A DNA stretch of 64,000 nt from an uncultured Acidobacteriota bacterium (GCA_937898755.1 CALEJU010000025.1:16000-79999), one strand, 5' to 3'. Counted from the first letter of the stretch, positions 1-64,000 are shown. Notes: generated by a model not told the origin, from the sequence alone. Numbers and translations are program-made.

Positions 1-78
1 TCGAATCGTTCCAGTAACCGTCAGAATGAAGACGAACCCACTGGAATTTTTCGGCGCTGATGGCGGCAGGCAAGGTCT

Positions 79-1476
79 ATGGCTGTTTCGAGTGCAGTGA
101 GCGAGGCGAGGGGAAAACTTCGCACACGGTCCCCTTTAGCGCTCATGTTGGAGATCGGTGTGACGTGGATGCTGGACGGCGCGTTGCTGGCGCTCTCCTT
201 GTCCTTGGCCTATGGCGTCAGGAATCTCCTGGTGCTGTTGCACTGGTCGCGGGTGCCCAGCCTTCACTTGCCCTACGGCCCTTGGCTGCCGTTCATGAGT
301 TGTTGGCTGCTCTGGTTGGCGGCACTTGCCTATGAGGGAATCTATTCGCACGGACTGGCCAGCTTGGACGTCACCGATCGCATTGTGAAGGCCCTGACCG
401 GCGGTCTCCTGCTCTCCGCGGTATTGGTCTACCTGCTGCATGGCGAGGACCTCGCTCCCCGCAGCTTGTTGCTGTTCGCCTACGGGATGAACCTGGCTCT
501 ATTTACACTGCTGCGGCCAATCCTGATGCAGACTTTGGCTTGGCGGACCCGCCAAGCGCCCACGGTCGCTGTCGTTGCCGAGTTTGCCCCGCCCGCCGAC
601 GTGCTGTTCCAGCTGCGACGCGCTGGTTTTGCCGTACGTTCCAACGACAGGCGCCACCAGGAGCCCTCCGAAGACCAGGAGCCGGCGGTAGCGGTCGTGA
701 TCTGCCAGAAATCACGACGTGAGCAGCCCGATCTGTCGTATTGGGAGGGGCACTACGACGAAATTGCGATCATCGCTGCGAGTGGCGGAACTTCCTGCTT
801 GGGAGCGCGCCCCATGCATCTCGGCGGGCGGCAGATCTTTGTCATTAGCCACCCGCTGCGTCTGCCACTCAACCGCTTTGTCAAGCGCACCATGGATTTG
901 CTCGGATCGCTGACGCTGCTGGTCCTGCTGACGCCGGTACTGGTGCTGGTGGCAGCGGCCGTCAAGCTCACGTCACCCGGACCGATCCTGTTTTCCCATG
1001 GTCGTTTAGGCCGGAACGGCAAGCCGATCGGCGTGTTGAAATTTCGGACCATGGTGCTGGATGCCGAAGAGCGGCTGCAGGCCCTGCTGGAAAGTGAGCC
1101 CCACCTCCGGGCCGAATTTGAGCGCGATTTCAAGTTGAAGAGTGACCCGCGAGTAACACCCATCGGCCCCTTTCTTCGTCGCTCCAGCCTGGATGAATTG
1201 CCACAGCTTTGGAACGTGCTGCGCGGCCAGATGAGTTTGGTGGGTCCGCGCCCGATCGTCGCAGCAGAAATCCCCCTTTATGGGGACGCCTATCCCGTGG
1301 TGCGCACGGTAAAGCCGGGTATTACGGGTTTGTGGCAAACCAGTGGACGCAATAATTTGTCTTACGACTCGCGACTCACCTTCGATGTCGCCTACGTCCG
1401 GAAGTGGACCATCTGGTTGGACATTGTCTTGCTCATCCGGACACTGCAAGCCATGATCATTCCCGACACGTATTGA
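79..1476 (+). CDS. wbaP: Undecaprenyl-phosphate sugar phosphotransferase (WbaP/WcaJ family, initiating transferase)
   Basis: N-terminal TM helices; C-terminal bacterial sugar transferase motifs KRTMD, KFRTM, DPRVTPIGPFLRRSSLDELPQLWNVLRGQMSLVGPRP, KPGITGLWQTSGRN. Confidence 0.9.
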   Translation: MAVSSAVSEARGKLRTRSPLALMLEIGVTWMLDGALLALSLSLAYGVRNLLVLLHWSRVPSLHLPYGPWLPFMSCWLLWLAALAYEGIYSHGLASLDVTDRIVKALTGGLLLSAVLVYLLHGEDLAPRSLLLFAYGMNLALFTLLRPILMQTLAWRTRQAPTVAVVAEFAPPADVLFQLRRAGFAVRSNDRRHQEPSEDQEPAVAVVICQKSRREQPDLSYWEGHYDEIAIIAASGGTSCLGARPMHLGGRQIFVISHPLRLPLNRFVKRTMDLLGSLTLLVLLTPVLVLVAAAVKLTSPGPILFSHGRLGRNGKPIGVLKFRTMVLDAEERLQALLESEPHLRAEFERDFKLKSDPRVTPIGPFLRRSSLDELPQLWNVLRGQMSLVGPRPIVAAEIPLYGDAYPVVRTVKPGITGLWQTSGRNNLSYDSRLTFDVAYVRKWTIWLDIVLLIRTLQAMIIPDTY

Positions 1477-1551
1477 AGAACGTCAACCAACGGAGTGAGG
1501 CTCGTTTACGGGTCCGGGTGGTTGCTGGGCTACGCCACGGATCGCTTCCGC

Positions 1552-1671
1552 GATCTTGGCGGCGAGGGACGGCTGCCATTCGATGCCCCGGCGATCCGGG
1601 CCGATCCGAATCTGTCGACGCCGAGCTGTGTACTGGACACCTCACCCGGCAAGCACCAGGTCATCTGGAAA
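1552..1671 (+). pseudogene. Fragment resembling a RepB-family (RSF1010 RepB'-like) DNA primase
   Basis: Frame of ORF 1495-1719 reads AIRADPNLSTPSCVLDTSPGKHQVIWK, like the P-x-x-V-x-x-TSPG-x-x-Q-x-x-W primase motif (recalled, not searched); no start or remainder of the gene. Confidence 0.55.
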
Positions 1672-2180
1672 AGCGACTGCGGCCGGTGGCCACGGATAGG
1701 ACATGCGCAAGGGCTTTGAGGTGCGGGACCGGATGGAGTGCGAGCCGCGCAGCGGGCACGAGTTCGTGTTCTCGAACCGTCAGCAGAACCGGATGGAGCT
1801 GCTCTATGGGAACAGAAGCAGGCTATGGATGTGCGCCAAGCGGCTGGAGGAGGGCGGATTCCGCTGGCCGGAGGCGGGCCGGGAGGCGAAGATTGCGCGA
1901 AGCCGGGCGGAGCTGGCGCTGCTGCTGGACGGCATTGACCTGGCGCAGACCAGAAAGCGCGCCTGGTGCCGGCGGGCGGTGCCACAATAGGGCACTCAGC
2001 GACCCCGCCCTCCAACGCCGCCGCTGCCATCCCCGGGAAGATCGAGAAGCCTCGCGCGCTACTGAGCGCGATGCAGGAGGAGCTGACCAGCGTAAAGGGC
2101 GCGCGGCAGCCCTCAAAGCTGCGCATCGAGTAGCTGGTGAGAGCTTGCGACGCTCGGCGTAGCGCAGCTCTACAGCCCAA
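1672..2180 (+). mobile_element. tnpB: IS66-family remnant: degenerate tnpB plus start of tnpC
   Basis: ORF 1703-1990 MRKGFE..FVFSNR..LWMCAKRLEEGGFRWP..ELALLLDGIDL is the IS66 TnpB pattern with deletions; followed by a broken coiled-coil frame (IEKPRALLSAMQEEL..KLRIE*) like the TnpC N-terminus. Confidence 0.8.
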
Positions 2181-2375
2181 GCATGGGGGCAAGAGGCCTC
2201 AAATGCCGGCCCTTGCCCCACGCCCCATCCCCACTGAAAAAGGGGGAAGACCGGAGGTAATCTGTTGTAGTCTCATATGAACGGAAGCGGGGGGCCGGTC
2301 CCTCTTGCCGCTCGAACAATCCGTGAAGCTGTGGCTCAAATCGAGGGGCACGCTCTGTCGGAACATTTGGCATTA
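2172..2375 (+). repeat. Non-coding structured element, copy A (possible orphan IS110-family non-coding end)
   Basis: 2172-2300 aligns by eye (~80%) to the reverse complement of 44328-44457; shared exact blocks GGCAAGAGGCCTCAAAT, TCTGTTGTAGTCTCA, TGAACGGAAGCG; hairpin GGGGCAAG..CTTGCCCC. The repeat is seen directly; the IS110 assignment and the extension to ~2375 are recalled resemblance only. Confidence 0.75.
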
Positions 2376-2411
2376 ACGCTGCAAAACGCGTGAAACGAGA
2401 GAGGGAGGTCA

Positions 2412-3113
2412 GTGGTAATGGCAAATGGCTGTGAGTCACAGGCCGGAGGGCTGCCCAATCGGGGCAAACCCTGGCTTGCGGCATACACCCGTCCTCGACA
2501 TGAGCAAAAAGTTTTGCGGTATTGGCAGTCGTTCGGCTTCGATGCATTTCTTCCGACCTACAAGAGCTGGCGGAATTGGAGTGATCGCCGCAAGGTTCTC
2601 CAGCTCCCATTGTTTCCCGGCTACGTTTTTGTGCGCATCACAGAAGAAGAGCGGCAATCCGCGGTGCAAGCCCCTGGGCTTTTATGGTTTGTTCATAATG
2701 CGCGTAAAATCCTCTCCATTGACGAGCAGGAATTGCACGCAATCCGGCGTCTGCTGGACAGTGGATTCGAGTACGGACCGCTTGCCAGCGTCAGCGTAGG
2801 CGACGAGGTGGAAATAGTTTCGGGAGCAATGACCGGGCAGCGGGGGTGCCTGTTGAGCAAAGATCCTGGATCAATTGTGCTCAGGATATCGGCCATCAAC
2901 GGGTTCGTGCGCGTCAAGGTGCCAGATCCATCATGGCTCGCGCCGGTTGCTCGCCACCGTGTGCGATCACCCGCGCTCAGTCCCGCAGATCATTGCCCTG
3001 CTTCAGTACCCGTTGCGGCCGCAGTCGAGGCGGGAATTCCGATCACGTTTATTTCGCGGGCCTCAATAAATGACCAGCCAGACAACAAATCAACGCCATT
3101 CAAATCGGTCTGA
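2412..3113 (+). CDS. UpxY/RfaH-type NusG-family transcription antiterminator
   Basis: WLAAYTRPRHEQKV, PTY..W..R...LPLFPGYVFV (NGN domain), VGDEVEIVSGAMTGQRG (KOW); GGAGG RBS upstream; heads a long polysaccharide operon. Confidence 0.88.
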   Translation: MVMANGCESQAGGLPNRGKPWLAAYTRPRHEQKVLRYWQSFGFDAFLPTYKSWRNWSDRRKVLQLPLFPGYVFVRITEEERQSAVQAPGLLWFVHNARKILSIDEQELHAIRRLLDSGFEYGPLASVSVGDEVEIVSGAMTGQRGCLLSKDPGSIVLRISAINGFVRVKVPDPSWLAPVARHRVRSPALSPADHCPASVPVAAAVEAGIPITFISRASINDQPDNKSTPFKSV

Positions 3114-3251
3114 GCGCCAACGACTGAGCCTCCGTCCGGTCCATCGCAACCGCGAGCTGCAGTTGCGGATAGAAACCGACATCAGTGGCAACATTCCACC
3201 CTGGGACGGCCGTCCACTCTGATCGCACTCAGCAAAGATCTCTGACTCACC

Positions 3252-5498
3252 ATGAAGACCCTACTCCGTCAGCGCGAAGCCGATCCTGACGTCAAACTGC
3301 CGTCGGCCCGGGTTGTACCCGACATGGTGGCCTTGTCAAGCAATGGCCCAGAGCCGGAAGACTCGCTTCCGCTCTACCTCTACTGGGGGTATGTCCGCCG
3401 GTATCTGTGGCAGATCGTGACGTTGATCATGGTGGTCACCACTGCCGCCACCATCTATGCCCTGTCGCGTCCCAAGCTATACGATGCCATGGCGATGGTC
3501 CGGATCTCGCCCTTCGGAACCCACGTCACCGACGCTAACGAAACGACTCCCGCAAGTGCCATCTCGCCGACGACGTTGATTGGCACCGCCAGCGAAATGG
3601 TCATCAGCCCGGCGGTCGTCTTAAAAACCATTGACGACCTTCATCTGGATAACGAGCCCACCCTGCTCACCGCGAAGGATCGGGCCAGTCTGAGTCCCCA
3701 GAAGCAGCGGGAACTTCTTCTGCGCGAAGTCACCGAGTCGATCAACGTCGAACGCCCTCCCATGACCCTGCTCATGGAGATTCATTTCCGCGCTCGCCGA
3801 CCGGATCTGGCCGCGCGCATCGCCAACGGACTGGCCCAGTCGTTCCTGACGGTTGAATATCAGAGCCGAGTGCAGGAGATTCGCGCCAGTTCGCAATACA
3901 TGTCGGCTCAACTGGATGACCTGCGGGCCGCCATGGAGCGCGCGCAGAGGGCGCTGGTGAACTACGAAACCACGCATAACGTCATTAATCCGGATGATAA
4001 AACCAACATCTTCCAGTCGCGCCTGGCTTTCCTCAATACGGAGGTCGCGCAAGCGCAAGGGGCGCGCATGCAGGCGGAAGCGGAATACCACGTTCTGGCC
4101 AGCGGCGGATTGCCCGCCGTGCTCTCCGCCAAACTGAGCGAAACGCTCCAGCCGCTGGTGGCCCGGCTGCGGCAGGACAAACTGCGACTGGCCGACATGA
4201 GCGCCGTGTATGGACCGAATTATTTCCTGTACACGCAGCAACAGGATCGGGTGCGCAATGACGAGGAGTTGCTGGCAAAGCAGGTGCAGGGCGTCGTGGA
4301 GCAGGTTCAAAGCCGCTACCAGCAGGCCCTCCGGAATGAGCATCTTGTGCAACAGGAAATGGATCGCCAGAAGGCGGTTCTGGACGACTTCAATCTCCGT
4401 GCCATCCGTTATACCGAACTGAAGGCGGATGCCGACAGCACCTCGACGCTTTACTACGATCTCCTGCGCAAGCTCAAGGAATCGAATGTCGGTGCGGAGT
4501 TCCGCTCCGATGACATCCGCGTGGTCAATCCCGCCCTGCCCAACCCGATTCCGTCCTATCCCAACGTGCGGCTTATTTCACTGTTGGCTCTCCTCTGTTC
4601 CACGGCGCTGGGAATCGGTGGCGCGATTCTCGTGGGAACGCTCGACCGCAGCGTGGTTGACCCGGAACAACTCGCGCAATGGCTTCATCTGCCCGTGCTC
4701 GCCTCCGTGCCTCTTGCTGCCGGAGCAGCCCTCACGCTGCGACGCTCGCCCGTCCTGACCGCGGGTGCTCCGGCGGAGGAAACGGCAGGATTGCTGCCGA
4801 CCCTGGAGAAGTCCGCTACCCAGTCGTCCGTGTTCGGTGAGGCGGTGCTGTCGCTGCGATCGGCGCTGCTCTTCGGAGCGCCCGAAAATATGACCGTCCT
4901 CGCGGTCAGCAGTTCCGTGCCCGGCGAAGGCAAGAGCACCCTCGCGGCCCACCTCTCCATTGCCTTTGCCGATATGGGTAATCGAACGGTTCTGGTCGAC
5001 GCCGATATGCGCCGACCCAACGTCCACCGGCTCTTTGGTGTCACCAACCGGGCAGGGTTGGCGAGCGTACTTCGCGGCCGTTGTCCCCTGGACGAGGCCC
5101 TGGTCTCGGTTGCCGGGCGTCCTAACCTGTGGATCCTGCCCGCCGGCACCGCCACCGGCGACACGACGGAATTGCTTTTACTCGGTCTCGCCGATGTCTT
5201 GGACGGGTTGCGAAGCCGCTTCAGCCTGGTGCTGATTGACTGTCCGCCGGTGCTGGGATTCGCGGACAGCCCCGCCGTGGCGAATGCTGCCGACGCCACC
5301 CTCATGGTGGTACACGCGGGCAAGACCGATCGCAACGTTCTGAAAGCGGCCGTCGCCGCGCTCCGGCACGCCCGCGCGCAGATTGTCGGCATCGCTCTCA
5401 ATCAGGTCGACCACAAACTCAGCAATTACTACGGATATTATCGCAACTACGCCAAGTCCGGGTATTACGCCGCGACTCCGGACGACGCCAATGATTAA
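3252..5498 (+). CDS. wzc: Polysaccharide co-polymerase / BY-kinase (Wzc, GumC-type)
   Basis: Two TM segments flanking a coiled-coil region; Walker A SSVPGEGKST, LVDADMRRP, LIDCPP; C-terminal Tyr cluster YYGYYRNYAKSGYY. Confidence 0.93.
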   Translation: MKTLLRQREADPDVKLPSARVVPDMVALSSNGPEPEDSLPLYLYWGYVRRYLWQIVTLIMVVTTAATIYALSRPKLYDAMAMVRISPFGTHVTDANETTPASAISPTTLIGTASEMVISPAVVLKTIDDLHLDNEPTLLTAKDRASLSPQKQRELLLREVTESINVERPPMTLLMEIHFRARRPDLAARIANGLAQSFLTVEYQSRVQEIRASSQYMSAQLDDLRAAMERAQRALVNYETTHNVINPDDKTNIFQSRLAFLNTEVAQAQGARMQAEAEYHVLASGGLPAVLSAKLSETLQPLVARLRQDKLRLADMSAVYGPNYFLYTQQQDRVRNDEELLAKQVQGVVEQVQSRYQQALRNEHLVQQEMDRQKAVLDDFNLRAIRYTELKADADSTSTLYYDLLRKLKESNVGAEFRSDDIRVVNPALPNPIPSYPNVRLISLLALLCSTALGIGGAILVGTLDRSVVDPEQLAQWLHLPVLASVPLAAGAALTLRRSPVLTAGAPAEETAGLLPTLEKSATQSSVFGEAVLSLRSALLFGAPENMTVLAVSSSVPGEGKSTLAAHLSIAFADMGNRTVLVDADMRRPNVHRLFGVTNRAGLASVLRGRCPLDEALVSVAGRPNLWILPAGTATGDTTELLLLGLADVLDGLRSRFSLVLIDCPPVLGFADSPAVANAADATLMVVHAGKTDRNVLKAAVAALRHARAQIVGIALNQVDHKLSNYYGYYRNYAKSGYYAATPDDAND

Positions 5499-5576
5499 CC
5501 TGGCGGCCGGGCGCCACTCCCGGCAATGCGCCGCGATCGCCGACCTGGAGCGGCTTGGCCGCGAAGGATGGGTGTC

Positions 5577-6566
5577 ATGAAATCACTGAAGGCCGCACTT
5601 TTGCTGCTACTCCTGCTTGCCGTGTCGAGCCTGTCGGTCAGGGGACAAAGCGCACCGCTTGCTGACGAACGGGACGCGATTCCGTTCACAACGTCGGGTG
5701 ATTTGCAGCCGGCTCAGATAACGCCGGCGGCCCCCGCGTCTTACGCCATCGGCCCCGGAGATTTGCTCGCGATCTATGTGCTCCAAATGCCGGAGATGAA
5801 TCGCCAGATTCGGGTCAGCGCCGGCGGCGCCATCTCCTTGCCCTTCATCGCCAAGCCCTTTGACGTCAACGGTAAAACCGCCGATGCGGTGGCCAGCGAC
5901 ATCGAAGGGAGGCTGGTGGCCGACGGGATCGCGCGCCACCCAGCCGTGGAAGTAACCGTCCGCGACGTCGAAAGCCGCCCGATTACCGTGGCCGGCGCCG
6001 TCAATCAGCCCAGGGTCATCCAGGCATATCGGCCGTTTACGCTCATGGAAGTCATCGCCCGCGCGGGCGGCCCGAGCAAGTTGGCCAGCGACAAGATTCT
6101 CCTCAGCCAACCCGAACAGGGGGGATTGCAGACACGGGTTCTCAGCCTGAACGCACTCATGCAGGGGACCGATCCCGCCGTTAACCCCCTCCTGGAAGGT
6201 GGAGAGGAGATCAGACTTCTGCCTGCGGTGCCGGTCTACGCTACCGGGGCGTTGCATCGTCCCGGCGCCTTTCTGCCGCAGTCCGGCGAAGCCATCACCG
6301 TCCTGCGCGTCATTGCCATGGCCGAGGGGATGCAAGAGCCGTCGGACAAGCAGCATGCCGAAATCATTCGCCGCAGCACCGGTCATTTGCAGCAGATCCC
6401 CATCAATCTGGAAGCCATCCTGCACCACAAGGCCGAAGATGTTGAACTCCAACCCGGGGACATCCTCTATGTGCCCGTGAATCATCGCCGCAGCGCTTTG
6501 AATCAGATCCTCTCGGATGCCGGCTCCGCCGCCGTGATCGCCATTGGATATGGCGTGACCAGATAA
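5577..6566 (+). CDS. wza: Polysaccharide export protein with SLBB domains (Wza-like)
   Basis: Signal peptide; YAIGPGDLLAIYV, RVSAGGAISLPFI, VAGAVNQP, LQPGDILYVP; start moved to ATG 5577 after AAGGA. Confidence 0.88.
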   Translation: MKSLKAALLLLLLLAVSSLSVRGQSAPLADERDAIPFTTSGDLQPAQITPAAPASYAIGPGDLLAIYVLQMPEMNRQIRVSAGGAISLPFIAKPFDVNGKTADAVASDIEGRLVADGIARHPAVEVTVRDVESRPITVAGAVNQPRVIQAYRPFTLMEVIARAGGPSKLASDKILLSQPEQGGLQTRVLSLNALMQGTDPAVNPLLEGGEEIRLLPAVPVYATGALHRPGAFLPQSGEAITVLRVIAMAEGMQEPSDKQHAEIIRRSTGHLQQIPINLEAILHHKAEDVELQPGDILYVPVNHRRSALNQILSDAGSAAVIAIGYGVTR

Positions 6567-6649
6567 CCTGAGAACGCCATCGTTCCAAGCCGGATCGACG
6601 CTGGGGCGATCAACACGGACGACAGAATTCGTTAATCGAGAGACTGAGC

Positions 6650-7834
6650 ATGCCGATCCTTCCCTTTCAGTTCAAGCTCAACACGGATCTTCGATTTGGC
6701 GTCGGCGCCCTGGCCCGCTTGCCGGAGTGGCTCGAACAGGCGGGTTGGCGCCGCCTCGCCTTGGTGATCGATGGGGGCGTCAGCCGCCATCCGCGGTGGC
6801 AGGCGATGGCCACCGAGTTGCAGCAGAGATTCACCATCGTCGCTCAACTGGAAACCAACGTCACCGAGCCCACCTATGACTACCTGGATGAGATTCGGAC
6901 CCGGTTCATGGGGCGGCCGATAGATGCTTTCATCGCCATCGGCGGCGGCAGCGTTCTGGATCTCGCAAAGGCGCTGTCCCTGCTGGTCACCAATGAGTTG
7001 CCGGCAATTCAATACCGCGGATTTGACCTTCCGCAAGTTCCGGGGCCGCCGCTCGTCGTCATTCCCACCACTGCCGGCACCGGTAGCGAGGTCACACCCA
7101 ACGCCGTTCTTACCGATTCACGCGAACAGCGCAAGTTTGGTATCAACACCACACTTTACCTGCCCCGCTTTTGTCTGCTTGATCCGGAGTTGACGCAATC
7201 CTGTCCGCGTTCGGTGACCGTCTCTTCCGGCATGGACGCCTTGGTTCACACGCACGAGAGTTTCGTTTCCAGGAAGGCGACGCCGATCAGCCGGATGTAT
7301 TCGTTGGAGGCATTCGGGCTGATTTTCAACTCTCTGGCCACCGCGGTCGAAGAGCCCGACGACCTTGATGCGAGAAGTCAGATGTTGCTGGGAAGTTACC
7401 TGGCGGGTACGGCGCTCTTCAACTCCAGCGCCGGACCGGCGGGCGCACTCTCCTATCCGCTGGGGGTTCACTATAAGGTGCCCCATGGGTTGGCGGGAGC
7501 CGTCTTTCTCCCGCACATCGTCCAGCACAACGTGGACCGCGGCTATGGGCAATACAAGGAGCTTTACGACCGTATCCAGGGCGCCGAAGCGGTGCATGAT
7601 CCGGTCGAAGCCAGCCGGCGCTTCTGTGCCCGCTTGTGGGAACTTTGCCGGCGCATCGGGGTGCCGTCAAGCCTGGAACAATTTGCCTTTCGGCGGGCCG
7701 ATCTGGATTCCTTCCTGGAGCAGGCGCAAAAGCTCCAAGCCGCGTTCGAAATGAATCCAGTGCCCTTCGGAGTGGAAGACGCGAAGCGGATTCTTGATCA
7801 GATGACGGAAGGGTTGGCCGTTCAGAAAGCATAG
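6650..7834 (+). CDS. Iron-containing alcohol dehydrogenase family sugar oxidase (KdnB-like)
   Basis: GGGSVLDLAK, PTTAGTGSE, DALVH, VPHG motifs; directly upstream of a KdnA-like gene. Confidence 0.85.
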   Translation: MPILPFQFKLNTDLRFGVGALARLPEWLEQAGWRRLALVIDGGVSRHPRWQAMATELQQRFTIVAQLETNVTEPTYDYLDEIRTRFMGRPIDAFIAIGGGSVLDLAKALSLLVTNELPAIQYRGFDLPQVPGPPLVVIPTTAGTGSEVTPNAVLTDSREQRKFGINTTLYLPRFCLLDPELTQSCPRSVTVSSGMDALVHTHESFVSRKATPISRMYSLEAFGLIFNSLATAVEEPDDLDARSQMLLGSYLAGTALFNSSAGPAGALSYPLGVHYKVPHGLAGAVFLPHIVQHNVDRGYGQYKELYDRIQGAEAVHDPVEASRRFCARLWELCRRIGVPSSLEQFAFRRADLDSFLEQAQKLQAAFEMNPVPFGVEDAKRILDQMTEGLAVQKA

Positions 7835-7842
7835 AGGACAAC

Positions 7843-9048
7843 ATGCCAGGTTGGGAAATCATCGACGAGCAAGAGCGGGCTGCGGTCAACGCGGTCTTCG
7901 ATAATGGTGCAGTCCTGTTCCGGCAGAGCTTTGCCGCACTCCGCAACAACATCTACAAGGTGAAGGAATTCGAACAGGCGTTTGCCGCCTACACCGGCGC
8001 AAACCACGCACAGGCCGTCACCTCCGGTACGGCGGCCGTCAAAGTCGCCCTGAAGGCGCTCGAGATCGGACCGGGCGACGAGGTCATCACTCAGAGCCAT
8101 ACCTTTGTGGCCACGGTCGAGGCGATTCTGGAATGCGGCGCCATTCCGGTGATTGCCAACATCGACGAGACCTTGAATCTCGACCCCGAGGATTTGCTGC
8201 GCAAGATCACTCCACGCACCCGGGCGGTCATTCCGGTTCACATGCTGGGGGTAGCGGCGCGCATGGACCGGGTTCTGGAGATCGCCCGCCGTCACGGCTT
8301 GTACGTCGTGGAAGACACCGCCCAGGCCTGTGGGGGAACTTGGCAGGGCAGGAAACTTGGAACGCTCGGCGATGCCGGCACGTTCAGCTTTGACCATGGG
8401 AAGTTTCTGACCACCGGCGAAGGCGGCATGGTGGTGAGCAATGATCCCCAGGTCGCTTTTCGGGCCAAGTGCTATACCGATCACGGCCACGAGGATAATC
8501 CCGCGTTTCCGCGGGGTGAGGACACCCGGTCACGCCCGGGATTCAACTACCGGATGATGGAGTTACAGGGCGCCATCGGCGTGGTGCAGCTCGGCAAGCT
8601 GCCGGGTTCACTGGACCGCCATCGTGCCAACAAGCGCGCGCTCCGCGCCGCGCTGGACGCCCACGTCTCCGCCCCCCTGGTCTATCGCACGGTGACCGAT
8701 CCGGACGGCGATACCGGCGATGCGCTCGTCTTTTTCTTGGAGACGGCCGAGCGCGCCCGCGCCGTGGCGCGGACCCTGCAAGGGCGCGGGATCGGCTTCA
8801 AAAACCTACCCGACGCCCTGAACTGGCATTTCGCCGGGACGTGGGACCATCTGCTGGCTGACACCCCTGCATTGCATGGGGCCACGCTCGCCCAGCACTG
8901 CGAGCCCAGTGAACGTATTCTGCGCCGCGCCATCGCACTGCCCATTTTTTACAAGATGGACGACGCCCGATTCGCCCAGATCGCGACCGAAGTGGAAGGC
9001 GCATTGCGACAAACCCGCGAAAAGAGCGCAACTTTTTCCGTGCGGTGA
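7843..9048 (+). CDS. DegT/DnrJ aminotransferase, KdnA-like (Kdo C8 transaminase type)
   Basis: MPGWE N-terminus, SGTAA, PGDEVI, SFDHGKFLTTGEGG (PLP Lys), DHGH; resembles Shewanella KdnA as recalled. Confidence 0.82.
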   Translation: MPGWEIIDEQERAAVNAVFDNGAVLFRQSFAALRNNIYKVKEFEQAFAAYTGANHAQAVTSGTAAVKVALKALEIGPGDEVITQSHTFVATVEAILECGAIPVIANIDETLNLDPEDLLRKITPRTRAVIPVHMLGVAARMDRVLEIARRHGLYVVEDTAQACGGTWQGRKLGTLGDAGTFSFDHGKFLTTGEGGMVVSNDPQVAFRAKCYTDHGHEDNPAFPRGEDTRSRPGFNYRMMELQGAIGVVQLGKLPGSLDRHRANKRALRAALDAHVSAPLVYRTVTDPDGDTGDALVFFLETAERARAVARTLQGRGIGFKNLPDALNWHFAGTWDHLLADTPALHGATLAQHCEPSERILRRAIALPIFYKMDDARFAQIATEVEGALRQTREKSATFSVR

Positions 9049-9084
9049 GGTTTATGTTCCGCAGAGCTGGAACCGGCCGCCCGT

Positions 9085-9906
9085 GTGCCCAGCGCTAGGG
9101 GACATTCAGTGGATGCCATCCTGCAAGTCAGAATGAGCTCAAGTCGTCTGCCCGGCAAGGCGCTCCTGCCGGTGCTGGGACGGCCGCTCCTGTGGTACAA
9201 CATCGAACGCATCCGGTTGTCCCGGATGATCGATCGGGTGGTTGTGGCGACCAGCACCGACCCCGCCGACGATGTCATTACCGCCGCCTGTGAGGGATGG
9301 GGAACGCCAGTGTTCCGCGGCAGCCTGAACGACGTTCTGGACCGCATCTACGGTTGCGCCCGCCATTTCGAGATGGACGTCTTCGCCAAATTCACCGCCG
9401 ACAACCCGCTCATCGACCCCTGCGTCATCGACGCGGTGATCGCCGGCTTCCGCAGCAACCCCGCGCCGCTTGACTATTACAGCAACAATCACCCGCCAAC
9501 CTGGCCCGACGGCCAGGAAATCGAAGTCATCCGGACTGCGGCCTTGGAGAGCGCATGGCGGGAATCGCAAGAGGCTTTCCAGCGGGAGCACGTTACGGTC
9601 TGGTTGTGGGATCAGCCGCAGCGATTTCGCGTCGGCAACCTTGCGCGCAGCAACAACGCCTGGTACCAGCGCTATCGCTGGACGCTGGACTTTCCCGAGG
9701 ATTACGTACTAATCCGTCGCATTTTTGAAGAGCTTTACCCCGCTCAGCCGGCTTTTGGCACCACCCAGATCATGGCCCTGATCGATCGCAAGCCGGAGCT
9801 GGCCGAATTGAATCGAAGGCACAAGGGCGACGTTTGGTATCGCCACCACCGGGATTCGTTGCAAACCGTGGCTAAGGAAATGACCCTCGAAAGTTCGCGC
9901 CCATGA
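9085..9906 (+). CDS. SpsF-like cytidylyltransferase (CMP-ulosonate synthetase type)
   Basis: AILQVRMSSSRLPGKAL, VVVATS, FRGSLNDVLDR, TADNPLID, RWTLDFPED; start may be GTG 9109. Confidence 0.82.
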   Translation: MPSARGHSVDAILQVRMSSSRLPGKALLPVLGRPLLWYNIERIRLSRMIDRVVVATSTDPADDVITAACEGWGTPVFRGSLNDVLDRIYGCARHFEMDVFAKFTADNPLIDPCVIDAVIAGFRSNPAPLDYYSNNHPPTWPDGQEIEVIRTAALESAWRESQEAFQREHVTVWLWDQPQRFRVGNLARSNNAWYQRYRWTLDFPEDYVLIRRIFEELYPAQPAFGTTQIMALIDRKPELAELNRRHKGDVWYRHHRDSLQTVAKEMTLESSRP

Positions 9907-10955
9907 GCCATTCGATTTCCATTGCCGGGCGTGAAGTTGGCGTTGATCGTCCCACGTTTGTCATTGCCGAAGCGGGCGTCAACCATAACGGTGATCTGGC
10001 GACCGCCATGCGCATGGTGGAAGTGGCAGCCCAGAGCGGCGCCGATGCCGTAAAGTTTCAGACCTTCGATTCCGATGCACTGGCGACCGCCGCCGCCCCC
10101 AAAGCGGAGTACCAGGTCCGGACCACCGGCGGGAGCGAATCGCAGCGGGACATGCTGCGGCGTTTGCAATTATCGGCGGCCGCGCATCGCGAACTGAAGT
10201 CTCATGCCGATCGCCAGGGCATCATCTTTCTGTCAAGCCCCTTCGACGACGCCAGCGTGGATCTGCTGCTGGACCTCGGCGTCCCGGCGTTTAAGATCCC
10301 TTCCGGCGAGCTGACCAACCTGCCCTTGCTCCAGCGGATCGCCCGCTCCGGCAAGCCGGTCATCCTTTCGACCGGAATGGCGGGACTGGGTGAAATCGAG
10401 AGTGCGCTTCGCTGCCTGCTGGCCGAGGGGGCGGAGAACGTCATTCTGCTGCAATGCGTGACCCAGTACCCGGCCGATCCGGCCGACGTCCACTTACGGG
10501 CCATGGCAACGATGAAGGCCACCTTCGGGCTGCCGGTCGGCTATTCCGATCATACGGAGAGCCCAGAGGTCGTCCTGGCGGCGGTGGCCCTGGGTGCCTG
10601 CGTGATCGAGAAGCACTTCACGCTGGATCGAACCTTGCCCGGACCGGACCATCGGGCATCCGCCGAGCCGGCGGAATTGAAACAACTCATCACTTCCATT
10701 CGCGTAGTGGAGTCCGCGCTGGGGACGCCGCGCAAGCGGCCCGGAGCCGGGGAGCTGCAAAACGCGAAAGTTGCGCGCAAGAGCTTGGTCGCGCGCGTCA
10801 AAATTCCAGCGGGCGCTCCCTTCACCGCCGACAACGTAACCACCAAGCGGCCCGGCACCGGCATCGCGCCGGGCCATCTCGACATCGTCTTGCAACGTCG
10901 TGCGCGGGTCGACATCGAGCCGGACCAACTCTTGTCGTGGGACATGCTGGCCTGA
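9903..10955 (+). CDS. neuB: Nonulosonic acid synthase (NeuB/LegI) with C-terminal SAF domain
   Basis: IAEAGVNHNGD, ADAVKFQTF, KIPSGELTN, ILSTGMA, GYSDHT, IEKHFTLD, GPDH, KRPGTGI. Confidence 0.93.
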   Translation: MSHSISIAGREVGVDRPTFVIAEAGVNHNGDLATAMRMVEVAAQSGADAVKFQTFDSDALATAAAPKAEYQVRTTGGSESQRDMLRRLQLSAAAHRELKSHADRQGIIFLSSPFDDASVDLLLDLGVPAFKIPSGELTNLPLLQRIARSGKPVILSTGMAGLGEIESALRCLLAEGAENVILLQCVTQYPADPADVHLRAMATMKATFGLPVGYSDHTESPEVVLAAVALGACVIEKHFTLDRTLPGPDHRASAEPAELKQLITSIRVVESALGTPRKRPGAGELQNAKVARKSLVARVKIPAGAPFTADNVTTKRPGTGIAPGHLDIVLQRRARVDIEPDQLLSWDMLA

Positions 10956-11201
10956 CCGGCTGTCCCACCCCGCCACATTCCGCCTACCACGGGCCATGCG
11001 TCACGGGACCGCTGGCCTGCCGCCGACCGGGCCTGGGCCGGGGCCTTGATCCGTCTTCCCAGCGGCTTCCGGACCGCCACGACAGCACGACCGAAACCTG
11101 ACGCATCCCCATGGTTCATCCTTATCGGGCCACTGAACTTGATCCGGCTTCGCCTTGGCGAAGACAAGTCAACGCGGCTTGCCCGCGCCCAGGGAGCATG
11201 C

Positions 11202-12365
11202 ATGTCGCGACGTAAGATTCTGGTGTTGACCGGAATCCGTTCGGAATATGGCATCTTATTTCCCGTTCTGCGTGCCATTCAGGAACACCCCCAGCTGGAA
11301 TTGCTGGTGGTCGCCGCTGCGGCCCATTGCTCACCCGCCTTGGGTCACACGGTGGAGATGATTGAACAAGATGGGTTTCCGATTGCAGAGCGGATCGAGA
11401 GCCTGCTGAGTTCGAACACGCCGGGCGGAAGAATCAAGTCGACCGCCATCGAGATGCTCGGTCTGGTGCAAACCCTCGAGCGTTTGCGCCCCGATCTGAT
11501 CGTGGCGGTGGGCGATCGCGAGGAGCCGCTGGTGGCGGCCTTCTGCGGCGTACATTTGAACATTCCGATGGCGCACCTGTGCGGCGGCGATTATGTGATT
11601 GGCGGGAACGCGGACGACTCCATCCGCCACGCGGTCAGTAAAATGGCGCATCTGCACTTTCCCATGAGCGAGATGAGCGCGGAACGGCTCCGTCGCATGG
11701 GCGAAGAAGACTGGCGGATCCACTGCACCGGCAACCCCGGCTTGGACCGCTTGTTCTGGGAACCCCCGCTCACGCGCGAGGAACTCGCGTCACGTTGGGG
11801 CTTCGCTCTTGGCCAGTCACCGCTGGTGGTGATCATTCAGCATCCCGTCAATGCAGAAGCCGGGGACGCCGCGCGGCAGATGGCGATCACGCTGGAGGCC
11901 GTGGCCGACGTCCGCTGTACCGCGATTCTCATCTACCCGAACTCCGATCCGGGCAGTCACGATACGATTCGCACCATAGAGTCCTATTTGCCAAAGACTG
12001 GCCATCTCCACGCGTTTCGGAATCTCCCGCAATCGGAGTTTGTCAACCTGCTGCGGCATGCCGGCGTTCTAGTGGGGAATTCCAGCCTCGGTATTCTGGA
12101 AGCACCGGCGCTACGCCTGCCCGTCGTGAACATCGGCAATCGTCAAAACGGGCGGGAGCACGCCGCCAACGTCCAATTTGTCCCCCATGAGAAGGCGGCC
12201 ATCCAGCACGCCACGGAGCGCGCCCTGTTCAATGCCGGCTACCGCGAGGAGGTTGCACAGTGTCACAACCCCTTCGGAGATGGCCATGCGGGGAAGCGCA
12301 TTGCTGACATTCTTGCCACCTGCCCGCTCGACGAAACCCTCCTGCTCAAACGGGGCGTGCAGTGA
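11202..12365 (+). CDS. neuC: Hydrolysing NDP-GlcNAc/diacetamido-sugar 2-epimerase (NeuC/LegG)
   Basis: LTGIRSEYG, GDREE, HLCGGD, IRHAVSKMAHLHF, YPNSD, GNSSLG, NIGNRQNGR, FGDG; start ATG 11202 after AGGGAG. Confidence 0.92.
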   Translation: MSRRKILVLTGIRSEYGILFPVLRAIQEHPQLELLVVAAAAHCSPALGHTVEMIEQDGFPIAERIESLLSSNTPGGRIKSTAIEMLGLVQTLERLRPDLIVAVGDREEPLVAAFCGVHLNIPMAHLCGGDYVIGGNADDSIRHAVSKMAHLHFPMSEMSAERLRRMGEEDWRIHCTGNPGLDRLFWEPPLTREELASRWGFALGQSPLVVIIQHPVNAEAGDAARQMAITLEAVADVRCTAILIYPNSDPGSHDTIRTIESYLPKTGHLHAFRNLPQSEFVNLLRHAGVLVGNSSLGILEAPALRLPVVNIGNRQNGREHAANVQFVPHEKAAIQHATERALFNAGYREEVAQCHNPFGDGHAGKRIADILATCPLDETLLLKRGVQ

Positions 12366-13045
12366 GTGAACCGCCTCCCATGCGGGTCGTCGGGATCGGA
12401 GCGGGCGGACACGCCAAGGTCCTTCTGGATATCCTATTGACCGACCCTCGGGTCCGCGTGATCGGGGTGACCGATTCGGATCCGGCTCTCAGGGGGCAGT
12501 CCGTTCTGGGCATTCCCGTGCTGGGGGGCGATGACATCCTTGCCTCTCTGCGGAGCCAGGGGGTGGAGGGCGCTTTCATCGGCGTCGGCAGCGTCGGACC
12601 CGCCCTGCGGTGCCAGCAGCTGTTTGAAGACATGCAGCATCGGGGATTCCATATCCTTTCGATCACCCACCCCCGCGCCGTCGTGGCGCGCGATGTGCAA
12701 CGCGCCACCGGCGTGATGGTGATGGCGGGAGCGGTCGTCAACCCGGGTGTGCATCTCGGATGCAACGTCATCATCAACACCGGCGCCATCGTCGAGCACG
12801 ACACTTGGATTGGCGATCACGTGCACGTGGCGCCGGGCGCGGTGATCGGCGGTGGGGTGGTGGTCGAAGCGGGTGCCCACATCGGGCTGGGCGCGCGGAT
12901 CCGGCAGGGTATCCGCATTGGAGCCCACGCGCTCGTGGCGTCCGGAGCTGTCGTCGTCCGCGATGTGGCGGCGCACACACAGGTGATGGGAGTGCCCGCG
13001 CGTCCGCGGGATTGGTCCAGGGGGGAAGAGTCGCGCCATGACTGA
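12362..13045 (+). CDS. NeuD/PglD-family sugar N/O-acetyltransferase
   Basis: GAGGHAKV; hexapeptide repeats INTGAIVEHD, HVAPGAVIGG; GVPAR. Confidence 0.9.
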   Translation: MSEPPPMRVVGIGAGGHAKVLLDILLTDPRVRVIGVTDSDPALRGQSVLGIPVLGGDDILASLRSQGVEGAFIGVGSVGPALRCQQLFEDMQHRGFHILSITHPRAVVARDVQRATGVMVMAGAVVNPGVHLGCNVIINTGAIVEHDTWIGDHVHVAPGAVIGGGVVVEAGAHIGLGARIRQGIRIGAHALVASGAVVVRDVAAHTQVMGVPARPRDWSRGEESRHD

Positions 13046-14099
13046 TCCGGATCTGGAACAGTTTCTGGTAACGAAATACACGACGCTGCGCCAGGCCATG
13101 CAGGCGATTGACCGCAATGCTCAAGGCATCGTCCTGGTCGTCGACCCCGATCGGCGGCTGCTGGCCACCTTGACCGACGGCGACATCCGGCGCGCCATTC
13201 TGCAAGCCATCAACCTGGACGACCCGGTGGAGTCGCTGCTATCCGTGCAAGAGAAACAGTTCCCCGTTACCGCGCCGGCGGGAAGCAACGACCATGAAAT
13301 CGCGAAACTCATGCAGGCGCATTCTATTCGCCAAGTCCCCATGCTGGACGCAGGCCAACGCGTGGTGGCCCTGCGTTGTCGGGAACAGATCCCCCTTGCC
13401 CCGGGTGCCATCCGCGCCGTGGTCATGGCCGGTGGCTTCGGGAAACGATTGCGCCCGCTGACGGAACATTTGCCCAAGCCGCTGCTACCGATTGGTGATC
13501 GTCCCCTGCTGCAACACACCATTGAACAACTCTGCGCCGCCGGCTTCCACCAGGTCAGTATCACCACCCACTTCAAAGGCGAGCTGATCCGTGATCACTT
13601 CGGCGGCGGCGAGGACTACGGCGTCGCCATTGACTATGTCTCCGAAGACATTCCCTTGGGAACCGCCGGCGCCCTGGCGCTTCTCGATCCGCCGACCGAG
13701 CCCGTGCTGGTGATCAACGGGGATATCCTGACGCGATTGGATTTCCGCTCCATGCGCGATTTCCACTTCCGGCAGAACGCTGTCATGACGGTCGGTATCA
13801 CGCGCTACGACCAACAGGTCCCGTATGGCGTGGTGGAGTTGCAAGGCGCGCAGATTCTGAACATTAAAGAAAAGCCCGTCAGCAATTTCTTTATCCTGGG
13901 CGGGATCTATTTGATCGGCCCGGAGGCATGGCAGTTTCTACGCCGGGGAGAACGCTGCGACATGCCGGATTTGATCCGTCTGCTGATCGCCGCGGGGCGC
14001 AAGGTGGTCAGCTTCCCCATTGCCGAGTATTGGCTGGACATTGGCCAGATGAAAGACTACGAGCGCGCCTTGGCGGATGTTGCCGGCGGACGGTTTTAA
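13038..14099 (+). CDS. CBS-domain sugar-phosphate nucleotidyltransferase (PtmE/LegX-type)
   Basis: N-terminal CBS (TLTDGDIRRAIL); MAGGFGKRLRPLT..PKPLL, PLGTAGAL, NGDILT, WLDIG. Confidence 0.9.
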   Translation: MTDPDLEQFLVTKYTTLRQAMQAIDRNAQGIVLVVDPDRRLLATLTDGDIRRAILQAINLDDPVESLLSVQEKQFPVTAPAGSNDHEIAKLMQAHSIRQVPMLDAGQRVVALRCREQIPLAPGAIRAVVMAGGFGKRLRPLTEHLPKPLLPIGDRPLLQHTIEQLCAAGFHQVSITTHFKGELIRDHFGGGEDYGVAIDYVSEDIPLGTAGALALLDPPTEPVLVINGDILTRLDFRSMRDFHFRQNAVMTVGITRYDQQVPYGVVELQGAQILNIKEKPVSNFFILGGIYLIGPEAWQFLRRGERCDMPDLIRLLIAAGRKVVSFPIAEYWLDIGQMKDYERALADVAGGRF

Positions 14100-14129
14100 A
14101 CCATTTCGGGATCGCTGGAGGAGGAGATT

Positions 14130-15098
14130 GTGGGTCTTACGCTGATCACCGGCGGAGCCGGTTATATCGGGAGCGCTCTGGTTCCCCAACTGTTGGCGGC
14201 CGGTCGCAAGGTCCGCGTCGTGGACTGGCTCCGCATGCAGGGTGAAAGTCTGCTCCCAGTATGGAATCAACCCGGGTTTGAGTTCCAGAAGGGGGATATC
14301 ACGCGCGCCCCCGATCGGGAACGTGCGCTGGATGGCGTGACCTCGATCATCCACCTCGCCGCCATCGTTGGGGATCCGGCCTGCAAGAAGGAGCCCGAAC
14401 TCGCCCGCTCGGTCAACCTCGATGCCACCTGCGCGCTGATCGACGGGGCCCGCCGCCACGGGGTGCGGGACTTCATCTTCGTTTCGACGTGCAGCAACTA
14501 CGGGATCAGCGACCCCGGCCAACTCGCGACCGAGCAGTCCCCGCTCAACCCGGTGTCGCTGTACGCCGAGACCAAGGTGGAGGCCGAACGCTACCTGCTG
14601 CAGTACGCCGGCCCCAGTTTCATCCCCACCGGGCTGCGACTCGCCACCGTCTACGGCGTGGCGCCGCGGATGCGTTTCGACCTGACCGTCAACGAGTTCG
14701 CCCGCGATGCCGCGCTGGGACGCAAGCTGGTCGTCTTCGCGGAAAAGCTGTGGCGCCCCTACGTGCATGTGAAGGATGTCGCCGCAGCCATTCAACTGGT
14801 CCTCGAAAGCCCCGAGGCGGCTCGCAGCGGCCAGGTGTTCAACGTCGGGCACACCACGGAAAACTACCAGAAACAACGCCTGTGCGAATTGTTGCAGGCC
14901 CGGGTTCCGGACCTGGTCGTCGAGTATGTCGCACAAGGCAATGACCCGCGCAGCTATCGCGTCAGCTTTGAACGGATCGGGACGGAGCTGGGCTTTCGTC
15001 CGCAGTTCCGCGTTCCCGATGGCATCGACGAGACCCTGGCCCTCGTCCGGGACGGCATCATTGCCGACCCGGACGAGCGGCGCTGGCGGAACAGTTAG
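14130..15098 (+). CDS. NAD-dependent epimerase/dehydratase (extended SDR)
   Basis: TGGAGYIG, HLAAIVGDPAC, STCSNYG, YAETK (YxxxK), RFDLTVN. Confidence 0.9.
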   Translation: MGLTLITGGAGYIGSALVPQLLAAGRKVRVVDWLRMQGESLLPVWNQPGFEFQKGDITRAPDRERALDGVTSIIHLAAIVGDPACKKEPELARSVNLDATCALIDGARRHGVRDFIFVSTCSNYGISDPGQLATEQSPLNPVSLYAETKVEAERYLLQYAGPSFIPTGLRLATVYGVAPRMRFDLTVNEFARDAALGRKLVVFAEKLWRPYVHVKDVAAAIQLVLESPEAARSGQVFNVGHTTENYQKQRLCELLQARVPDLVVEYVAQGNDPRSYRVSFERIGTELGFRPQFRVPDGIDETLALVRDGIIADPDERRWRNS

Positions 15099-15109
15099 GA
15101 CATTGATCC

Positions 15110-16291
15110 ATGGCGGATGAATTCATTCCTCTCTGTGTTCCCGCTCTCCGCGGCAACGAACTGCAATACCTGCGTCAATGTGTCGAGACCAACTGGGTCT
15201 CCTATGTAGGCCCGTTTGTCTCGCAGTTCGAGGCGCTCACCGCGGCGTATGTCGGTCAACCGCATGCGGTGGCCACGAACAGTGGTACGGCGGCCCTGCA
15301 CATGGCCCTGCTGCTCGCCGGCGTGCAACCGGGTGACGAAGTGCTGGTCTCGGACCTCACCTTTATCGCGCCCGTGAACACGATCCGCTACTGCGGTGCG
15401 TACCCTGTCTTCATTGATGCGGAGCCGCACTACTGGCAGATGAACGCGGACGACGTACGGTCTTTTCTGGAACAGGAATGCACGGCGGCGAACGGTCGCT
15501 TGGTCAACCGGCGCTCGGGGCGGCCCGTGACCGCCCTGCTGCCGGTCCATATTCTCGGTCATCCCGTCGATCTGGATCCGCTGCTGGAACTGGCCCGCCG
15601 TTTCGATCTGAAGTTGATCGAGGATGCAACCGAGGCGCTCGGCGCGCGCTATCGCGGGCGGCGCGCGGGGGGATTCGGGGACTCGGCCTGCTTTAGCTAT
15701 AACGGCAACAAGCTGATCACCACCGGCGGCGGGGGCATGCTGGTCACCGCCGACGCGGAGACCGCGCGACGCGCCAAACATTTGACCACCCAGGCGAAAT
15801 CCAGCGCGGACGAGTATTTCCACGACGAGATCGGCTACAACTATCGCCTCACCAATATCCAGGCCGCGGTGGGCGTCGCCCAGATGGAACAGATCGACGA
15901 CTGCATTGCGCGCAAGCGGGCTATCGCCGCCCGCTATGCGGCGGAGCTGGCCGAGGTCCCGGGCCTGACCTTGCCCGGCGAAGCGGACTGGGCATTCTCG
16001 ACCTTCTGGTTGTACACGGTTCTCATTGACGAAGCGGTAACGGGAATTTCCAGCCGCGCATTGATGCGATCCCTCGCGGAAGCCAAAATCCAGACGCGGC
16101 CCTTGTGGGGACTCATGCACGACCAGGCGCCCCACCGCCAGGCGCAGGCCTACCGCATCCAAGAAGCGCCGCGCTTGTTCCGCGAGGGCCTCAGTCTCCC
16201 CTGCTCGGTGGATTTGACCGACGAGCAACAAGCCCGGGTCATTGCCGCAGTGCGCCGGCATCTGCTCGCTTCCGCGGCGACGCCACGATGA
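15110..16291 (+). CDS. LegC-family aminotransferase
   Basis: IPLCVP..GNE..Y...CVETNWVS.VGPFV, SGTAALH, FSYNGNKLITTGGGG, YFHDEIGYNYRLTN. Confidence 0.88.
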   Translation: MADEFIPLCVPALRGNELQYLRQCVETNWVSYVGPFVSQFEALTAAYVGQPHAVATNSGTAALHMALLLAGVQPGDEVLVSDLTFIAPVNTIRYCGAYPVFIDAEPHYWQMNADDVRSFLEQECTAANGRLVNRRSGRPVTALLPVHILGHPVDLDPLLELARRFDLKLIEDATEALGARYRGRRAGGFGDSACFSYNGNKLITTGGGGMLVTADAETARRAKHLTTQAKSSADEYFHDEIGYNYRLTNIQAAVGVAQMEQIDDCIARKRAIAARYAAELAEVPGLTLPGEADWAFSTFWLYTVLIDEAVTGISSRALMRSLAEAKIQTRPLWGLMHDQAPHRQAQAYRIQEAPRLFREGLSLPCSVDLTDEQQARVIAAVRRHLLASAATPR

Positions 16292-17490
16292 TTGACCGGG
16301 TCATCTTCCTGCTGCACTCACCTCTGAACGGCCGTGATTTCGACCGGTTCGGGATTGATATTCTGCAGCAGCACGGGTTTAATGTCGAAACGTGGGACGC
16401 AAGTCACCTGTTGTGGCCCACGGTACAACCCAGCGATCAACCTCTCCATTTCGAGGGTGAAAGGAGATTTCGGGACCTCGGCGCGGTTCGCCGGGAACTG
16501 AGTCGCCTGCCGCGCTCGTCCTTTGTCATCCCGCTATTCACTGCGGCAGAAAACTTTGGCACCTTGCGTGTCTTTCGAACCTTGTCCGCCAGTGCCGCGC
16601 GCTACGGACTGACACAACTGGCGGCGCTTCCAACGACGCCGCAACTATCGCACGGGCGGCGACTGGAACGCGCCGTTCAAGACCCGTCCTGGCTGATCAC
16701 GCGATCCATCTTTCGGGCAGCCCTGGCTTGTTCCCCGCTTCGCCCTCCTGACCTCTTGCTGGTCAGCGCAGGAGGCGCCCTGCGAGGGATTCAAGTACAT
16801 CCTGAAACCGAGGTGCTGTGGACACATTCGTTGGATTACGATCTCTTTCGGCAACTCCGGTCGAGCCATGGTGTTCCCCGGCTTGATTGCGGCATCTTTC
16901 TGGACGAGTACAACGCATACCATCCAGACTTCCGACGTTTGGGAATCCCGACGCCGGTGACCGCCGAGCGGTACTATCCCGCGCTGTGCCGTTTTTTTGA
17001 CCGATTGGAACGGGAGCAGCATTGCCGCATCGAAATCGCCGCCCACCCGGTTTCCGATTACCGGGATGCCGACCCCCGCTTTGGGGGGAGGGTTATCCAT
17101 CGCGGTCGCACCATGGCTCAAGTGGCGGAATCTGCCTTTGTCCTGGCGCACTGCAGCACCTCTATTCTGCATGCGGTGCTGTGGCGCAAGCCCGCGATTT
17201 TTTTCAAGACGGGTGAAATGAAGGGCACTGCATACGAGTCCACCATTGATGCGATGGCTTCCCTGCTCAACAAGACCCCTTGGTGGGCAGAACAGGATGT
17301 GGAGATGGATTGGACTGAAGCGATGCGGGTCGATGAAACCGCCTATCGCACCGCCCAAAACGACTACATCAAGCGCGAGGGTTCGGAGGACCGTCCCTGC
17401 TGGGAGATTGTCGCGCGACGCCTGCAGGCATACGGACGCGAAGTGTCCACGCCTGCCTCGCGCTCACGCCCTCTGGTAAATTCCCTTTGA
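16288..17490 (+). CDS. Uncharacterised GT-B-like protein, candidate ulosonate transferase
   Basis: Start coupled to the legC stop (ATGA); C-terminal IAAHP and LAHCSTSILHAVLWRKP resemble sialyl/Kdo-transferase-like folds; function inferred. Confidence 0.55.
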   Translation: MIDRVIFLLHSPLNGRDFDRFGIDILQQHGFNVETWDASHLLWPTVQPSDQPLHFEGERRFRDLGAVRRELSRLPRSSFVIPLFTAAENFGTLRVFRTLSASAARYGLTQLAALPTTPQLSHGRRLERAVQDPSWLITRSIFRAALACSPLRPPDLLLVSAGGALRGIQVHPETEVLWTHSLDYDLFRQLRSSHGVPRLDCGIFLDEYNAYHPDFRRLGIPTPVTAERYYPALCRFFDRLEREQHCRIEIAAHPVSDYRDADPRFGGRVIHRGRTMAQVAESAFVLAHCSTSILHAVLWRKPAIFFKTGEMKGTAYESTIDAMASLLNKTPWWAEQDVEMDWTEAMRVDETAYRTAQNDYIKREGSEDRPCWEIVARRLQAYGREVSTPASRSRPLVNSL

Positions 17491-19046
17491 AGATGCCGTC
17501 GTTGCAACGTCTGGAGCAACGGACGCAAGCCGTCCCCATACGGTTGCTCATCAGTCTACTCGGCACCGTTTCCCGGGCGGCGCTCTCTTTTTTGAACGCA
17601 ACCTTGGTGGCCCGCGGCCTGGGCGCGGGCGGATACGGAAATCTCAGCTTTCTTCTCGCCAGCTTCAGCGGCCTTGGGGTGCTGTGGGATGCGGGGGTTT
17701 CGCAGGCCTTCTTTACAGGCATCGCCGGCCGTCGTCGAGGCCCGCGAATCTTCTTCCTCTACTCGGCATGGCTGGCGGTTCAATTTTCGCTGACGGTCAC
17801 CTGCATTGCCGTGATCTTTCCTGGCCGTTGGATGCACGCGGTCTGGCTCGGCCAGGAGCGACCGGTCATCCTTCTCGCGTTCCTCGCGAGTTTCCTGACC
17901 AGTCAAGGGTGGAACACCGTTCAGGTCCTCGGCGAAGCGGTGCGCAAGACCAGCACTGTCCAGTTGGCAACCGTACTCCGGGCTGCCGCCCACACCCTGC
18001 TGCTGCTGCTGGCGATCCATTTCGTCCGACTCTCGGTGTCCATTGTCTTTGGGTTTCTCATCTTGGAATATGTCGTGGGCATGGCAGTCGTCGCGCCCCG
18101 GTTTCTGAAGGCGAATATCGACCGGGAAGGCGCGGATGTGGACTGGAAGACCCTGGTTCATGAGTTTGCCGCCTACTGCACGCCCATGGTGGGCTATGCC
18201 ATCCTGAGTTTCGGTTACAAATTTGTAGACCAGTGGCTGCTGCAGCGCTATGGGGGCTCCATCCAGCAGGGCTATTTTGCTTTCGCGCAGCAGTTCGTCA
18301 ACGTCGCACTCCTCGCCACGGCGGCCATCATTAATGTCCTCTTCAAGGAACTGTCCGAGGCCTCGAAGCGTGGCGATCACGAACGAGTCGCTCGTCTCCA
18401 CCGCCGATTTTCCATCAGTCTCTATGCTTTCACGGCTTGGCTGATCGCCCTGCTGTTGCCTTGCAGCCGAACCATACTTCAGCACACAGCCGGACCCCAA
18501 TTCACGGCCGGAGCCATGGTATTTGCGGTCATGCTGACGTTTCCGCTTCATCAGTGCCTGGGTCAGATCAACGGGACGTTTTTCTACGCCACTGGGAATA
18601 CACGCACGCTGGCTTGGCTCGGACCGATCGGCATGGGCCTCAGCATCGTGGGTGGCTACTTTACCTTGGCGCCCCGCAATGCTTGGTTGCCCGGGCTGGG
18701 CCTGGGCGCAACCGCCCTCGCGGTGAAAATGGTCGTGGTGCAAGTGGTGGCGGTCAATCTCCAGCTTTGGTTGATTGCACGCCATCAAAAACGACACTAC
18801 CGCGGCTTCTTTCAACTTATGTTCTTCCCGCTGCTTGGCTTGTCGTGGCTGGCCCAGCACGCCCTGGCCGGAACAACGATCCCTCAAATAGTCCAGCAGG
18901 GTCTGGCTGGGCTGCTCTACACCAGCGTAACCGTGGCGCTGATCTTTCGTTTTCCGCTATGGGTGGGCCTAAGCCCAGAGACGATGAGGACAATGTGGGT
19001 TTGGTGCTTGAAGCACGGTTGGCCAACAAAAGCATCGGCGCTTTGA
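17487..19046 (+). CDS. wzx: Wzx-type polysaccharide flippase
   Basis: Polytopic hydrophobic protein; ARGLGAGGYG N-terminal pattern; FVDQWLL..YGG..QQGYFA. Confidence 0.8.
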   Translation: MKMPSLQRLEQRTQAVPIRLLISLLGTVSRAALSFLNATLVARGLGAGGYGNLSFLLASFSGLGVLWDAGVSQAFFTGIAGRRRGPRIFFLYSAWLAVQFSLTVTCIAVIFPGRWMHAVWLGQERPVILLAFLASFLTSQGWNTVQVLGEAVRKTSTVQLATVLRAAAHTLLLLLAIHFVRLSVSIVFGFLILEYVVGMAVVAPRFLKANIDREGADVDWKTLVHEFAAYCTPMVGYAILSFGYKFVDQWLLQRYGGSIQQGYFAFAQQFVNVALLATAAIINVLFKELSEASKRGDHERVARLHRRFSISLYAFTAWLIALLLPCSRTILQHTAGPQFTAGAMVFAVMLTFPLHQCLGQINGTFFYATGNTRTLAWLGPIGMGLSIVGGYFTLAPRNAWLPGLGLGATALAVKMVVVQVVAVNLQLWLIARHQKRHYRGFFQLMFFPLLGLSWLAQHALAGTTIPQIVQQGLAGLLYTSVTVALIFRFPLWVGLSPETMRTMWVWCLKHGWPTKASAL

Positions 19047-19281
19047 ATCACTGGTCGGAAATGAGTGTGGGTCGGAATCAATCCTCCACAATCTTAAATC
19101 GTAGTAAGAGTTGTTCAAGTCCCGATGGATCTCAATGTGAAGGTGGTGACGGATGAGCGCCGATCCGATCGCTTGCCGCCGGGGCGACACCTATGATGGT
19201 ATTAGCTCAAACTTTCGGAAGGTGCTGGCTGAAAAGTTCGAAGGATGATCTACGTTTGTCGAAGCGAAGGACTCTGCACGA

Positions 19282-20154
19282 ATGCCAAAGATTCGCACTC
19301 TTGTTCGAAGCGCCATACTTGCCGTGCCCACTGTCTTCGTCCGCTCCTACGAGCGGGCTGTCGCCTCAATGCGGCCAGCATTGAAAGGTGTGGTGTGCGG
19401 TCATATTGTTGACGATATTTTTACTCGCACGGAGATTGTACACCATAATAATATCGATCTTCGCCTTTCGTGTCCGAACTCCACGACGGTGTTTCGTGCG
19501 CGAACTTTCTCGCAAAAGGAACCCGAGACACTGGAATGGGTCGACGGCTTTATGCCAGATTCCGTCTTTTGGGATATCGGAGCAAATGTCGGATTGTATT
19601 CCATTTATGCTGGACTGCGACACTCGGGGCTGCGGGTATTTTGTTTCGAGCCATCCGTTCTTAATGTCGAATTGCTTGCACGAAATATTGTTCTCAATGG
19701 GGTTAAGAGCCAACTTTGTATTGTTCCAACACCACTGAGTGATAAGAGCGGTCCGAGCGTGTTTCGCCTGGGAAAGCAGGATCGCGGCGGTGCGTTGTCC
19801 GCATTTGGTGTCGACTTTGGATACGATGGACGCCCTATTATTGCTGACCTAGATTTTGAACTCCTGGGTTTCGCCGCCGACGATTTACTCGGATATGGAG
19901 TGCCGCCGCCTAATTATATTAAACTCGACGTGGATGGAATCGAGCACCTGATACTCCGCGGAGCAGGGAAGATACTGGCGAACAGGACTGTGAGATCTGT
20001 TCTCGTTGAGGTGAATGATGATTTTGCCGAACAGAGAGACCAAGTAGCCATGATCCTCACGGCGAGCGGCTTCCGTCTACGGCAACATAGTCACGGAAAA
20101 ATGTTTGATAACTCGGTGTTCGGGAATACGTTCAACAACATTTGGGTGCGCTAA
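19282..20154 (+). CDS. FkbM-family methyltransferase
   Basis: FWDIGANVGLYS, FCFEPS, PNYIKLDVDGIEHLILRG; visibly AT-richer than the flanks. Confidence 0.9.
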   Translation: MPKIRTLVRSAILAVPTVFVRSYERAVASMRPALKGVVCGHIVDDIFTRTEIVHHNNIDLRLSCPNSTTVFRARTFSQKEPETLEWVDGFMPDSVFWDIGANVGLYSIYAGLRHSGLRVFCFEPSVLNVELLARNIVLNGVKSQLCIVPTPLSDKSGPSVFRLGKQDRGGALSAFGVDFGYDGRPIIADLDFELLGFAADDLLGYGVPPPNYIKLDVDGIEHLILRGAGKILANRTVRSVLVEVNDDFAEQRDQVAMILTASGFRLRQHSHGKMFDNSVFGNTFNNIWVR

Positions 20155-20377
20155 ATTGAGCTTAGCGGGAGATGAGCGGACAGTTCAGAGGTGCTGAGCG
20201 TCGAAGCGAGGGCGTTGCCCCGACGGAGCAGGTCAGTGGCGGGTGTCACCGCGTGGTTCCGGGTGGGGTTTGGAATGTCCACCATTCGCCTGAGCTATCA
20301 TCAACCGGCAGGGACCGCGCTGACGTTTTCCTGATTCTTCAGCAAATACACAGAAAGCGCGTGGGGAGAAACTGTAC

Positions 20378-21157
20378 ATGAAGGCCGTCGCCATATTACC
20401 TGCCCGTATGGGCTCGAGTCGTTTCCCGGGCAAGCCCTTGGCCAGGCTGGCGGGCCGGACCATGATCGAACATGTGTACCAGCGGACGCGGCTTTGCGGC
20501 GGCCTGGCGGCGGTGTACGTCGCCACCTGCGACGAGGACATCGCTGGCGCGGCGCGCGCGTTCGGCGCCCCGGTCATCATGACGGCCGCAACACATGAGC
20601 GGGCGTCCGAGCGCATCGCCGAAGCCGCCCGCCACTTGGATGCGGATGTCGTCGTCCTGGTTCAAGGCGACGAGCCCATGATCGTTCCGGAGATGATTGA
20701 CGAGGCGCTGCAGCCGATGCTGCAGGACCCGCACGTTCTCTGCACGAATTTGACCGCTCCCATTTTGACAGCGGACGAGTTCGAGGACCGGAACACCATC
20801 AAAGTGGTGCTGGGAGCGAATGGGGACGCGTTGTACTTCAGCCGTGAACCGATCCCCACCCGGCAACGCCTGGCCTTTGAAGAGCTCGAGGCTTGGAAGC
20901 AGGTGTGCGTCATCCCCTACCGCCGCGATTTTCTGTTTCGCTATGTGGAGCTTGCGCCCACGCCCCTCGAAATTGCGGAATCCATTGACATGCTTCGCCT
21001 GCTGGAGCACGGATACCCGGTGCGGATGGTGAAGACGCTGCACCGGACGCAGAGCGTGGATACCCCCGCCGATCTGGCCCGGGTAGAAGGGCTGATGAAA
21101 CGGGATCCACTTCTGGAACGCTATACCGGAGGACAGGTGGCCGCGCCGCTTCGCTGA
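20378..21157 (+). CDS. kdsB: CMP-Kdo synthetase (3-deoxy-manno-octulosonate cytidylyltransferase)
   Basis: LPARMGSSRFPGKPLA, VATCDE, ERIAEA, VQGDEP, ALYFSREPIP, ESIDMLRLLEHG, SVDTPAD. Confidence 0.88.
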   Translation: MKAVAILPARMGSSRFPGKPLARLAGRTMIEHVYQRTRLCGGLAAVYVATCDEDIAGAARAFGAPVIMTAATHERASERIAEAARHLDADVVVLVQGDEPMIVPEMIDEALQPMLQDPHVLCTNLTAPILTADEFEDRNTIKVVLGANGDALYFSREPIPTRQRLAFEELEAWKQVCVIPYRRDFLFRYVELAPTPLEIAESIDMLRLLEHGYPVRMVKTLHRTQSVDTPADLARVEGLMKRDPLLERYTGGQVAAPLR

Positions 21158-21246
21158 CGAACGCCGTTCCTGTCGGCAGCTTGTAAACTCTCAAAAGGCC
21201 GAGAGAGCGATAGCCGGCCGCTACCCGCACAGACCGGACAAGAATC

Positions 21247-22218
21247 ATGACCAACTGGAGAATTCTGATTTCCGCTCCCTACGCGATGCCGGTTATTGAC
21301 TGGTACCGTGATCGTTTGCGCCTGGAGAATTGTGAGACCGTGGTCGCCGACGTGCGCGAGCGCCTGGAGGAAGACGATCTCCTGCGCTGGGTGCAGGACG
21401 TGGACGGCATGATCTGCGGCGACGATCGGATTACCGACCGGGTGCTGGCCGCGGCCCCGCGGCTAAAGGTGATCTCGAAATGGGGCACGGGCATCGATTC
21501 CATCGATGCCGCCGCCTGCGCCCGCCGCGGCATCGCTCTGCGCAATACTCCCAATGCCTTCAGCGAGCCCGTGGCCGATACCGTCCTGGGCTATATGCTG
21601 CTCTTCGCCCGGCAGTTGGTCTCGATGGATGGCGAGATCCGTAATGGACGCTGGCAGAAGCCCCAGCTGTTCTCGTTGCGCGAAAAGACTCTCGGGATCA
21701 TCGGTGTCGGAAATTGCGGTCGGGCCGTGGTACGGAGGGCGATTGCTTTTGGCATGCGGGTGCTGGGGACCGATCCCGTGACGCCGCCCCAGGAGTTCCT
21801 TGCGGCGACCGGTCTGATCATGACCAGCCGGGACGAACTGCTGCGCCAATCCGACTTCGTGACCCTGCACGCCGATCTCAATGCGAGCTCACATTATCTG
21901 ATCAACGATGCCACCCTGGCGCTGATGAAGCCGGACTCCCACCTCATCAATGCCGCGCGCGGACCGATCGTGGAGGAGGCTGCCCTGGTACGGGCACTGG
22001 CGGCGGGGCGCATTGCCGGCGCGGCCCTCGACGTTTTCGAATTCGAGCCTCTGCCACGGGAGAGCCATCTGCGGCAGTTTCCCAACTGTTATCTGGCGCC
22101 CCACAATGCCAATAGCAGCCGCTTGGCGGCGGATCGTGTCCACGAAAACACGATTCGCAATCTGCTGGACAGCCTGCGGGAGGCATCCCCGTCGTGCGCC
22201 ACCGCGGCGAAGGTGTGA
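21247..22218 (+). CDS. D-isomer 2-hydroxyacid dehydrogenase (phosphoglycerate dehydrogenase-like)
   Basis: KWGTGIDSID, TLGIIGVGNCG, INAARG, GAALDVFEFEP, APHNA. Confidence 0.88.
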   Translation: MTNWRILISAPYAMPVIDWYRDRLRLENCETVVADVRERLEEDDLLRWVQDVDGMICGDDRITDRVLAAAPRLKVISKWGTGIDSIDAAACARRGIALRNTPNAFSEPVADTVLGYMLLFARQLVSMDGEIRNGRWQKPQLFSLREKTLGIIGVGNCGRAVVRRAIAFGMRVLGTDPVTPPQEFLAATGLIMTSRDELLRQSDFVTLHADLNASSHYLINDATLALMKPDSHLINAARGPIVEEAALVRALAAGRIAGAALDVFEFEPLPRESHLRQFPNCYLAPHNANSSRLAADRVHENTIRNLLDSLREASPSCATAAKV

Positions 22219-22302
22219 GGCTCACCCGCCGCTGTTGGTTCGTCCGCTGCAACCGGCGCGCCGAACGGCGGGAAGACATTCAATAGAACGTGCGAAGGGA
22301 CA

Positions 22303-23346
22303 GTGACCGTGTCAACACGCACGGCTGACGCCGAAAAAATGAAGGAAAACGACATCCGTCCGCAGGCTCTGTTCGAGAGATATTTGCAGCTTGCCCAGCG
22401 GGACGCAGAGACGCACTTTGCCGACAAGTCCGGCTTCGTGACGGTGGCGTGCCCCGCCTGTGGAAACGACAGCTCCCGTCCCGGACTGGAAAAACTCGGT
22501 TTTCACTATGTGGTGTGCCGCGCCTGCGACAGCCTCTATCTCTCTCCGCGGCCCGACCGGGAAGCGCTGGATCATTATTACCGCACTGGCGAGGCGGTCA
22601 AGTTCTGGTCGTCCCACTTTTTCCGGGAGACCGCCGAAGCGCGCCGAGTGCGCATGTTCCGGCCCCGCGCCGAACAGATTGCCGGGCTGGCCCGCGGTCA
22701 GGGGACCGGCCAGCTGGCCGACTTTGTTGACGTCGGCTCCGGTTTCGGGATTTTCCTGGAAGAGATGGCGCGGCAGAACTGTTTTGCCAAGGTGACCGGA
22801 ATCGAACCCGGTCCGGACCTGGCCGAGACATGTCGCCAGCGTGGCTTTCCGATCCTGCAAAAGCCGGTGGAAGCCATCGCTGAAGACGAACTCCAGGTCG
22901 ACTTCGCCACTGCTTTCGAAGTCATTGAGCACGTCTTCGATCCTCGAGATTTTCTGCTCGCCATTCGCCGTATTCTGCGCCCGGGTGGGGTTGTTTTCTT
23001 TACCACCCTGACGGTCAGCGGCTTCGACATCCAGGAGTTGTGGGAGCATTCCAACAGCGTTCACCCGCCCCACCACATCAACCTGATGTCGGTGCAGGGG
23101 TTTCGGCAACTGGTCGGGCGGGCGGGTTTTGTCCTGCAGGATCTCAGTACCCCGGGGAAGCTGGATGTGGACATCGTGCGCAACGCGTGGCAAGCCAATC
23201 CGTCCATTCCGCGCTCCCGCTTTGCCGATCAGCTGCTCCGGCACACCGATCCCACGGTTCAACAGGAGTTACAGGACTTTCTCCGCCGACACAGGTTGAG
23301 CTCGCACGTGCAAGTGGTTGCCGTCCGTTCAGAACAGATATTCTAG
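22303..23346 (+). CDS. Class I SAM-dependent methyltransferase with N-terminal Cys-cluster
   Basis: CPACG..CRACD; VDVGSGFG; FEVIEHVFDP; PPHHINL; its TAG stop overlaps the CTAG site of the IS630 left end. Confidence 0.85.
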   Translation: MTVSTRTADAEKMKENDIRPQALFERYLQLAQRDAETHFADKSGFVTVACPACGNDSSRPGLEKLGFHYVVCRACDSLYLSPRPDREALDHYYRTGEAVKFWSSHFFRETAEARRVRMFRPRAEQIAGLARGQGTGQLADFVDVGSGFGIFLEEMARQNCFAKVTGIEPGPDLAETCRQRGFPILQKPVEAIAEDELQVDFATAFEVIEHVFDPRDFLLAIRRILRPGGVVFFTTLTVSGFDIQELWEHSNSVHPPHHINLMSVQGFRQLVGRAGFVLQDLSTPGKLDVDIVRNAWQANPSIPRSRFADQLLRHTDPTVQQELQDFLRRHRLSSHVQVVAVRSEQIF

Positions 23347-23400
23347 TGTCACGAGTCAGAAATAGCTTACAATAATTACGCGGGTGGTGTTGAATCACGC

Positions 23401-23982
23401 ATGGCAATTTCACGTGGCCGGCCCAAGCAGGGGAAGCTGGTGGTGAGCGCGGCGCAGGCGGAGCGGTTGCGGCAGTTGGCGCGGCAAAGCCGGCGGGTGC
23501 GTTCGGTCGCCTTTCGGGCGCGGATCGTCCTTGGGTGCGCGGCGGGCGAGAGCAACAGCGCCGTAGCGCGAAGGCTGAAGACGACCAATTTCACGGTTGG
23601 CTTCTGGCGTCATCGCTTCATCGCGGGAGGCTTGGAGGCGCTCGGGGACCAGGCGCGTCCGGGCGCACCGCGCCAGATCGGCGACGAAGCGATAGAGCGG
23701 GTGGTGCGTCTGGCCCTGGAGACCACGCCAAAGGCGGCGACGCATTGGAGCACGCGCCAGATGGCGGCCCAGACCGGTCTGAGCCAATCGACCATCAGCC
23801 GCATCTGGCGTGCCTTTGGGCTACAGCCGCAGCGCAGCCAGACGTTTCAGCTCTCGTCGAGCGATCCCCTGTTGGTGGAGAAAGTTCGCGACATCGTGGG
23901 ACTGTACATGAACCCGCCGGACCACGCGGTGGTGCTGTGCGTGGACGAGAAGAGTCAGATCCAATTGGGGGTCGGGGCGTGA
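23401..23982 (+). pseudogene. IS630 transposase, truncated just after the first catalytic Asp region
   Basis: RARIVLGCAAG, WRHRF, RPGAPR, THWSTR, RIWRAFGLQP, DIVGLYMNPPDHAVVLCVDEKSQIQ then stop; rest of DDE domain missing. Confidence 0.92.
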
Positions 23983-24025
23983 ATGGAATGTCGAAAAGGG
24001 CAGAACTAAGTAAGGACAGCCGAGG

Positions 24026-24811
24026 ATGAGCAAACCAGCATTGAACAATGTGTCGGAAAAAGAAGCCATCGAAGTCAATTTCTGGCGAGACAACCCCATC
24101 GAGCGGCCCGAATCGGCTGCACTTGAGAATATCCTCAGCAAATGCGCGGAGGCGCGCATTTTTCTGGAGAAGTTGAGCGCCTTCCAGAGCTTATTCGCCT
24201 CCGCCCGCGACGTTCTCGAACTTGGCGGCGGGCAGTGTTGGGCGTCCTGCATTGTTAAGCGCCAGTTTCCATCGGCGCGGGTGGTTGGTACGGATATCAG
24301 TCCCTTTGCCGTGGCGTCGGTCAATAAATGGCAGCACATGTTCGGCGTCAAAATCGATCAGGTGGCCGCCTGCCGAAGCTACGCCACTCAGTTTGAAAAC
24401 TCTTCGTTCGACTTGATTTTCGCGTATGCGGCGGCGCACCACTTTGTTAAGCAGCGTCGGTCGCTGGTCGAAATATCGCGCCTTCTTCGGCCCGGTGGGG
24501 CTGCGTTATATTTGCATGAGCCAGCCTGTCGCCAATATGTCCATCGACTTGCGGTAGCCCGCATCAAATTGAAGCGTCCCGAGGTACCGGAAGACGTTCT
24601 TGTCTACCCGCATTTGCGCACACTTGCCGCCGAAGCCGGGCTCAACGTGAAGACCCACTTCGCGCCGACTCTCACGAATAGAGGTCCCGTCGAAACGATT
24701 TACTATTACATTTTGCGGAAGGCCGCTTTTCTTCAGGATTTACTGCCATGTACGGTCGATATCGTGTTCCGGAAACCGGACAACACGGTGGCCGTCGAGG
24801 CGCCCATTTAA
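24026..24811 (+). CDS. Class I SAM-dependent methyltransferase (inside IS630 ends)
   Basis: VLELGGGQCW, VVGTDISP, FDLIFAYAAAHH, LLRPGG..LHEP. Confidence 0.85.
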   Translation: MSKPALNNVSEKEAIEVNFWRDNPIERPESAALENILSKCAEARIFLEKLSAFQSLFASARDVLELGGGQCWASCIVKRQFPSARVVGTDISPFAVASVNKWQHMFGVKIDQVAACRSYATQFENSSFDLIFAYAAAHHFVKQRRSLVEISRLLRPGGAALYLHEPACRQYVHRLAVARIKLKRPEVPEDVLVYPHLRTLAAEAGLNVKTHFAPTLTNRGPVETIYYYILRKAAFLQDLLPCTVDIVFRKPDNTVAVEAPI

Positions 24812-24907
24812 AATAGAAATCAATGACTCGGGACACTAGCCTGAAACTCTGCTGCGTCCGGCGGCGTCCGGCTTGGCCGCGTGCGTCCCCGTGCCATCCC
24901 CTTATTC

Positions 24908-26851
24908 ATGCCGCAGGTCTCGATCATCATCCGCACATTTAACGAGGAAGCCCGTCTTCCGGAGCTGCTGGCGGCTTTGGAATGTCAGACCTTGCGCGAT
25001 TTCGAGATCGTCGTGGTCGACTCCGGCTCTTTCGACCGCACGCTGGAGATCGCCCGACGGCAGGCGGACCGGCTCTTCTCCATCAATCGGCACGACTTTA
25101 CCTTCGGCTACTCGCTGAATGTCGGCATTCGTGGCAGTAGCGGCCGGTTGGTGGTGATTGTGTCGGCTCATACGGTTCCTGTGTCGGAGGACTGGCTGGA
25201 GCGGATCACCGCTCCCTTCACCGACCCGGACGTGGCCATGGTGTACGGCCGCCAACAGGGCCGCCATGAGTCCAAGTTTAGTGAATGCCTCGACTTCGAA
25301 CGGTCGTTTGGACCGCATCCGAAGACGCTGCGTCCCCCGGACTGTTTGGCCAACAACGCCAACTCGGCGGTGCGCCGCGAGTTCTGGCAGCAGCATCCAT
25401 TCGATGAAAGCCTTCCCGGCTTGGAAGACGCGGAATGGGCCCAATACTGGGTGGATCGTAACTTCAAAGTCGTCTATGAGCCGGCCGCCTCGATTTACCA
25501 CATCCACACCGAAAGCTGGCGGCAGGTGCAGCATCGCTACTACCGGGAAGGGCAAGCTGCCCACTGGATCGGCATCCGGGGCCGGCGCCATACAGTCGCA
25601 GAGGTGATGCGCGAGGGCCTGTATTTCTCGTCTGATGTGTTCTACGCCTTGCGTGGGCGGCGCCTCTGGTCCACAATCGGAGAAATTGTCCGTTTCCGCG
25701 GTCACAAGCTCGTGGGGACACTGCGCGGCATCTGGACTGGAGCAAAAATGGAAAACCCCATGGAACGCGAACGTGTGCTCTTTCAGCGCGATTATTCCGC
25801 TTTCGTGATCCAGGGACCGGGCAAGGCCTCGCTCACGCGCGTCCCGTCGCCGGAGCTTCGCCCCAGCGAGGTATTGATCCGGGTGGCCTATGAGGCCATC
25901 TGCGCCACCGATCTGGAGATTCTGGATGGCCACTTGGGATACTACAAGAACGGGTTGGCTCACTATCCCATCACCCCGGGTCACGAATTCTCCGGCACCA
26001 TCGCCGCGATCGGCGCCCGTGTGGACAAGTTCAAGGTGGGCGACCCGGTGGTCGTGGAGTGCATTCAAGGCTGTGGAGACTGTGCGGCGTGTCTGGCGGG
26101 CAACGCCATTGGCTGCCTTCAGCGGGCCGAAGTTGGCGTCATCGGCCGCAATGGCGGATATGCCGAATACATGGTGACCGCGGGCCGATTCGTGCACCGC
26201 ATTGCCGACGGAGCTTCCCTGCGGTCGGCATGCCTCTGTGAACCCATCGCCGTGGTGCTGAAGGGCCTGAGAAAACTCGATACGGTGATCGCGGGTTCGT
26301 CCCGGCATTGTGGGGTTGTCGGCGCCGGCCCGATCGGGCATCTGGCCGCCCAACTCCTGCATGGTCGTGGTCATCGGGTTACCGTCTACGATCGCAATCC
26401 CCAGCGCTTGAAGTTATTCGACGGCTCACCTATTGAGACGGACCAGGATCTGGCGAGCTTGGCGCAGGTGGACGCCCTGGTCGAGGCGACTGGAGACCCC
26501 GAAGCGCTGGATTTCATGCTGCACCACTCCCGACCGGGCGCCACCCTCCTCCTGCTGGGATTGCCCTATGCCCGCCGCGAATTCAGTTTTGAAGCCGTCG
26601 TGGGCTATGACAAGACCGTCATCGGATCGGTCGGCAGTACGGCCATCGACTTTGCCGAAGCCGCCTGTCTGCTTCCGAAGCTGAAGCTTGACGCATTCTT
26701 CCAAAAGATCATTCCATTCTCACAAGTCGAGTCGGCCCTGGCCCTGGCACGGACGGGGCAGCACCTGAAAATCATCCTGGAAGTCGATGCCGCCGCCGGT
26801 GAGCAACGGAGACAAGCGGAGCACGAGCGCTCGTCTTTGCTGCCGGCATGA
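24908..26851 (+). CDS. GT2 glycosyltransferase fused to a Zn-dependent (MDR) dehydrogenase
   Basis: N-half: SIIIRTFNE, VVDSGS, NANSAVRR, EDAEWA; C-half: CATD, GHEFSG, CGDCAAC..C, GAGPIG; one continuous frame. Confidence 0.88.
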   Translation: MPQVSIIIRTFNEEARLPELLAALECQTLRDFEIVVVDSGSFDRTLEIARRQADRLFSINRHDFTFGYSLNVGIRGSSGRLVVIVSAHTVPVSEDWLERITAPFTDPDVAMVYGRQQGRHESKFSECLDFERSFGPHPKTLRPPDCLANNANSAVRREFWQQHPFDESLPGLEDAEWAQYWVDRNFKVVYEPAASIYHIHTESWRQVQHRYYREGQAAHWIGIRGRRHTVAEVMREGLYFSSDVFYALRGRRLWSTIGEIVRFRGHKLVGTLRGIWTGAKMENPMERERVLFQRDYSAFVIQGPGKASLTRVPSPELRPSEVLIRVAYEAICATDLEILDGHLGYYKNGLAHYPITPGHEFSGTIAAIGARVDKFKVGDPVVVECIQGCGDCAACLAGNAIGCLQRAEVGVIGRNGGYAEYMVTAGRFVHRIADGASLRSACLCEPIAVVLKGLRKLDTVIAGSSRHCGVVGAGPIGHLAAQLLHGRGHRVTVYDRNPQRLKLFDGSPIETDQDLASLAQVDALVEATGDPEALDFMLHHSRPGATLLLLGLPYARREFSFEAVVGYDKTVIGSVGSTAIDFAEAACLLPKLKLDAFFQKIIPFSQVESALALARTGQHLKIILEVDAAAGEQRRQAEHERSSLLPA

Positions 26852-27028
26852 ACGGCTATGGCTCCACTTCCTGGCGGACCGCGAAGACTTCCCAAGTTCC
26901 TTGTCGGCCCTCCGAAACGGCCGCGACCAGATGAGGGCGTCCGACATGCGGGCCGTCCTTCCGCGACAGTGGTGCCTTGACGCCATGGCCTCCCGCCTTC
27001 CCGTCGCGGTCGTCTCTGTTTTCATCGC

Positions 27029-28831
27029 ATGTCCATTACCGTAATCACTGCGAGAGCTGCCCGCACGGCACCCGCTGCCGATCGCTGGGTTTATTTGGGC
27101 AAGAACACGCAGTTGCGCCAACACCTGGCGCAGCGTTTCGGCAGGGAACGTGAGCAACGGCTGGGTGACCGGGTGGACCGCATGGCGCGGGAGATCCGCG
27201 AGCAACTGCGCGAGTGGAGTGCTCGCGCCAATGAACGACACCGCCATGAACTCAAGTGGTGGGCGACCCGCATCGCAAGTCCCAATCCCTACGTGTCCGA
27301 CTGGTTTTTGCTGATCTGCCTGGTGTTGGTTGGCCGCGACCTGATCACGGAATGGGCCGCCCGTCCGGAGACGACGTTATTGGTGATCGAAGACCCTTGG
27401 GCCTTTCAGACGCTGCGCCGCTGTTGCAACGACTCCGGCGAGATTCGCTTTCAGGGAAAGCCGCGCTTGGGACTGCAGTACGTCCGCTTGGCCATTCGGG
27501 GAGTCCTGGCTCGCTTGCGTCTGTTCGCCCACCTCGTTTTCGATCGGCTGGCAGTGGCTCGCGGTACGCAGCGGGACGGACTGCAGGAGAAGACGGTTTG
27601 GATCTTCTCGTTGGCGGAAAATCGAATCCGAACCAGCGTCGGCTTCGATGACCCCTATCTCGCCGGGTTGGGTGACATGCTGACCTCGCATGGCTTGGTC
27701 TACCAGCGTTGCCTGGGGCCGTTGCTGACGCCGGAACTCCGCAGAAGGCAGGATTGGCGCACGGCTTTCCTTCCCCTTTCGGGTCTCCTGCGCTGGCGTG
27801 ATCTTCTTTGGTTAACGGTCAATAGTCGGCCGCCGCAGCTCGATCTCGAGCTGAAATTGCGGGGCCTCGATCTTGAGCCGATCCTCGCACGCGAGCGGTG
27901 GCACGAAATCGGTTCCGCGAATTTGTCCGTCAACCTGACTTACTATGCCGCGTTTCGGCAGTTGTTTTCACGGCGGCAGGTGCGGAAGTTATTCTATTTC
28001 AGTGAATGGCAACCTTGGGAAAAACTGCTGTGCCTGGCTCGCGATCGGTTTGCTCCCGAAGTGGAACTAATCGGCTACCAGCATTCGACCATTCCGCTGT
28101 TTCTGTTGAGCCATTTTCCATGGCATTCGCAATGGTCCTGGCTGCCCCGTCCAGATGCACTGGTGGCGAATGGTGCCTTGAGCGAACGAATTTTCCGCGA
28201 AGCGAACTACCCGGACGGATACGTCAGGCAGGGCGGCGCTTTGCGCTATGGCTACTTCTGCGGGAACCAGCCGCGCGCACCAGGCAAACATCAGAGCGAC
28301 GAGCGCAGGATCCTGGTGGCCCTGCCGATCGACACGTACCTTAGCCGGGAGTTAATGGAGCTGCTGGCCGGGAACGAGGCACTCTGGCGGGAACAGCGGA
28401 TGCGGCTCGAGGTGAAGACCCATCCCGACTGCCCGTGGGAGTCCATCGCCCCTGACCTGCCGGCGGACTCGTGGATCCGGCCCACCCATCGCCGCTTGGA
28501 GGAACAGGCGAACGCCTTGGATGCGGTGTTGTATTGCAGTACGTCTGTCGGCCTCGAGGCGGTATTGCTGGGCCTTCCCACCTTCGCCTATGTAGCGCAA
28601 GGGGTACTGACCTTGGATGCAACGCTCGATTGGTTCCCCGGTCACGTGATCCGGTGCGACAATTGCACGCTGATCGAGCGGTTGGTCGACTGGCGGCAAA
28701 ATGGGTTGCCGCAGGTGATCGCACCTCCAAGATTTGAGGATGTTTTTGGGGCGATCCAGGCGGATGTGTGGATCAAGTTGGCTTCCGGCCAGCGTGATAA
28801 ACTGCTGCCAACGCCGTTCACCAACAGGTAA
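27029..28831 (+). CDS. Uncharacterised surface-carbohydrate biosynthesis protein, GT-B-like C-terminus
   Basis: 600-aa in-operon ORF with GYQHS, VKTHP, STSVGLEAVLLGLP motifs typical of CDP-glycerol/sialyl-transferase-like folds. Confidence 0.55.
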   Translation: MSITVITARAARTAPAADRWVYLGKNTQLRQHLAQRFGREREQRLGDRVDRMAREIREQLREWSARANERHRHELKWWATRIASPNPYVSDWFLLICLVLVGRDLITEWAARPETTLLVIEDPWAFQTLRRCCNDSGEIRFQGKPRLGLQYVRLAIRGVLARLRLFAHLVFDRLAVARGTQRDGLQEKTVWIFSLAENRIRTSVGFDDPYLAGLGDMLTSHGLVYQRCLGPLLTPELRRRQDWRTAFLPLSGLLRWRDLLWLTVNSRPPQLDLELKLRGLDLEPILARERWHEIGSANLSVNLTYYAAFRQLFSRRQVRKLFYFSEWQPWEKLLCLARDRFAPEVELIGYQHSTIPLFLLSHFPWHSQWSWLPRPDALVANGALSERIFREANYPDGYVRQGGALRYGYFCGNQPRAPGKHQSDERRILVALPIDTYLSRELMELLAGNEALWREQRMRLEVKTHPDCPWESIAPDLPADSWIRPTHRRLEEQANALDAVLYCSTSVGLEAVLLGLPTFAYVAQGVLTLDATLDWFPGHVIRCDNCTLIERLVDWRQNGLPQVIAPPRFEDVFGAIQADVWIKLASGQRDKLLPTPFTNR

Positions 28832-28976
28832 CTCTTAGCCTGCCTGTCTCGGTACGCGCCTGCAGGTCGCCTTCCGGTACACGGTGCTGGCTGCGTCGCC
28901 GGCCCCCGAAGACATTGCGTGGCCCGTAGAGCCGTTTGGTAACGGTCGTTTACCCGGGTCGGCTTGCCCTGCTTTC

Positions 28977-30251
28977 ATGCTCAAGCGCGCCAACTACTTT
29001 CTCCGCGAAGTCCTGTACCGCGACTCCCTGTTTCGCGTTCCGCTTCATTTCGGTACCGTCCGCGAGCAGGATATCGCGACTCTCGCGAAGGGAGCAGGAG
29101 ACCTCGACAGATTTCACGACCTCTGCCGGACGGTCGTCGGAGGTGGTGCGGTCTATTCTTTCGCCGCCGGAAGGATGGCGTTGTTTGCATTGCTCCGCGC
29201 ATTGCAAATTGGGCCCGGCGATGAGGTGATCCTCCCAGCCTTCACCTGTGTCGTGGTTCCCAATGCGATTCAGTTCGTGGGTGCGCGCCCGGTCTATGCG
29301 GAGATTGATCCCCGGACCTTCAATCTTGACCCTGACGACGTCGCGCGGAAGCTCACCACAAGAACGCGGGGAATTCTCGCCCAACACACCTTCGGGATTC
29401 CAGCACCCATGGATCAACTCCGGGCACTGGTGTCGGACCGGCCGGACATCGTGTTGCTGGAGGACGCCTGTCATGCCCTCGGCGCCACGCTGCACGGCCG
29501 ACCGGTGGGCAGCTTGGCGGAGTGCGCGTTCTTCTCCACCGACGCCACTAAGATGGTCTGCACCGACATTGGCGGTTTCGCGGTCGCCAACACCCCGGCC
29601 TTGGCGGCGCAACTGCGCCTGCAATGGGAACGGGCCGGCGAGCTGCCGGCGGCGGTGCAGGCGAAACTGCCCGCACAATTCCGGCGTAAGTATCGGTACA
29701 CTCGTTCGGAATACTACTGGGGCGCGGGCCGCTTTCAGCTCGGGATGATGCTGCGCAACGGCAGCGGTTTCCAGTACACCGACGAGCTGGACAACCGGCT
29801 TCCCACTGGTTACCCTTACCCATCACGATTTCCCGCCATCCTCGCCATGGTTGCCCTCTCCCAGCTGCACCAGCTTGCCGCCAACCTTGCCCATCGCCGC
29901 CGGGTGGTCGAGCGCTATCGGGAGATCTTCCGGGATCTGCCGCAGGCCCAGCTCGCGCCGGGGGCGGAGGCCAGTTGGCTTCAATTTCCGCTACGGGTCC
30001 GGGAGCCCGCCCGCTGGCGTCAGATCTTCGACCGCTATGTGCAGGTGAGCGACTGGTTCAACTCAGCCGCCTATGGTTGCCGTTCGGAATTGTCCGTGGT
30101 TGGATACGAGAATGGAAGCTGTCCGGTTTCGGAAACAGTGCATGGTTCGATGGTGGCTTTTCCCACGCACTTCCTCGTTACCGATGCCGTCCTCGACAAG
30201 GTCGAAAGTCTTTACCGCCGCTTTCGCTCCACGTTGCCCGGAGCAGAGTAG
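28977..30251 (+). CDS. DegT/DnrJ family PLP-dependent aminotransferase
   Basis: GRMALF, PGDEVILPAFTC, QHTFG, LEDACHALG, FSTDATK (Lys retained). Confidence 0.85.
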   Translation: MLKRANYFLREVLYRDSLFRVPLHFGTVREQDIATLAKGAGDLDRFHDLCRTVVGGGAVYSFAAGRMALFALLRALQIGPGDEVILPAFTCVVVPNAIQFVGARPVYAEIDPRTFNLDPDDVARKLTTRTRGILAQHTFGIPAPMDQLRALVSDRPDIVLLEDACHALGATLHGRPVGSLAECAFFSTDATKMVCTDIGGFAVANTPALAAQLRLQWERAGELPAAVQAKLPAQFRRKYRYTRSEYYWGAGRFQLGMMLRNGSGFQYTDELDNRLPTGYPYPSRFPAILAMVALSQLHQLAANLAHRRRVVERYREIFRDLPQAQLAPGAEASWLQFPLRVREPARWRQIFDRYVQVSDWFNSAAYGCRSELSVVGYENGSCPVSETVHGSMVAFPTHFLVTDAVLDKVESLYRRFRSTLPGAE

Positions 30252-30287
30252 AAAACAGAACACGATCGTCAGGAACTTTCTTTTAGC

Positions 30288-31421
30288 ATGCGACTTTCCA
30301 GATCAATTGTCGGCCCGGAAGAACAGGCTGCGGTGCGGCGCATCCTGGAACTTGGATTCCTGGGCACTGGACCAGAGACCCAGGCACTGGAAAGGGAACT
30401 GGCGGAATATCTGGGCGGGGGCGTGGAGGTGGCCTGTGTCAACACCGGCACTGCGGCTCTCCACCTGGCGTTGCAGGCCTGCGGACTCGGTGCGGATGAC
30501 GAAGTTCTTGTCCCATCGCTCACCTTTGTGGCCAGCTTCCAGGCGATCGCGGCGACCGGAGCGACTCCGGTCGCCTGCGACATCAATCCGGAGAATGGTT
30601 TATTGGATCTGGCCGATGCGGCGCGGCGGTTGACCCCCCGAACCCGCGCCGTCATGCCGGTTCACTACGCAAGCCACTGCGGTGATCTGGATAAAATTCT
30701 TGCATTTGGAAAGCGGCACGGGCTGCGCGTGATTGAAGACGCGGCGCACTCCTTCGGATGCACTTACCAAGGTTCGAAAGTTGGCACGCTGGGTGACGTC
30801 GCCTGCTTTAGTTTCGATGGCATCAAGAACATCACTTGTGGGGAAGGTGGTGCGGTTGTTTCCCGGGACCCGGAGGTCATGCGCCGCGTACGCGATGCGC
30901 GCCTGCTCGGGGTGGAACGAGACACCGAAAACCGCTATCAGCGCCAGCGAAGCTGGGATTTTGACGTTACTGAACAAGGTTGGCGCTACCATATGAGCGA
31001 TATCATGGCTGCCATCGGCCGCGTGCAATTGCGCCGCCTGGAAGGGGAATTCAAGCCCCGGAGGGTGCGCTCTGCCCGGCTCTACCGCGAGCAGCTGGCG
31101 AACGTCCCCGGAGTCCGCTTTCTGGCGACCAATCTCGAAGCAGTGGTCCCGCATATCCAGCCGGTTCTGATTCTGGACGGACGGCGCGACGCCGTCCGTC
31201 AGACGCTGATGGAAGCCGGAATTGAGACCGGGATTCATTACAAGCCGAATCACCTGCTGAAGAAATTTGGTGGAGGTACGGTCTCGCTTCCCGCGGTCGA
31301 GCAGATCTATTGTCAGTTGCTGACCTTGCCGCTCCACCCCGACATCACCGATCAGGACGTCGAGCAGGTGGTTCTTCATCTGCGCCGCGCCGTCGGGCAC
31401 GTTGCGGCCACAGTTGCCTGA
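30288..31421 (+). CDS. DegT/DnrJ family aminotransferase
   Basis: NTGTAALHLAL, PSLTFVAS, MPVHYA, IEDAAHSFG, FSFDGIKNITCGEGG. Confidence 0.92.
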   Translation: MRLSRSIVGPEEQAAVRRILELGFLGTGPETQALERELAEYLGGGVEVACVNTGTAALHLALQACGLGADDEVLVPSLTFVASFQAIAATGATPVACDINPENGLLDLADAARRLTPRTRAVMPVHYASHCGDLDKILAFGKRHGLRVIEDAAHSFGCTYQGSKVGTLGDVACFSFDGIKNITCGEGGAVVSRDPEVMRRVRDARLLGVERDTENRYQRQRSWDFDVTEQGWRYHMSDIMAAIGRVQLRRLEGEFKPRRVRSARLYREQLANVPGVRFLATNLEAVVPHIQPVLILDGRRDAVRQTLMEAGIETGIHYKPNHLLKKFGGGTVSLPAVEQIYCQLLTLPLHPDITDQDVEQVVLHLRRAVGHVAATVA

Positions 31422-31459
31422 AGGCCCACGCCTTCAACCAGGGCGCCTTGGTACCTATC

Positions 31460-32260
31460 ATGTCTCAATCGTCTGCTGAAATACCCGTCGTGATCTTCTG
31501 CGGCGGACTGGGGAGCCGCCTGCGACAGGAAACCGAACTCCGTCCGAAGCCGATGGTGGAGATTGGCGGCCGCCCAATTCTCTGGCACATCATGAAGCTT
31601 TACGCTCATTATGGCCACCGGCGCTTTGTGCTTCCCTTGGGATATAAGGGGGAGGTCATCAAGCAATACTTCTATCATTACTCGCTGCTCAGCCATGACG
31701 TGACCGTGCGACTGGGTCGCAATCGTGGGGTGGAAATCCACAATAATGGCGATGAGGGCGACTGGAGTATCACGCTGGTGGAAACCGGGGAAAATACATT
31801 GAAGGGCGGCCGGCTGAAGCGCGTGGCGCCGTATCTGCCAGGCGACCGTTTCATGGTTACTTATGGTGACGGGGTCGCTGATATCGATATTGACGCGCTT
31901 CTCCGCTTCCACCAGAGCCACGGTCGGCTCGCGACCCTCACCGGTGTGCGCCCCCCCTCGCTGTTCGGGGAATTACGGATTGAAGATGGCAAAGCCTCGC
32001 TCTTCGTGGAAAAGCCCCAGACCTCGACCGGGGTCATCAATGGTGGTTTCTTCGTCTTCGAGCGCGCCGTGCTCGACTACCTGACGGACGCGGAGGATTG
32101 CGACTTCGAAACCGGTCCACTGGAACGGCTGGCGGCGGAGGGAAATCTCATGGTCTACGGGCACCACGGGACCTGGGCCTGCATGGACACCTTTCGCGAC
32201 GTGCAATACTTGAATCGCCTGTGGGCGCAAAAACAGGCGTTCTGGAACATGTGGAAATAA
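31460..32260 (+). CDS. rfbF: Glucose-1-phosphate cytidylyltransferase
   Basis: CGGLGSRLRQET..PKPMVEIG, LGYKGEVIK, TLKGGRLKRV, TYGDGVAD, INGGFFV, CMDT. Confidence 0.93.
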   Translation: MSQSSAEIPVVIFCGGLGSRLRQETELRPKPMVEIGGRPILWHIMKLYAHYGHRRFVLPLGYKGEVIKQYFYHYSLLSHDVTVRLGRNRGVEIHNNGDEGDWSITLVETGENTLKGGRLKRVAPYLPGDRFMVTYGDGVADIDIDALLRFHQSHGRLATLTGVRPPSLFGELRIEDGKASLFVEKPQTSTGVINGGFFVFERAVLDYLTDAEDCDFETGPLERLAAEGNLMVYGHHGTWACMDTFRDVQYLNRLWAQKQAFWNMWK

Positions 32261-32263
32261 GCA

Positions 32264-33289
32264 ATGGGCCTGACCAAAAGTCCGACTTACTGGTTTCAGC
32301 GCAATGTTCTGGTCACCGGATGCACGGGATTGCTGGGGCCATGGCTGACTCAATCTCTCGTCGAAGGTGGCGCGCGGGTCGCAGGCATCGTGCGGGATTC
32401 AGTGCCGCGGTCCAATCTGGAGCTGTTTGGTCTGGCGTCCAGAATCGCCGTGGTGCGCGGCGACATCGCCGAATATGACCTGGTGGAACGTACTCTCAAT
32501 GAGTACGAGATCGATACCGTGTTCCATCTGGCCGCGCAAACCATCGTGGGAATTGCGAACAACGGGCCGCTCTCGACCTTCGAGACCAACATCAAAGGGA
32601 CGTGGAACCTGTTGGAAGCCGCGCGGCGCCTGCCCACGGTTCGTTCGATCATCGTGGCCTCGAGCGATAAAGCCTATGGCGATCAGCCCGTCCTGCCGTA
32701 CCGGGAGGACGCGCCGCTGCAGGGCCGCCACCCCTACGACGTATCGAAGAGCTGCGCGGACCTTATCGCTTCCGCTTACTTTCATACTTACCGGCTTCCC
32801 GTCTGTGTCACCCGCTGCGGCAACCTGTTTGGCGGCGGCGATCTGCATTTCAATCGCCTGGTTCCCGGTACCATTCGCTCGGTGGAAAACGGTGAGCCGC
32901 CGGTACTGCGCAGCGACGGAACCTTCCTGCGCGATTATCTTTACGTCCGAGATGCCGTCGATGCATACATGACGGTGGCCGAAGCCATGCAGGACGACCA
33001 GCTACACGGGGAGGCATTTAACTTCAGCCTGGAACGCCCACTCACGGTACTGCAAATGACCCGCGCCATCCTGGCTGCGATGGATTGCGAGGACGTTGTT
33101 CCGACCATTTTGAACGCCGCTCACGGCGAAATTCAACATCAATACCTCTCTTCGGAAAAAGCTCGCCGCGTCCTGGGCTGGACACCAGCCTGCGGCTTGG
33201 AGGAGGGGCTCAAAGAGACGGTCCAATGGTACAGGGGGTATCTCGGTGATCGAGGGAGTCGTCATCACACCGTTGCGTCAAATTCCTGA
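32264..33289 (+). CDS. rfbG: CDP-glucose 4,6-dehydratase family SDR
   Basis: [48 protein letters not shown]. Confidence 0.85.
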
Positions 33290-33695
33290 CGAGCGCGGTA
33301 AGATCATGCATATGATGCGCTGCGACGATCCGCAGTTCGAGCGCTTTGGTGAAATCTATTTTTCCGGGGTGTACCCCGGAGCCATCAAGGCCTGGCACGT
33401 TCACCGCGAAATGACGCTCCATTACGCGGTGGTGATCGGCATGATTAAATTCGTCCTCTACGATGCACGCCCCGGCTCGCCCACGCACGGCGAACTGCAG
33501 GAGATCTTCATGGGGGAGCAGAACTATTGTCGTGTCAGAGTGCCGCCAGGCGTCTACAATGGCTTCAAGGGGATGGGGACAGAGATGGCGCTGGTTGCGA
33601 ACTGTCCCACGCTGCCCTTCGACGCCAATGAAATCGAGCGCCTCGATCCGTTTTCCACCGCCATCCCCTATAACTGGGAGATCCGTCACGGATGA
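33246..33695 (+). CDS. RmlC-like cupin (NDP-4-keto-6-deoxyhexose epimerase/isomerase)
   Basis: [37 protein letters not shown]. Confidence 0.85.
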
Positions 33696-34612
33696 GTGCG
33701 CCACGGGTCAGTGTCATCATCAATTGTCTCAATGGTGAGAAATATCTCCGCGAGGCCATCGACAGTGTTTTTGCCCAGACCGTTCAGGACTGGGAACTGA
33801 TTTTTTGGGACAACGTTTCGACCGATGCCACCGCATCCATCGCGCAAGGGTACGGGGACCAGTTGCGCTATTTTCGGGCGGAAGCAACAACTCCGCTGGG
33901 AGAGGCGAGAAGTCTCGCGTTTGCACAGGCGCGGGGTGAATTCGTGGCGATTCTGGATGCCGATGACGTCTGGCTGCCGGAGAAGTTGGAACAACAACTC
34001 CCGCTCTTCGACGACCCGGAAGTCGGGGTGGGATTCTGCGATGCCGTCTACTTCAACGAACAGGGAATCACCTGGCGACTGTACCGGGACGGCCCGCCGC
34101 CTCAAGGTTGGGTGCTCCGCCGGCTCCTTCGCAGCGACTTCATCTGCCTGTCCACCGCAATCGTCCGCCGCGCCGCGCTAGTCGCACTCGACCACTGGTT
34201 TGACCCGCAATTACAATATGTTGAGGAATACGACCTGTTCCTTCGCCTGGCATTAAAGTGGAAATTTGCCGGCGTGTGGGCGCCCCTGACGCGCTACCGC
34301 ATCCATGCGCAGAACTGGACCTCGCTGCATCCCGAGATGCAGGCCGAGGAGACGCCCCGGGTTTTCAACAACCTGCGGCGATTAGTTCCGAATCTGGACC
34401 GGGAGTATGGTCGAGAACTGGCCGCCCACGAGCGCGCCGTGCGGCGGCGGCGAGCGGAGGCGGCCTTGCGGCGGAACGACCGCTCCGGTTGTCGCGCGGC
34501 GGTACGCCCCGACGCGCCGCGCGACTGGCGCTCCGGGCTGATTTTCTTGATCAGCTTCCTGCCCCTCCGTCTCTATGTTTTTCTCCGGCAGCGTTACCGG
34601 CACACGTACTGA
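33692..34612 (+). CDS. GT2 glycosyltransferase
   Basis: VSVIINCLNGEKYLREAIDSV, DNVSTD, LDADDVW..KLEQQ, EEYDLFLR. Confidence 0.93.
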   Translation: MSAPRVSVIINCLNGEKYLREAIDSVFAQTVQDWELIFWDNVSTDATASIAQGYGDQLRYFRAEATTPLGEARSLAFAQARGEFVAILDADDVWLPEKLEQQLPLFDDPEVGVGFCDAVYFNEQGITWRLYRDGPPPQGWVLRRLLRSDFICLSTAIVRRAALVALDHWFDPQLQYVEEYDLFLRLALKWKFAGVWAPLTRYRIHAQNWTSLHPEMQAEETPRVFNNLRRLVPNLDREYGRELAAHERAVRRRRAEAALRRNDRSGCRAAVRPDAPRDWRSGLIFLISFLPLRLYVFLRQRYRHTY

Positions 34613-34665
34613 GCGTTCGTGCACAGGGGTGGACTGGTATTTCACTTTGGAAACAGGAATTTAAA

Positions 34666-36135
34666 TTGTCGATCCGATTCACGACTGTCGTTCAGGTATT
34701 GCTTGGCGTTCTTTGGCTTGTGGCCGGAGCAGGAGCGGCCGCCAGCTCCGGTGCGTCTGAGTTGGAACTGGCCTGCGCCGGATTATATTTGACCACCATC
34801 CTGTTTCTGTGGTTCGGTGTGCGCTTGAATGCGGTGTTCCTCAAGGTTTATTGCCTATTCTTCACCATCTGGTTTCTCCTCCGTGTCCCGTACATTGTCT
34901 GGAGCCCGGCATCCTATCTGTACGCCGCCCAGGACCCCCTTACCGCCTCCCGGATCGCCCATGATCTGACCATTCTGATGGGGTTCCATCTGGCGATGGG
35001 AGCCATGGCGCTACTGACCGATATTCAATTTCCTCTTGCGGTGGATTCGCTGCTGGCACCTGCCTACGCCGCGGACCTGCTGCGTCGCCTGCTCCCGCTA
35101 CTGATCGCGATGGAGGCTGTTGCGGTCGCCCAGGCGCGGTTCACCCAGTTCGGCGCCGTCTGGGGATTTCTGCGGCATTTTGCCGAGACGGACCTGATCT
35201 TAAGAGTCGTAGCCTATCTCGCCTGCGTTGCCTATCCGTGGAAAGGCCAAACCCGCATTTATGTCGGGATGTGCGCAGGGGCCGTGGTGATTGAATCGGC
35301 CCTGACGGGCTCGCGAGCGGGTATTTACCTGCTGGCCCTCCCCGTGTTCTTGTTCATGATGGCCCGGAAACAGGTCCGGATCCGGTTGACGGTGACGCGC
35401 ATCATCGCCGGCCTGTTGTTTGTACCGGCCGCCTTCGGCTCGTATTACATCGGCACCGTGCTGCGCCAGGCTCGGGCCGAAAATGTCAACCATGATGTGA
35501 AGATTTCAGAGATTCCAAGCTATTTAAAGGAGCACCCCTTGTCTCAGGGCGAGCAGGGGGAGTCCTTTGCGGATCGCGTGAGTCAACGGGTCACCGCGCT
35601 CGACTTTTATATGGTCGTCGTGGATCGCGAAAACTCACGAGATGCTCACGAAGTTAGTTTCTCGAATGTCTTCAAGGAAATTGCCAACGAGATCGTGCCG
35701 GGCGACATTTATCCGGGCAACCATGACACGGCGCTCCTGTTCACCGTCGACTACGAGGGCATGCCGCTCGACCAGATTGCGTATGTGTACACCTCCCGGG
35801 TGCCGGGACTGTTTGCCACCGCCGTCGCCCTGAGCTCGGTCGCCTGGGGCGTGCCCCTGATGCTGCTTCTCTGGCTGGTGTACCTGGCGATTGCCATGAC
35901 CGTGCTGCAGGTTACCCCTGGTTCCTTCCACGGCATCGTGTCGTTCCTGATCGTTTATGAAGCCTACTCGTTTTTTTTGATGATGGGCGTCGATCGATTT
36001 TTTTTCACGGAGCTGGTGGGTTACTACGTCGTGCAGGGCGTGATTGTGGGCACATTCCTCTTTTTCGTGCGGGGACGAGCCGTGCTTCCAGACAACGAAT
36101 ACGGGCTGACGACGGCCGCTGCCGGGCGCCCCTAG
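34666..36135 (+). CDS. Wzy-like polysaccharide polymerase (polytopic membrane protein)
   Basis: Multiple TM segments, LTGSRAG motif, large loop; position in Wzx/Wzc operon; TTG start after AGGA. Confidence 0.7.
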   Translation: MSIRFTTVVQVLLGVLWLVAGAGAAASSGASELELACAGLYLTTILFLWFGVRLNAVFLKVYCLFFTIWFLLRVPYIVWSPASYLYAAQDPLTASRIAHDLTILMGFHLAMGAMALLTDIQFPLAVDSLLAPAYAADLLRRLLPLLIAMEAVAVAQARFTQFGAVWGFLRHFAETDLILRVVAYLACVAYPWKGQTRIYVGMCAGAVVIESALTGSRAGIYLLALPVFLFMMARKQVRIRLTVTRIIAGLLFVPAAFGSYYIGTVLRQARAENVNHDVKISEIPSYLKEHPLSQGEQGESFADRVSQRVTALDFYMVVVDRENSRDAHEVSFSNVFKEIANEIVPGDIYPGNHDTALLFTVDYEGMPLDQIAYVYTSRVPGLFATAVALSSVAWGVPLMLLLWLVYLAIAMTVLQVTPGSFHGIVSFLIVYEAYSFFLMMGVDRFFFTELVGYYVVQGVIVGTFLFFVRGRAVLPDNEYGLTTAAAGRP

Positions 36136-36178
36136 CCGGGGTGCGATCGTCGGCATCAGACGCAGCGCCCATCCCTTT

Positions 36179-39100
36179 TTACGGCATACGGTACTGCGCG
36201 ACCAGGTTGGCGTCCGCCGGGCTGGTGGCGCAGCCACTGGCGGCCGTGGTCACGGCCAGCGTAACGGGCGTCCCGGCGGCCAGGCTCAGTACGATGGCGC
36301 CGGAGTCGTTGCCGGCTGCCAGAATCGGAAGGGTGACAACGGCGCCGCCCTGCGTCAGGCTGACCACGGCGTTGGTCGTACAGCCGGCGGGCGCGGTTTT
36401 CACCGTGGCCTGCAGGCGTGTCACGATGATCGGAAGGTCGGGGGTCCAGGTTAAGGCAGTCCAAGGGGTGGTCAGGACGCCGGGCAGGAAGGCCGCCAGG
36501 CTCATGCGCAGCGCCGACTGCACGGCCAAGGTTCCGGAGGCGGCAGGATTCGTGATGGTCGCAGCGCCGACCACATAGCTGGCAGGTTCGGTCAATTGCG
36601 CCAGATGCAGATCCAGGCTCCCCTGGGCCGCTCCGGCAAAATTGGGTCGCTGAAGGCTGGGTGCGGTGAGGGAGGCGCCGGTGTCCAACACCAGATTCCC
36701 GTTGCCGCTGCTGGCGCCAGTCTGCAGAAGTGTGTTGCCGAGATAGAAACCGCTGCCCACCTTGAACGGTTCTCCCCACCAGCCCACGCTACCGCCGCGG
36801 AGATCGAGGATCGGGCAGGTCGCCGGCAGGGACGCCGGGAACCCGGAGCCGTTGGCGCCGGCCAGGCCGGGGTAAAGGGTCAGAATGCCCCTGCTGCAAC
36901 TGGGATTGGTCAAGGCGGCGGCGAGGGCGTCGCTGAGCGACGCGTTGGCGCCGGTCAGCGGACTGAGAGTGCCCAGGCCAAGGAAGGGGCTCGTTCCGGT
37001 CAGGGAGCCATTGGACGTGTCAATGATTCCTTGAGCGAACTGAGAACGGCCTGCCGGCACTGCTGCCCCGTCCGGCTGCGAGGTGGCCACGGTATAGCTG
37101 GTCGCGGTCGGTACACTGCGGATCTGGTAGGTTCCATTACTGGCGCTGTCGGCGCCGATGATTTGAACCCAGTCACCGGGAAGAAAGGTGTGGGGAACGG
37201 AGGTCACCGCCGTCAGTGTTCCACTGGTTCGCGTCAGCGAGGCGTTGAGCAGTTGCCCGGCGGAGGACTCGAACCCGCCGCTTTCAACGTCGTGGGCCTC
37301 GACCTGGCCGTTGCCGCTGACGAGCACGGGCAGGCCGCCGGTGAAGACGCGATCCAGTACGACGCGCGCGCCGCTTTGCACGCGCAGGGCCTGGTGCGCT
37401 GTTTCCCAACTTCCCGAATTGCGGATGGTCAGGTCGCTGACGCGCAGCAGATCGCCGGCCATGGCGTCCAGAAAAAAGCCGTTTTCATCGTACGCCGAGG
37501 TGAAACGCAGCGCCACGGCTTCCGCGGAAATTAACACGGAGGCGCTGTTGATGGCGCCCAACGGCGGAAAATAGCACTGGTCAAAGCCGCCGTAATTCCC
37601 GCTGACCCAGTACACGGAATGTCCGCCGGCGCCCTGCGTCATGGAATCCTCAAGGCCTTGGGACGCGACCCACTCGGTATCGAAATTGCCACTGCCGTAG
37701 TTGACCAGCCACCCGCCGCCGTTCGTGAGATCGGTCGCGGTGGTGGTGCAGTTGCCGAGAATCCGCTCGCATCCGTTGTGGTTCCATTCAACGTTGTCGA
37801 ACAGGAGCTCGCCGAGCAGCCCGCGGCCCGCGTAGGGAGTCGCGCCGGCGCTGCCGATGACGCCGCCGAAATAGCGGGCCCAGCTCAGCCCGACATTGGA
37901 AACCCGAAGTTGCAGGTTGATGGCCGGGGCCCCGGCGGCGTCGGTCGGAATCTGGAGCGCGTAGGAGGCCAGCCCTCCCGCGTCCAGCCGCAAATCACGA
38001 AGCCGCCAATTGCTGCCGGAGATGGTGAGCAGCGCCTTGTCGGTTCCGCTGGCCGGCACGCCGCCTGCCGCGCCCGTGTAAACCAAGCGGGTTCCGAAGC
38101 CGAGACCGTATGGACCTGGATCGCCGTCTCCCGAGACAACGACACCATCCCGCTGCAACACCAGCGGCGCCGTTGTCAGGTAGATCCCGTGAGGGAAGTA
38201 GAGCGTCCCGAATTGCGGGGACAAGGCTCCGACGGCGGCTTGGATGGCTTGCGTATCATCGTGACCCCAGAGGGCAAAGCCTGATCCTGTTCCGACGTTG
38301 CGAGATGCTGCCGCGGCCATGGTGATCTGGGTGGGGCTGTTATAGCTTTGGATGGTGCTGACCAGGGTTGTCCCCCCCGCTCCGCACTGGTAGGCGAGGA
38401 TCTGTTCTCCGACCGCCGCGGAAGTGAAGCGCGGCTCGGTCGGCGCGGTGTAGGTGGCGTCGAGGGTGTAGAGGTTGGACCCGGCGCTGCAGCTCCCATG
38501 CGAGGTGGCGACCCCGTCACCCGTGGCCCCGTAGGCGCGCACGTCAATGGTCGAGCCGGTCGGGCTGTACCAGCCGCTTCCGGTATCCACCGTCAGGTTC
38601 CGGGCGCCGTCGGCGGTGAAGGCAAGCCGCCCGGCGACGCCGGCGGGCGGCAGCGCACTGGTGATCGAGGGGGTGATCACGGGCCAGGACCATCCAGCTG
38701 CTCCGAGACTGGAGACCGCACGATACGCTCCGCCGCTCCACCCGTAAGTGGTGACGGTGGCGTGCCGCTCGTCGATCAGCAGCGTGCCTGAGCTGGCGCT
38801 CACCTGTTGCAGCATCGCATCGGATCCCTGCCAATCCGGTGAAAGAATCACCGTTCCGCCACCCGGTCCCAACCATCTGATGGCCTCCTGCAGCCCTCCT
38901 GTCGCGGAGCGCAACGTCAACTTTCCCGGGTGCGCCCGCAGGAGGACAGCCTGAAACCGGCAGTTCCCTCCGGCATAGGTCACCGATTGGGGAATGATGT
39001 TCTCGCTGTTCCCTGCAGCATCGCTGAGCGTGAGCAGGGTGCCATTGCTCACGGGGGCCAGGGGCGGCCCGTCCGGCAAGGTGACGGTACAGGGCTGCAA

Positions 39101-39328
39101 GCTCAACGTCACCGTTCCCGCAGGAACGGATAACGGACTCCCCAGCGTCCACGCACCAAATTGGCTGGCATACACCCGTCCTGCGATAACCGGCTTGATA
39201 AACCCAATCGCCTGGGCGTCCAGTCGGCCGGTGTATCCACCACTGCTGAACGTCATGACGACCACAGCGGCGATGCCGGTGAGCCGGGTGCTTGGTCGGC
39301 GGGACATCCCGCCTTTACTGTTGGGCAT
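36179..39328 (-). CDS. Large secreted protein with pectate-lyase-3/tailspike-like beta-helix module
   Basis: Signal-peptide-like N-terminus; IDVRAYGATGDG ... DDTQAIQAAV..GTLYFPHGIY; beta-strand-rich, Gly/Thr/Ser-rich. Confidence 0.75.
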   Translation of the reverse strand: MPNSKGGMSRRPSTRLTGIAAVVVMTFSSGGYTGRLDAQAIGFIKPVIAGRVYASQFGAWTLGSPLSVPAGTVTLSLQPCTVTLPDGPPLAPVSNGTLLTLSDAAGNSENIIPQSVTYAGGNCRFQAVLLRAHPGKLTLRSATGGLQEAIRWLGPGGGTVILSPDWQGSDAMLQQVSASSGTLLIDERHATVTTYGWSGGAYRAVSSLGAAGWSWPVITPSITSALPPAGVAGRLAFTADGARNLTVDTGSGWYSPTGSTIDVRAYGATGDGVATSHGSCSAGSNLYTLDATYTAPTEPRFTSAAVGEQILAYQCGAGGTTLVSTIQSYNSPTQITMAAAASRNVGTGSGFALWGHDDTQAIQAAVGALSPQFGTLYFPHGIYLTTAPLVLQRDGVVVSGDGDPGPYGLGFGTRLVYTGAAGGVPASGTDKALLTISGSNWRLRDLRLDAGGLASYALQIPTDAAGAPAINLQLRVSNVGLSWARYFGGVIGSAGATPYAGRGLLGELLFDNVEWNHNGCERILGNCTTTATDLTNGGGWLVNYGSGNFDTEWVASQGLEDSMTQGAGGHSVYWVSGNYGGFDQCYFPPLGAINSASVLISAEAVALRFTSAYDENGFFLDAMAGDLLRVSDLTIRNSGSWETAHQALRVQSGARVVLDRVFTGGLPVLVSGNGQVEAHDVESGGFESSAGQLLNASLTRTSGTLTAVTSVPHTFLPGDWVQIIGADSASNGTYQIRSVPTATSYTVATSQPDGAAVPAGRSQFAQGIIDTSNGSLTGTSPFLGLGTLSPLTGANASLSDALAAALTNPSCSRGILTLYPGLAGANGSGFPASLPATCPILDLRGGSVGWWGEPFKVGSGFYLGNTLLQTGASSGNGNLVLDTGASLTAPSLQRPNFAGAAQGSLDLHLAQLTEPASYVVGAATITNPAASGTLAVQSALRMSLAAFLPGVLTTPWTALTWTPDLPIIVTRLQATVKTAPAGCTTNAVVSLTQGGAVVTLPILAAGNDSGAIVLSLAAGTPVTLAVTTAASGCATSPADANLVAQYRMP

Positions 39329-39538
39329 GATGCGATTTTCCTTTTGCGGGACGGCCGACCGTCTGGAACCGTCCCCAAGCGTCTCGTGCTGCTCGTGTTA
39401 GGATGGGCGGGATCCGTGTCAGCGACAGTTCTTTTTTTGCGCTTTTTTGTCTTCCATATCTTGACGAAAGTTTAGGTGTGCCGGCGATCGTCTGCAACAG
39501 TCCACCTCGACCCGAGGTCGCGCACGGACCTTATTCCA

Positions 39539-40879
39539 ATGTTCAATCTGCGAGCCGAGGTCCGTTGTGGACGCACCCCAATTGCCGCGCTGCTACTGGC
39601 GGCGACGCTGATGTTTTCATGGCTGGGCTGGTGGGCGGTGCGGACCGGGTTGAGCGATGCCGCCGCGGACGCCGGGTCCGCCGCACTGCAGAGGGTCGAT
39701 GCGGGGTCTGGCTGTGATTGGTTCCTGACCGCCGTCCACTACCGCCCGGACCTGGCCGCCAATTGGCGGCGCGCTGCCGACTGTTTTTCCTTCGATGATC
39801 CGCAGCGCGCGCTGGGCATGGTCAGAACTTCGCTCGCCCTCAATCCCCACGATTGGCGGGCTTGGGCGTTGCGGAGCCGGATCGAACTTCAGTTGGGCGA
39901 TGAGACGGCCGCCCGCCAGTCGCTGCAGAGCGGCCTCCAAATAGATCGTGGATTCCAGCCGCATTATGAGTTTGCCGGCCTGCTTCTGCTGATGGGGGAT
40001 GCCGACGGCTTTTGGCGGGAGATGAAGCGGGCGTGGACTCTGATCCCGGAAACGGAGGTTCCCAACGTCCTGCCGATCTGTTGGGCGCGGGCACAAGGCA
40101 ATGTCACCCTCGTGACCGCGCTGCTGCCGGAGAACCGCCCGAATATCGTGGCGGCCGCGATGAACTGGGAATTGCATGCGGATCAACCGGCGGCCGCGGC
40201 CGCCGCCTGGCCTCGTCTGCACTGCAACCAGCAGACCGCTGCGACCTGTCGGAATGTCGCCGTCAATCTGGCCGCCATGCTGGCCAACTCCGCCTATCAA
40301 GACGGTCAGCTCTCGCCTGGCCAGCGGCAGGGGAACGTCACCCTGGCCGTGGACGTCTGGAATGGCGCCGTATCGCAGGGCATTCTGCCCCAGCCGCGCG
40401 TCCAGTTCGGCCGCGTGATGGATGGTTCGTTTCTTCGGAATTGGGAAGACGCTGGCTTCTCCTGGCAACCATCCGCCACTGGCCTTCCAGTGCAGCGTGA
40501 TGCCGGCGAGGACGGCAACAGCCGCATCCAGGTGCAGTTTTCCGGAACACAGCCGGAACAATCCAATCTCATCGGCCAGTTTGTCCCGGTTACTCCGGGC
40601 AGCCGGTACCGGCTCATCTTCCGCGCCCGCGGCGACGCTCCTTCCATGGACTCTACCGGCGGGTTACTCCTAGTCGTCAGCAGTTCTCCCCAACAGCGAT
40701 TGTTGTCCATTCCCGCTCCCCTCCATAGCGAGTGGAGATCGGCGGAATCCGAATTTCAGGCGCCCGCCGATCGGAACCTGATTCGCCTCTCATTTCAATA
40801 TGAACGGCCCCAGGGGGCGGTTCGTTTAACAGGTAACGCGGAAATGACCGGGGTAAACCTCGAACCGGTGAGCCAGTGA
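39539..40879 (+). CDS. Membrane-anchored TPR-like protein with C-terminal beta-sandwich (CBM-like) domain
   Basis: N-terminal TM helix; helical repeats (LALNPHDWRAW); C-terminal QFVPVTPGSRYRLIFRAR..W...EFQAP. Confidence 0.6.
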   Translation: MFNLRAEVRCGRTPIAALLLAATLMFSWLGWWAVRTGLSDAAADAGSAALQRVDAGSGCDWFLTAVHYRPDLAANWRRAADCFSFDDPQRALGMVRTSLALNPHDWRAWALRSRIELQLGDETAARQSLQSGLQIDRGFQPHYEFAGLLLLMGDADGFWREMKRAWTLIPETEVPNVLPICWARAQGNVTLVTALLPENRPNIVAAAMNWELHADQPAAAAAAWPRLHCNQQTAATCRNVAVNLAAMLANSAYQDGQLSPGQRQGNVTLAVDVWNGAVSQGILPQPRVQFGRVMDGSFLRNWEDAGFSWQPSATGLPVQRDAGEDGNSRIQVQFSGTQPEQSNLIGQFVPVTPGSRYRLIFRARGDAPSMDSTGGLLLVVSSSPQQRLLSIPAPLHSEWRSAESEFQAPADRNLIRLSFQYERPQGAVRLTGNAEMTGVNLEPVSQ

Positions 40880-42246
40880 GAATCAACGCGCGTTCCGATC
40901 GATTGGCCGTGGTGGCATTGATTTGTGCCCTGGTCCCGACCGTGTTCGGTGTGCTCGCCTTCGGCGGCGTCTACAGTTGGGCGTGGGCGAGTGCGGATCT
41001 CCTGCTTTTCGCCGCAACTGTCCTCGTGCTCGCGCTGGCCTGGAAGGGCAACCTGCGGTTGCCCTTGCACCCCGTCCTCTTTCCCGCGGCTGTTTTCTGG
41101 ATGTTGGGACTGGCGCAGTGGCTCTTTCACATCTCGGTGGATCGCGGCGCGACGCTGACCCAAATCATTCAATTGGCGGGGAACGGCTGCGTCCTCCTTC
41201 TCGCTCTCCTTGCCTTTCGACGCGCAGAAAACCTGCGCCGCTTGGGCTGGGTCATCTGGAGCTTGGCGGCAGGGATTTCGGTGGAGGCGATCCTCCAGAC
41301 CTTAACCGCGCATGATCGCATCTATTGGTTTCACGATGCCTCCTATGCGACTCCGGTAGGACCGTTTGTTTATCACAACCACTTCGCCGGGTGTCTTTGC
41401 CTTTTGTTGCCGGTGACCTTTGCCATTGCCTTCCGGTCCAGCCGAACGGGAACCACCGATTGGACCACCTGGTTGCGACGTGCCTTGGTGCCCTGCCTGA
41501 CGGGCGTCGCCCTCATGTTGTCCCTCTCCCGCGGGGGGATGCTTTGCGTGGCCTTCGAGGGTCTTTTGGCCATGGCTTGGTTCGTCCGCCGCCCAGCCAC
41601 TTTGCTGCGCCCCATTCTCCTGTTTGTCTTGCTGGCCGGCAGTTTTGCGGCACTTACCAACTGGCATGCCATGCGCGACCGCTTCCAACTCCTGGAGCAC
41701 AAAGACGCCAGTGTTGAGGATCGTTTGCGCGTGTCTGCCACGTGTCTGCAGATCTTTCGGCACTATCCCTTGTTTGGCGCCGGCATGGGGACTTTTCCCT
41801 CTGTCTATCCCGCCTACGAGACCTTTGACCTTGGTCTGCAGTTCGAACAAGCACACGATGAATTCGCCCAGACGCTCGCCGAGACTGGAATACTGGGGAT
41901 GCTGATGGTTTTTGCGGTCCTGTGGATGTGGTACGGCGCAGGTCGGCGCCTGCGCCATACCGCGGAGGGTCACCTTTCCACTGCGGTTCAATCTGCCGCC
42001 TGGATTTCGGTGGCAGGGCTGGTGTTGTACAGTAGCTGGGACTTTCAGTTCCACAGTCCTGGAAATGGGCTCCTTTTTTTTGTCCTCCTGGGAGCCGCGC
42101 TTTCACCGGTTCCGTCGGCATCCCGCACTGCGGCCACGTCCCCGTCCAGCCACAGCCGGCGGCAAGAAATTGAGCATGGCCGAATGGCATTGCTCCCGTC
42201 ACTCCCGGCCAGCGCCCCAAGGGAGCAGACGTCCAAACTGAGTTAA
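40876..42246 (+). CDS. O-antigen ligase / Wzy_C family membrane protein
   Basis: YHNHFAG, LSLSRGG, P.FGAGMGTF, QAHDEFAQTLAETGILG, WDFQFH. Confidence 0.85.
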   Translation: MRINARSDRLAVVALICALVPTVFGVLAFGGVYSWAWASADLLLFAATVLVLALAWKGNLRLPLHPVLFPAAVFWMLGLAQWLFHISVDRGATLTQIIQLAGNGCVLLLALLAFRRAENLRRLGWVIWSLAAGISVEAILQTLTAHDRIYWFHDASYATPVGPFVYHNHFAGCLCLLLPVTFAIAFRSSRTGTTDWTTWLRRALVPCLTGVALMLSLSRGGMLCVAFEGLLAMAWFVRRPATLLRPILLFVLLAGSFAALTNWHAMRDRFQLLEHKDASVEDRLRVSATCLQIFRHYPLFGAGMGTFPSVYPAYETFDLGLQFEQAHDEFAQTLAETGILGMLMVFAVLWMWYGAGRRLRHTAEGHLSTAVQSAAWISVAGLVLYSSWDFQFHSPGNGLLFFVLLGAALSPVPSASRTAATSPSSHSRRQEIEHGRMALLPSLPASAPREQTSKLS

Positions 42247-42407
42247 GCGGCTGGCCCTCGAAAATCAATTAAAGGGTCAGCACATTTTCTCCAACCTTCC
42301 GCCAAGTGGAAATAAACTCAGCTGATTCTGCTGAAATGCCCGGCATTCACCCGGGCCACTGTGGTCAAAGGGACAAACAGGACCGAACACGGGCAAGAGG
42401 TTGACGG

Positions 42408-43655
42408 CTATGCCTGAAGAACTTTGCGGTAGCATTGTTCCAGTTGGTCTACGTGGGCTGCGGGCGTCGGCGGCGAGCTCCAGAATCGCTCGTACGCGGC
42501 GCGGCCCAAGCGAGAGGCCAACTCCGGGTCTTGGAATTGCCTGATTTTGCGGACGAGATCCTCGACGTCTCCGCTGCGAAAGCAGAGCCCAGTCTCACCT
42601 TGCACCACACTATCGCGGACAGCAGACGCATCTGGCACGATGGCGGGTACGCCGCAAGCAGCCGCCTCAAGGACGACCAATCCAAAGGTTTCATACCACA
42701 GCGAGGGAAAGACGAGTGCGCGCGATCCCTCCAGGCGGCGAACCAGTTTCTCGTGCGGCAGCCATCCTGTAACCCCATGTTCGGGGTACCGCGTAGTGAT
42801 TTCCTGCCTTAGATACCCATCGCCCACGAATTCCAGTTCCACTCCGGCGCGCCTTGCCGCTTCGGCTGCGAGAAAAGGTCCTTTTTCCCGGGTCAACCGG
42901 CCGACGACTACATAACGCGTATTACGGCCGACATCCGCACACGATACACGCTCCGACTCAATCGGGTTCGAGATGCGATAAATCGACGCATTGTCTGGTA
43001 AATACGGGGCAATAATATTATAAGAGAAATCGGAAATGGCGATAAAATGACGAACCCCATTGGGCAGTTGGCCCTGATGACTCTGAACATAGTGGCGAGT
43101 GGTCCGCCATAACTTCTGCGCCCTCCCCCGAGGATCGCAGTTCGACAACAGGCACGCGGTCGAAAGCGGACTTAGAGTGCAGCTCCGCTCGGCAACGTAG
43201 TTAAAGAAGCCTCCGTTCGGACAGGCGAGGAAATAATCATGCAAGGTGGCCAGCAGGCCCGCTCCATGCCGAAGGATTTCCGGCACAATACTGGAGGATA
43301 AGGCCTTGGTCCAACCATGCAGGTGCACGACGGTTCGCCGCGGGTCCAGAGGACGCAGCAAGTCGGCCATTGCCGCCGCCGCTGGTCGATTCCAGATGCC
43401 CTGGTAAGCCGCCTGGAGACGATTGGGATTGAGCAGGATGTCAGGCTGTCCGGTGCACACAACGCGAACTCCGTCCGCCTCCAGCGTGGGCTCGACGGGC
43501 GGAACAGCGCAGAAAAGTCGGACATCATGACCACGGCGAGCGAGTTCGCGCGCACTGGCAAAGGCAACCTGACCGGCCCCGCCGTTGACATGACCATAGT
43601 CGTTGACCACAACAATCGTGAGGCGGTCACTGGGCAGGATCTTCGGAGAGGCCAT
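42408..43655 (-). CDS. GT4 glycosyltransferase
   Basis: NGGAGQV, HLHGW, LHDY, VGRLTREKG, FPSLWYETFGLVVLEAAACGVP; start placed at ATG 43655. Confidence 0.92.
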   Translation of the reverse strand: MASPKILPSDRLTIVVVNDYGHVNGGAGQVAFASARELARRGHDVRLFCAVPPVEPTLEADGVRVVCTGQPDILLNPNRLQAAYQGIWNRPAAAAMADLLRPLDPRRTVVHLHGWTKALSSSIVPEILRHGAGLLATLHDYFLACPNGGFFNYVAERSCTLSPLSTACLLSNCDPRGRAQKLWRTTRHYVQSHQGQLPNGVRHFIAISDFSYNIIAPYLPDNASIYRISNPIESERVSCADVGRNTRYVVVGRLTREKGPFLAAEAARRAGVELEFVGDGYLRQEITTRYPEHGVTGWLPHEKLVRRLEGSRALVFPSLWYETFGLVVLEAAACGVPAIVPDASAVRDSVVQGETGLCFRSGDVEDLVRKIRQFQDPELASRLGRAAYERFWSSPPTPAAHVDQLEQCYRKVLQA

Positions 43656-44217
43656 AAGTAGTTTCCTGCGGGGCAGACGGCAGCGGTTTGATGACCAGTT
43701 CGGACTTTCCGTAAACCAAGCTGTTGGCGGGAATATCCTTCGTGACAATCGTATGGGCGCCGACCACCGCGTTATCGCCTATTGTGACACCGGCGCCAAC
43801 AAACACCTTTGTTCCGAGCCAGACATTACGACCGATACGCACAGGTTTGCTGCGGAAGCCCTGGAGGCGGAGCGGGGCGCCGGGATTGCCGAAAGTATGG
43901 TTGTGATCGTAGATGGTGACATATTCACCAATAAGAGTTTCCTCGCCGATCTCAATGCCTGCACGGGTGACCACAGAACAACCCCTGTTCATGAACACGC
44001 GGCTTCCGATCTTGAGGGTGGCTCCGTTGCGAGCATCCAGGACGGAGCCACGGCGCACATAGACACGGCTGCCGAAGTCCATGGACGAATTGCCATCGAG
44101 AATCAGTTCAACATCCCGTTCAAGGGACAGCGAGAATGATTGCAGCCGCAAGCGACCTGCATGTCTCAGCTTAAGACCAACGAGCCGCAGCCCGAACCAA
44201 ACATATTTCCATTTCAT
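43627..44217 (-). CDS. Hexapeptide-repeat sugar O-acyltransferase
   Basis: IGSRVFMN, IGEYVTIYDHNH, IGRNVWLG, IGDNAVVGA..VTKDIP. Confidence 0.9.
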   Translation of the reverse strand: MKWKYVWFGLRLVGLKLRHAGRLRLQSFSLSLERDVELILDGNSSMDFGSRVYVRRGSVLDARNGATLKIGSRVFMNRGCSVVTRAGIEIGEETLIGEYVTIYDHNHTFGNPGAPLRLQGFRSKPVRIGRNVWLGTKVFVGAGVTIGDNAVVGAHTIVTKDIPANSLVYGKSELVIKPLPSAPQETTYGLSEDPAQ

Positions 44218-44327
44218 AAAATAACTTTTGGCCAGCGCTATACGACTTTACCCGGAGCGGGTCCGCCGTCGCCACGCACTCGCGCTCCTAAGAGAAACAG
44301 GCGGACAGACGGCTGCGCCGCTGGATT

Positions 44328-44457
44328 GACCTGTCCCGCGCTTCCGTTCAGGTGAGACTACAACAGACTACCTCCGGTCCGCCCCCTTTTGTAGCGGGGA
44401 TGGAGGGGTGGAGCAAGGAGCCGGGATTTGAGGCCTCTTGCCTCACATCTGGGCTGT
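44328..44457 (-). repeat. Non-coding structured element, copy B (inverted relative to copy A)
   Basis: Reverse complement aligns to 2172-2300; abuts IS630 coding sequence at ~44457. Confidence 0.8.
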
Positions 44458-44700
44458 GGCGCCATCGGTTCATAGCTGAGGGCTTGGATGGGTTGGTGGA
44501 TGAGCCGCGCCCCGGAGCGCCCCGCAAGATCGGCGACGCTGTGATTGAACGGGTGGTGCGGCTGGCGTTGGAGACGGAACCGAAAGCTGCGACCCCTTGG
44601 AGTACACGGAAGATAGCCGCCAAAATGAGCTTAAGCCAATCGACCATCAGCCGCATTTGGCGTGCCTTCGGACTGCAGCCACAGCGGCGATCCCGCCTCT
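44458..44700 (+). mobile_element. IS630 transposase internal fragment
   Basis: WRHRFIAEGL..DEPRPGAPRKIGD..RIWRAFGLQPQR, homologous to 23605-23835; both ends missing. Confidence 0.88.
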
Positions 44701-44914
44701 AATCAGATGTGTCGATGTGTGCTGGCGTCGCGTTGCCTCTTGGCTCGACGTGCGGTTTTGTATCAGCTCCACTGCGTCCTTCCGGTCCACCACCGCCAGC
44801 TTACCGATGCCCTGTCCCACTTTCCCAAACTTGACGATTTGACCGCGGCGCGGGCTGCCGGTACACTGCAAAGACTTCCGATTGTGCTGGGCCCTCCTGT
44901 GTTCTTTCAAAAAT

Positions 44915-44991
44915 GGCGGCGTAGCTCAGATGGTTAGAGCGAGGGTCTCATAATCCCTAGGCCAGTGGTTCGAGTCCACTCGCCGCCACCA
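44915..44991 (+). tRNA. tRNA-Met (CAT), elongator type
   Basis: Acceptor GGCGGCG/CGCCGCC, anticodon loop CTCATAA, TTCGAGT T-loop, encoded CCA; G1-C72 excludes initiator; Ile2 less likely but not excluded. Confidence 0.93.
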
Positions 44992-45072
44992 GAACTGACG
45001 ACCCACCGTGACGCCGCACGCACGGTGGGAGATTGGGACAGCTAGGCCTGATCGGGTTGTCGCGCGCGCAGG

Positions 45073-46479
45073 GTGATGAAGGTAAACTCCGCTATGAAAA
45101 TCTGCGTGATTGGTACCGGGTATGTCGGTTTGACGACCGGCCCCTGCTTGGCCGCCCTGGGACATGAAGTAGTTTGCACCGATCGAGACCTGGCCAAAAT
45201 CGAGCTCCTGCAGTCGGGTGGAATGCCGATTTTCGAGGACCGCCTGGCGGAGGTGGTGGAGGCGGGGCGGCACGGCGGACGGTTGCGCTTCACCGCTGAC
45301 GTCGCCGGTGCGGTGCGCGACGCGCAGGCCATCTTCGTGTGCGTGGGGACGCCGCCCGGAGCGGATGGGAAGGCCAACCTGGCCGCCATCGAAAAGGTCA
45401 CACGCCTCATTGCCGAAACCGCGACGGGTTACAAGCTCATCATCGGCAAGAGCACAGTGCCGGTGCACACCGCCGATCGCATGCAAAAAACTCTGACTGC
45501 GTTTCGACGCAGCCAGTTTGAGTTCGACCTGGTCTCGAACCCGGAATTCCTGCGCGAAGGCACCGGCGTGCTGGATTTCTTTCATCCCGACCGCATTGTG
45601 GTGGGCGTGGCGACGGAACGCGCCGCGGGGTTGATGCGCGAGATTTACGGGCCGGTGCTGGACGGCAGCTTTCAGTGCGCCTGGCACAACCAGCCCGCCT
45701 CCGAGTGTGGCTGGCGGCCGCCCTACTGGCTGGTGACCGACGTCAGCAGTGCGGAGCTCATCAAGCATGCTGCAAACTCCTTCCTCTCGCTGAAGATCTC
45801 CTACGCCAACGCCATCGCCGACCTCTGCGAGTTGACCGGTGCGCATGCGGACCAAGTGCTGTTGGGGCTGGGGTTGGATCAGCGGATTGGGCGCCAGTTC
45901 CTGCGCCCGGGCATCGGCTTCGGCGGCTTCTGTTTTCCCAAGGATCTCGCTGCATTTGTTGAGATGGCGGGGGACTTGGGTTACGACTTCCGTTTGTTGC
46001 GTGAAGTGCAGCGCATTAATGCCAGCCGGGTAGAGCGCTTCCTGGCGCGGTTGCGCGAAGAACTGTGGGTGGTGCAGGGCAAGACGTTGGGGGTTCTGGG
46101 CTTGGCTTTCAAGCCCGGCACCGACGATACCCGCCTCTCCCCCGCCTACGCCGTGATCCGCGAGTTGCTTCAGTTGGGCGCCAGCATCCGTGCGCATGAT
46201 CCGCGGGCCATGGAGCGCGCGCGGGGTGAGCTGGACGGCGCCATCACCTTTTGTGAGCGGGCAGAGGATGTGGCCCTGGGCGCGGAGGCGGTGCTGATTC
46301 TCACGGAGTGGCCGGAATTCCGGGATCTGGATTGGGCGGCGATGGCCGGCCAGATGACCCGGCGCCTGGTGTTCGACGGACGAAACCTGATCGAGCCCGG
46401 TTTTCTGGAACGGCTGGGGTTTGAGTACCACAGCATCGGCCGACCGCGTCCTACGGCGGAGCCCAGCGCCGCCCGGTGA
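45073..46479 (+). CDS. ugd: UDP-glucose 6-dehydrogenase
   Basis: IGTGYVG, CVGTP, KSTVP, SNPEFLREG, ELIKHAANSFL, GFGGFCFPKD, LAFKPGTDD; start may be 45094. Confidence 0.95.
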   Translation: MMKVNSAMKICVIGTGYVGLTTGPCLAALGHEVVCTDRDLAKIELLQSGGMPIFEDRLAEVVEAGRHGGRLRFTADVAGAVRDAQAIFVCVGTPPGADGKANLAAIEKVTRLIAETATGYKLIIGKSTVPVHTADRMQKTLTAFRRSQFEFDLVSNPEFLREGTGVLDFFHPDRIVVGVATERAAGLMREIYGPVLDGSFQCAWHNQPASECGWRPPYWLVTDVSSAELIKHAANSFLSLKISYANAIADLCELTGAHADQVLLGLGLDQRIGRQFLRPGIGFGGFCFPKDLAAFVEMAGDLGYDFRLLREVQRINASRVERFLARLREELWVVQGKTLGVLGLAFKPGTDDTRLSPAYAVIRELLQLGASIRAHDPRAMERARGELDGAITFCERAEDVALGAEAVLILTEWPEFRDLDWAAMAGQMTRRLVFDGRNLIEPGFLERLGFEYHSIGRPRPTAEPSAAR

Positions 46480-47534
46480 TTAAGCCGGCAACGGATTACA
46501 ATCGCAGAACCATGCGATGGCTCGTCACCGGCGGCGCGGGATTTATCGGCGCCCATTTTCTTCAACTTCTTACCCGCGAGCGTCCCGACGTGGCGCTCGT
46601 CAACGTGGACGCCTTGACGTACGCGGCGCCGCCGTCCCGCCTGGCCGCGCTGGAACAAGGACCAACCTGCCGATTCGTGCGCGGCGACATCTGCGATGCC
46701 GGGCATATGCGCGAGCTGCTGCGCGGCGTCCATTCCGTCATTCATTTCGCCGCCGAGAGTCATGTGGATCGCAGCGTGCTTGGCGCCGAACCCTTCGTGC
46801 GCAGTAACGTGCTGGGCACCCAGGTCCTGTTGGAGGCGGCGCGGGCCGCGGGAGTGGCGCGTTTTGTGCTGGTCAGCACCGATGAGGTGTACGGCTCTCT
46901 GCCCCCCGGCAGACGCTCGCTCGAGACCGACGCGCTGGCGCCCAACTCCCCCTACGCGGCGTCCAAGGCAGCCGCCGAACTGCTGGTGCGGGCTGCCGTC
47001 CAGACGTTTGGCTTTCCGGCCCTTGTGACGCGCGGCTCCAACACCTACGGCCCGCGGCAGCACCCGGAAAAACTGATTCCGCTGACCATCAGGGCGGCGC
47101 TCAGCCATGAACCCATCCCGCTCTACGGCAACGGACAGCAGGTACGAAACTGGCTCGCGGTCGAGGACCATTGCCGCGGCATCCTGGCCGTCCTGGAACT
47201 GGGGAGACCCGGCGAGACCTACAATCTGGGCAGCGCCGCCGAACTCACCAACGAGGAACTGGTACGCCTGATTCTGGAACAGCTCGGCAAGCCGGAGACG
47301 CTCATTCGCTACGTGGCGGACCGCCCAGGACACGACCTGCGTTATGCCCTGGATTCGAGCAAGGCGCAAGCGGACCTTGGCTGGCAGCCACTGACCTTGT
47401 TGGCTGAGGGGTTGGAGCACACCATAGACTGGTACCGCGACAATGCCGCGTGGCTGCAACAGGTAGGCACGGGGGAGTTCGCACGGTACTATCAGCAGCA
47501 GTACGAGGGCCGTTTGGCGGGCCCGCAATCGTGA
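46476..47534 (+). CDS. rmlB: dTDP-glucose 4,6-dehydratase
   Basis: TGGAGFIG, HFAAESHVDRS, STDEVYG, PYAASKA, NTYGPRQHPEKLIP, DRPGHDLRYA. Confidence 0.95.
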   Translation: MIKPATDYNRRTMRWLVTGGAGFIGAHFLQLLTRERPDVALVNVDALTYAAPPSRLAALEQGPTCRFVRGDICDAGHMRELLRGVHSVIHFAAESHVDRSVLGAEPFVRSNVLGTQVLLEAARAAGVARFVLVSTDEVYGSLPPGRRSLETDALAPNSPYAASKAAAELLVRAAVQTFGFPALVTRGSNTYGPRQHPEKLIPLTIRAALSHEPIPLYGNGQQVRNWLAVEDHCRGILAVLELGRPGETYNLGSAAELTNEELVRLILEQLGKPETLIRYVADRPGHDLRYALDSSKAQADLGWQPLTLLAEGLEHTIDWYRDNAAWLQQVGTGEFARYYQQQYEGRLAGPQS

Positions 47535-48106
47535 CGCCCACCATTCCTCCATCGAAGTCCGCACCAGTGCACCTGACGCTGCCCCCACCGGCTCGTGTCC
47601 GGCGCGATGTGGGCGCGGTAATCACCCTCCCGGATGCGCCGCAGTTGCTTCCCGGTGTGGAGCTCGAAACGGCGAGGTTCTGGCCGGATGATCGGGGATG
47701 TTTCAGCGAGCTCTTCCGCTTCGGACAGCCCGGCTTGGCACGTGACTTCCGCGACAGTGTGCAAGTCGCGACGGCGCTGTCTTACCCCGGCACGATCAAG
47801 GCCGTGCATTATCACCAGTGTCAGACCGATCTCTGGGCCGTGGTGCGCGGCGAACTGCAGGTCATGCTCGTGGACTTGCGCACCGCCTCTCCCATGCTGG
47901 GTCAGGTGAATACGTTGTTTGTGGGAACATGGCGTCCCTGGCGACTGCGGATTCCCCCTGGGGTGGGACATGGGTACAAGGTTCTGGGCAGTGAACCGGT
48001 GCTGCTGGTCTACGCCACCGACCGCTTCCATGATCCTGGCGATGAGGGGCGGCTGCCCTTCGACTGTCCTGAGTTGAACTACGATTGGGGCGATCGTCCG
48101 CGCTAG
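47531..48106 (+). CDS. rmlC: dTDP-4-dehydrorhamnose 3,5-epimerase family
   Basis: DDRGCFSE, KAVHYH, VDLRTASP, IPPGVGHGY; GTG start overlapping the rmlB stop. Confidence 0.82.
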   Translation: MTPTIPPSKSAPVHLTLPPPARVRRDVGAVITLPDAPQLLPGVELETARFWPDDRGCFSELFRFGQPGLARDFRDSVQVATALSYPGTIKAVHYHQCQTDLWAVVRGELQVMLVDLRTASPMLGQVNTLFVGTWRPWRLRIPPGVGHGYKVLGSEPVLLVYATDRFHDPGDEGRLPFDCPELNYDWGDRPR

Positions 48107-48177
48107 AACAATGTCTTGCAGAGGCCAGCGCAAGGCTCCGACAACGATCATTGGAAGGCTCGACAAAGAAGATCTGC

Positions 48178-48942
48178 ATGAAAGGCGTCATTCTCGCGGG
48201 AGGCTTGGGAACCCGGTTGCGGCCGCTCACCAAGGTCACCAACAAACACCTGCTGCCGGTCTATGACCGTCCCATGGTGTTCTACCCCTTGCAGGCTCTG
48301 GTGAACGTCGGAATCACGGAAATTCTGTTGGTCACCGGTGGCGAGAGCGCGGGCGAGTTCCTTCGCCTGCTGGAGAACGGCGAGGAGTTTGGCTGTTCGC
48401 TGCGTTACGCCTACCAGCGTGGTGAAGGCGGAATTGCCGCGGCGCTGGCGTTGGCGCGCGAGTTCGCCGCCGGCAGCCCGGTGGCAGTGGCATTGGGCGA
48501 TAACCTGCTGGAAAACAGTTTGTGTCCGGCACGACGTGCGTTTGAAAAACAGGGTGGGGGTGCCCATCTCCTCTTGAAGGAAGTGGCCGATCCCGGTCGT
48601 TTTGGCGTACCGGTTTTCGCCGATGGTCGCATTGTCCGGATTGAGGAGAAGCCCGCTCATCCCCTCTCAACCTTCGCGGTCACGGGCTATTATTTCTACG
48701 ACGCGACGGTTTTCGAGAAAATTGCCGCATGTCGTCCATCGCAACGCCACGAACTGGAAATCACCGACGTCAATAATCTTTACGTCGCCGAACAGCGATT
48801 GAGCTACTCCGTGCTGGAGGGGTGGTGGACCGATGCCGGCACTTTCGACTCGTTGCTGCAAGCGCAGCAATGGGTGGCGGCGGGCGGAGCCAATCACGTC
48901 ACAGCGCGCGACTCCGAACAGCCTCCCCATGCAACCCATTGA
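48178..48942 (+). CDS. rmlA: Glucose-1-phosphate thymidylyltransferase (short RmlA type)
   Basis: ILAGGLGTRLRPLT..NKHLLPVYDRPM, LGDN, RFGV, EEKP, WTDAGTFDSL. Confidence 0.88.
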   Translation: MKGVILAGGLGTRLRPLTKVTNKHLLPVYDRPMVFYPLQALVNVGITEILLVTGGESAGEFLRLLENGEEFGCSLRYAYQRGEGGIAAALALAREFAAGSPVAVALGDNLLENSLCPARRAFEKQGGGAHLLLKEVADPGRFGVPVFADGRIVRIEEKPAHPLSTFAVTGYYFYDATVFEKIAACRPSQRHELEITDVNNLYVAEQRLSYSVLEGWWTDAGTFDSLLQAQQWVAAGGANHVTARDSEQPPHATH

Positions 48943-49519
48943 AACGCTTAGAACGAGCTTGGACCAGAGTCGCGAGACGCAAGGCCGCCTTCTCGCGGTC
49001 GTGGGACATGCGTTCGATCGGGCCGCCGGCGTGTGCGTGACGGCGCTGCAGACTGGACACAAGCTGCTGTTTTTTGGCAACGGAGGTAGTGCGGCGGATG
49101 CGCAACACCTGGCGGCCGAGCTGGTGGGCCGTTTCTCTCTACACCGCCCAGCGCTGCCCGCCCTGGCTTTAACCGTCAACACCTCCACCCTCACGGCGGT
49201 GGCGAATGATTACGGCTTCGAGCAGGTTTTTGCACGCCAGATCGAAGCTCTGGCGCAGCCTGGAGATGTGGCGGTGGGTTTGAGCACGTCCGGGAACTCG
49301 CCAAATGTCCTCGCCGGGTTACGCGTAGCGCGGCAGCGAGGCGCGGTCTGCATCGGGTTTACCGGAGAGGGCGGCGGGCAAATGGCCGCGCTGGTGGATG
49401 TTCTGTTGGACGTTCCGTCGCAGAACGTCCCCCGCATTCAGGAAGCCCACCTTCTGCTCGGTCACGCGCTATGCGCCGCCCTCGAGGCGGCCCTGTTTGG
49501 AAATACGTCTTCTTCCTGA
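48929..49519 (+). CDS. gmhA: Phosphoheptose isomerase (SIS domain)
   Basis: GNGGSAADAQHLAAEL, NDYGF..VFARQ, STSGNSPNV, RIQEAH. Confidence 0.95.
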   Translation: MQPIETLRTSLDQSRETQGRLLAVVGHAFDRAAGVCVTALQTGHKLLFFGNGGSAADAQHLAAELVGRFSLHRPALPALALTVNTSTLTAVANDYGFEQVFARQIEALAQPGDVAVGLSTSGNSPNVLAGLRVARQRGAVCIGFTGEGGGQMAALVDVLLDVPSQNVPRIQEAHLLLGHALCAALEAALFGNTSSS

Positions 49520-49629
49520 AATGAACCACCAACGCGGTCGAACGCCACTTGTAGACGTTCAAGAGCCGTGCAAGCAGCCAAATATCGAGATCGGTGGCCA
49601 CGGTTCGCGCTAAGCTCTTGGAACGCGCC

Positions 49630-50571
49630 ATGCCAAAACGCATTCTCGTCACCGGAGGCGCTGGATTCCTCGGCTCCCATTTTTGTGAACGGCTCATAGC
49701 GGAGGGACACGAGGTCGTCTGTGTCGACAATCTCGTCACCGGCGCCGAGCGTAACCTCGCCTCCGTCCGCCAGTCTCCGCGCTTCCACTTCGAGCAGCGC
49801 GACATCTGCGAGCCTTTGCGCATTACCGGGGCACTCGACGAGGTGGCGGACTTTGCCTCTCCGGCGAGCCCAATTGACTACGCCAAACTCCCTATCGAAA
49901 CGCTGCGGGTCGGCAGTTTCGGCGTCTACAACTGCCTCGAGCTGGCGCGTGACAAGCAAGCCGGCTTCCTGATCACGTCCACCTCGGAATGCTATGGCGA
50001 TCCGCTGGTGCACCCGCAGCGCGAGGACTACTGGGGCAACGTCAACCCGGTCGGTCCCCGGTCCTGCTACGACGAGAGCAAGCGCTTCGCGGAGGCGCTG
50101 ACCATGGCGTACCACCGCAAGCACCAGATGCGTACCCGTATCGCCCGCATCTTCAACACCTACGGGCCGCGCATGCGACTGGACGATGGGCGGGTGGTTC
50201 CCGGTCTGGTGGGGCAGGCACTGAAGGGAGAGGATCTGACCGTTTTTGGCGACGGCAGTCAGACGCGCAGCTTCTGCTACGTGGACGATCTGATAGACGG
50301 CTTACGCCGTCTGATGGATGCGACCGAGCCTTTCCCGATCAATATCGGCAACCCCGCGGAGACGACGATCCTCGAGTTTGCCGAGCGCATTCAACGCCTG
50401 GTGGGCGGCCCCAGCGCCATCCGCTTTCTTCCCCTGCCGCAGGATGATCCCAAACGTCGCTGCCCGGATATTACGCGCGCCCGCACACTGCTCGGATGGG
50501 AGCCCAGGGTGGACCTGGAAGTCGGTCTGCAACGAGCCTTGGCGTACTTCCAACAGGCTTTGATGCAATAA
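49630..50571 (+). CDS. UDP-glucuronate decarboxylase (UXS-type SDR)
   Basis: [60 protein letters not shown]. Confidence 0.93.
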
Positions 50572-50613
50572 GCGCCGCCAGGGCCCCGATTGAGCGCGTC
50601 TTGAACGCCGGCA

Positions 50614-51057
50614 TCACCCTTCTTGAAGGGCTGATCCGTGACGCCGGGAAGCACGACTGCGGGCCACGACGAACAACACCGCGCCAAACAACAGGCCGGC
50701 CAGGCAGCCCATCTGCAAGGGGGTGTTCAGATCAAGCCACGACAAATGTTCGTGCGGGTGCCCCCCATGCATCTCGATCCCCATCAGAAATGTCGCGATG
50801 GCGCTGAAGATTCCAAACAACGCGCCCAGGATGCAAGACCGAAACCACGTCGGGCGCCAATAGGAACGGAAGATGCAGGCGTGCAAGACGGCCAGCGGCA
50901 ATGCCGCCCACATGGTCGCCACCGGCACCAGAATGGCAACCGACGGATAGGTCCCGCGCACGAGGAGGTACACGATCAGCGCCGGCGTAACCGCCAGGAA
51001 GTAAACGTAGACGGCGACTCCAGTGCTGAAAGCCGAACTGAGCGAGGACCGAGACAC
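50614..51057 (-). CDS. Hypothetical membrane protein (about 4 TM)
   Basis: Hydrophobic ORF; AGGAGG RBS before GTG 51057. Confidence 0.55.
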   Translation of the reverse strand: MSRSSLSSAFSTGVAVYVYFLAVTPALIVYLLVRGTYPSVAILVPVATMWAALPLAVLHACIFRSYWRPTWFRSCILGALFGIFSAIATFLMGIEMHGGHPHEHLSWLDLNTPLQMGCLAGLLFGAVLFVVARSRASRRHGSALQEG

Positions 51058-51259
51058 CGCGCCTCCTGGAAGAAGAGTCGCGCGAATTATAGGGCACTCC
51101 GTTCGTGCTGTCGAATGGCGACGTTCATGCCAGAGTAGTTGCGTTGCCCGCGGTGGCATACGCCGAGGTGGTCCCGCGAGCCAAAGAGCGGCCTGCTCCC
51201 TCAAGTCCCGCAGAACCCAAGGGAGCAGAGCCAAGCCAGGGGAGGGAATACGCCGGCCT

Positions 51260-54200
51260 CTAAAACGTCAGCCGGGCGGTGACTTGGACGATGCGCGGCG
51301 ACGAGTCGCCACCGAGGAATGAGCCCAGGATGCTGGTCGGCACGCTGACAGTACTGATGACCTGTCCGAACTGTGGGTCAGAGAAATCCTGTACCGGCTG
51401 GTCAAAGTTCGGGTGGTTGAAGAGGTTGAAGGCCTCGACGCCAACGCCCAGTTGCGCTTTTTCCCAGCGCGGGAGCTGAGTGTTTTTGACGACGCTCAGG
51501 TCGGAATCGAAGAAGCGCGGACCACGGAATTGGTTGCGCCGCTGATTGCCGAACCCTGCTACCGGGCTTGAAAATTGCGCGGCGTTGACGCAGGGTGACT
51601 GCACGGTGCAGGGAACACGACCACTGCCGCCGAGCCAGTTGGCGAAGACGGTGCCGCCATAGTTGAAGGGTGCGAGGGTCGAGCTGACATCGCTGCTGGT
51701 CACCGTGTACGGCAGGCCGTTGCGTGAGAACAGCGTTCCGGCGACGACCCATCCCCTCCAGAGCTGGTCCGGGCCAAACTGCACCACCGAACGGAACGGC
51801 ACCTCCCATACATAATTCAAATTCAGGGAATGACGCACGTCGTAGTCGGCATTGCCGTAGTTATAGCGCCGCAGATTGTGGGGGTCTTGGGGGCTCAGCA
51901 CACTCAAGTTGGTGCCGAAGTTGAAAGGCAGGATGCCGCCATTCGAGACGTCGTCCAATGCGTGGCTGTAGGTGTAGTTGGCCTGTAGCTGGAACCCCTG
52001 CGAAAATTTCCGTTTCAACGACACCACCAGCCCGTTGTAGTTGCTGACGCCGGCGGGCTGCAGTTGCGTTACGGTTCCGAAGCGCGGATCGGGAGCCGCA
52101 GGTGGAAGGCCGGCAAAGCCGGTGGCGCAGGTCGTCAGCGGACAGTAGGCGTTCAAGATGTTGTTCAGCACCGGGATGTGGACACCGTGGTTGCCGACAT
52201 AGTTGACGCTGACTGCCGATTTTGCGCCCAGCCCCTGCTGCAACTCCAGATTCCACTCCTGAAACTGGGGCAGGCGGACACGAGGATCCATGCTGAAGAA
52301 GCCCGGCGGGACGAACGAGGGATTGCTCGCGCTGATGGACGCCAGCGTGCCTCCGCTGCCGAAGCCGTTGATGAACGAAGCGTTGGCGGAAGAAGCCGAA
52401 GTGAAGATGTTTCCCGGCGCGGCGGGTGAGAGCGGTTGTCCGCGCACGGTGAACAGGTTGTAGAGCGGTACGTTGCGGGCGACGCTGTCCACGATGGTCG
52501 CCGGGAACGTGTCGGTGAACAGCCCAACCCCGCCGCGCAACACCGTGTCGGTACGTCCAAACGGCCTCCAGGCGAAGCCGAGGCGGGGCTGCCAGGAGTA
52601 ACGCGTGTAGTCGGTGAAGGCCCGGTGAACCCCGGTCCGGATCGCCGCATTGTAGGGCACGGTCGCGTCGTGCGTGAGGCGGTCGAAGGGCAGCGTCAGA
52701 TCCGCGAAGCAGTTGCGCCCGCAGACCGGGTTGGAGTTGTGATCGACCCGCAACGCCAGCGTGAGGCGCAGGCTTGGGACCACGCGCCACTCGTCCTGCG
52801 CATACCCGCCCAGGTCATAGAGCTTGATGCGCTGGACCAGCAAGCTGGCAAAAGACTGCTGGAACGAAGTGACCTTGCCGTTAAAGAAGTTGGCGAGCGA
52901 GCTGCGCGCCAGACCGCTCTGTCGCCGTCCGAAGTCGTGGTCGCTGACCAGATTGCGGCGGTAATCGGCTCCCACCTTGAACGTATGATTGCCGAACGTG
53001 GTCGAGTAGTCGTCCACAAACTGGTACTGCGTCACGTTGCGCCCTTGGGGAAAAATACTGTTCTCCCCGCCCAAAGTTTGGAAGGCGCTGCCGGAGAAGC
53101 TGAGCGTCGTGGGGAAAATCGCCAGCGACTGGGTCAGGTTCTTCGGGCCGAATAACGCTCCGTACCATTGCACGGCGGCAATGAACTGATTCACCGCGTC
53201 CGCCCCGAAGGCGTGGTTCTCCTGCACTTGCCCCTGGTACTCGGGCTGGGTACTGATGGCGTTGAATGCGGAATTGATCGGGTCGGTAAACGTCGGCTGC
53301 GAACCGTGGTCGGTCTGAAAACGGCCGAACAGGGTGTCGGTGCTGCCCAAGCGCTGGTCGACGCGGGTGGCCAGGATCCATTCCTGGCTGCGATTACCCG
53401 CAGTGGAGCGGAAGACGATGGCGCAGGGAGAACCGGCGGCCAGTCCGGGAGCGCTGAAGCTGCCACACCCCCCGCCCGGAAGCGTATTGGCCGCGCCGGC
53501 AGCCCCCGGAGCGTTATTGTAAAGGTTGAACATGGTCTGATAGAACGGTACCGATGCGGGCGATACCGTCGCCAGATTGGCCAGCGTCGCCGCCTGGAAC
53601 TGGGGGCTGGGGAGGTTAACCGAAAGGTTGGTGGGTAGCACCACACGCAAGCCTTCCTGATCCACGAAGAAAAACGTCTTGTCGTGCAGGATCGGACCGC
53701 CCAGTGACCATGCCCATTGGTTGGCGTTGTCGAAAGGCCGTTTCGTGGCGCTGGCGTTGTTGAAGAAATTGTTGGCGTTCATCGTGCGGCCGTTCCAGTA
53801 ATAGACCGCATTGCCGTGGAACTGGTTGGAACCCTGTTGGGTGACGTAATCAATGTCGGCGCCCGCCGCGCGTCCATACTGCCCGGAGTAGCCGTTGTTG
53901 ACCACCGTCACCTGCTGCAACTCGTTCTGCCCGAGGGTGAGGTTGGTGGCGCCGGAGTTGCTCAGGTTGAGGAACGGGTCGTTGTTGTCCTGACCATTGA
54001 TCTTGAAGAGATTTGAGGTAGCCGGCAGTCCGAACATCTCGACGTTGCCATAGCCGCCCTGCGTGTTCATGACGGCGCCGGGCGAAGTCTGGGTGATATA
54101 AGTGATATCCCCGCCGCCGGTGGGCACTTGGGCGAGCTGTTGGGCCGAGTAGGTAGTGGAGATGTTGCCGTTGTCGGCCTGCACCACGGCTGCCTCCGAC

Positions 54201-54571
54201 GTTACCGTGACGGTTTGCGTGGCGGTGCCGATGGCGAGATGGAAATCGAGCGTGGCGGCCTGCCCGACGCTCACGGGAACGTTGCGGCTGGTGGTCTGAA
54301 ACCCGGTCGCAGCCACGGAGAGGGTATAGCTGCCGGGAAGCAACAGAGAGAAGCGGTAGCTGCCCTGATTATTGCTGGCGGTGGTGGCCACCGCTCCCGT
54401 TGCATCATTGCGCAGGGTGATCGTGGCGCCGGGAACCACGGCGCCGGTGGCGTCCATGACCACGCCGGTAATGTCGCCCGAGGTTTGGCTTTGAGCGGCG
54501 GCGATGGCCGTCCAGAAACAGAGCAGTACAGGAAGAAGGATCAGAAACGTGAGACGTCGGATTACACTCAT
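51260..54571 (-). CDS. TonB-dependent receptor with carboxypeptidase-regulatory-like N-terminal domain
   Basis: Signal peptide; ITGVVMD.TGAVVPGATITL; YSGQYGRAAG; C-terminal EAFNLFNHPNF..RIVQVTARLTF; GAGGAG RBS. Confidence 0.93.
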   Translation of the reverse strand: MSVIRRLTFLILLPVLLCFWTAIAAAQSQTSGDITGVVMDATGAVVPGATITLRNDATGAVATTASNNQGSYRFSLLLPGSYTLSVAATGFQTTSRNVPVSVGQAATLDFHLAIGTATQTVTVTSEAAVVQADNGNISTTYSAQQLAQVPTGGGDITYITQTSPGAVMNTQGGYGNVEMFGLPATSNLFKINGQDNNDPFLNLSNSGATNLTLGQNELQQVTVVNNGYSGQYGRAAGADIDYVTQQGSNQFHGNAVYYWNGRTMNANNFFNNASATKRPFDNANQWAWSLGGPILHDKTFFFVDQEGLRVVLPTNLSVNLPSPQFQAATLANLATVSPASVPFYQTMFNLYNNAPGAAGAANTLPGGGCGSFSAPGLAAGSPCAIVFRSTAGNRSQEWILATRVDQRLGSTDTLFGRFQTDHGSQPTFTDPINSAFNAISTQPEYQGQVQENHAFGADAVNQFIAAVQWYGALFGPKNLTQSLAIFPTTLSFSGSAFQTLGGENSIFPQGRNVTQYQFVDDYSTTFGNHTFKVGADYRRNLVSDHDFGRRQSGLARSSLANFFNGKVTSFQQSFASLLVQRIKLYDLGGYAQDEWRVVPSLRLTLALRVDHNSNPVCGRNCFADLTLPFDRLTHDATVPYNAAIRTGVHRAFTDYTRYSWQPRLGFAWRPFGRTDTVLRGGVGLFTDTFPATIVDSVARNVPLYNLFTVRGQPLSPAAPGNIFTSASSANASFINGFGSGGTLASISASNPSFVPPGFFSMDPRVRLPQFQEWNLELQQGLGAKSAVSVNYVGNHGVHIPVLNNILNAYCPLTTCATGFAGLPPAAPDPRFGTVTQLQPAGVSNYNGLVVSLKRKFSQGFQLQANYTYSHALDDVSNGGILPFNFGTNLSVLSPQDPHNLRRYNYGNADYDVRHSLNLNYVWEVPFRSVVQFGPDQLWRGWVVAGTLFSRNGLPYTVTSSDVSSTLAPFNYGGTVFANWLGGSGRVPCTVQSPCVNAAQFSSPVAGFGNQRRNQFRGPRFFDSDLSVVKNTQLPRWEKAQLGVGVEAFNLFNHPNFDQPVQDFSDPQFGQVISTVSVPTSILGSFLGGDSSPRIVQVTARLTF

Positions 54572-54752
54572 GGACTCCTCGTGGAACTCCGGGATGCTTT
54601 CCCCATTGCACGGCTCGGGCCATTCCCGGGCGGAGTTGCTGCGGAAGGCCGCGCAGAGAGAAGGCAGGTACGCCGGCCAGATCCGCAGACGCGCACTCTT
54701 CCGCGCTCCGAAGTAGCTTGCCGCGTGACTATGCGAGAGCGGAGTTCCTCCC

Positions 54753-55832
54753 ATGTCGTCCTCACTGGCCAGAGAGTTGCTGCATCGCGCGCGTCCACTC
54801 GGCATGTTCCGCGCCGGGATGCGGCTTCTGATCGCCGTCTCGGGAGGCGCCGACTCGGTGGCAATGTTGAGGTTGCTGCTGGAACTCGCCCCGCAACAGG
54901 GATGGGTGGTGGCCGTGGCCCACTTCGATCACCAATTGCGCTCCGAGTCCGCCATGGAGGCTCAGTTCACGCGCCAGCTCGCCCTCGCGAGCGGGGTGGA
55001 GTTTCACCTCGGCCGACCCACAACTCCCGCGCCGGCTGGCAATCTGGAAGCCTGGGCGCGGCGACAGCGCTATGCCTTTTTCCACCACCTGTTGGCAGCG
55101 GACGCCGCCGACACGGTTGCGACCGCGCACACACTCGACGACCAGGCGGAAACGGTGTTGTTGCGTCTCGTCCGCGGGGCAGGGACGGCGGGATTGGTCG
55201 GCATCCTCCCGGTCCTGACCCGCGTGCCGGGGGCTCCGCCTCTTCCCGGAACCGGGCCGCGCGTCATCCGGCCGGTGCTGAGTTTGTCGCGTCGTGCTTT
55301 ACGCGAATGGCTCAACCTCCGCGGTCAGACCTGGTGCGAAGATCCCAGCAATGCCTGGCTGGCCCGGCGCCGCAATCTGCTGCGCCATCGCCTCCTGCCG
55401 CAGTTGGCGACAGACCTCAACCCCCGAATCGCCGAGGTCCTGGCCACAACGGCCACGCTGGCCCGTGATGAGGAGTTATGGTGGGCGGACGCCGTGGCGA
55501 AAGCCAGCGCCTCGCTGTGGCGCACGGTGGGACCCGATCTCATGGCTGACAAGGAAGCCCTGTTCATCCTGCCGCGCGCCTTGCGCCGCCGTGTCCTGCG
55601 CGCCGCCATCCGCCGCGTGCAGGGGGATCTGCGGCAGGTGGATTTCAGGCATGTAGAACAGCTTTCGTCCTGGGTGGAGGAAACCTCCCGTCGGAGCCGG
55701 CACATTGCTTTTGCACGGGTGACGGCGCATCTTGATCGCCGAGTTTTAAAACTGCGGTCGCGTCTTTCGCCGCCGGAAGCCGCGTTGAACGATGGGGGAG
55801 GAGGGGTACCCATACGTGGGCTGCCCAAGTAG
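54753..55832 (+). CDS. tilS: tRNA(Ile)-lysidine synthase
   Basis: AVSGGADS, HFDHQLR, EAWARRQRY, TAHTLDDQAETVLLRLVRG, DPSN, RN.LRH. Confidence 0.93.
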   Translation: MSSSLARELLHRARPLGMFRAGMRLLIAVSGGADSVAMLRLLLELAPQQGWVVAVAHFDHQLRSESAMEAQFTRQLALASGVEFHLGRPTTPAPAGNLEAWARRQRYAFFHHLLAADAADTVATAHTLDDQAETVLLRLVRGAGTAGLVGILPVLTRVPGAPPLPGTGPRVIRPVLSLSRRALREWLNLRGQTWCEDPSNAWLARRRNLLRHRLLPQLATDLNPRIAEVLATTATLARDEELWWADAVAKASASLWRTVGPDLMADKEALFILPRALRRRVLRAAIRRVQGDLRQVDFRHVEQLSSWVEETSRRSRHIAFARVTAHLDRRVLKLRSRLSPPEAALNDGGGGVPIRGLPK

Positions 55833-56053
55833 GCACGGGGCATCGGCTATACTTGGACTTTGCTTGAGGTTGGTCGTTCCTTCCCCGTCTGTTCCTCCCT
55901 GCAAGCGTCAGTGTGGGCAGCTTGGTGGGCCCCTGCTACCTCGAGCGCCGGGTCCGCCTCGTAGCTCGACCTGGGTGTTTCTGGAACTATTCGGCCCGGT
56001 GGGCGTCTAAACCCACAGAGCTGGTTGTGCCGACTGCGCGCTGGGAGTCCATC

Positions 56054-57961
56054 TTGAATTCAACCGTCAAATCAATCGTGTGGTGGGTCGTCATGATTGC
56101 TGCTGCGGCCGTGCTGTGGCAGATGATGAAGACAGGCGGCAGCGAGCCGCGCGAAAAGGAGATCAGCTTCAGCGAACTCCTTAACGACGCTCAAGCCGGG
56201 ACCATTAATTCGGTGAACATCACCGCCAACGATGTCCATGGCGAGTTCCGGGCGAAGGATGCCCCGCATTTCCACACCGTCATCCCGGCCAACTACCCGG
56301 ATTTTTACAAAATCCTTCAGGACAAGGGCGTTGCGGTCAACATCAAGGAGCCCTCCAACAACACCTGGCTGACGGTGCTGATCAACGTCTTCCCGTTCGT
56401 GCTGCTGGTCGCCCTGTGGATGTTCATGATGCGCCAGATGCAGAGCGGTGGGAACAAGGCGCTGTCCTTCGGCAAGAGCCGCGCTCGCCTGCTCTCCACC
56501 CAGCAGAAGAAGATCACTTTCAAGGACGTTGCCGGCGTCAACGAAGCCAAGGAAGAGCTGCGCGAGATTATCGACTTCCTGCGCGAGCCGCAAAAGTTCC
56601 AGAAGCTCGGAGGCCGCATTCCGAAGGGCGTGTTGCTGATTGGCCCCCCGGGCACCGGCAAGACCCTTCTGGCACGTGCCATCGCGGGCGAAGCCAATGT
56701 GCCCTTTTTCTCGATTTCCGGCTCAGATTTCGTCGAAATGTTCGTCGGCGTGGGCGCCAGCCGGGTGCGCGACCTCTTCGAACAGGGAAAGAAGAACGCT
56801 CCCTGCATCGTCTTCATTGATGAGATCGATGCCGTGGGACGGCATCGCGGTGCCGGCCTCGGCGGCGGCCACGACGAACGCGAGCAGACGCTCAATCAGT
56901 TGCTGGTCGAGATGGACGGCTTTGAAAGCAACGAGGGTGTCATCCTGATTGCCGCCACCAATCGCCCTGACGTGCTCGACCCGGCCCTGTTGCGCCCCGG
57001 TCGCTTCGACCGCAGCGTGGTGGTGCCGCGTCCCGACGTGAAGGGCCGCGAGGAGATCCTGCGCGTTCACGCCAAGAAAGTCCCGCTTTCCGAGGAGGTG
57101 GATCTGGCCGTTCTGGCGCGCGGCACACCCGGATTCAGCGGCGCCGATCTTGCCAACCTGGTCAATGAAGCGGCGCTGAATGCGGCGCGCTACAACCGCA
57201 AGACGGTGCTGATGAACGACTTTGAAAACGCCAAGGACAAGGTCCTGATGGGCGTGGAACGGCGTTCCCTGATCATCTCCGACGAGGAGAAGAAGAATAC
57301 CGCCTATCACGAGGCCGGGCACGCCCTGGTGGCGGCGATGATGCCGCACGCCGACCCGCTTCACAAGGTCACCATCATTCCGCGCGGCCGGGCGCTGGGC
57401 GTCACCATGCAGTTGCCCACCGACGACAAGCATACCTACTCGCGTGAGTATCTCGAAAGCCGCCTGGCGGTGCTGATGGGAGGTCGTATCGCCGAGGAAA
57501 TGTTCCTGAAGCACATGACCACCGGCGCGGGCAACGACATCGTGCAGGCCACCGAACTGGCCCGCAATATGGTCTGCGAATGGGGTATGAGCACGCTGGG
57601 CCCCCTGGCCTACGGCAAGAAGGAGGAACAGATCTTTCTGGGGCGTGAGATCACGCAACACCGCGACTACTCCGAGGACACTGCCATTCGCATCGACAAG
57701 GAAGTGCAACGGTTGGTGATGGATGGCTACCAGCGCGCTCATGCCATCCTCGAGGCCCACCCCGAAGTGATGCACCGGCTGGCTGCCGCCCTCCTGGAGC
57801 GCGAGGTGATTGACGCCAACGAGATCCGTATGCTCCTTGCCGGGACTCCGTTGCCCGAGTTCGTGCCCAGCCCGGATCGTCCGGATAGCGGCACTCAAGA
57901 AGTGCTGCGGCCTGAGCCTGGACGACCCAACCTGGGCAAGGAACGTCCCCAACACGCGTGA
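56054..57961 (+). CDS. ftsH: ATP-dependent zinc metalloprotease FtsH
   Basis: Two [46 protein letters not shown]; TTG start. Confidence 0.97.
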
Positions 57962-57981
57962 ACGGTGCTGGGATGACGCGC

Positions 57982-58002
57982 CCGGTCGCCACCGGCGACC
58001 GG
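57982..58002 (+). terminator. GC-rich hairpin after ftsH, between convergent genes
   Basis: CCGGTCGCC-ACC-GGCGACCGG; U-tract weak. Confidence 0.4.
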
Positions 58003-58081
58003 CTTCCTGCGTCGGGGAACCGTCAAACTTTCAAACGCACCCGCCGAGTCGGTCGCGCTGGCGTCTGGAAGCGCCAGTGTC

Positions 58082-59584
58082 TTACCTCTTTCCCACGCCG
58101 CTGGGCGGAAACATTCCCACCTGTGCACCCTTGTCATTAAAGATGGTGAGCATGGAACCCGGCTGCAGATTGACCAGGCCGAGCTCGATCTGGCGAGCAT
58201 CACCCACGATCACGATAGTGGCGGTGGACGGTCTGATGTGGCGTCGGGCGGCCTCCTGGGCCTCCGCTGCCGTGACCGCCAGAACTCGACTGACATAGGT
58301 CTCGAGGTAATTGGGCGGGAGATGGTAGAGCGCCGTCATGAGGAACTGATCGGCCACTTGGGCCTGGGTTTCAAGATTGCGAATGAAGCTGCCGGCGAGA
58401 TAGTTCTTCGCCTGATCCAGCTCTGTCGCGGTAATCGCGCCCTCGCGCAAGGCGTCCAACTGGCGGAGAATCTCCTTGAGGGCCTCGCTGGTCACCGCCG
58501 TGCGCACCTCGGTGGAGACAAACCAGGAACCAAGCTTCAATTGGGGGCGGTTCGCGCTGCCGATGCCGTAGGCGTAGCCGCGTTGCTCACGGATGTCGGC
58601 CACCAAACGGGAGTTGAAACTGCCGCCCAGCACCTCGTTGGCCACAAGGAGAGGGAAGTAGTCCGGGGCGTCGCGGGTGATGCCCAGATTGCCGAGAAGG
58701 ATGGTGGATTGCGCCGAGCCAGGCCGGTCCACGATGAAAATGTGGCGCGCGGCAGGCACCGGCGGTGCCAGGAAGGGGGCCTGCGGGGGCTGGCCGAACT
58801 TCCAGGTGTCACCGAAATAGCGCTGTGCCAGGTCGCGGATGACACTGACGCGCACGTCGCCGACGACCACCAGGACGGCATCGTTGTTGGGTAGGAAAGT
58901 CCGGTCATGGAACCGGTGCAGCGTGGTGCGCGAGATGCTCCCGATGGACTCTTCAGTGGGTGCGGTGACAGCGTACGGATTGTCGCCGTAGAGCAGTTTG
59001 TTGAATTGCACGCCGGCCAGGAATCCGGGCTGTGCCCGTTCCGCCATCAACTCCTGCAGGGCATTCTGTTTATAAAGCGCAACTTCCTCCTCTGGGAAGG
59101 TCGGATGCAAGACGACCTGCGACAGAAGCTGAAACATGGGCGTCACGCGATTCGCGAGTCCCGATGTGCTGACCGTCAGATAGTCCGGGGCGGCGGTTGC
59201 GGCGATCGCTCCACCATAGCGGTCCGCCTCCTGGGCGATCTGGAGCGAGCTGCGCGTCGCCGTTCCGGCCGTCAGCAGTGCGGCCACGGCGCCGGCCAGC
59301 CCGGCGTCGGCGGGCGGCACCAACGCATTACCTGCGTGCACCGCGAGTCGTATTGAGACAAGTGGAAAGCGGTGATCCGCCACCACCAGCAAGCGCAGGC
59401 CGTTTGGAAGCTGGTCCTGCACGCTGGCCGGCGGATGGTACGGGCTGACCTGTCCCACCGCGGGCTGGGCGCTCAAATCGGCGGGAGCAATGGTTGTCTG
59501 CTGGGCGACGGTCAGCTCAGCAAGCATACCCAGGGAGAACAGGCTGCACAGCAATACTTTGCGGAACGGATACAAGAGAGTCAT
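58082..59584 (-). CDS. M16 (pitrilysin) family protein, non-catalytic subunit
   Basis: LPNGLRL, VVVGDV, ANEVLGG.FNSRLV..IREQRGYAY; no HXXEH; signal peptide. Confidence 0.88.
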   Translation of the reverse strand: MTLLYPFRKVLLCSLFSLGMLAELTVAQQTTIAPADLSAQPAVGQVSPYHPPASVQDQLPNGLRLLVVADHRFPLVSIRLAVHAGNALVPPADAGLAGAVAALLTAGTATRSSLQIAQEADRYGGAIAATAAPDYLTVSTSGLANRVTPMFQLLSQVVLHPTFPEEEVALYKQNALQELMAERAQPGFLAGVQFNKLLYGDNPYAVTAPTEESIGSISRTTLHRFHDRTFLPNNDAVLVVVGDVRVSVIRDLAQRYFGDTWKFGQPPQAPFLAPPVPAARHIFIVDRPGSAQSTILLGNLGITRDAPDYFPLLVANEVLGGSFNSRLVADIREQRGYAYGIGSANRPQLKLGSWFVSTEVRTAVTSEALKEILRQLDALREGAITATELDQAKNYLAGSFIRNLETQAQVADQFLMTALYHLPPNYLETYVSRVLAVTAAEAQEAARRHIRPSTATIVIVGDARQIELGLVNLQPGSMLTIFNDKGAQVGMFPPSGVGKR

Positions 59585-60990
59585 CGCAGCTCCTTGGGAC
59601 TGGGGCCGATGGGCGGCTGTGCGCCGGGCAGGTCAACAATGACCGTGGCGCGCGGGTGCGTCAGGTATTGCAATGCCGCCCGGGCGATGTCAGAAGACTT
59701 GACCTGCAGGTACTTGTTCAACTCGGTGTTGGCGGCACCGGGGTCGCCGTTCAGCAGGGCGGAGAGGGCGAGCAATTGCGAGCGGTCAAGAGTTGTCTGC
59801 TCACTGCGGATCCAGTTGGCGCGCAGCCGGGTGCGAGCACGATCCAGCTCTTCTGCCGGGACACCGTTCGCCACCATGTCGTGGATCTCGCGAAAGATCA
59901 GTTGCTCGACCAGGTCCTCGGTCGAGGTGGTCCCCTCGACTCTGGGGACGTTGTTTTTGTAAATGACCAGCCCGGAAAAGAGCCCGGGAGCGCGGTAGTC
60001 GGTGTAATCGGCTTCAGGGAACCCCAAGCCCCCATCCACGCTCAGTGCCACCTTGCGTGTCTTGACCAGCGATTGGTACAAGCGCGAGCTCTCGCCGTCG
60101 AACAGCAACTCGCCCAACATGGTTAGAGCGTAAAAGTCCGGGCTGTCCCGCGACGGTCCCTGCCAGGCGATGGCCAGCGCCGGAAGATTGGCATGCGCGT
60201 CATGCATGGTGACGTGCTTTTCGGCCGTTCGAGGCGGTTCCACGGTGTCGACCGGGACGATCGTGCCACGATCAGGAATCTGTCCGAAGTAACGTGTGAT
60301 CAACCCACGGGTCTGGACCGGGTCCATGTCGCCGACGATCGCCAGAACGCCGTTGCGGGGGGCGTAATAGGCATCGAAGAATGCCTTCACATCCGGCAGC
60401 GTGGCAGCATTCAGATCCTCAAAAGAGCCAATGACCGGGTGGGCGTTCTGCCAGTTGGAGAAGGACTGGGCACTGATCGCCAGATACTCCAGGGGGCCGT
60501 AAGGTTCATTGTCCACGCGCAGGCGCTTTTCCTCCTCGACCACTGAAATCTGGTTTTTCAAGTTGGCGGGCGTGACGTCGAGATGGGCGAGTCGATCGGC
60601 GTCGAGCCACGCCAGAAGGGGCAGGGCATTGCTGGGTGCGGTTTCAAAATAGAAGGTGTAATCCTCGTGCGTGCTGGCATTGTCGGTGCCCCCGTAACCC
60701 TCCACGAGATGATCGAACACACCCTTGGGGGCATGTTCCGAGCCTTCAAACATGAGGTGTTCAAACAGATGCGCGAAACCCGAGCGACCGGGATGTTCCT
60801 GTCGTCCACCGATATTGAACAGCATGCTTTCCGTAACCACCGGTAGCGAATGATCCTCGGAGAGGATCACCCGTAAGCCATTCGGCAGAGTGAACTGCGT
60901 AAAGGGAATCTGGGGTGCATCGGCACCCGATTGGGCCAGGGTCGGAAGACCGCTTGCCAGCAGAATTACTGTCAACAGTCCAAGGCGCAT
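59581..60990 (-). CDS. M16 (pitrilysin) family zinc peptidase, catalytic subunit
   Basis: GFAHLFEHLMF (HXXEH), NAST, EEKRLR, YYAPRN; signal peptide; AAGGAG RBS. Confidence 0.92.
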   Translation of the reverse strand: MRLGLLTVILLASGLPTLAQSGADAPQIPFTQFTLPNGLRVILSEDHSLPVVTESMLFNIGGRQEHPGRSGFAHLFEHLMFEGSEHAPKGVFDHLVEGYGGTDNASTHEDYTFYFETAPSNALPLLAWLDADRLAHLDVTPANLKNQISVVEEEKRLRVDNEPYGPLEYLAISAQSFSNWQNAHPVIGSFEDLNAATLPDVKAFFDAYYAPRNGVLAIVGDMDPVQTRGLITRYFGQIPDRGTIVPVDTVEPPRTAEKHVTMHDAHANLPALAIAWQGPSRDSPDFYALTMLGELLFDGESSRLYQSLVKTRKVALSVDGGLGFPEADYTDYRAPGLFSGLVIYKNNVPRVEGTTSTEDLVEQLIFREIHDMVANGVPAEELDRARTRLRANWIRSEQTTLDRSQLLALSALLNGDPGAANTELNKYLQVKSSDIARAALQYLTHPRATVIVDLPGAQPPIGPSPKELR

Positions 60991-61037
60991 GTGGGACTCC
61001 TTCCCCTTCGAACGGCGGACGACGCTATTATGGTCGC

Positions 61038-61601
61038 TCATGTCGGGCGGCGAGCCAACGCAAAGTGCGCGCGCCGCCGGTAATGCGGGGCGCCGGGAGG
61101 TGCGGTCGGGTCGGTTTCGAACAGCACCAGCGTCTCGACCGGTAAGCGGCCCCAGACCGGCCGATTGGTCGCCAACTGTGGAAGCAGCCCCGCCAGCATC
61201 CGTGGCGTCCGCGTCTTGGCCAGCGTGATGTGGGGATGAAACCGGCGCGTTTCGCGGACGAATCCCAAAGGGCCCAGAACGCTGTCGATTCGGGTGACCA
61301 GATCATCCAATGCCGCCGTGGGCTCCACGCCCGCCCACAATACTCGTGGCCGCCGCCGGTCGGGGAAAACATCGAGCCCGGCCAGCAGCAGGGCAAACGG
61401 TTCGCAGGATACGCTTCGTAGCGCGCGTGTTATCAGCGGCTCGTGTTCGACACCCACCTCGCCGAGAAATTGCAGAGTCATGTGCAGGTCGGCGGGTACG
61501 GTCCATGCGAGGGTGCCGACCGCCGCTCCGGACGTCGCCGCTGCGCCGGCCAGTGCGGTCCTGATTTCGTCGCTTAGATCGAGACCCACAAAAAGACGCA
61601 T
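61038..61601 (-). CDS. thpR: RNA 2',3'-cyclic phosphodiesterase (2H family)
   Basis: MRLFVGL, HMTLQF and HITL 2H motifs, PRVLWAG. Confidence 0.92.
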   Translation of the reverse strand: MRLFVGLDLSDEIRTALAGAAATSGAAVGTLAWTVPADLHMTLQFLGEVGVEHEPLITRALRSVSCEPFALLLAGLDVFPDRRRPRVLWAGVEPTAALDDLVTRIDSVLGPLGFVRETRRFHPHITLAKTRTPRMLAGLLPQLATNRPVWGRLPVETLVLFETDPTAPPGAPHYRRRAHFALARRPT

Positions 61602-61606
61602 GGTGG

Positions 61607-62281
61607 TTAGCCGCAGTCAGCCAGCACCCACGCCAGCAGTTCGGAAGCTGTGAAGTCCGAGATGGTGTGCTTCGCTCCAGCGGCCGTAAGAACGTGCGCC
61701 GGCTGTGTGCTGGTAACGCCGACGCAGCGCATCCCGGCGGCGCACCCGGCTTGGATGCCGGCCACCGCGTCCTCGACGACCGCGCAGGTGGCCGCGGCGC
61801 ATCCCAGCTTCGCTGCCGCAAGGAGATAGACTTCGGGGTCCGGTTTACCGCGACTCACGTCCTCGGCACTCACGTGGCCGTCAAAAAAATGCTCGAGATG
61901 CAATTCCTGGAGCATCAGTTCGAGATTGGCGCGGGGCGCGGAGGTGGCAACTGCCAATCGCAATCCATGGTTGCGCAATTGCTGTAGAAAGCCATGCAAG
62001 CCGGGGAACGGTTGAACCCGCCCACGAATCGCATCGCGAAAGAGGAGCTCCTTTTCGGCGGCGAGGGACTGTAAGCGCGCGGCGGGCAGCGGCCCGAGAA
62101 AATGGCGGAGAATGTCGACACTGATGCGTCCTCCCAGTCCATATTCCAACTCCGCGTCGCTGAGTTGCAGGCCCTCGCGCCGCGTGAGCGCCCGCCAAGC
62201 TTGCAGGTGAAAGGGATTGCTGTTGACCAGCACCCCGTCCATGTCGAACAGGACAGCACGGCAAGGGGACATAGGATCCAA
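61607..62281 (-). CDS. HAD-family phosphatase (beta-PGM-like)
   Basis: FDMDGVL, VATS, GKPDPEVY, VEDAVAGIQA. Confidence 0.92.
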   Translation of the reverse strand: MDPMSPCRAVLFDMDGVLVNSNPFHLQAWRALTRREGLQLSDAELEYGLGGRISVDILRHFLGPLPAARLQSLAAEKELLFRDAIRGRVQPFPGLHGFLQQLRNHGLRLAVATSAPRANLELMLQELHLEHFFDGHVSAEDVSRGKPDPEVYLLAAAKLGCAAATCAVVEDAVAGIQAGCAAGMRCVGVTSTQPAHVLTAAGAKHTISDFTASELLAWVLADCG

Positions 62282-62298
62282 GCGGGGAAGTAAATGAA

Positions 62299-62333
62299 AC
62301 CGCCCCTGCGAAGCGCAGCTTCGCAGGGGCGGT
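62299..62333 (-). terminator. Intrinsic terminator after the small basic protein gene
   Basis: Perfect 15-bp stem ACCGCCCCTGCGAAG / CTTCGCAGGGGCGGT, 5-nt loop, U-rich tail (TTCATTTACTT) on the minus strand. Confidence 0.8.
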
Positions 62334-62365
62334 GTGACGCTAACGATCAGCCACCGGAGGCGTGG

Positions 62366-62596
62366 TTACCCTTTCTTCGTTTGCGCGGCACGTGCCGCCC
62401 GCACTTTCGCCCAGCGCCGTTTCTGCGCTTCCGCGATACGGCGTCGGCCGGCCTCAGAAATATTGCGGCCTCCGCCACGCTTGGCCGGGCGTCCCGGCCC
62501 CCGCCCCTTTTCCAAACTGCGCAGCACGTCGAGAGCAGCTTCAATTCGCTTTCGCTGCTCCTCCAAGTCTTGAATCGCCTTACCAATAGTAGACAT
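62366..62596 (-). CDS. Small basic protein, putative nucleoid-associated/DNA-binding
   Basis: 76 aa; AAGGAG RBS; coiled-coil N-half, GRGPGRP, ISEAGRRRIAEAQKRRWAK; own promoter and terminator. Confidence 0.8.
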   Translation of the reverse strand: MSTIGKAIQDLEEQRKRIEAALDVLRSLEKGRGPGRPAKRGGGRNISEAGRRRIAEAQKRRWAKVRAARAAQTKKG

Positions 62597-62650
62597 TGCT
62601 CTCCTTGGATGGCGCAAACGCCCCTCGGCGCCGCGCTTTTAACTCACAGA

Positions 62651-62679
62651 CTTATATCTATGGTACGCCTGAATGTCAA
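62651..62679 (-). promoter_or_regulatory. Near-consensus sigma70 promoter
   Basis: TTGACA (62679-62674), 17-bp spacer, TATAAG (62656-62651) on the minus strand. Confidence 0.85.
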
Positions 62680-63089
62680 CTGGAACTTGTTGCAGTCAGT
62701 GTCAGGAAGGGCCGCTCACCCCCAATTGGGGGACAACAGTCGTAGGAGGGACCTGCCCTTTAACGAGCACATCCGGTACGAAAGCACACGTGATTGAACT
62801 TCCGCTGCGACCCTGAACTGAAATTCAATTACCTCGGTTGACTTGTTTCGGTCCAAGTCATGGCACCCGCCAAGCCGGGATTGAGGGAACGGATACGGCC
62901 CATGGCTCGCCGAGAAATACTCCTCGCGATTCCTCTGCGGTGCGGTATTGCCAATCGACTTGGATAAGGGCGCCAAATGAGCGTCAGAGGGCGTAGGCGC
63001 CGCGTGGACGAGGCGTCAGCGTCGCCGCGGCGGTTCCCCCGCCTGCGGGTCATGCCGCGGGCGCGCATGGGCTAAACTGGAAGCGGAGT

Positions 63090-63166
63090 CGGGGCGTAGC
63101 GCAGCCTGGTAGCGCACCTGCCTTGGGCGCAGGGGGTCGCCGGTTCAAATCCGGCCGCCCCGACCA
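63090..63166 (+). tRNA. tRNA-Pro (TGG)
   Basis: CGGGGCG/CGCCCCG acceptor, CCTGC-CTTGGGC-GCAGG anticodon arm, TTCAAAT, ACCA end. Confidence 0.95.
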
Positions 63167-63275
63167 GTGATGCCGACTGTTAGTTGTTTGATTCCAGCCC
63201 TTGCCGCGTCAGCTCTTGCACACTCGAATACGGGCTGGCGTCACACGCGCGCTCGGTCTAAGATCACAAGCGCTC

Positions 63276-64000
63276 ATGCGCGCTGCCATCCTTCTCGCAC
63301 CCCGCCAGTTCTCCATCACCGATCTGCCCACTCCTGAGATCGGTCCGCGCGACGTACTGGCGCGTCCCACCGCCGTCGGGATCTGTGGGACGGACTTCCA
63401 TATTTTCGAGGGACAGGCAAACTACAACTACGACCCGCAGGGACGCCCCGTTCCGCTGGAACAGAGCCCCCAAGTGTTGGGACATGAGATTGCCGCCGTG
63501 ATCGAGCGCGTGGGCAAGGAGGTGGACGATCTCCGCGTCGGTGATCGCGTCGTCGTTGACCAGGGATGGAACTGTTTCAGTCAAGGGCGTACACCCTGTG
63601 AGTACTGCGCCACCGGCGACCTGCACCAGTGCGAGTTTTATCTGGAACAGGGCATCTCGGGGATTCCGGGAGGCATGGCGGAACTCTTGCGGGTTCCTGC
63701 GGTGAATGCGGTTCGTGTCGCGGCCCATCTGCCAGTCCCGTTCGGAGCGATGACCGAACCTTTGGCCTGTATCCTCCACGCTCTGGAACTCGCACAACAG
63801 ACCTACACCCGCTATACGCTTCCCACCACCACGCGACCAGCCCCGGACAACCCGGTGCGCACGGCCTTGATATGTGGCGCGGGCCCCGCAGGGCTACTTT
63901 TTCTGCAATGCCTGCGCGGCGTGCTTGGCTTTACGGGTCCCGTGCTGGTCGTGGAACCGAATTCTGCCAAGCGCGCTCTCGTCGTCCGATTCGGTGGGGA
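63276..64000 (+). CDS. Zn-dependent alcohol dehydrogenase (MDR), runs off the window end
   Basis: Translated by hand: MRAAILLAP..GICGTDFHIF..LGHEIA..CEYCATGDLHQC..CGAGPAG; absent from the ORF track because it has no stop in the window. Confidence 0.9.
   Translation, partial: MRAAILLAPRQFSITDLPTPEIGPRDVLARPTAVGICGTDFHIFEGQANYNYDPQGRPVPLEQSPQVLGHEIAAVIERVGKEVDDLRVGDRVVVDQGWNCFSQGRTPCEYCATGDLHQCEFYLEQGISGIPGGMAELLRVPAVNAVRVAAHLPVPFGAMTEPLACILHALELAQQTYTRYTLPTTTRPAPDNPVRTALICGAGPAGLLFLQCLRGVLGFTGPVLVVEPNSAKRALVVRFGG

Follow-up and report, generated by a model that had tools for sequence, protein, structure and literature searches.

NUMOD3 is the minor-groove-binding alpha-helix of I-TevI, I-HmuI and I-BmoI (PMC3664794). 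A small basic protein of 76 residues, encoded near one end of the window studied here (the whole 64-kb stretch of DNA that was analysed), carries a helical module that shares with NUMOD3 the pattern basic-basic-x-hydrophobic-Ser-x-Glu/Ala-x-Arg/Lys-x-Arg/Lys-Ile/Met-Ser/Ala-x-Ala-x-Lys/Arg, the occurrence in tandem copies on short linkers, and a serine helix cap. However, proteins of the family to which it belongs have no nuclease domain, their modules being attached to a coiled coil or, in the case of one subfamily, to a SWIM protein. The family helix is also about 8 residues longer, ends in R-W-A-K where NUMOD3 ends in Gly-Lys-Lys, and has arginine in place of lysine throughout. Bacterial SWIM/SNF2 pairs are the second point of contact, as the same 26-residue module occurs in two copies in one SWIM subfamily, whereas the 76-residue protein has neither a SWIM domain nor a helicase neighbour and is linked to these systems by the module alone.

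Two further systems resemble the protein in overall design. GapR of Caulobacter, which we take to be similar in general character, is likewise small (89 residues as against 76), basic, all-helical, a coiled-coil oligomer and the product of a lineage-wide core gene. No sequence relationship to GapR was found, and in the GapR tetramer DNA is encircled by the helices themselves, while in the 76-residue protein a separate tethered helix module is predicted to be the likely DNA contact. The bZIP factors, such as GCN4, likewise join an arginine-rich basic helix to a coiled coil of the leucine-zipper type, but in these the basic region is directly N-terminal to the zipper and continuous with it. Here the zipper comes first, a disordered linker of about 17 residues separates it from the basic helix, and the copies of the basic helix number one to four across the family. 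The features of the locus are as follows, in the direction of transcription.

62651-62679, minus strand: sigma-70-type promoter, read directly, with -35 TTGACA (62679-62674), a 17-nt spacer and -10 TATAAG (62656-62651)
62597-62644, minus strand: predicted 5' UTR of about 48 nt, in which AAGGAG is followed by 4 nt and the ATG
62366-62596, minus strand: coding sequence of the 76-residue basic protein, stop codon included, from the ORF list
62507-62590, minus strand: N-terminal helix, residues 3-30, presumed dimerisation element (AlphaFold2, pLDDT 86-97)
62456-62506, minus strand: variable low-confidence linker, residues 31-47, which holds GRGPGRPAKRGGG (pLDDT about 51)
62390-62467, minus strand: 26-residue basic helix module, residues 44-69, RNISEAGRRRIAEAQKRRWAKVRAAR, seen in alignments and in hhalign against NUMOD3
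62287-62333, minus strand: intrinsic terminator with a 16-bp perfect stem (62333-62299), a 3-nt loop and an interrupted U-tract

The small gene extends from an ATG at 62596 to a TAA at 62368-62366, and its product has a pI of 11.8 and 22 lysine and arginine residues. An alternative TTG start, seven codons upstream, is also in the ORF list; the ATG was taken as the start because of the ribosome site and because the orthologues all open with MST or MSN. Transcription is predicted to begin near 62644. An earlier reading made from the sequence alone had described the gene as strongly promoted, with TTGACA-17-TATAAG and a strong ribosome-binding site, and on these points it holds up well: the hexamers and the AAGGAG are present as described, and the promoter is both rare and conserved. 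The 64-kb window has one TTGAC-N18-TATAA site where 0.01 would be expected, and the single TTGAC[AT]-N16-18-TATAAN site in the whole genome (3.74 Mb, 64% GC) is the promoter of the small gene. A consensus promoter scan around the gene returned 0 sites, since the scanner demands that the -10 hexamer end in T. Sites matching the TTGACA-16/18-TATAAT consensus at 11 or more of the 12 positions number 13 genome-wide; one other such site precedes a gene whose product resembles a small heat-shock protein at its N-terminus, by eye only. Among 20 close orthologous loci, the window counted, 12 have TTGAC[AT]-17/18-TATAAC at a similar distance from the start. The last -10 position in orthologues is consistently C, not T (TATAAC). 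The start region AAGGAGAGCAATG is identical in several orthologues, and conservation around the -35 and -10 elements extends past the hexamers themselves (ATTGACTTTT, CGCTATAAC). The genome-unique pattern, which orthologues retain along with a strong ribosome site, marks an unusually good promoter, the best consensus match of the genome, and suggests high constitutive expression. In the predicted fold of the 5' UTR a stem-loop leaves the ribosome site unpaired; at z = -1.2 this is not statistically strong, and a conserved leader hairpin was dropped as a candidate for want of statistical support.

At the other end of the gene, the terminator hairpin has a predicted energy of -34.7 kcal/mol and z = -6.0 against shuffled sequences, and is followed by the interrupted U-tract UUUCAUUUACUU. 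It had been reported as a 15-bp terminator; the hairpin is real, with a stem of 16 bp. The unit had also been called monocistronic. The gene does have a terminator and a promoter of its own, as implied by the tRNA-Pro(TGG) gene that lies upstream on the opposite strand (63090-63166), but the ATG of a HAD-type hydrolase at 62272 is only 27 nt past the terminator stem on the minus strand, and no promoter-like site was found between the two (62272-62299), so that some read-through is likely, although most transcripts probably end at the hairpin. The genes that follow, named from their translations only, are HAD-type, 2'-5' RNA ligase-like and two M16 peptidase-like, and they may depend on read-through of this imperfect terminator. 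The small gene and the tRNA-Pro gene diverge from an intergenic region of about 490 bp (62597-63089) with 59% GC; Rfam gave nothing there but the tRNA-Pro, no repeats were seen in it, and neither repeats nor palindromes were found near the small gene. Neighbouring genes differ between orthologues and between lineages. Across 159 loci there is no conserved functional partner gene, only close relatives share a gene order (an amidase upstream, a convergent ABC-2 transporter downstream), and no genomic association of the family with mobile or glycan genes was found.

This neighbourhood bears on the main rival to DNA binding, in which the protein is associated with RNA or the ribosome and uses its arginine-rich helix and tryptophan to bind rRNA, tRNA or mRNA, whether as an accessory factor of the ribosome or as a chaperone. 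The gene in the window adjoins tRNA-Pro and lies two genes upstream of the 2'-5' RNA ligase-like gene, it is nearly a core gene in its order, and its high product pI and its strong promoter and ribosome site are like those of ribosomal-protein genes. The motif is short, and an arginine-rich amphipathic helix with a conserved tryptophan could equally bind RNA; the helix presumably resembles arginine-rich RNA-binding motifs such as those of phage N proteins. However, the RNA-gene neighbourhood is not kept in orthologues, one to four modules per protein and several paralogues per genome are unlike what a fixed ribosomal site would call for, and the only similarities and fusions found at the level of the family (NUMOD3, SWIM/SNF2) point to DNA. 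On balance RNA binding is considered unlikely.

Structure prediction from the close-homologue alignment (AlphaFold2; pLDDT 82, pTM 0.35) gave helices at residues 3-30 and 48-75 joined by the linker 31-47, in agreement with the earlier proposal of an amphipathic N-terminal helix and a basic C-terminal one. From the alignment, the core of the N-terminal helix would be formed by hydrophobic residues at d4, a8, d11, d18, a22 and d25, with Arg or Lys at a15. This heptad pattern, together with the best match of the family profile in a search of the PDB, to GCN4-derived coiled-coil peptides at E = 0.2 only, suggests a coiled coil of 3.5-4 heptads. Coiled coils that have a polar residue in a central position of the core are usually dimers, and the conserved Arg/Lys at a15 therefore favours a dimer as the most likely state. 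PDB searches with the whole-protein and repeat profiles returned only coiled-coil noise (E >= 0.2), and Foldseek of the model against the PDB found no structural neighbour, as expected of a model made up of just two helices. In a relative with three repeats (P0056), helices were predicted at 4-31, 49-71, 84-104 and 112-132, with local pLDDT above 90 and a pTM of 0.30, as would be expected if the modules are tethered and not packed into one globular domain. Each repeat helix of this model begins directly after a conserved serine, which would make that serine (Ser47 in the 76-residue protein) the N-cap. The modules thus appear in the models as beads on a string rather than as a globular domain.

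As read from the sequence, the surface of the C-terminal helix is cationic apart from a thin hydrophobic stripe formed by I54, A57, W62 and V65. Such a stripe could also serve a protein that binds no nucleic acid at all, its helix contacting polyphosphate, acidic lipids or an acidic protein while the coiled coil acts as an adaptor. This is judged improbable in view of the NUMOD3 similarity and the SNF2/SWIM fusion described below, the lack of any conserved partner gene, and a sequence in which no membrane or secretion signals were found.

The protein had been called uncharacterised, and scans of Pfam (E <= 10), NCBIfam and PHROG indeed gave no meaningful match. A word-indexed search nevertheless returned about 35 close homologues at 54-68% identity and a more distant set; the close homologues that bear a source name are hypothetical proteins of Terriglobales metagenome-assembled genomes. 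An exhaustive profile search, which the earlier reading had proposed as a means of learning the family's distribution, extended this to 8,899 representative clusters at E <= 1e-3, mainly of Terriglobia and Verrucomicrobiota (1,130 at E <= 1e-10), and the 76-residue protein itself scores 103 bits against the family profile. The family is thus large and undescribed, being absent from Pfam-A, NCBIfam and PHROGs as searched, and a literature search on the module motif found nothing. In its members an N-terminal coiled coil of about 4 heptads leads through a variable linker to a 26-residue basic helix, present in one to four copies, with the consensus KRx[LIM]SxxGRxRIAxAQKxRWAK. The close homologues end in a nearly invariant stretch, RNISxEGRRRIAEAQKRRWAKVRA, in which R51, R53, I54, A55, A57, Q58 and R61 are invariant and W62 is present in at least 90%. 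Among 200 family proteins collected, 102 are of 100-200 residues and contain two to four copies of this stretch, which identifies it as a repeat module; 87 non-redundant units gave the repeat consensus [KR]-R-x-[LIM]-S-x-[AE]-[AG]-R-x-[RK]-I-A-x-A-Q-[KR]-x-R-W-A-[KR]. The 76-residue protein has both parts of the family pattern, an N-terminal heptad helix and one [KR]Rx[LIM]SxxxRx[RK][IM]AxAQ[KR]xRWA[KR] unit. Some multi-repeat members have Ala/Lys/Pro-rich, histone-H1-like spacers between their modules.

Further loci were sought with a degenerate DNA pattern of the module, and all open frames found for the family are small. In the same order, named as Terriglobales from the homologue annotations, 22 of 23 sampled genomes have 1-6 matches each, so that the gene is close to a core gene there; outside this order the phylum seldom has the module, and the overall count is 29 of 301 sampled genomes. 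Named records are mostly Terriglobia (Terriglobales, Acidobacteriaceae, Candidatus Sulfotelmatobacter, Bryobacteraceae), and there are also Verrucomicrobiota (Prosthecobacter, Chthoniobacterales, Limisphaerales, and Verrucomicrobium sp. BvORR034, which has four family genes) and one Binatia genome. A 5.3-Mb genome labelled as a Bifidobacteriaceae MAG (G305/L103) has five module matches, including a SWIM fusion; its size and content suggest a doubtful taxonomic label or binning. The genome of the window itself contains a second family gene, also for 76 residues (contig 12, 118080-118262, minus strand, corresponding to L002 1462-1692, minus strand), with the product MNTSQLQKSLEELRREQTRLQEAIRTLEQLL...LSVEGRARISEAAKRRWEEH, no consensus promoter and a weak ribosome site. 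A mobile-element protein was ruled out, as tblastn of phage and plasmid collections gave no match, in a search where the BLAST low-complexity filter could mask weak matches.

With the family defined, the proposal of a sequence-specific transcriptional regulator can be weighed, that is, a dimer setting two recognition helices on a defined operator, possibly in its own promoter. There is a loose likeness between the bZIP factors and a dimeric coiled coil that bears two basic helices, and the extended conservation around the -35 and -10 elements would suit such an operator. However, the residues presumed to contact DNA hardly vary, either among the thousands of paralogous clusters or from one repeat to the next, so that they offer no scope for specificities that differ; a long, variable linker with predicted disorder does not fix the spacing of the helices; and the absence of repeats and palindromes near the gene is also unfavourable. 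A regulator of this kind seems distinctly unlikely.

Identification of the module rests on comparison with NUMOD3, which was approached from several sides. The Pfam model (PF07460) gave no match to the 76-residue protein, its gathering threshold of 20.4 bits not being reached, and none elsewhere in the genome of the window. Among nine multi-repeat relatives searched against Pfam, NUMOD3 scored 18.5 bits in one (P0170) and 16.5 bits in another (P0063), both below the cut-off of 20.4, and when the 87 units were scanned singly NUMOD3 was the only family matched, in 6 of them. For direct alignment, 228 NUMOD3 units were taken from 120 GIY-YIG endonucleases related to one of the same phylum; the seed was a 218-residue GIY-YIG homing endonuclease with three NUMOD3 repeats (L092 1297-1953, minus strand, genome G090). 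By hhalign the family units matched these in register over columns 1-20 with a probability of 90.9%, a score of 21.4 and P = 1e-6, the motif being short and the in-register score being inflated because both sets had been cut by regular expressions with common anchors (Ser, two basic residues, Ile/Met/Leu). With column-permuted NUMOD3 as the null, scores averaged 4.5 and reached at most 8.7, and 0 of 150 attained the observed value; a 79-unit subset again aligned in register, over columns 2-19, at 82.8% probability and P = 9.4e-6. Since the helix runs on through RWAK past the point at which NUMOD3 ends in Gly-Lys, its binding geometry may differ. Taking this extension together with the common anchors, the short motif and the sub-threshold scores, the module likely works like NUMOD3, whereas its membership of the NUMOD3 family is unproven.

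An independent connection with DNA comes from a 340-residue SWIM zinc-finger protein (L216 1090-2112, minus strand), which carries two family modules as a C-terminal tail and whose SWIM domain (PF04434) scores 20.6 bits against a cut-off of 19.6. The same design, SWIM plus two modules, is common to four clusters, and on a 574-kb contig (L217 3198-7023) the SWIM-module gene lies directly downstream of a DUF3670-SNF2-Helicase_C gene, which makes the module an appendage on the partner of a DNA translocase. The alignment with NUMOD3, the beads-on-a-string helices of the models and the SWIM/SNF2 fusion all point to DNA binding. The H1-like spacers, the GRP-type linkers of a few members, and a genome with three HU/IHF-type genes but neither H-NS nor Lsr2 are further pointers in the same direction.

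The sequence-only reading had gone further, proposing a relative in function of H-NS and Lsr2 that grips DNA through an AT-hook-like GRGPGRP and silences AT-rich cassettes of a glycan locus. As a xenogeneic silencer the protein would polymerise on AT-rich acquired DNA, including parts of that locus. The two designs do share an oligomerisation helix, a flexible linker and a basic DNA-binding end; the genome, which has three HU/IHF-type genes, has no match to H-NS or Lsr2; the linker contains a GRP element; and helices of the minor-groove type generally prefer grooves that are narrow and AT-rich. For a helix of this kind such a preference is plausible. However, GRGPGRP lies in the linker, the most variable part of the protein. 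AT-hook-like elements are limited to 3 of the 35 close orthologues and 5 of the 200 family proteins, canonical RGRP is absent from both sets, and GRP-type linker elements are sporadic in the family (e.g., P0046). In the 76-residue protein GRGPGRPAKR includes GRP and not RGRP, the conserved R-G-R-P with basic flanks being what defines an AT-hook. The element may add affinity in this lineage, but the conserved candidate for DNA binding is the NUMOD3-like C-terminal helix and not a loop of the H-NS or Lsr2 kind.

Kinship with the known silencers fared no better. The Pfam model for H-NS (PF00816, Histone_HNS) matched neither the protein (E <= 10) nor anything across the genome (E <= 0.1), and the model for Lsr2 (PF11774) likewise matched neither. 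Where H-NS, Lsr2, MvaT and Rok have a folded DNA-binding domain with a Q/RGR loop, the protein is predicted to have a single helix. Filament-forming silencers such as H-NS and Lsr2 need two oligomerisation interfaces, and here there is just one short coiled coil. As for the supposed targets, GC content falls below 50% in a single stretch of the 64-kb window, of about 500 bp (19401-19900, minimum 48.5%), and the "AT-rich cassettes" in the glycan locus are AT-rich to a slight degree only. The missing association with mobile and glycan genes, and the absence of the family from phage and plasmid collections, also count against silencing. A role in xenogeneic silencing is speculative, and of the readings considered it is a very improbable one. 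The earlier interpretation was thus sound in outline, with its oligomerising helix, linker and basic DNA-binding end, and wrong in a key detail, as the AT-hook is not the conserved binding element.

We return to the preferred reading, that of an abundant, dimeric, sequence-tolerant DNA-binding protein of the nucleoid type with a NUMOD3-like helix, to which we give about an even chance. In this scheme the 3.5-4 N-terminal heptads would form a coiled coil, most likely a dimer, and each flexible linker of about 17 residues would carry one 26-residue arginine-rich helix (one to four tandem copies in relatives). I-TevI, I-HmuI and I-BmoI lay a NUMOD3-type alpha-helix in the minor groove of DNA, and the helix of the present protein may contact DNA in a comparably sequence-tolerant way, reading its shape. 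With such a helix on each chain of the coiled coil, the dimer would offer two binding helices on loose tethers, and could act as nucleoid-associated proteins do, by coating, bending or bridging the DNA.

To our knowledge nothing has been described of DNA packaging or global regulation in Acidobacteriota and Verrucomicrobiota beyond HU and IHF, and a literature search on nucleoid proteins of these phyla found nothing; both are among the most abundant soil bacteria. A broader proposal, offered tentatively as a possibility short of probable, is that the family constitutes a new class of bacterial chromatin protein, in which free-standing NUMOD3-type helices, one to four per chain, are multimerised by a coiled coil to give a major nucleoid protein beside HU in Terriglobales and Verrucomicrobiota, the module having been recruited separately, to anchor them on DNA, by homing endonucleases and by SNF2-associated SWIM proteins.

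In summary, comparative analysis of a small, strongly promoted gene has led from a supposed AT-hook to a repeated helix module in a family that is nearly universal in Terriglobales yet missing from curated libraries, and whose profile would let thousands of "hypothetical proteins" be annotated. If the protein binds DNA as proposed, it would represent a very simple new design of nucleoid protein, a coiled coil with tethered minor-groove helices, and the NUMOD3 helix, known only from homing endonucleases, would also be an independent cellular DNA-binding module.
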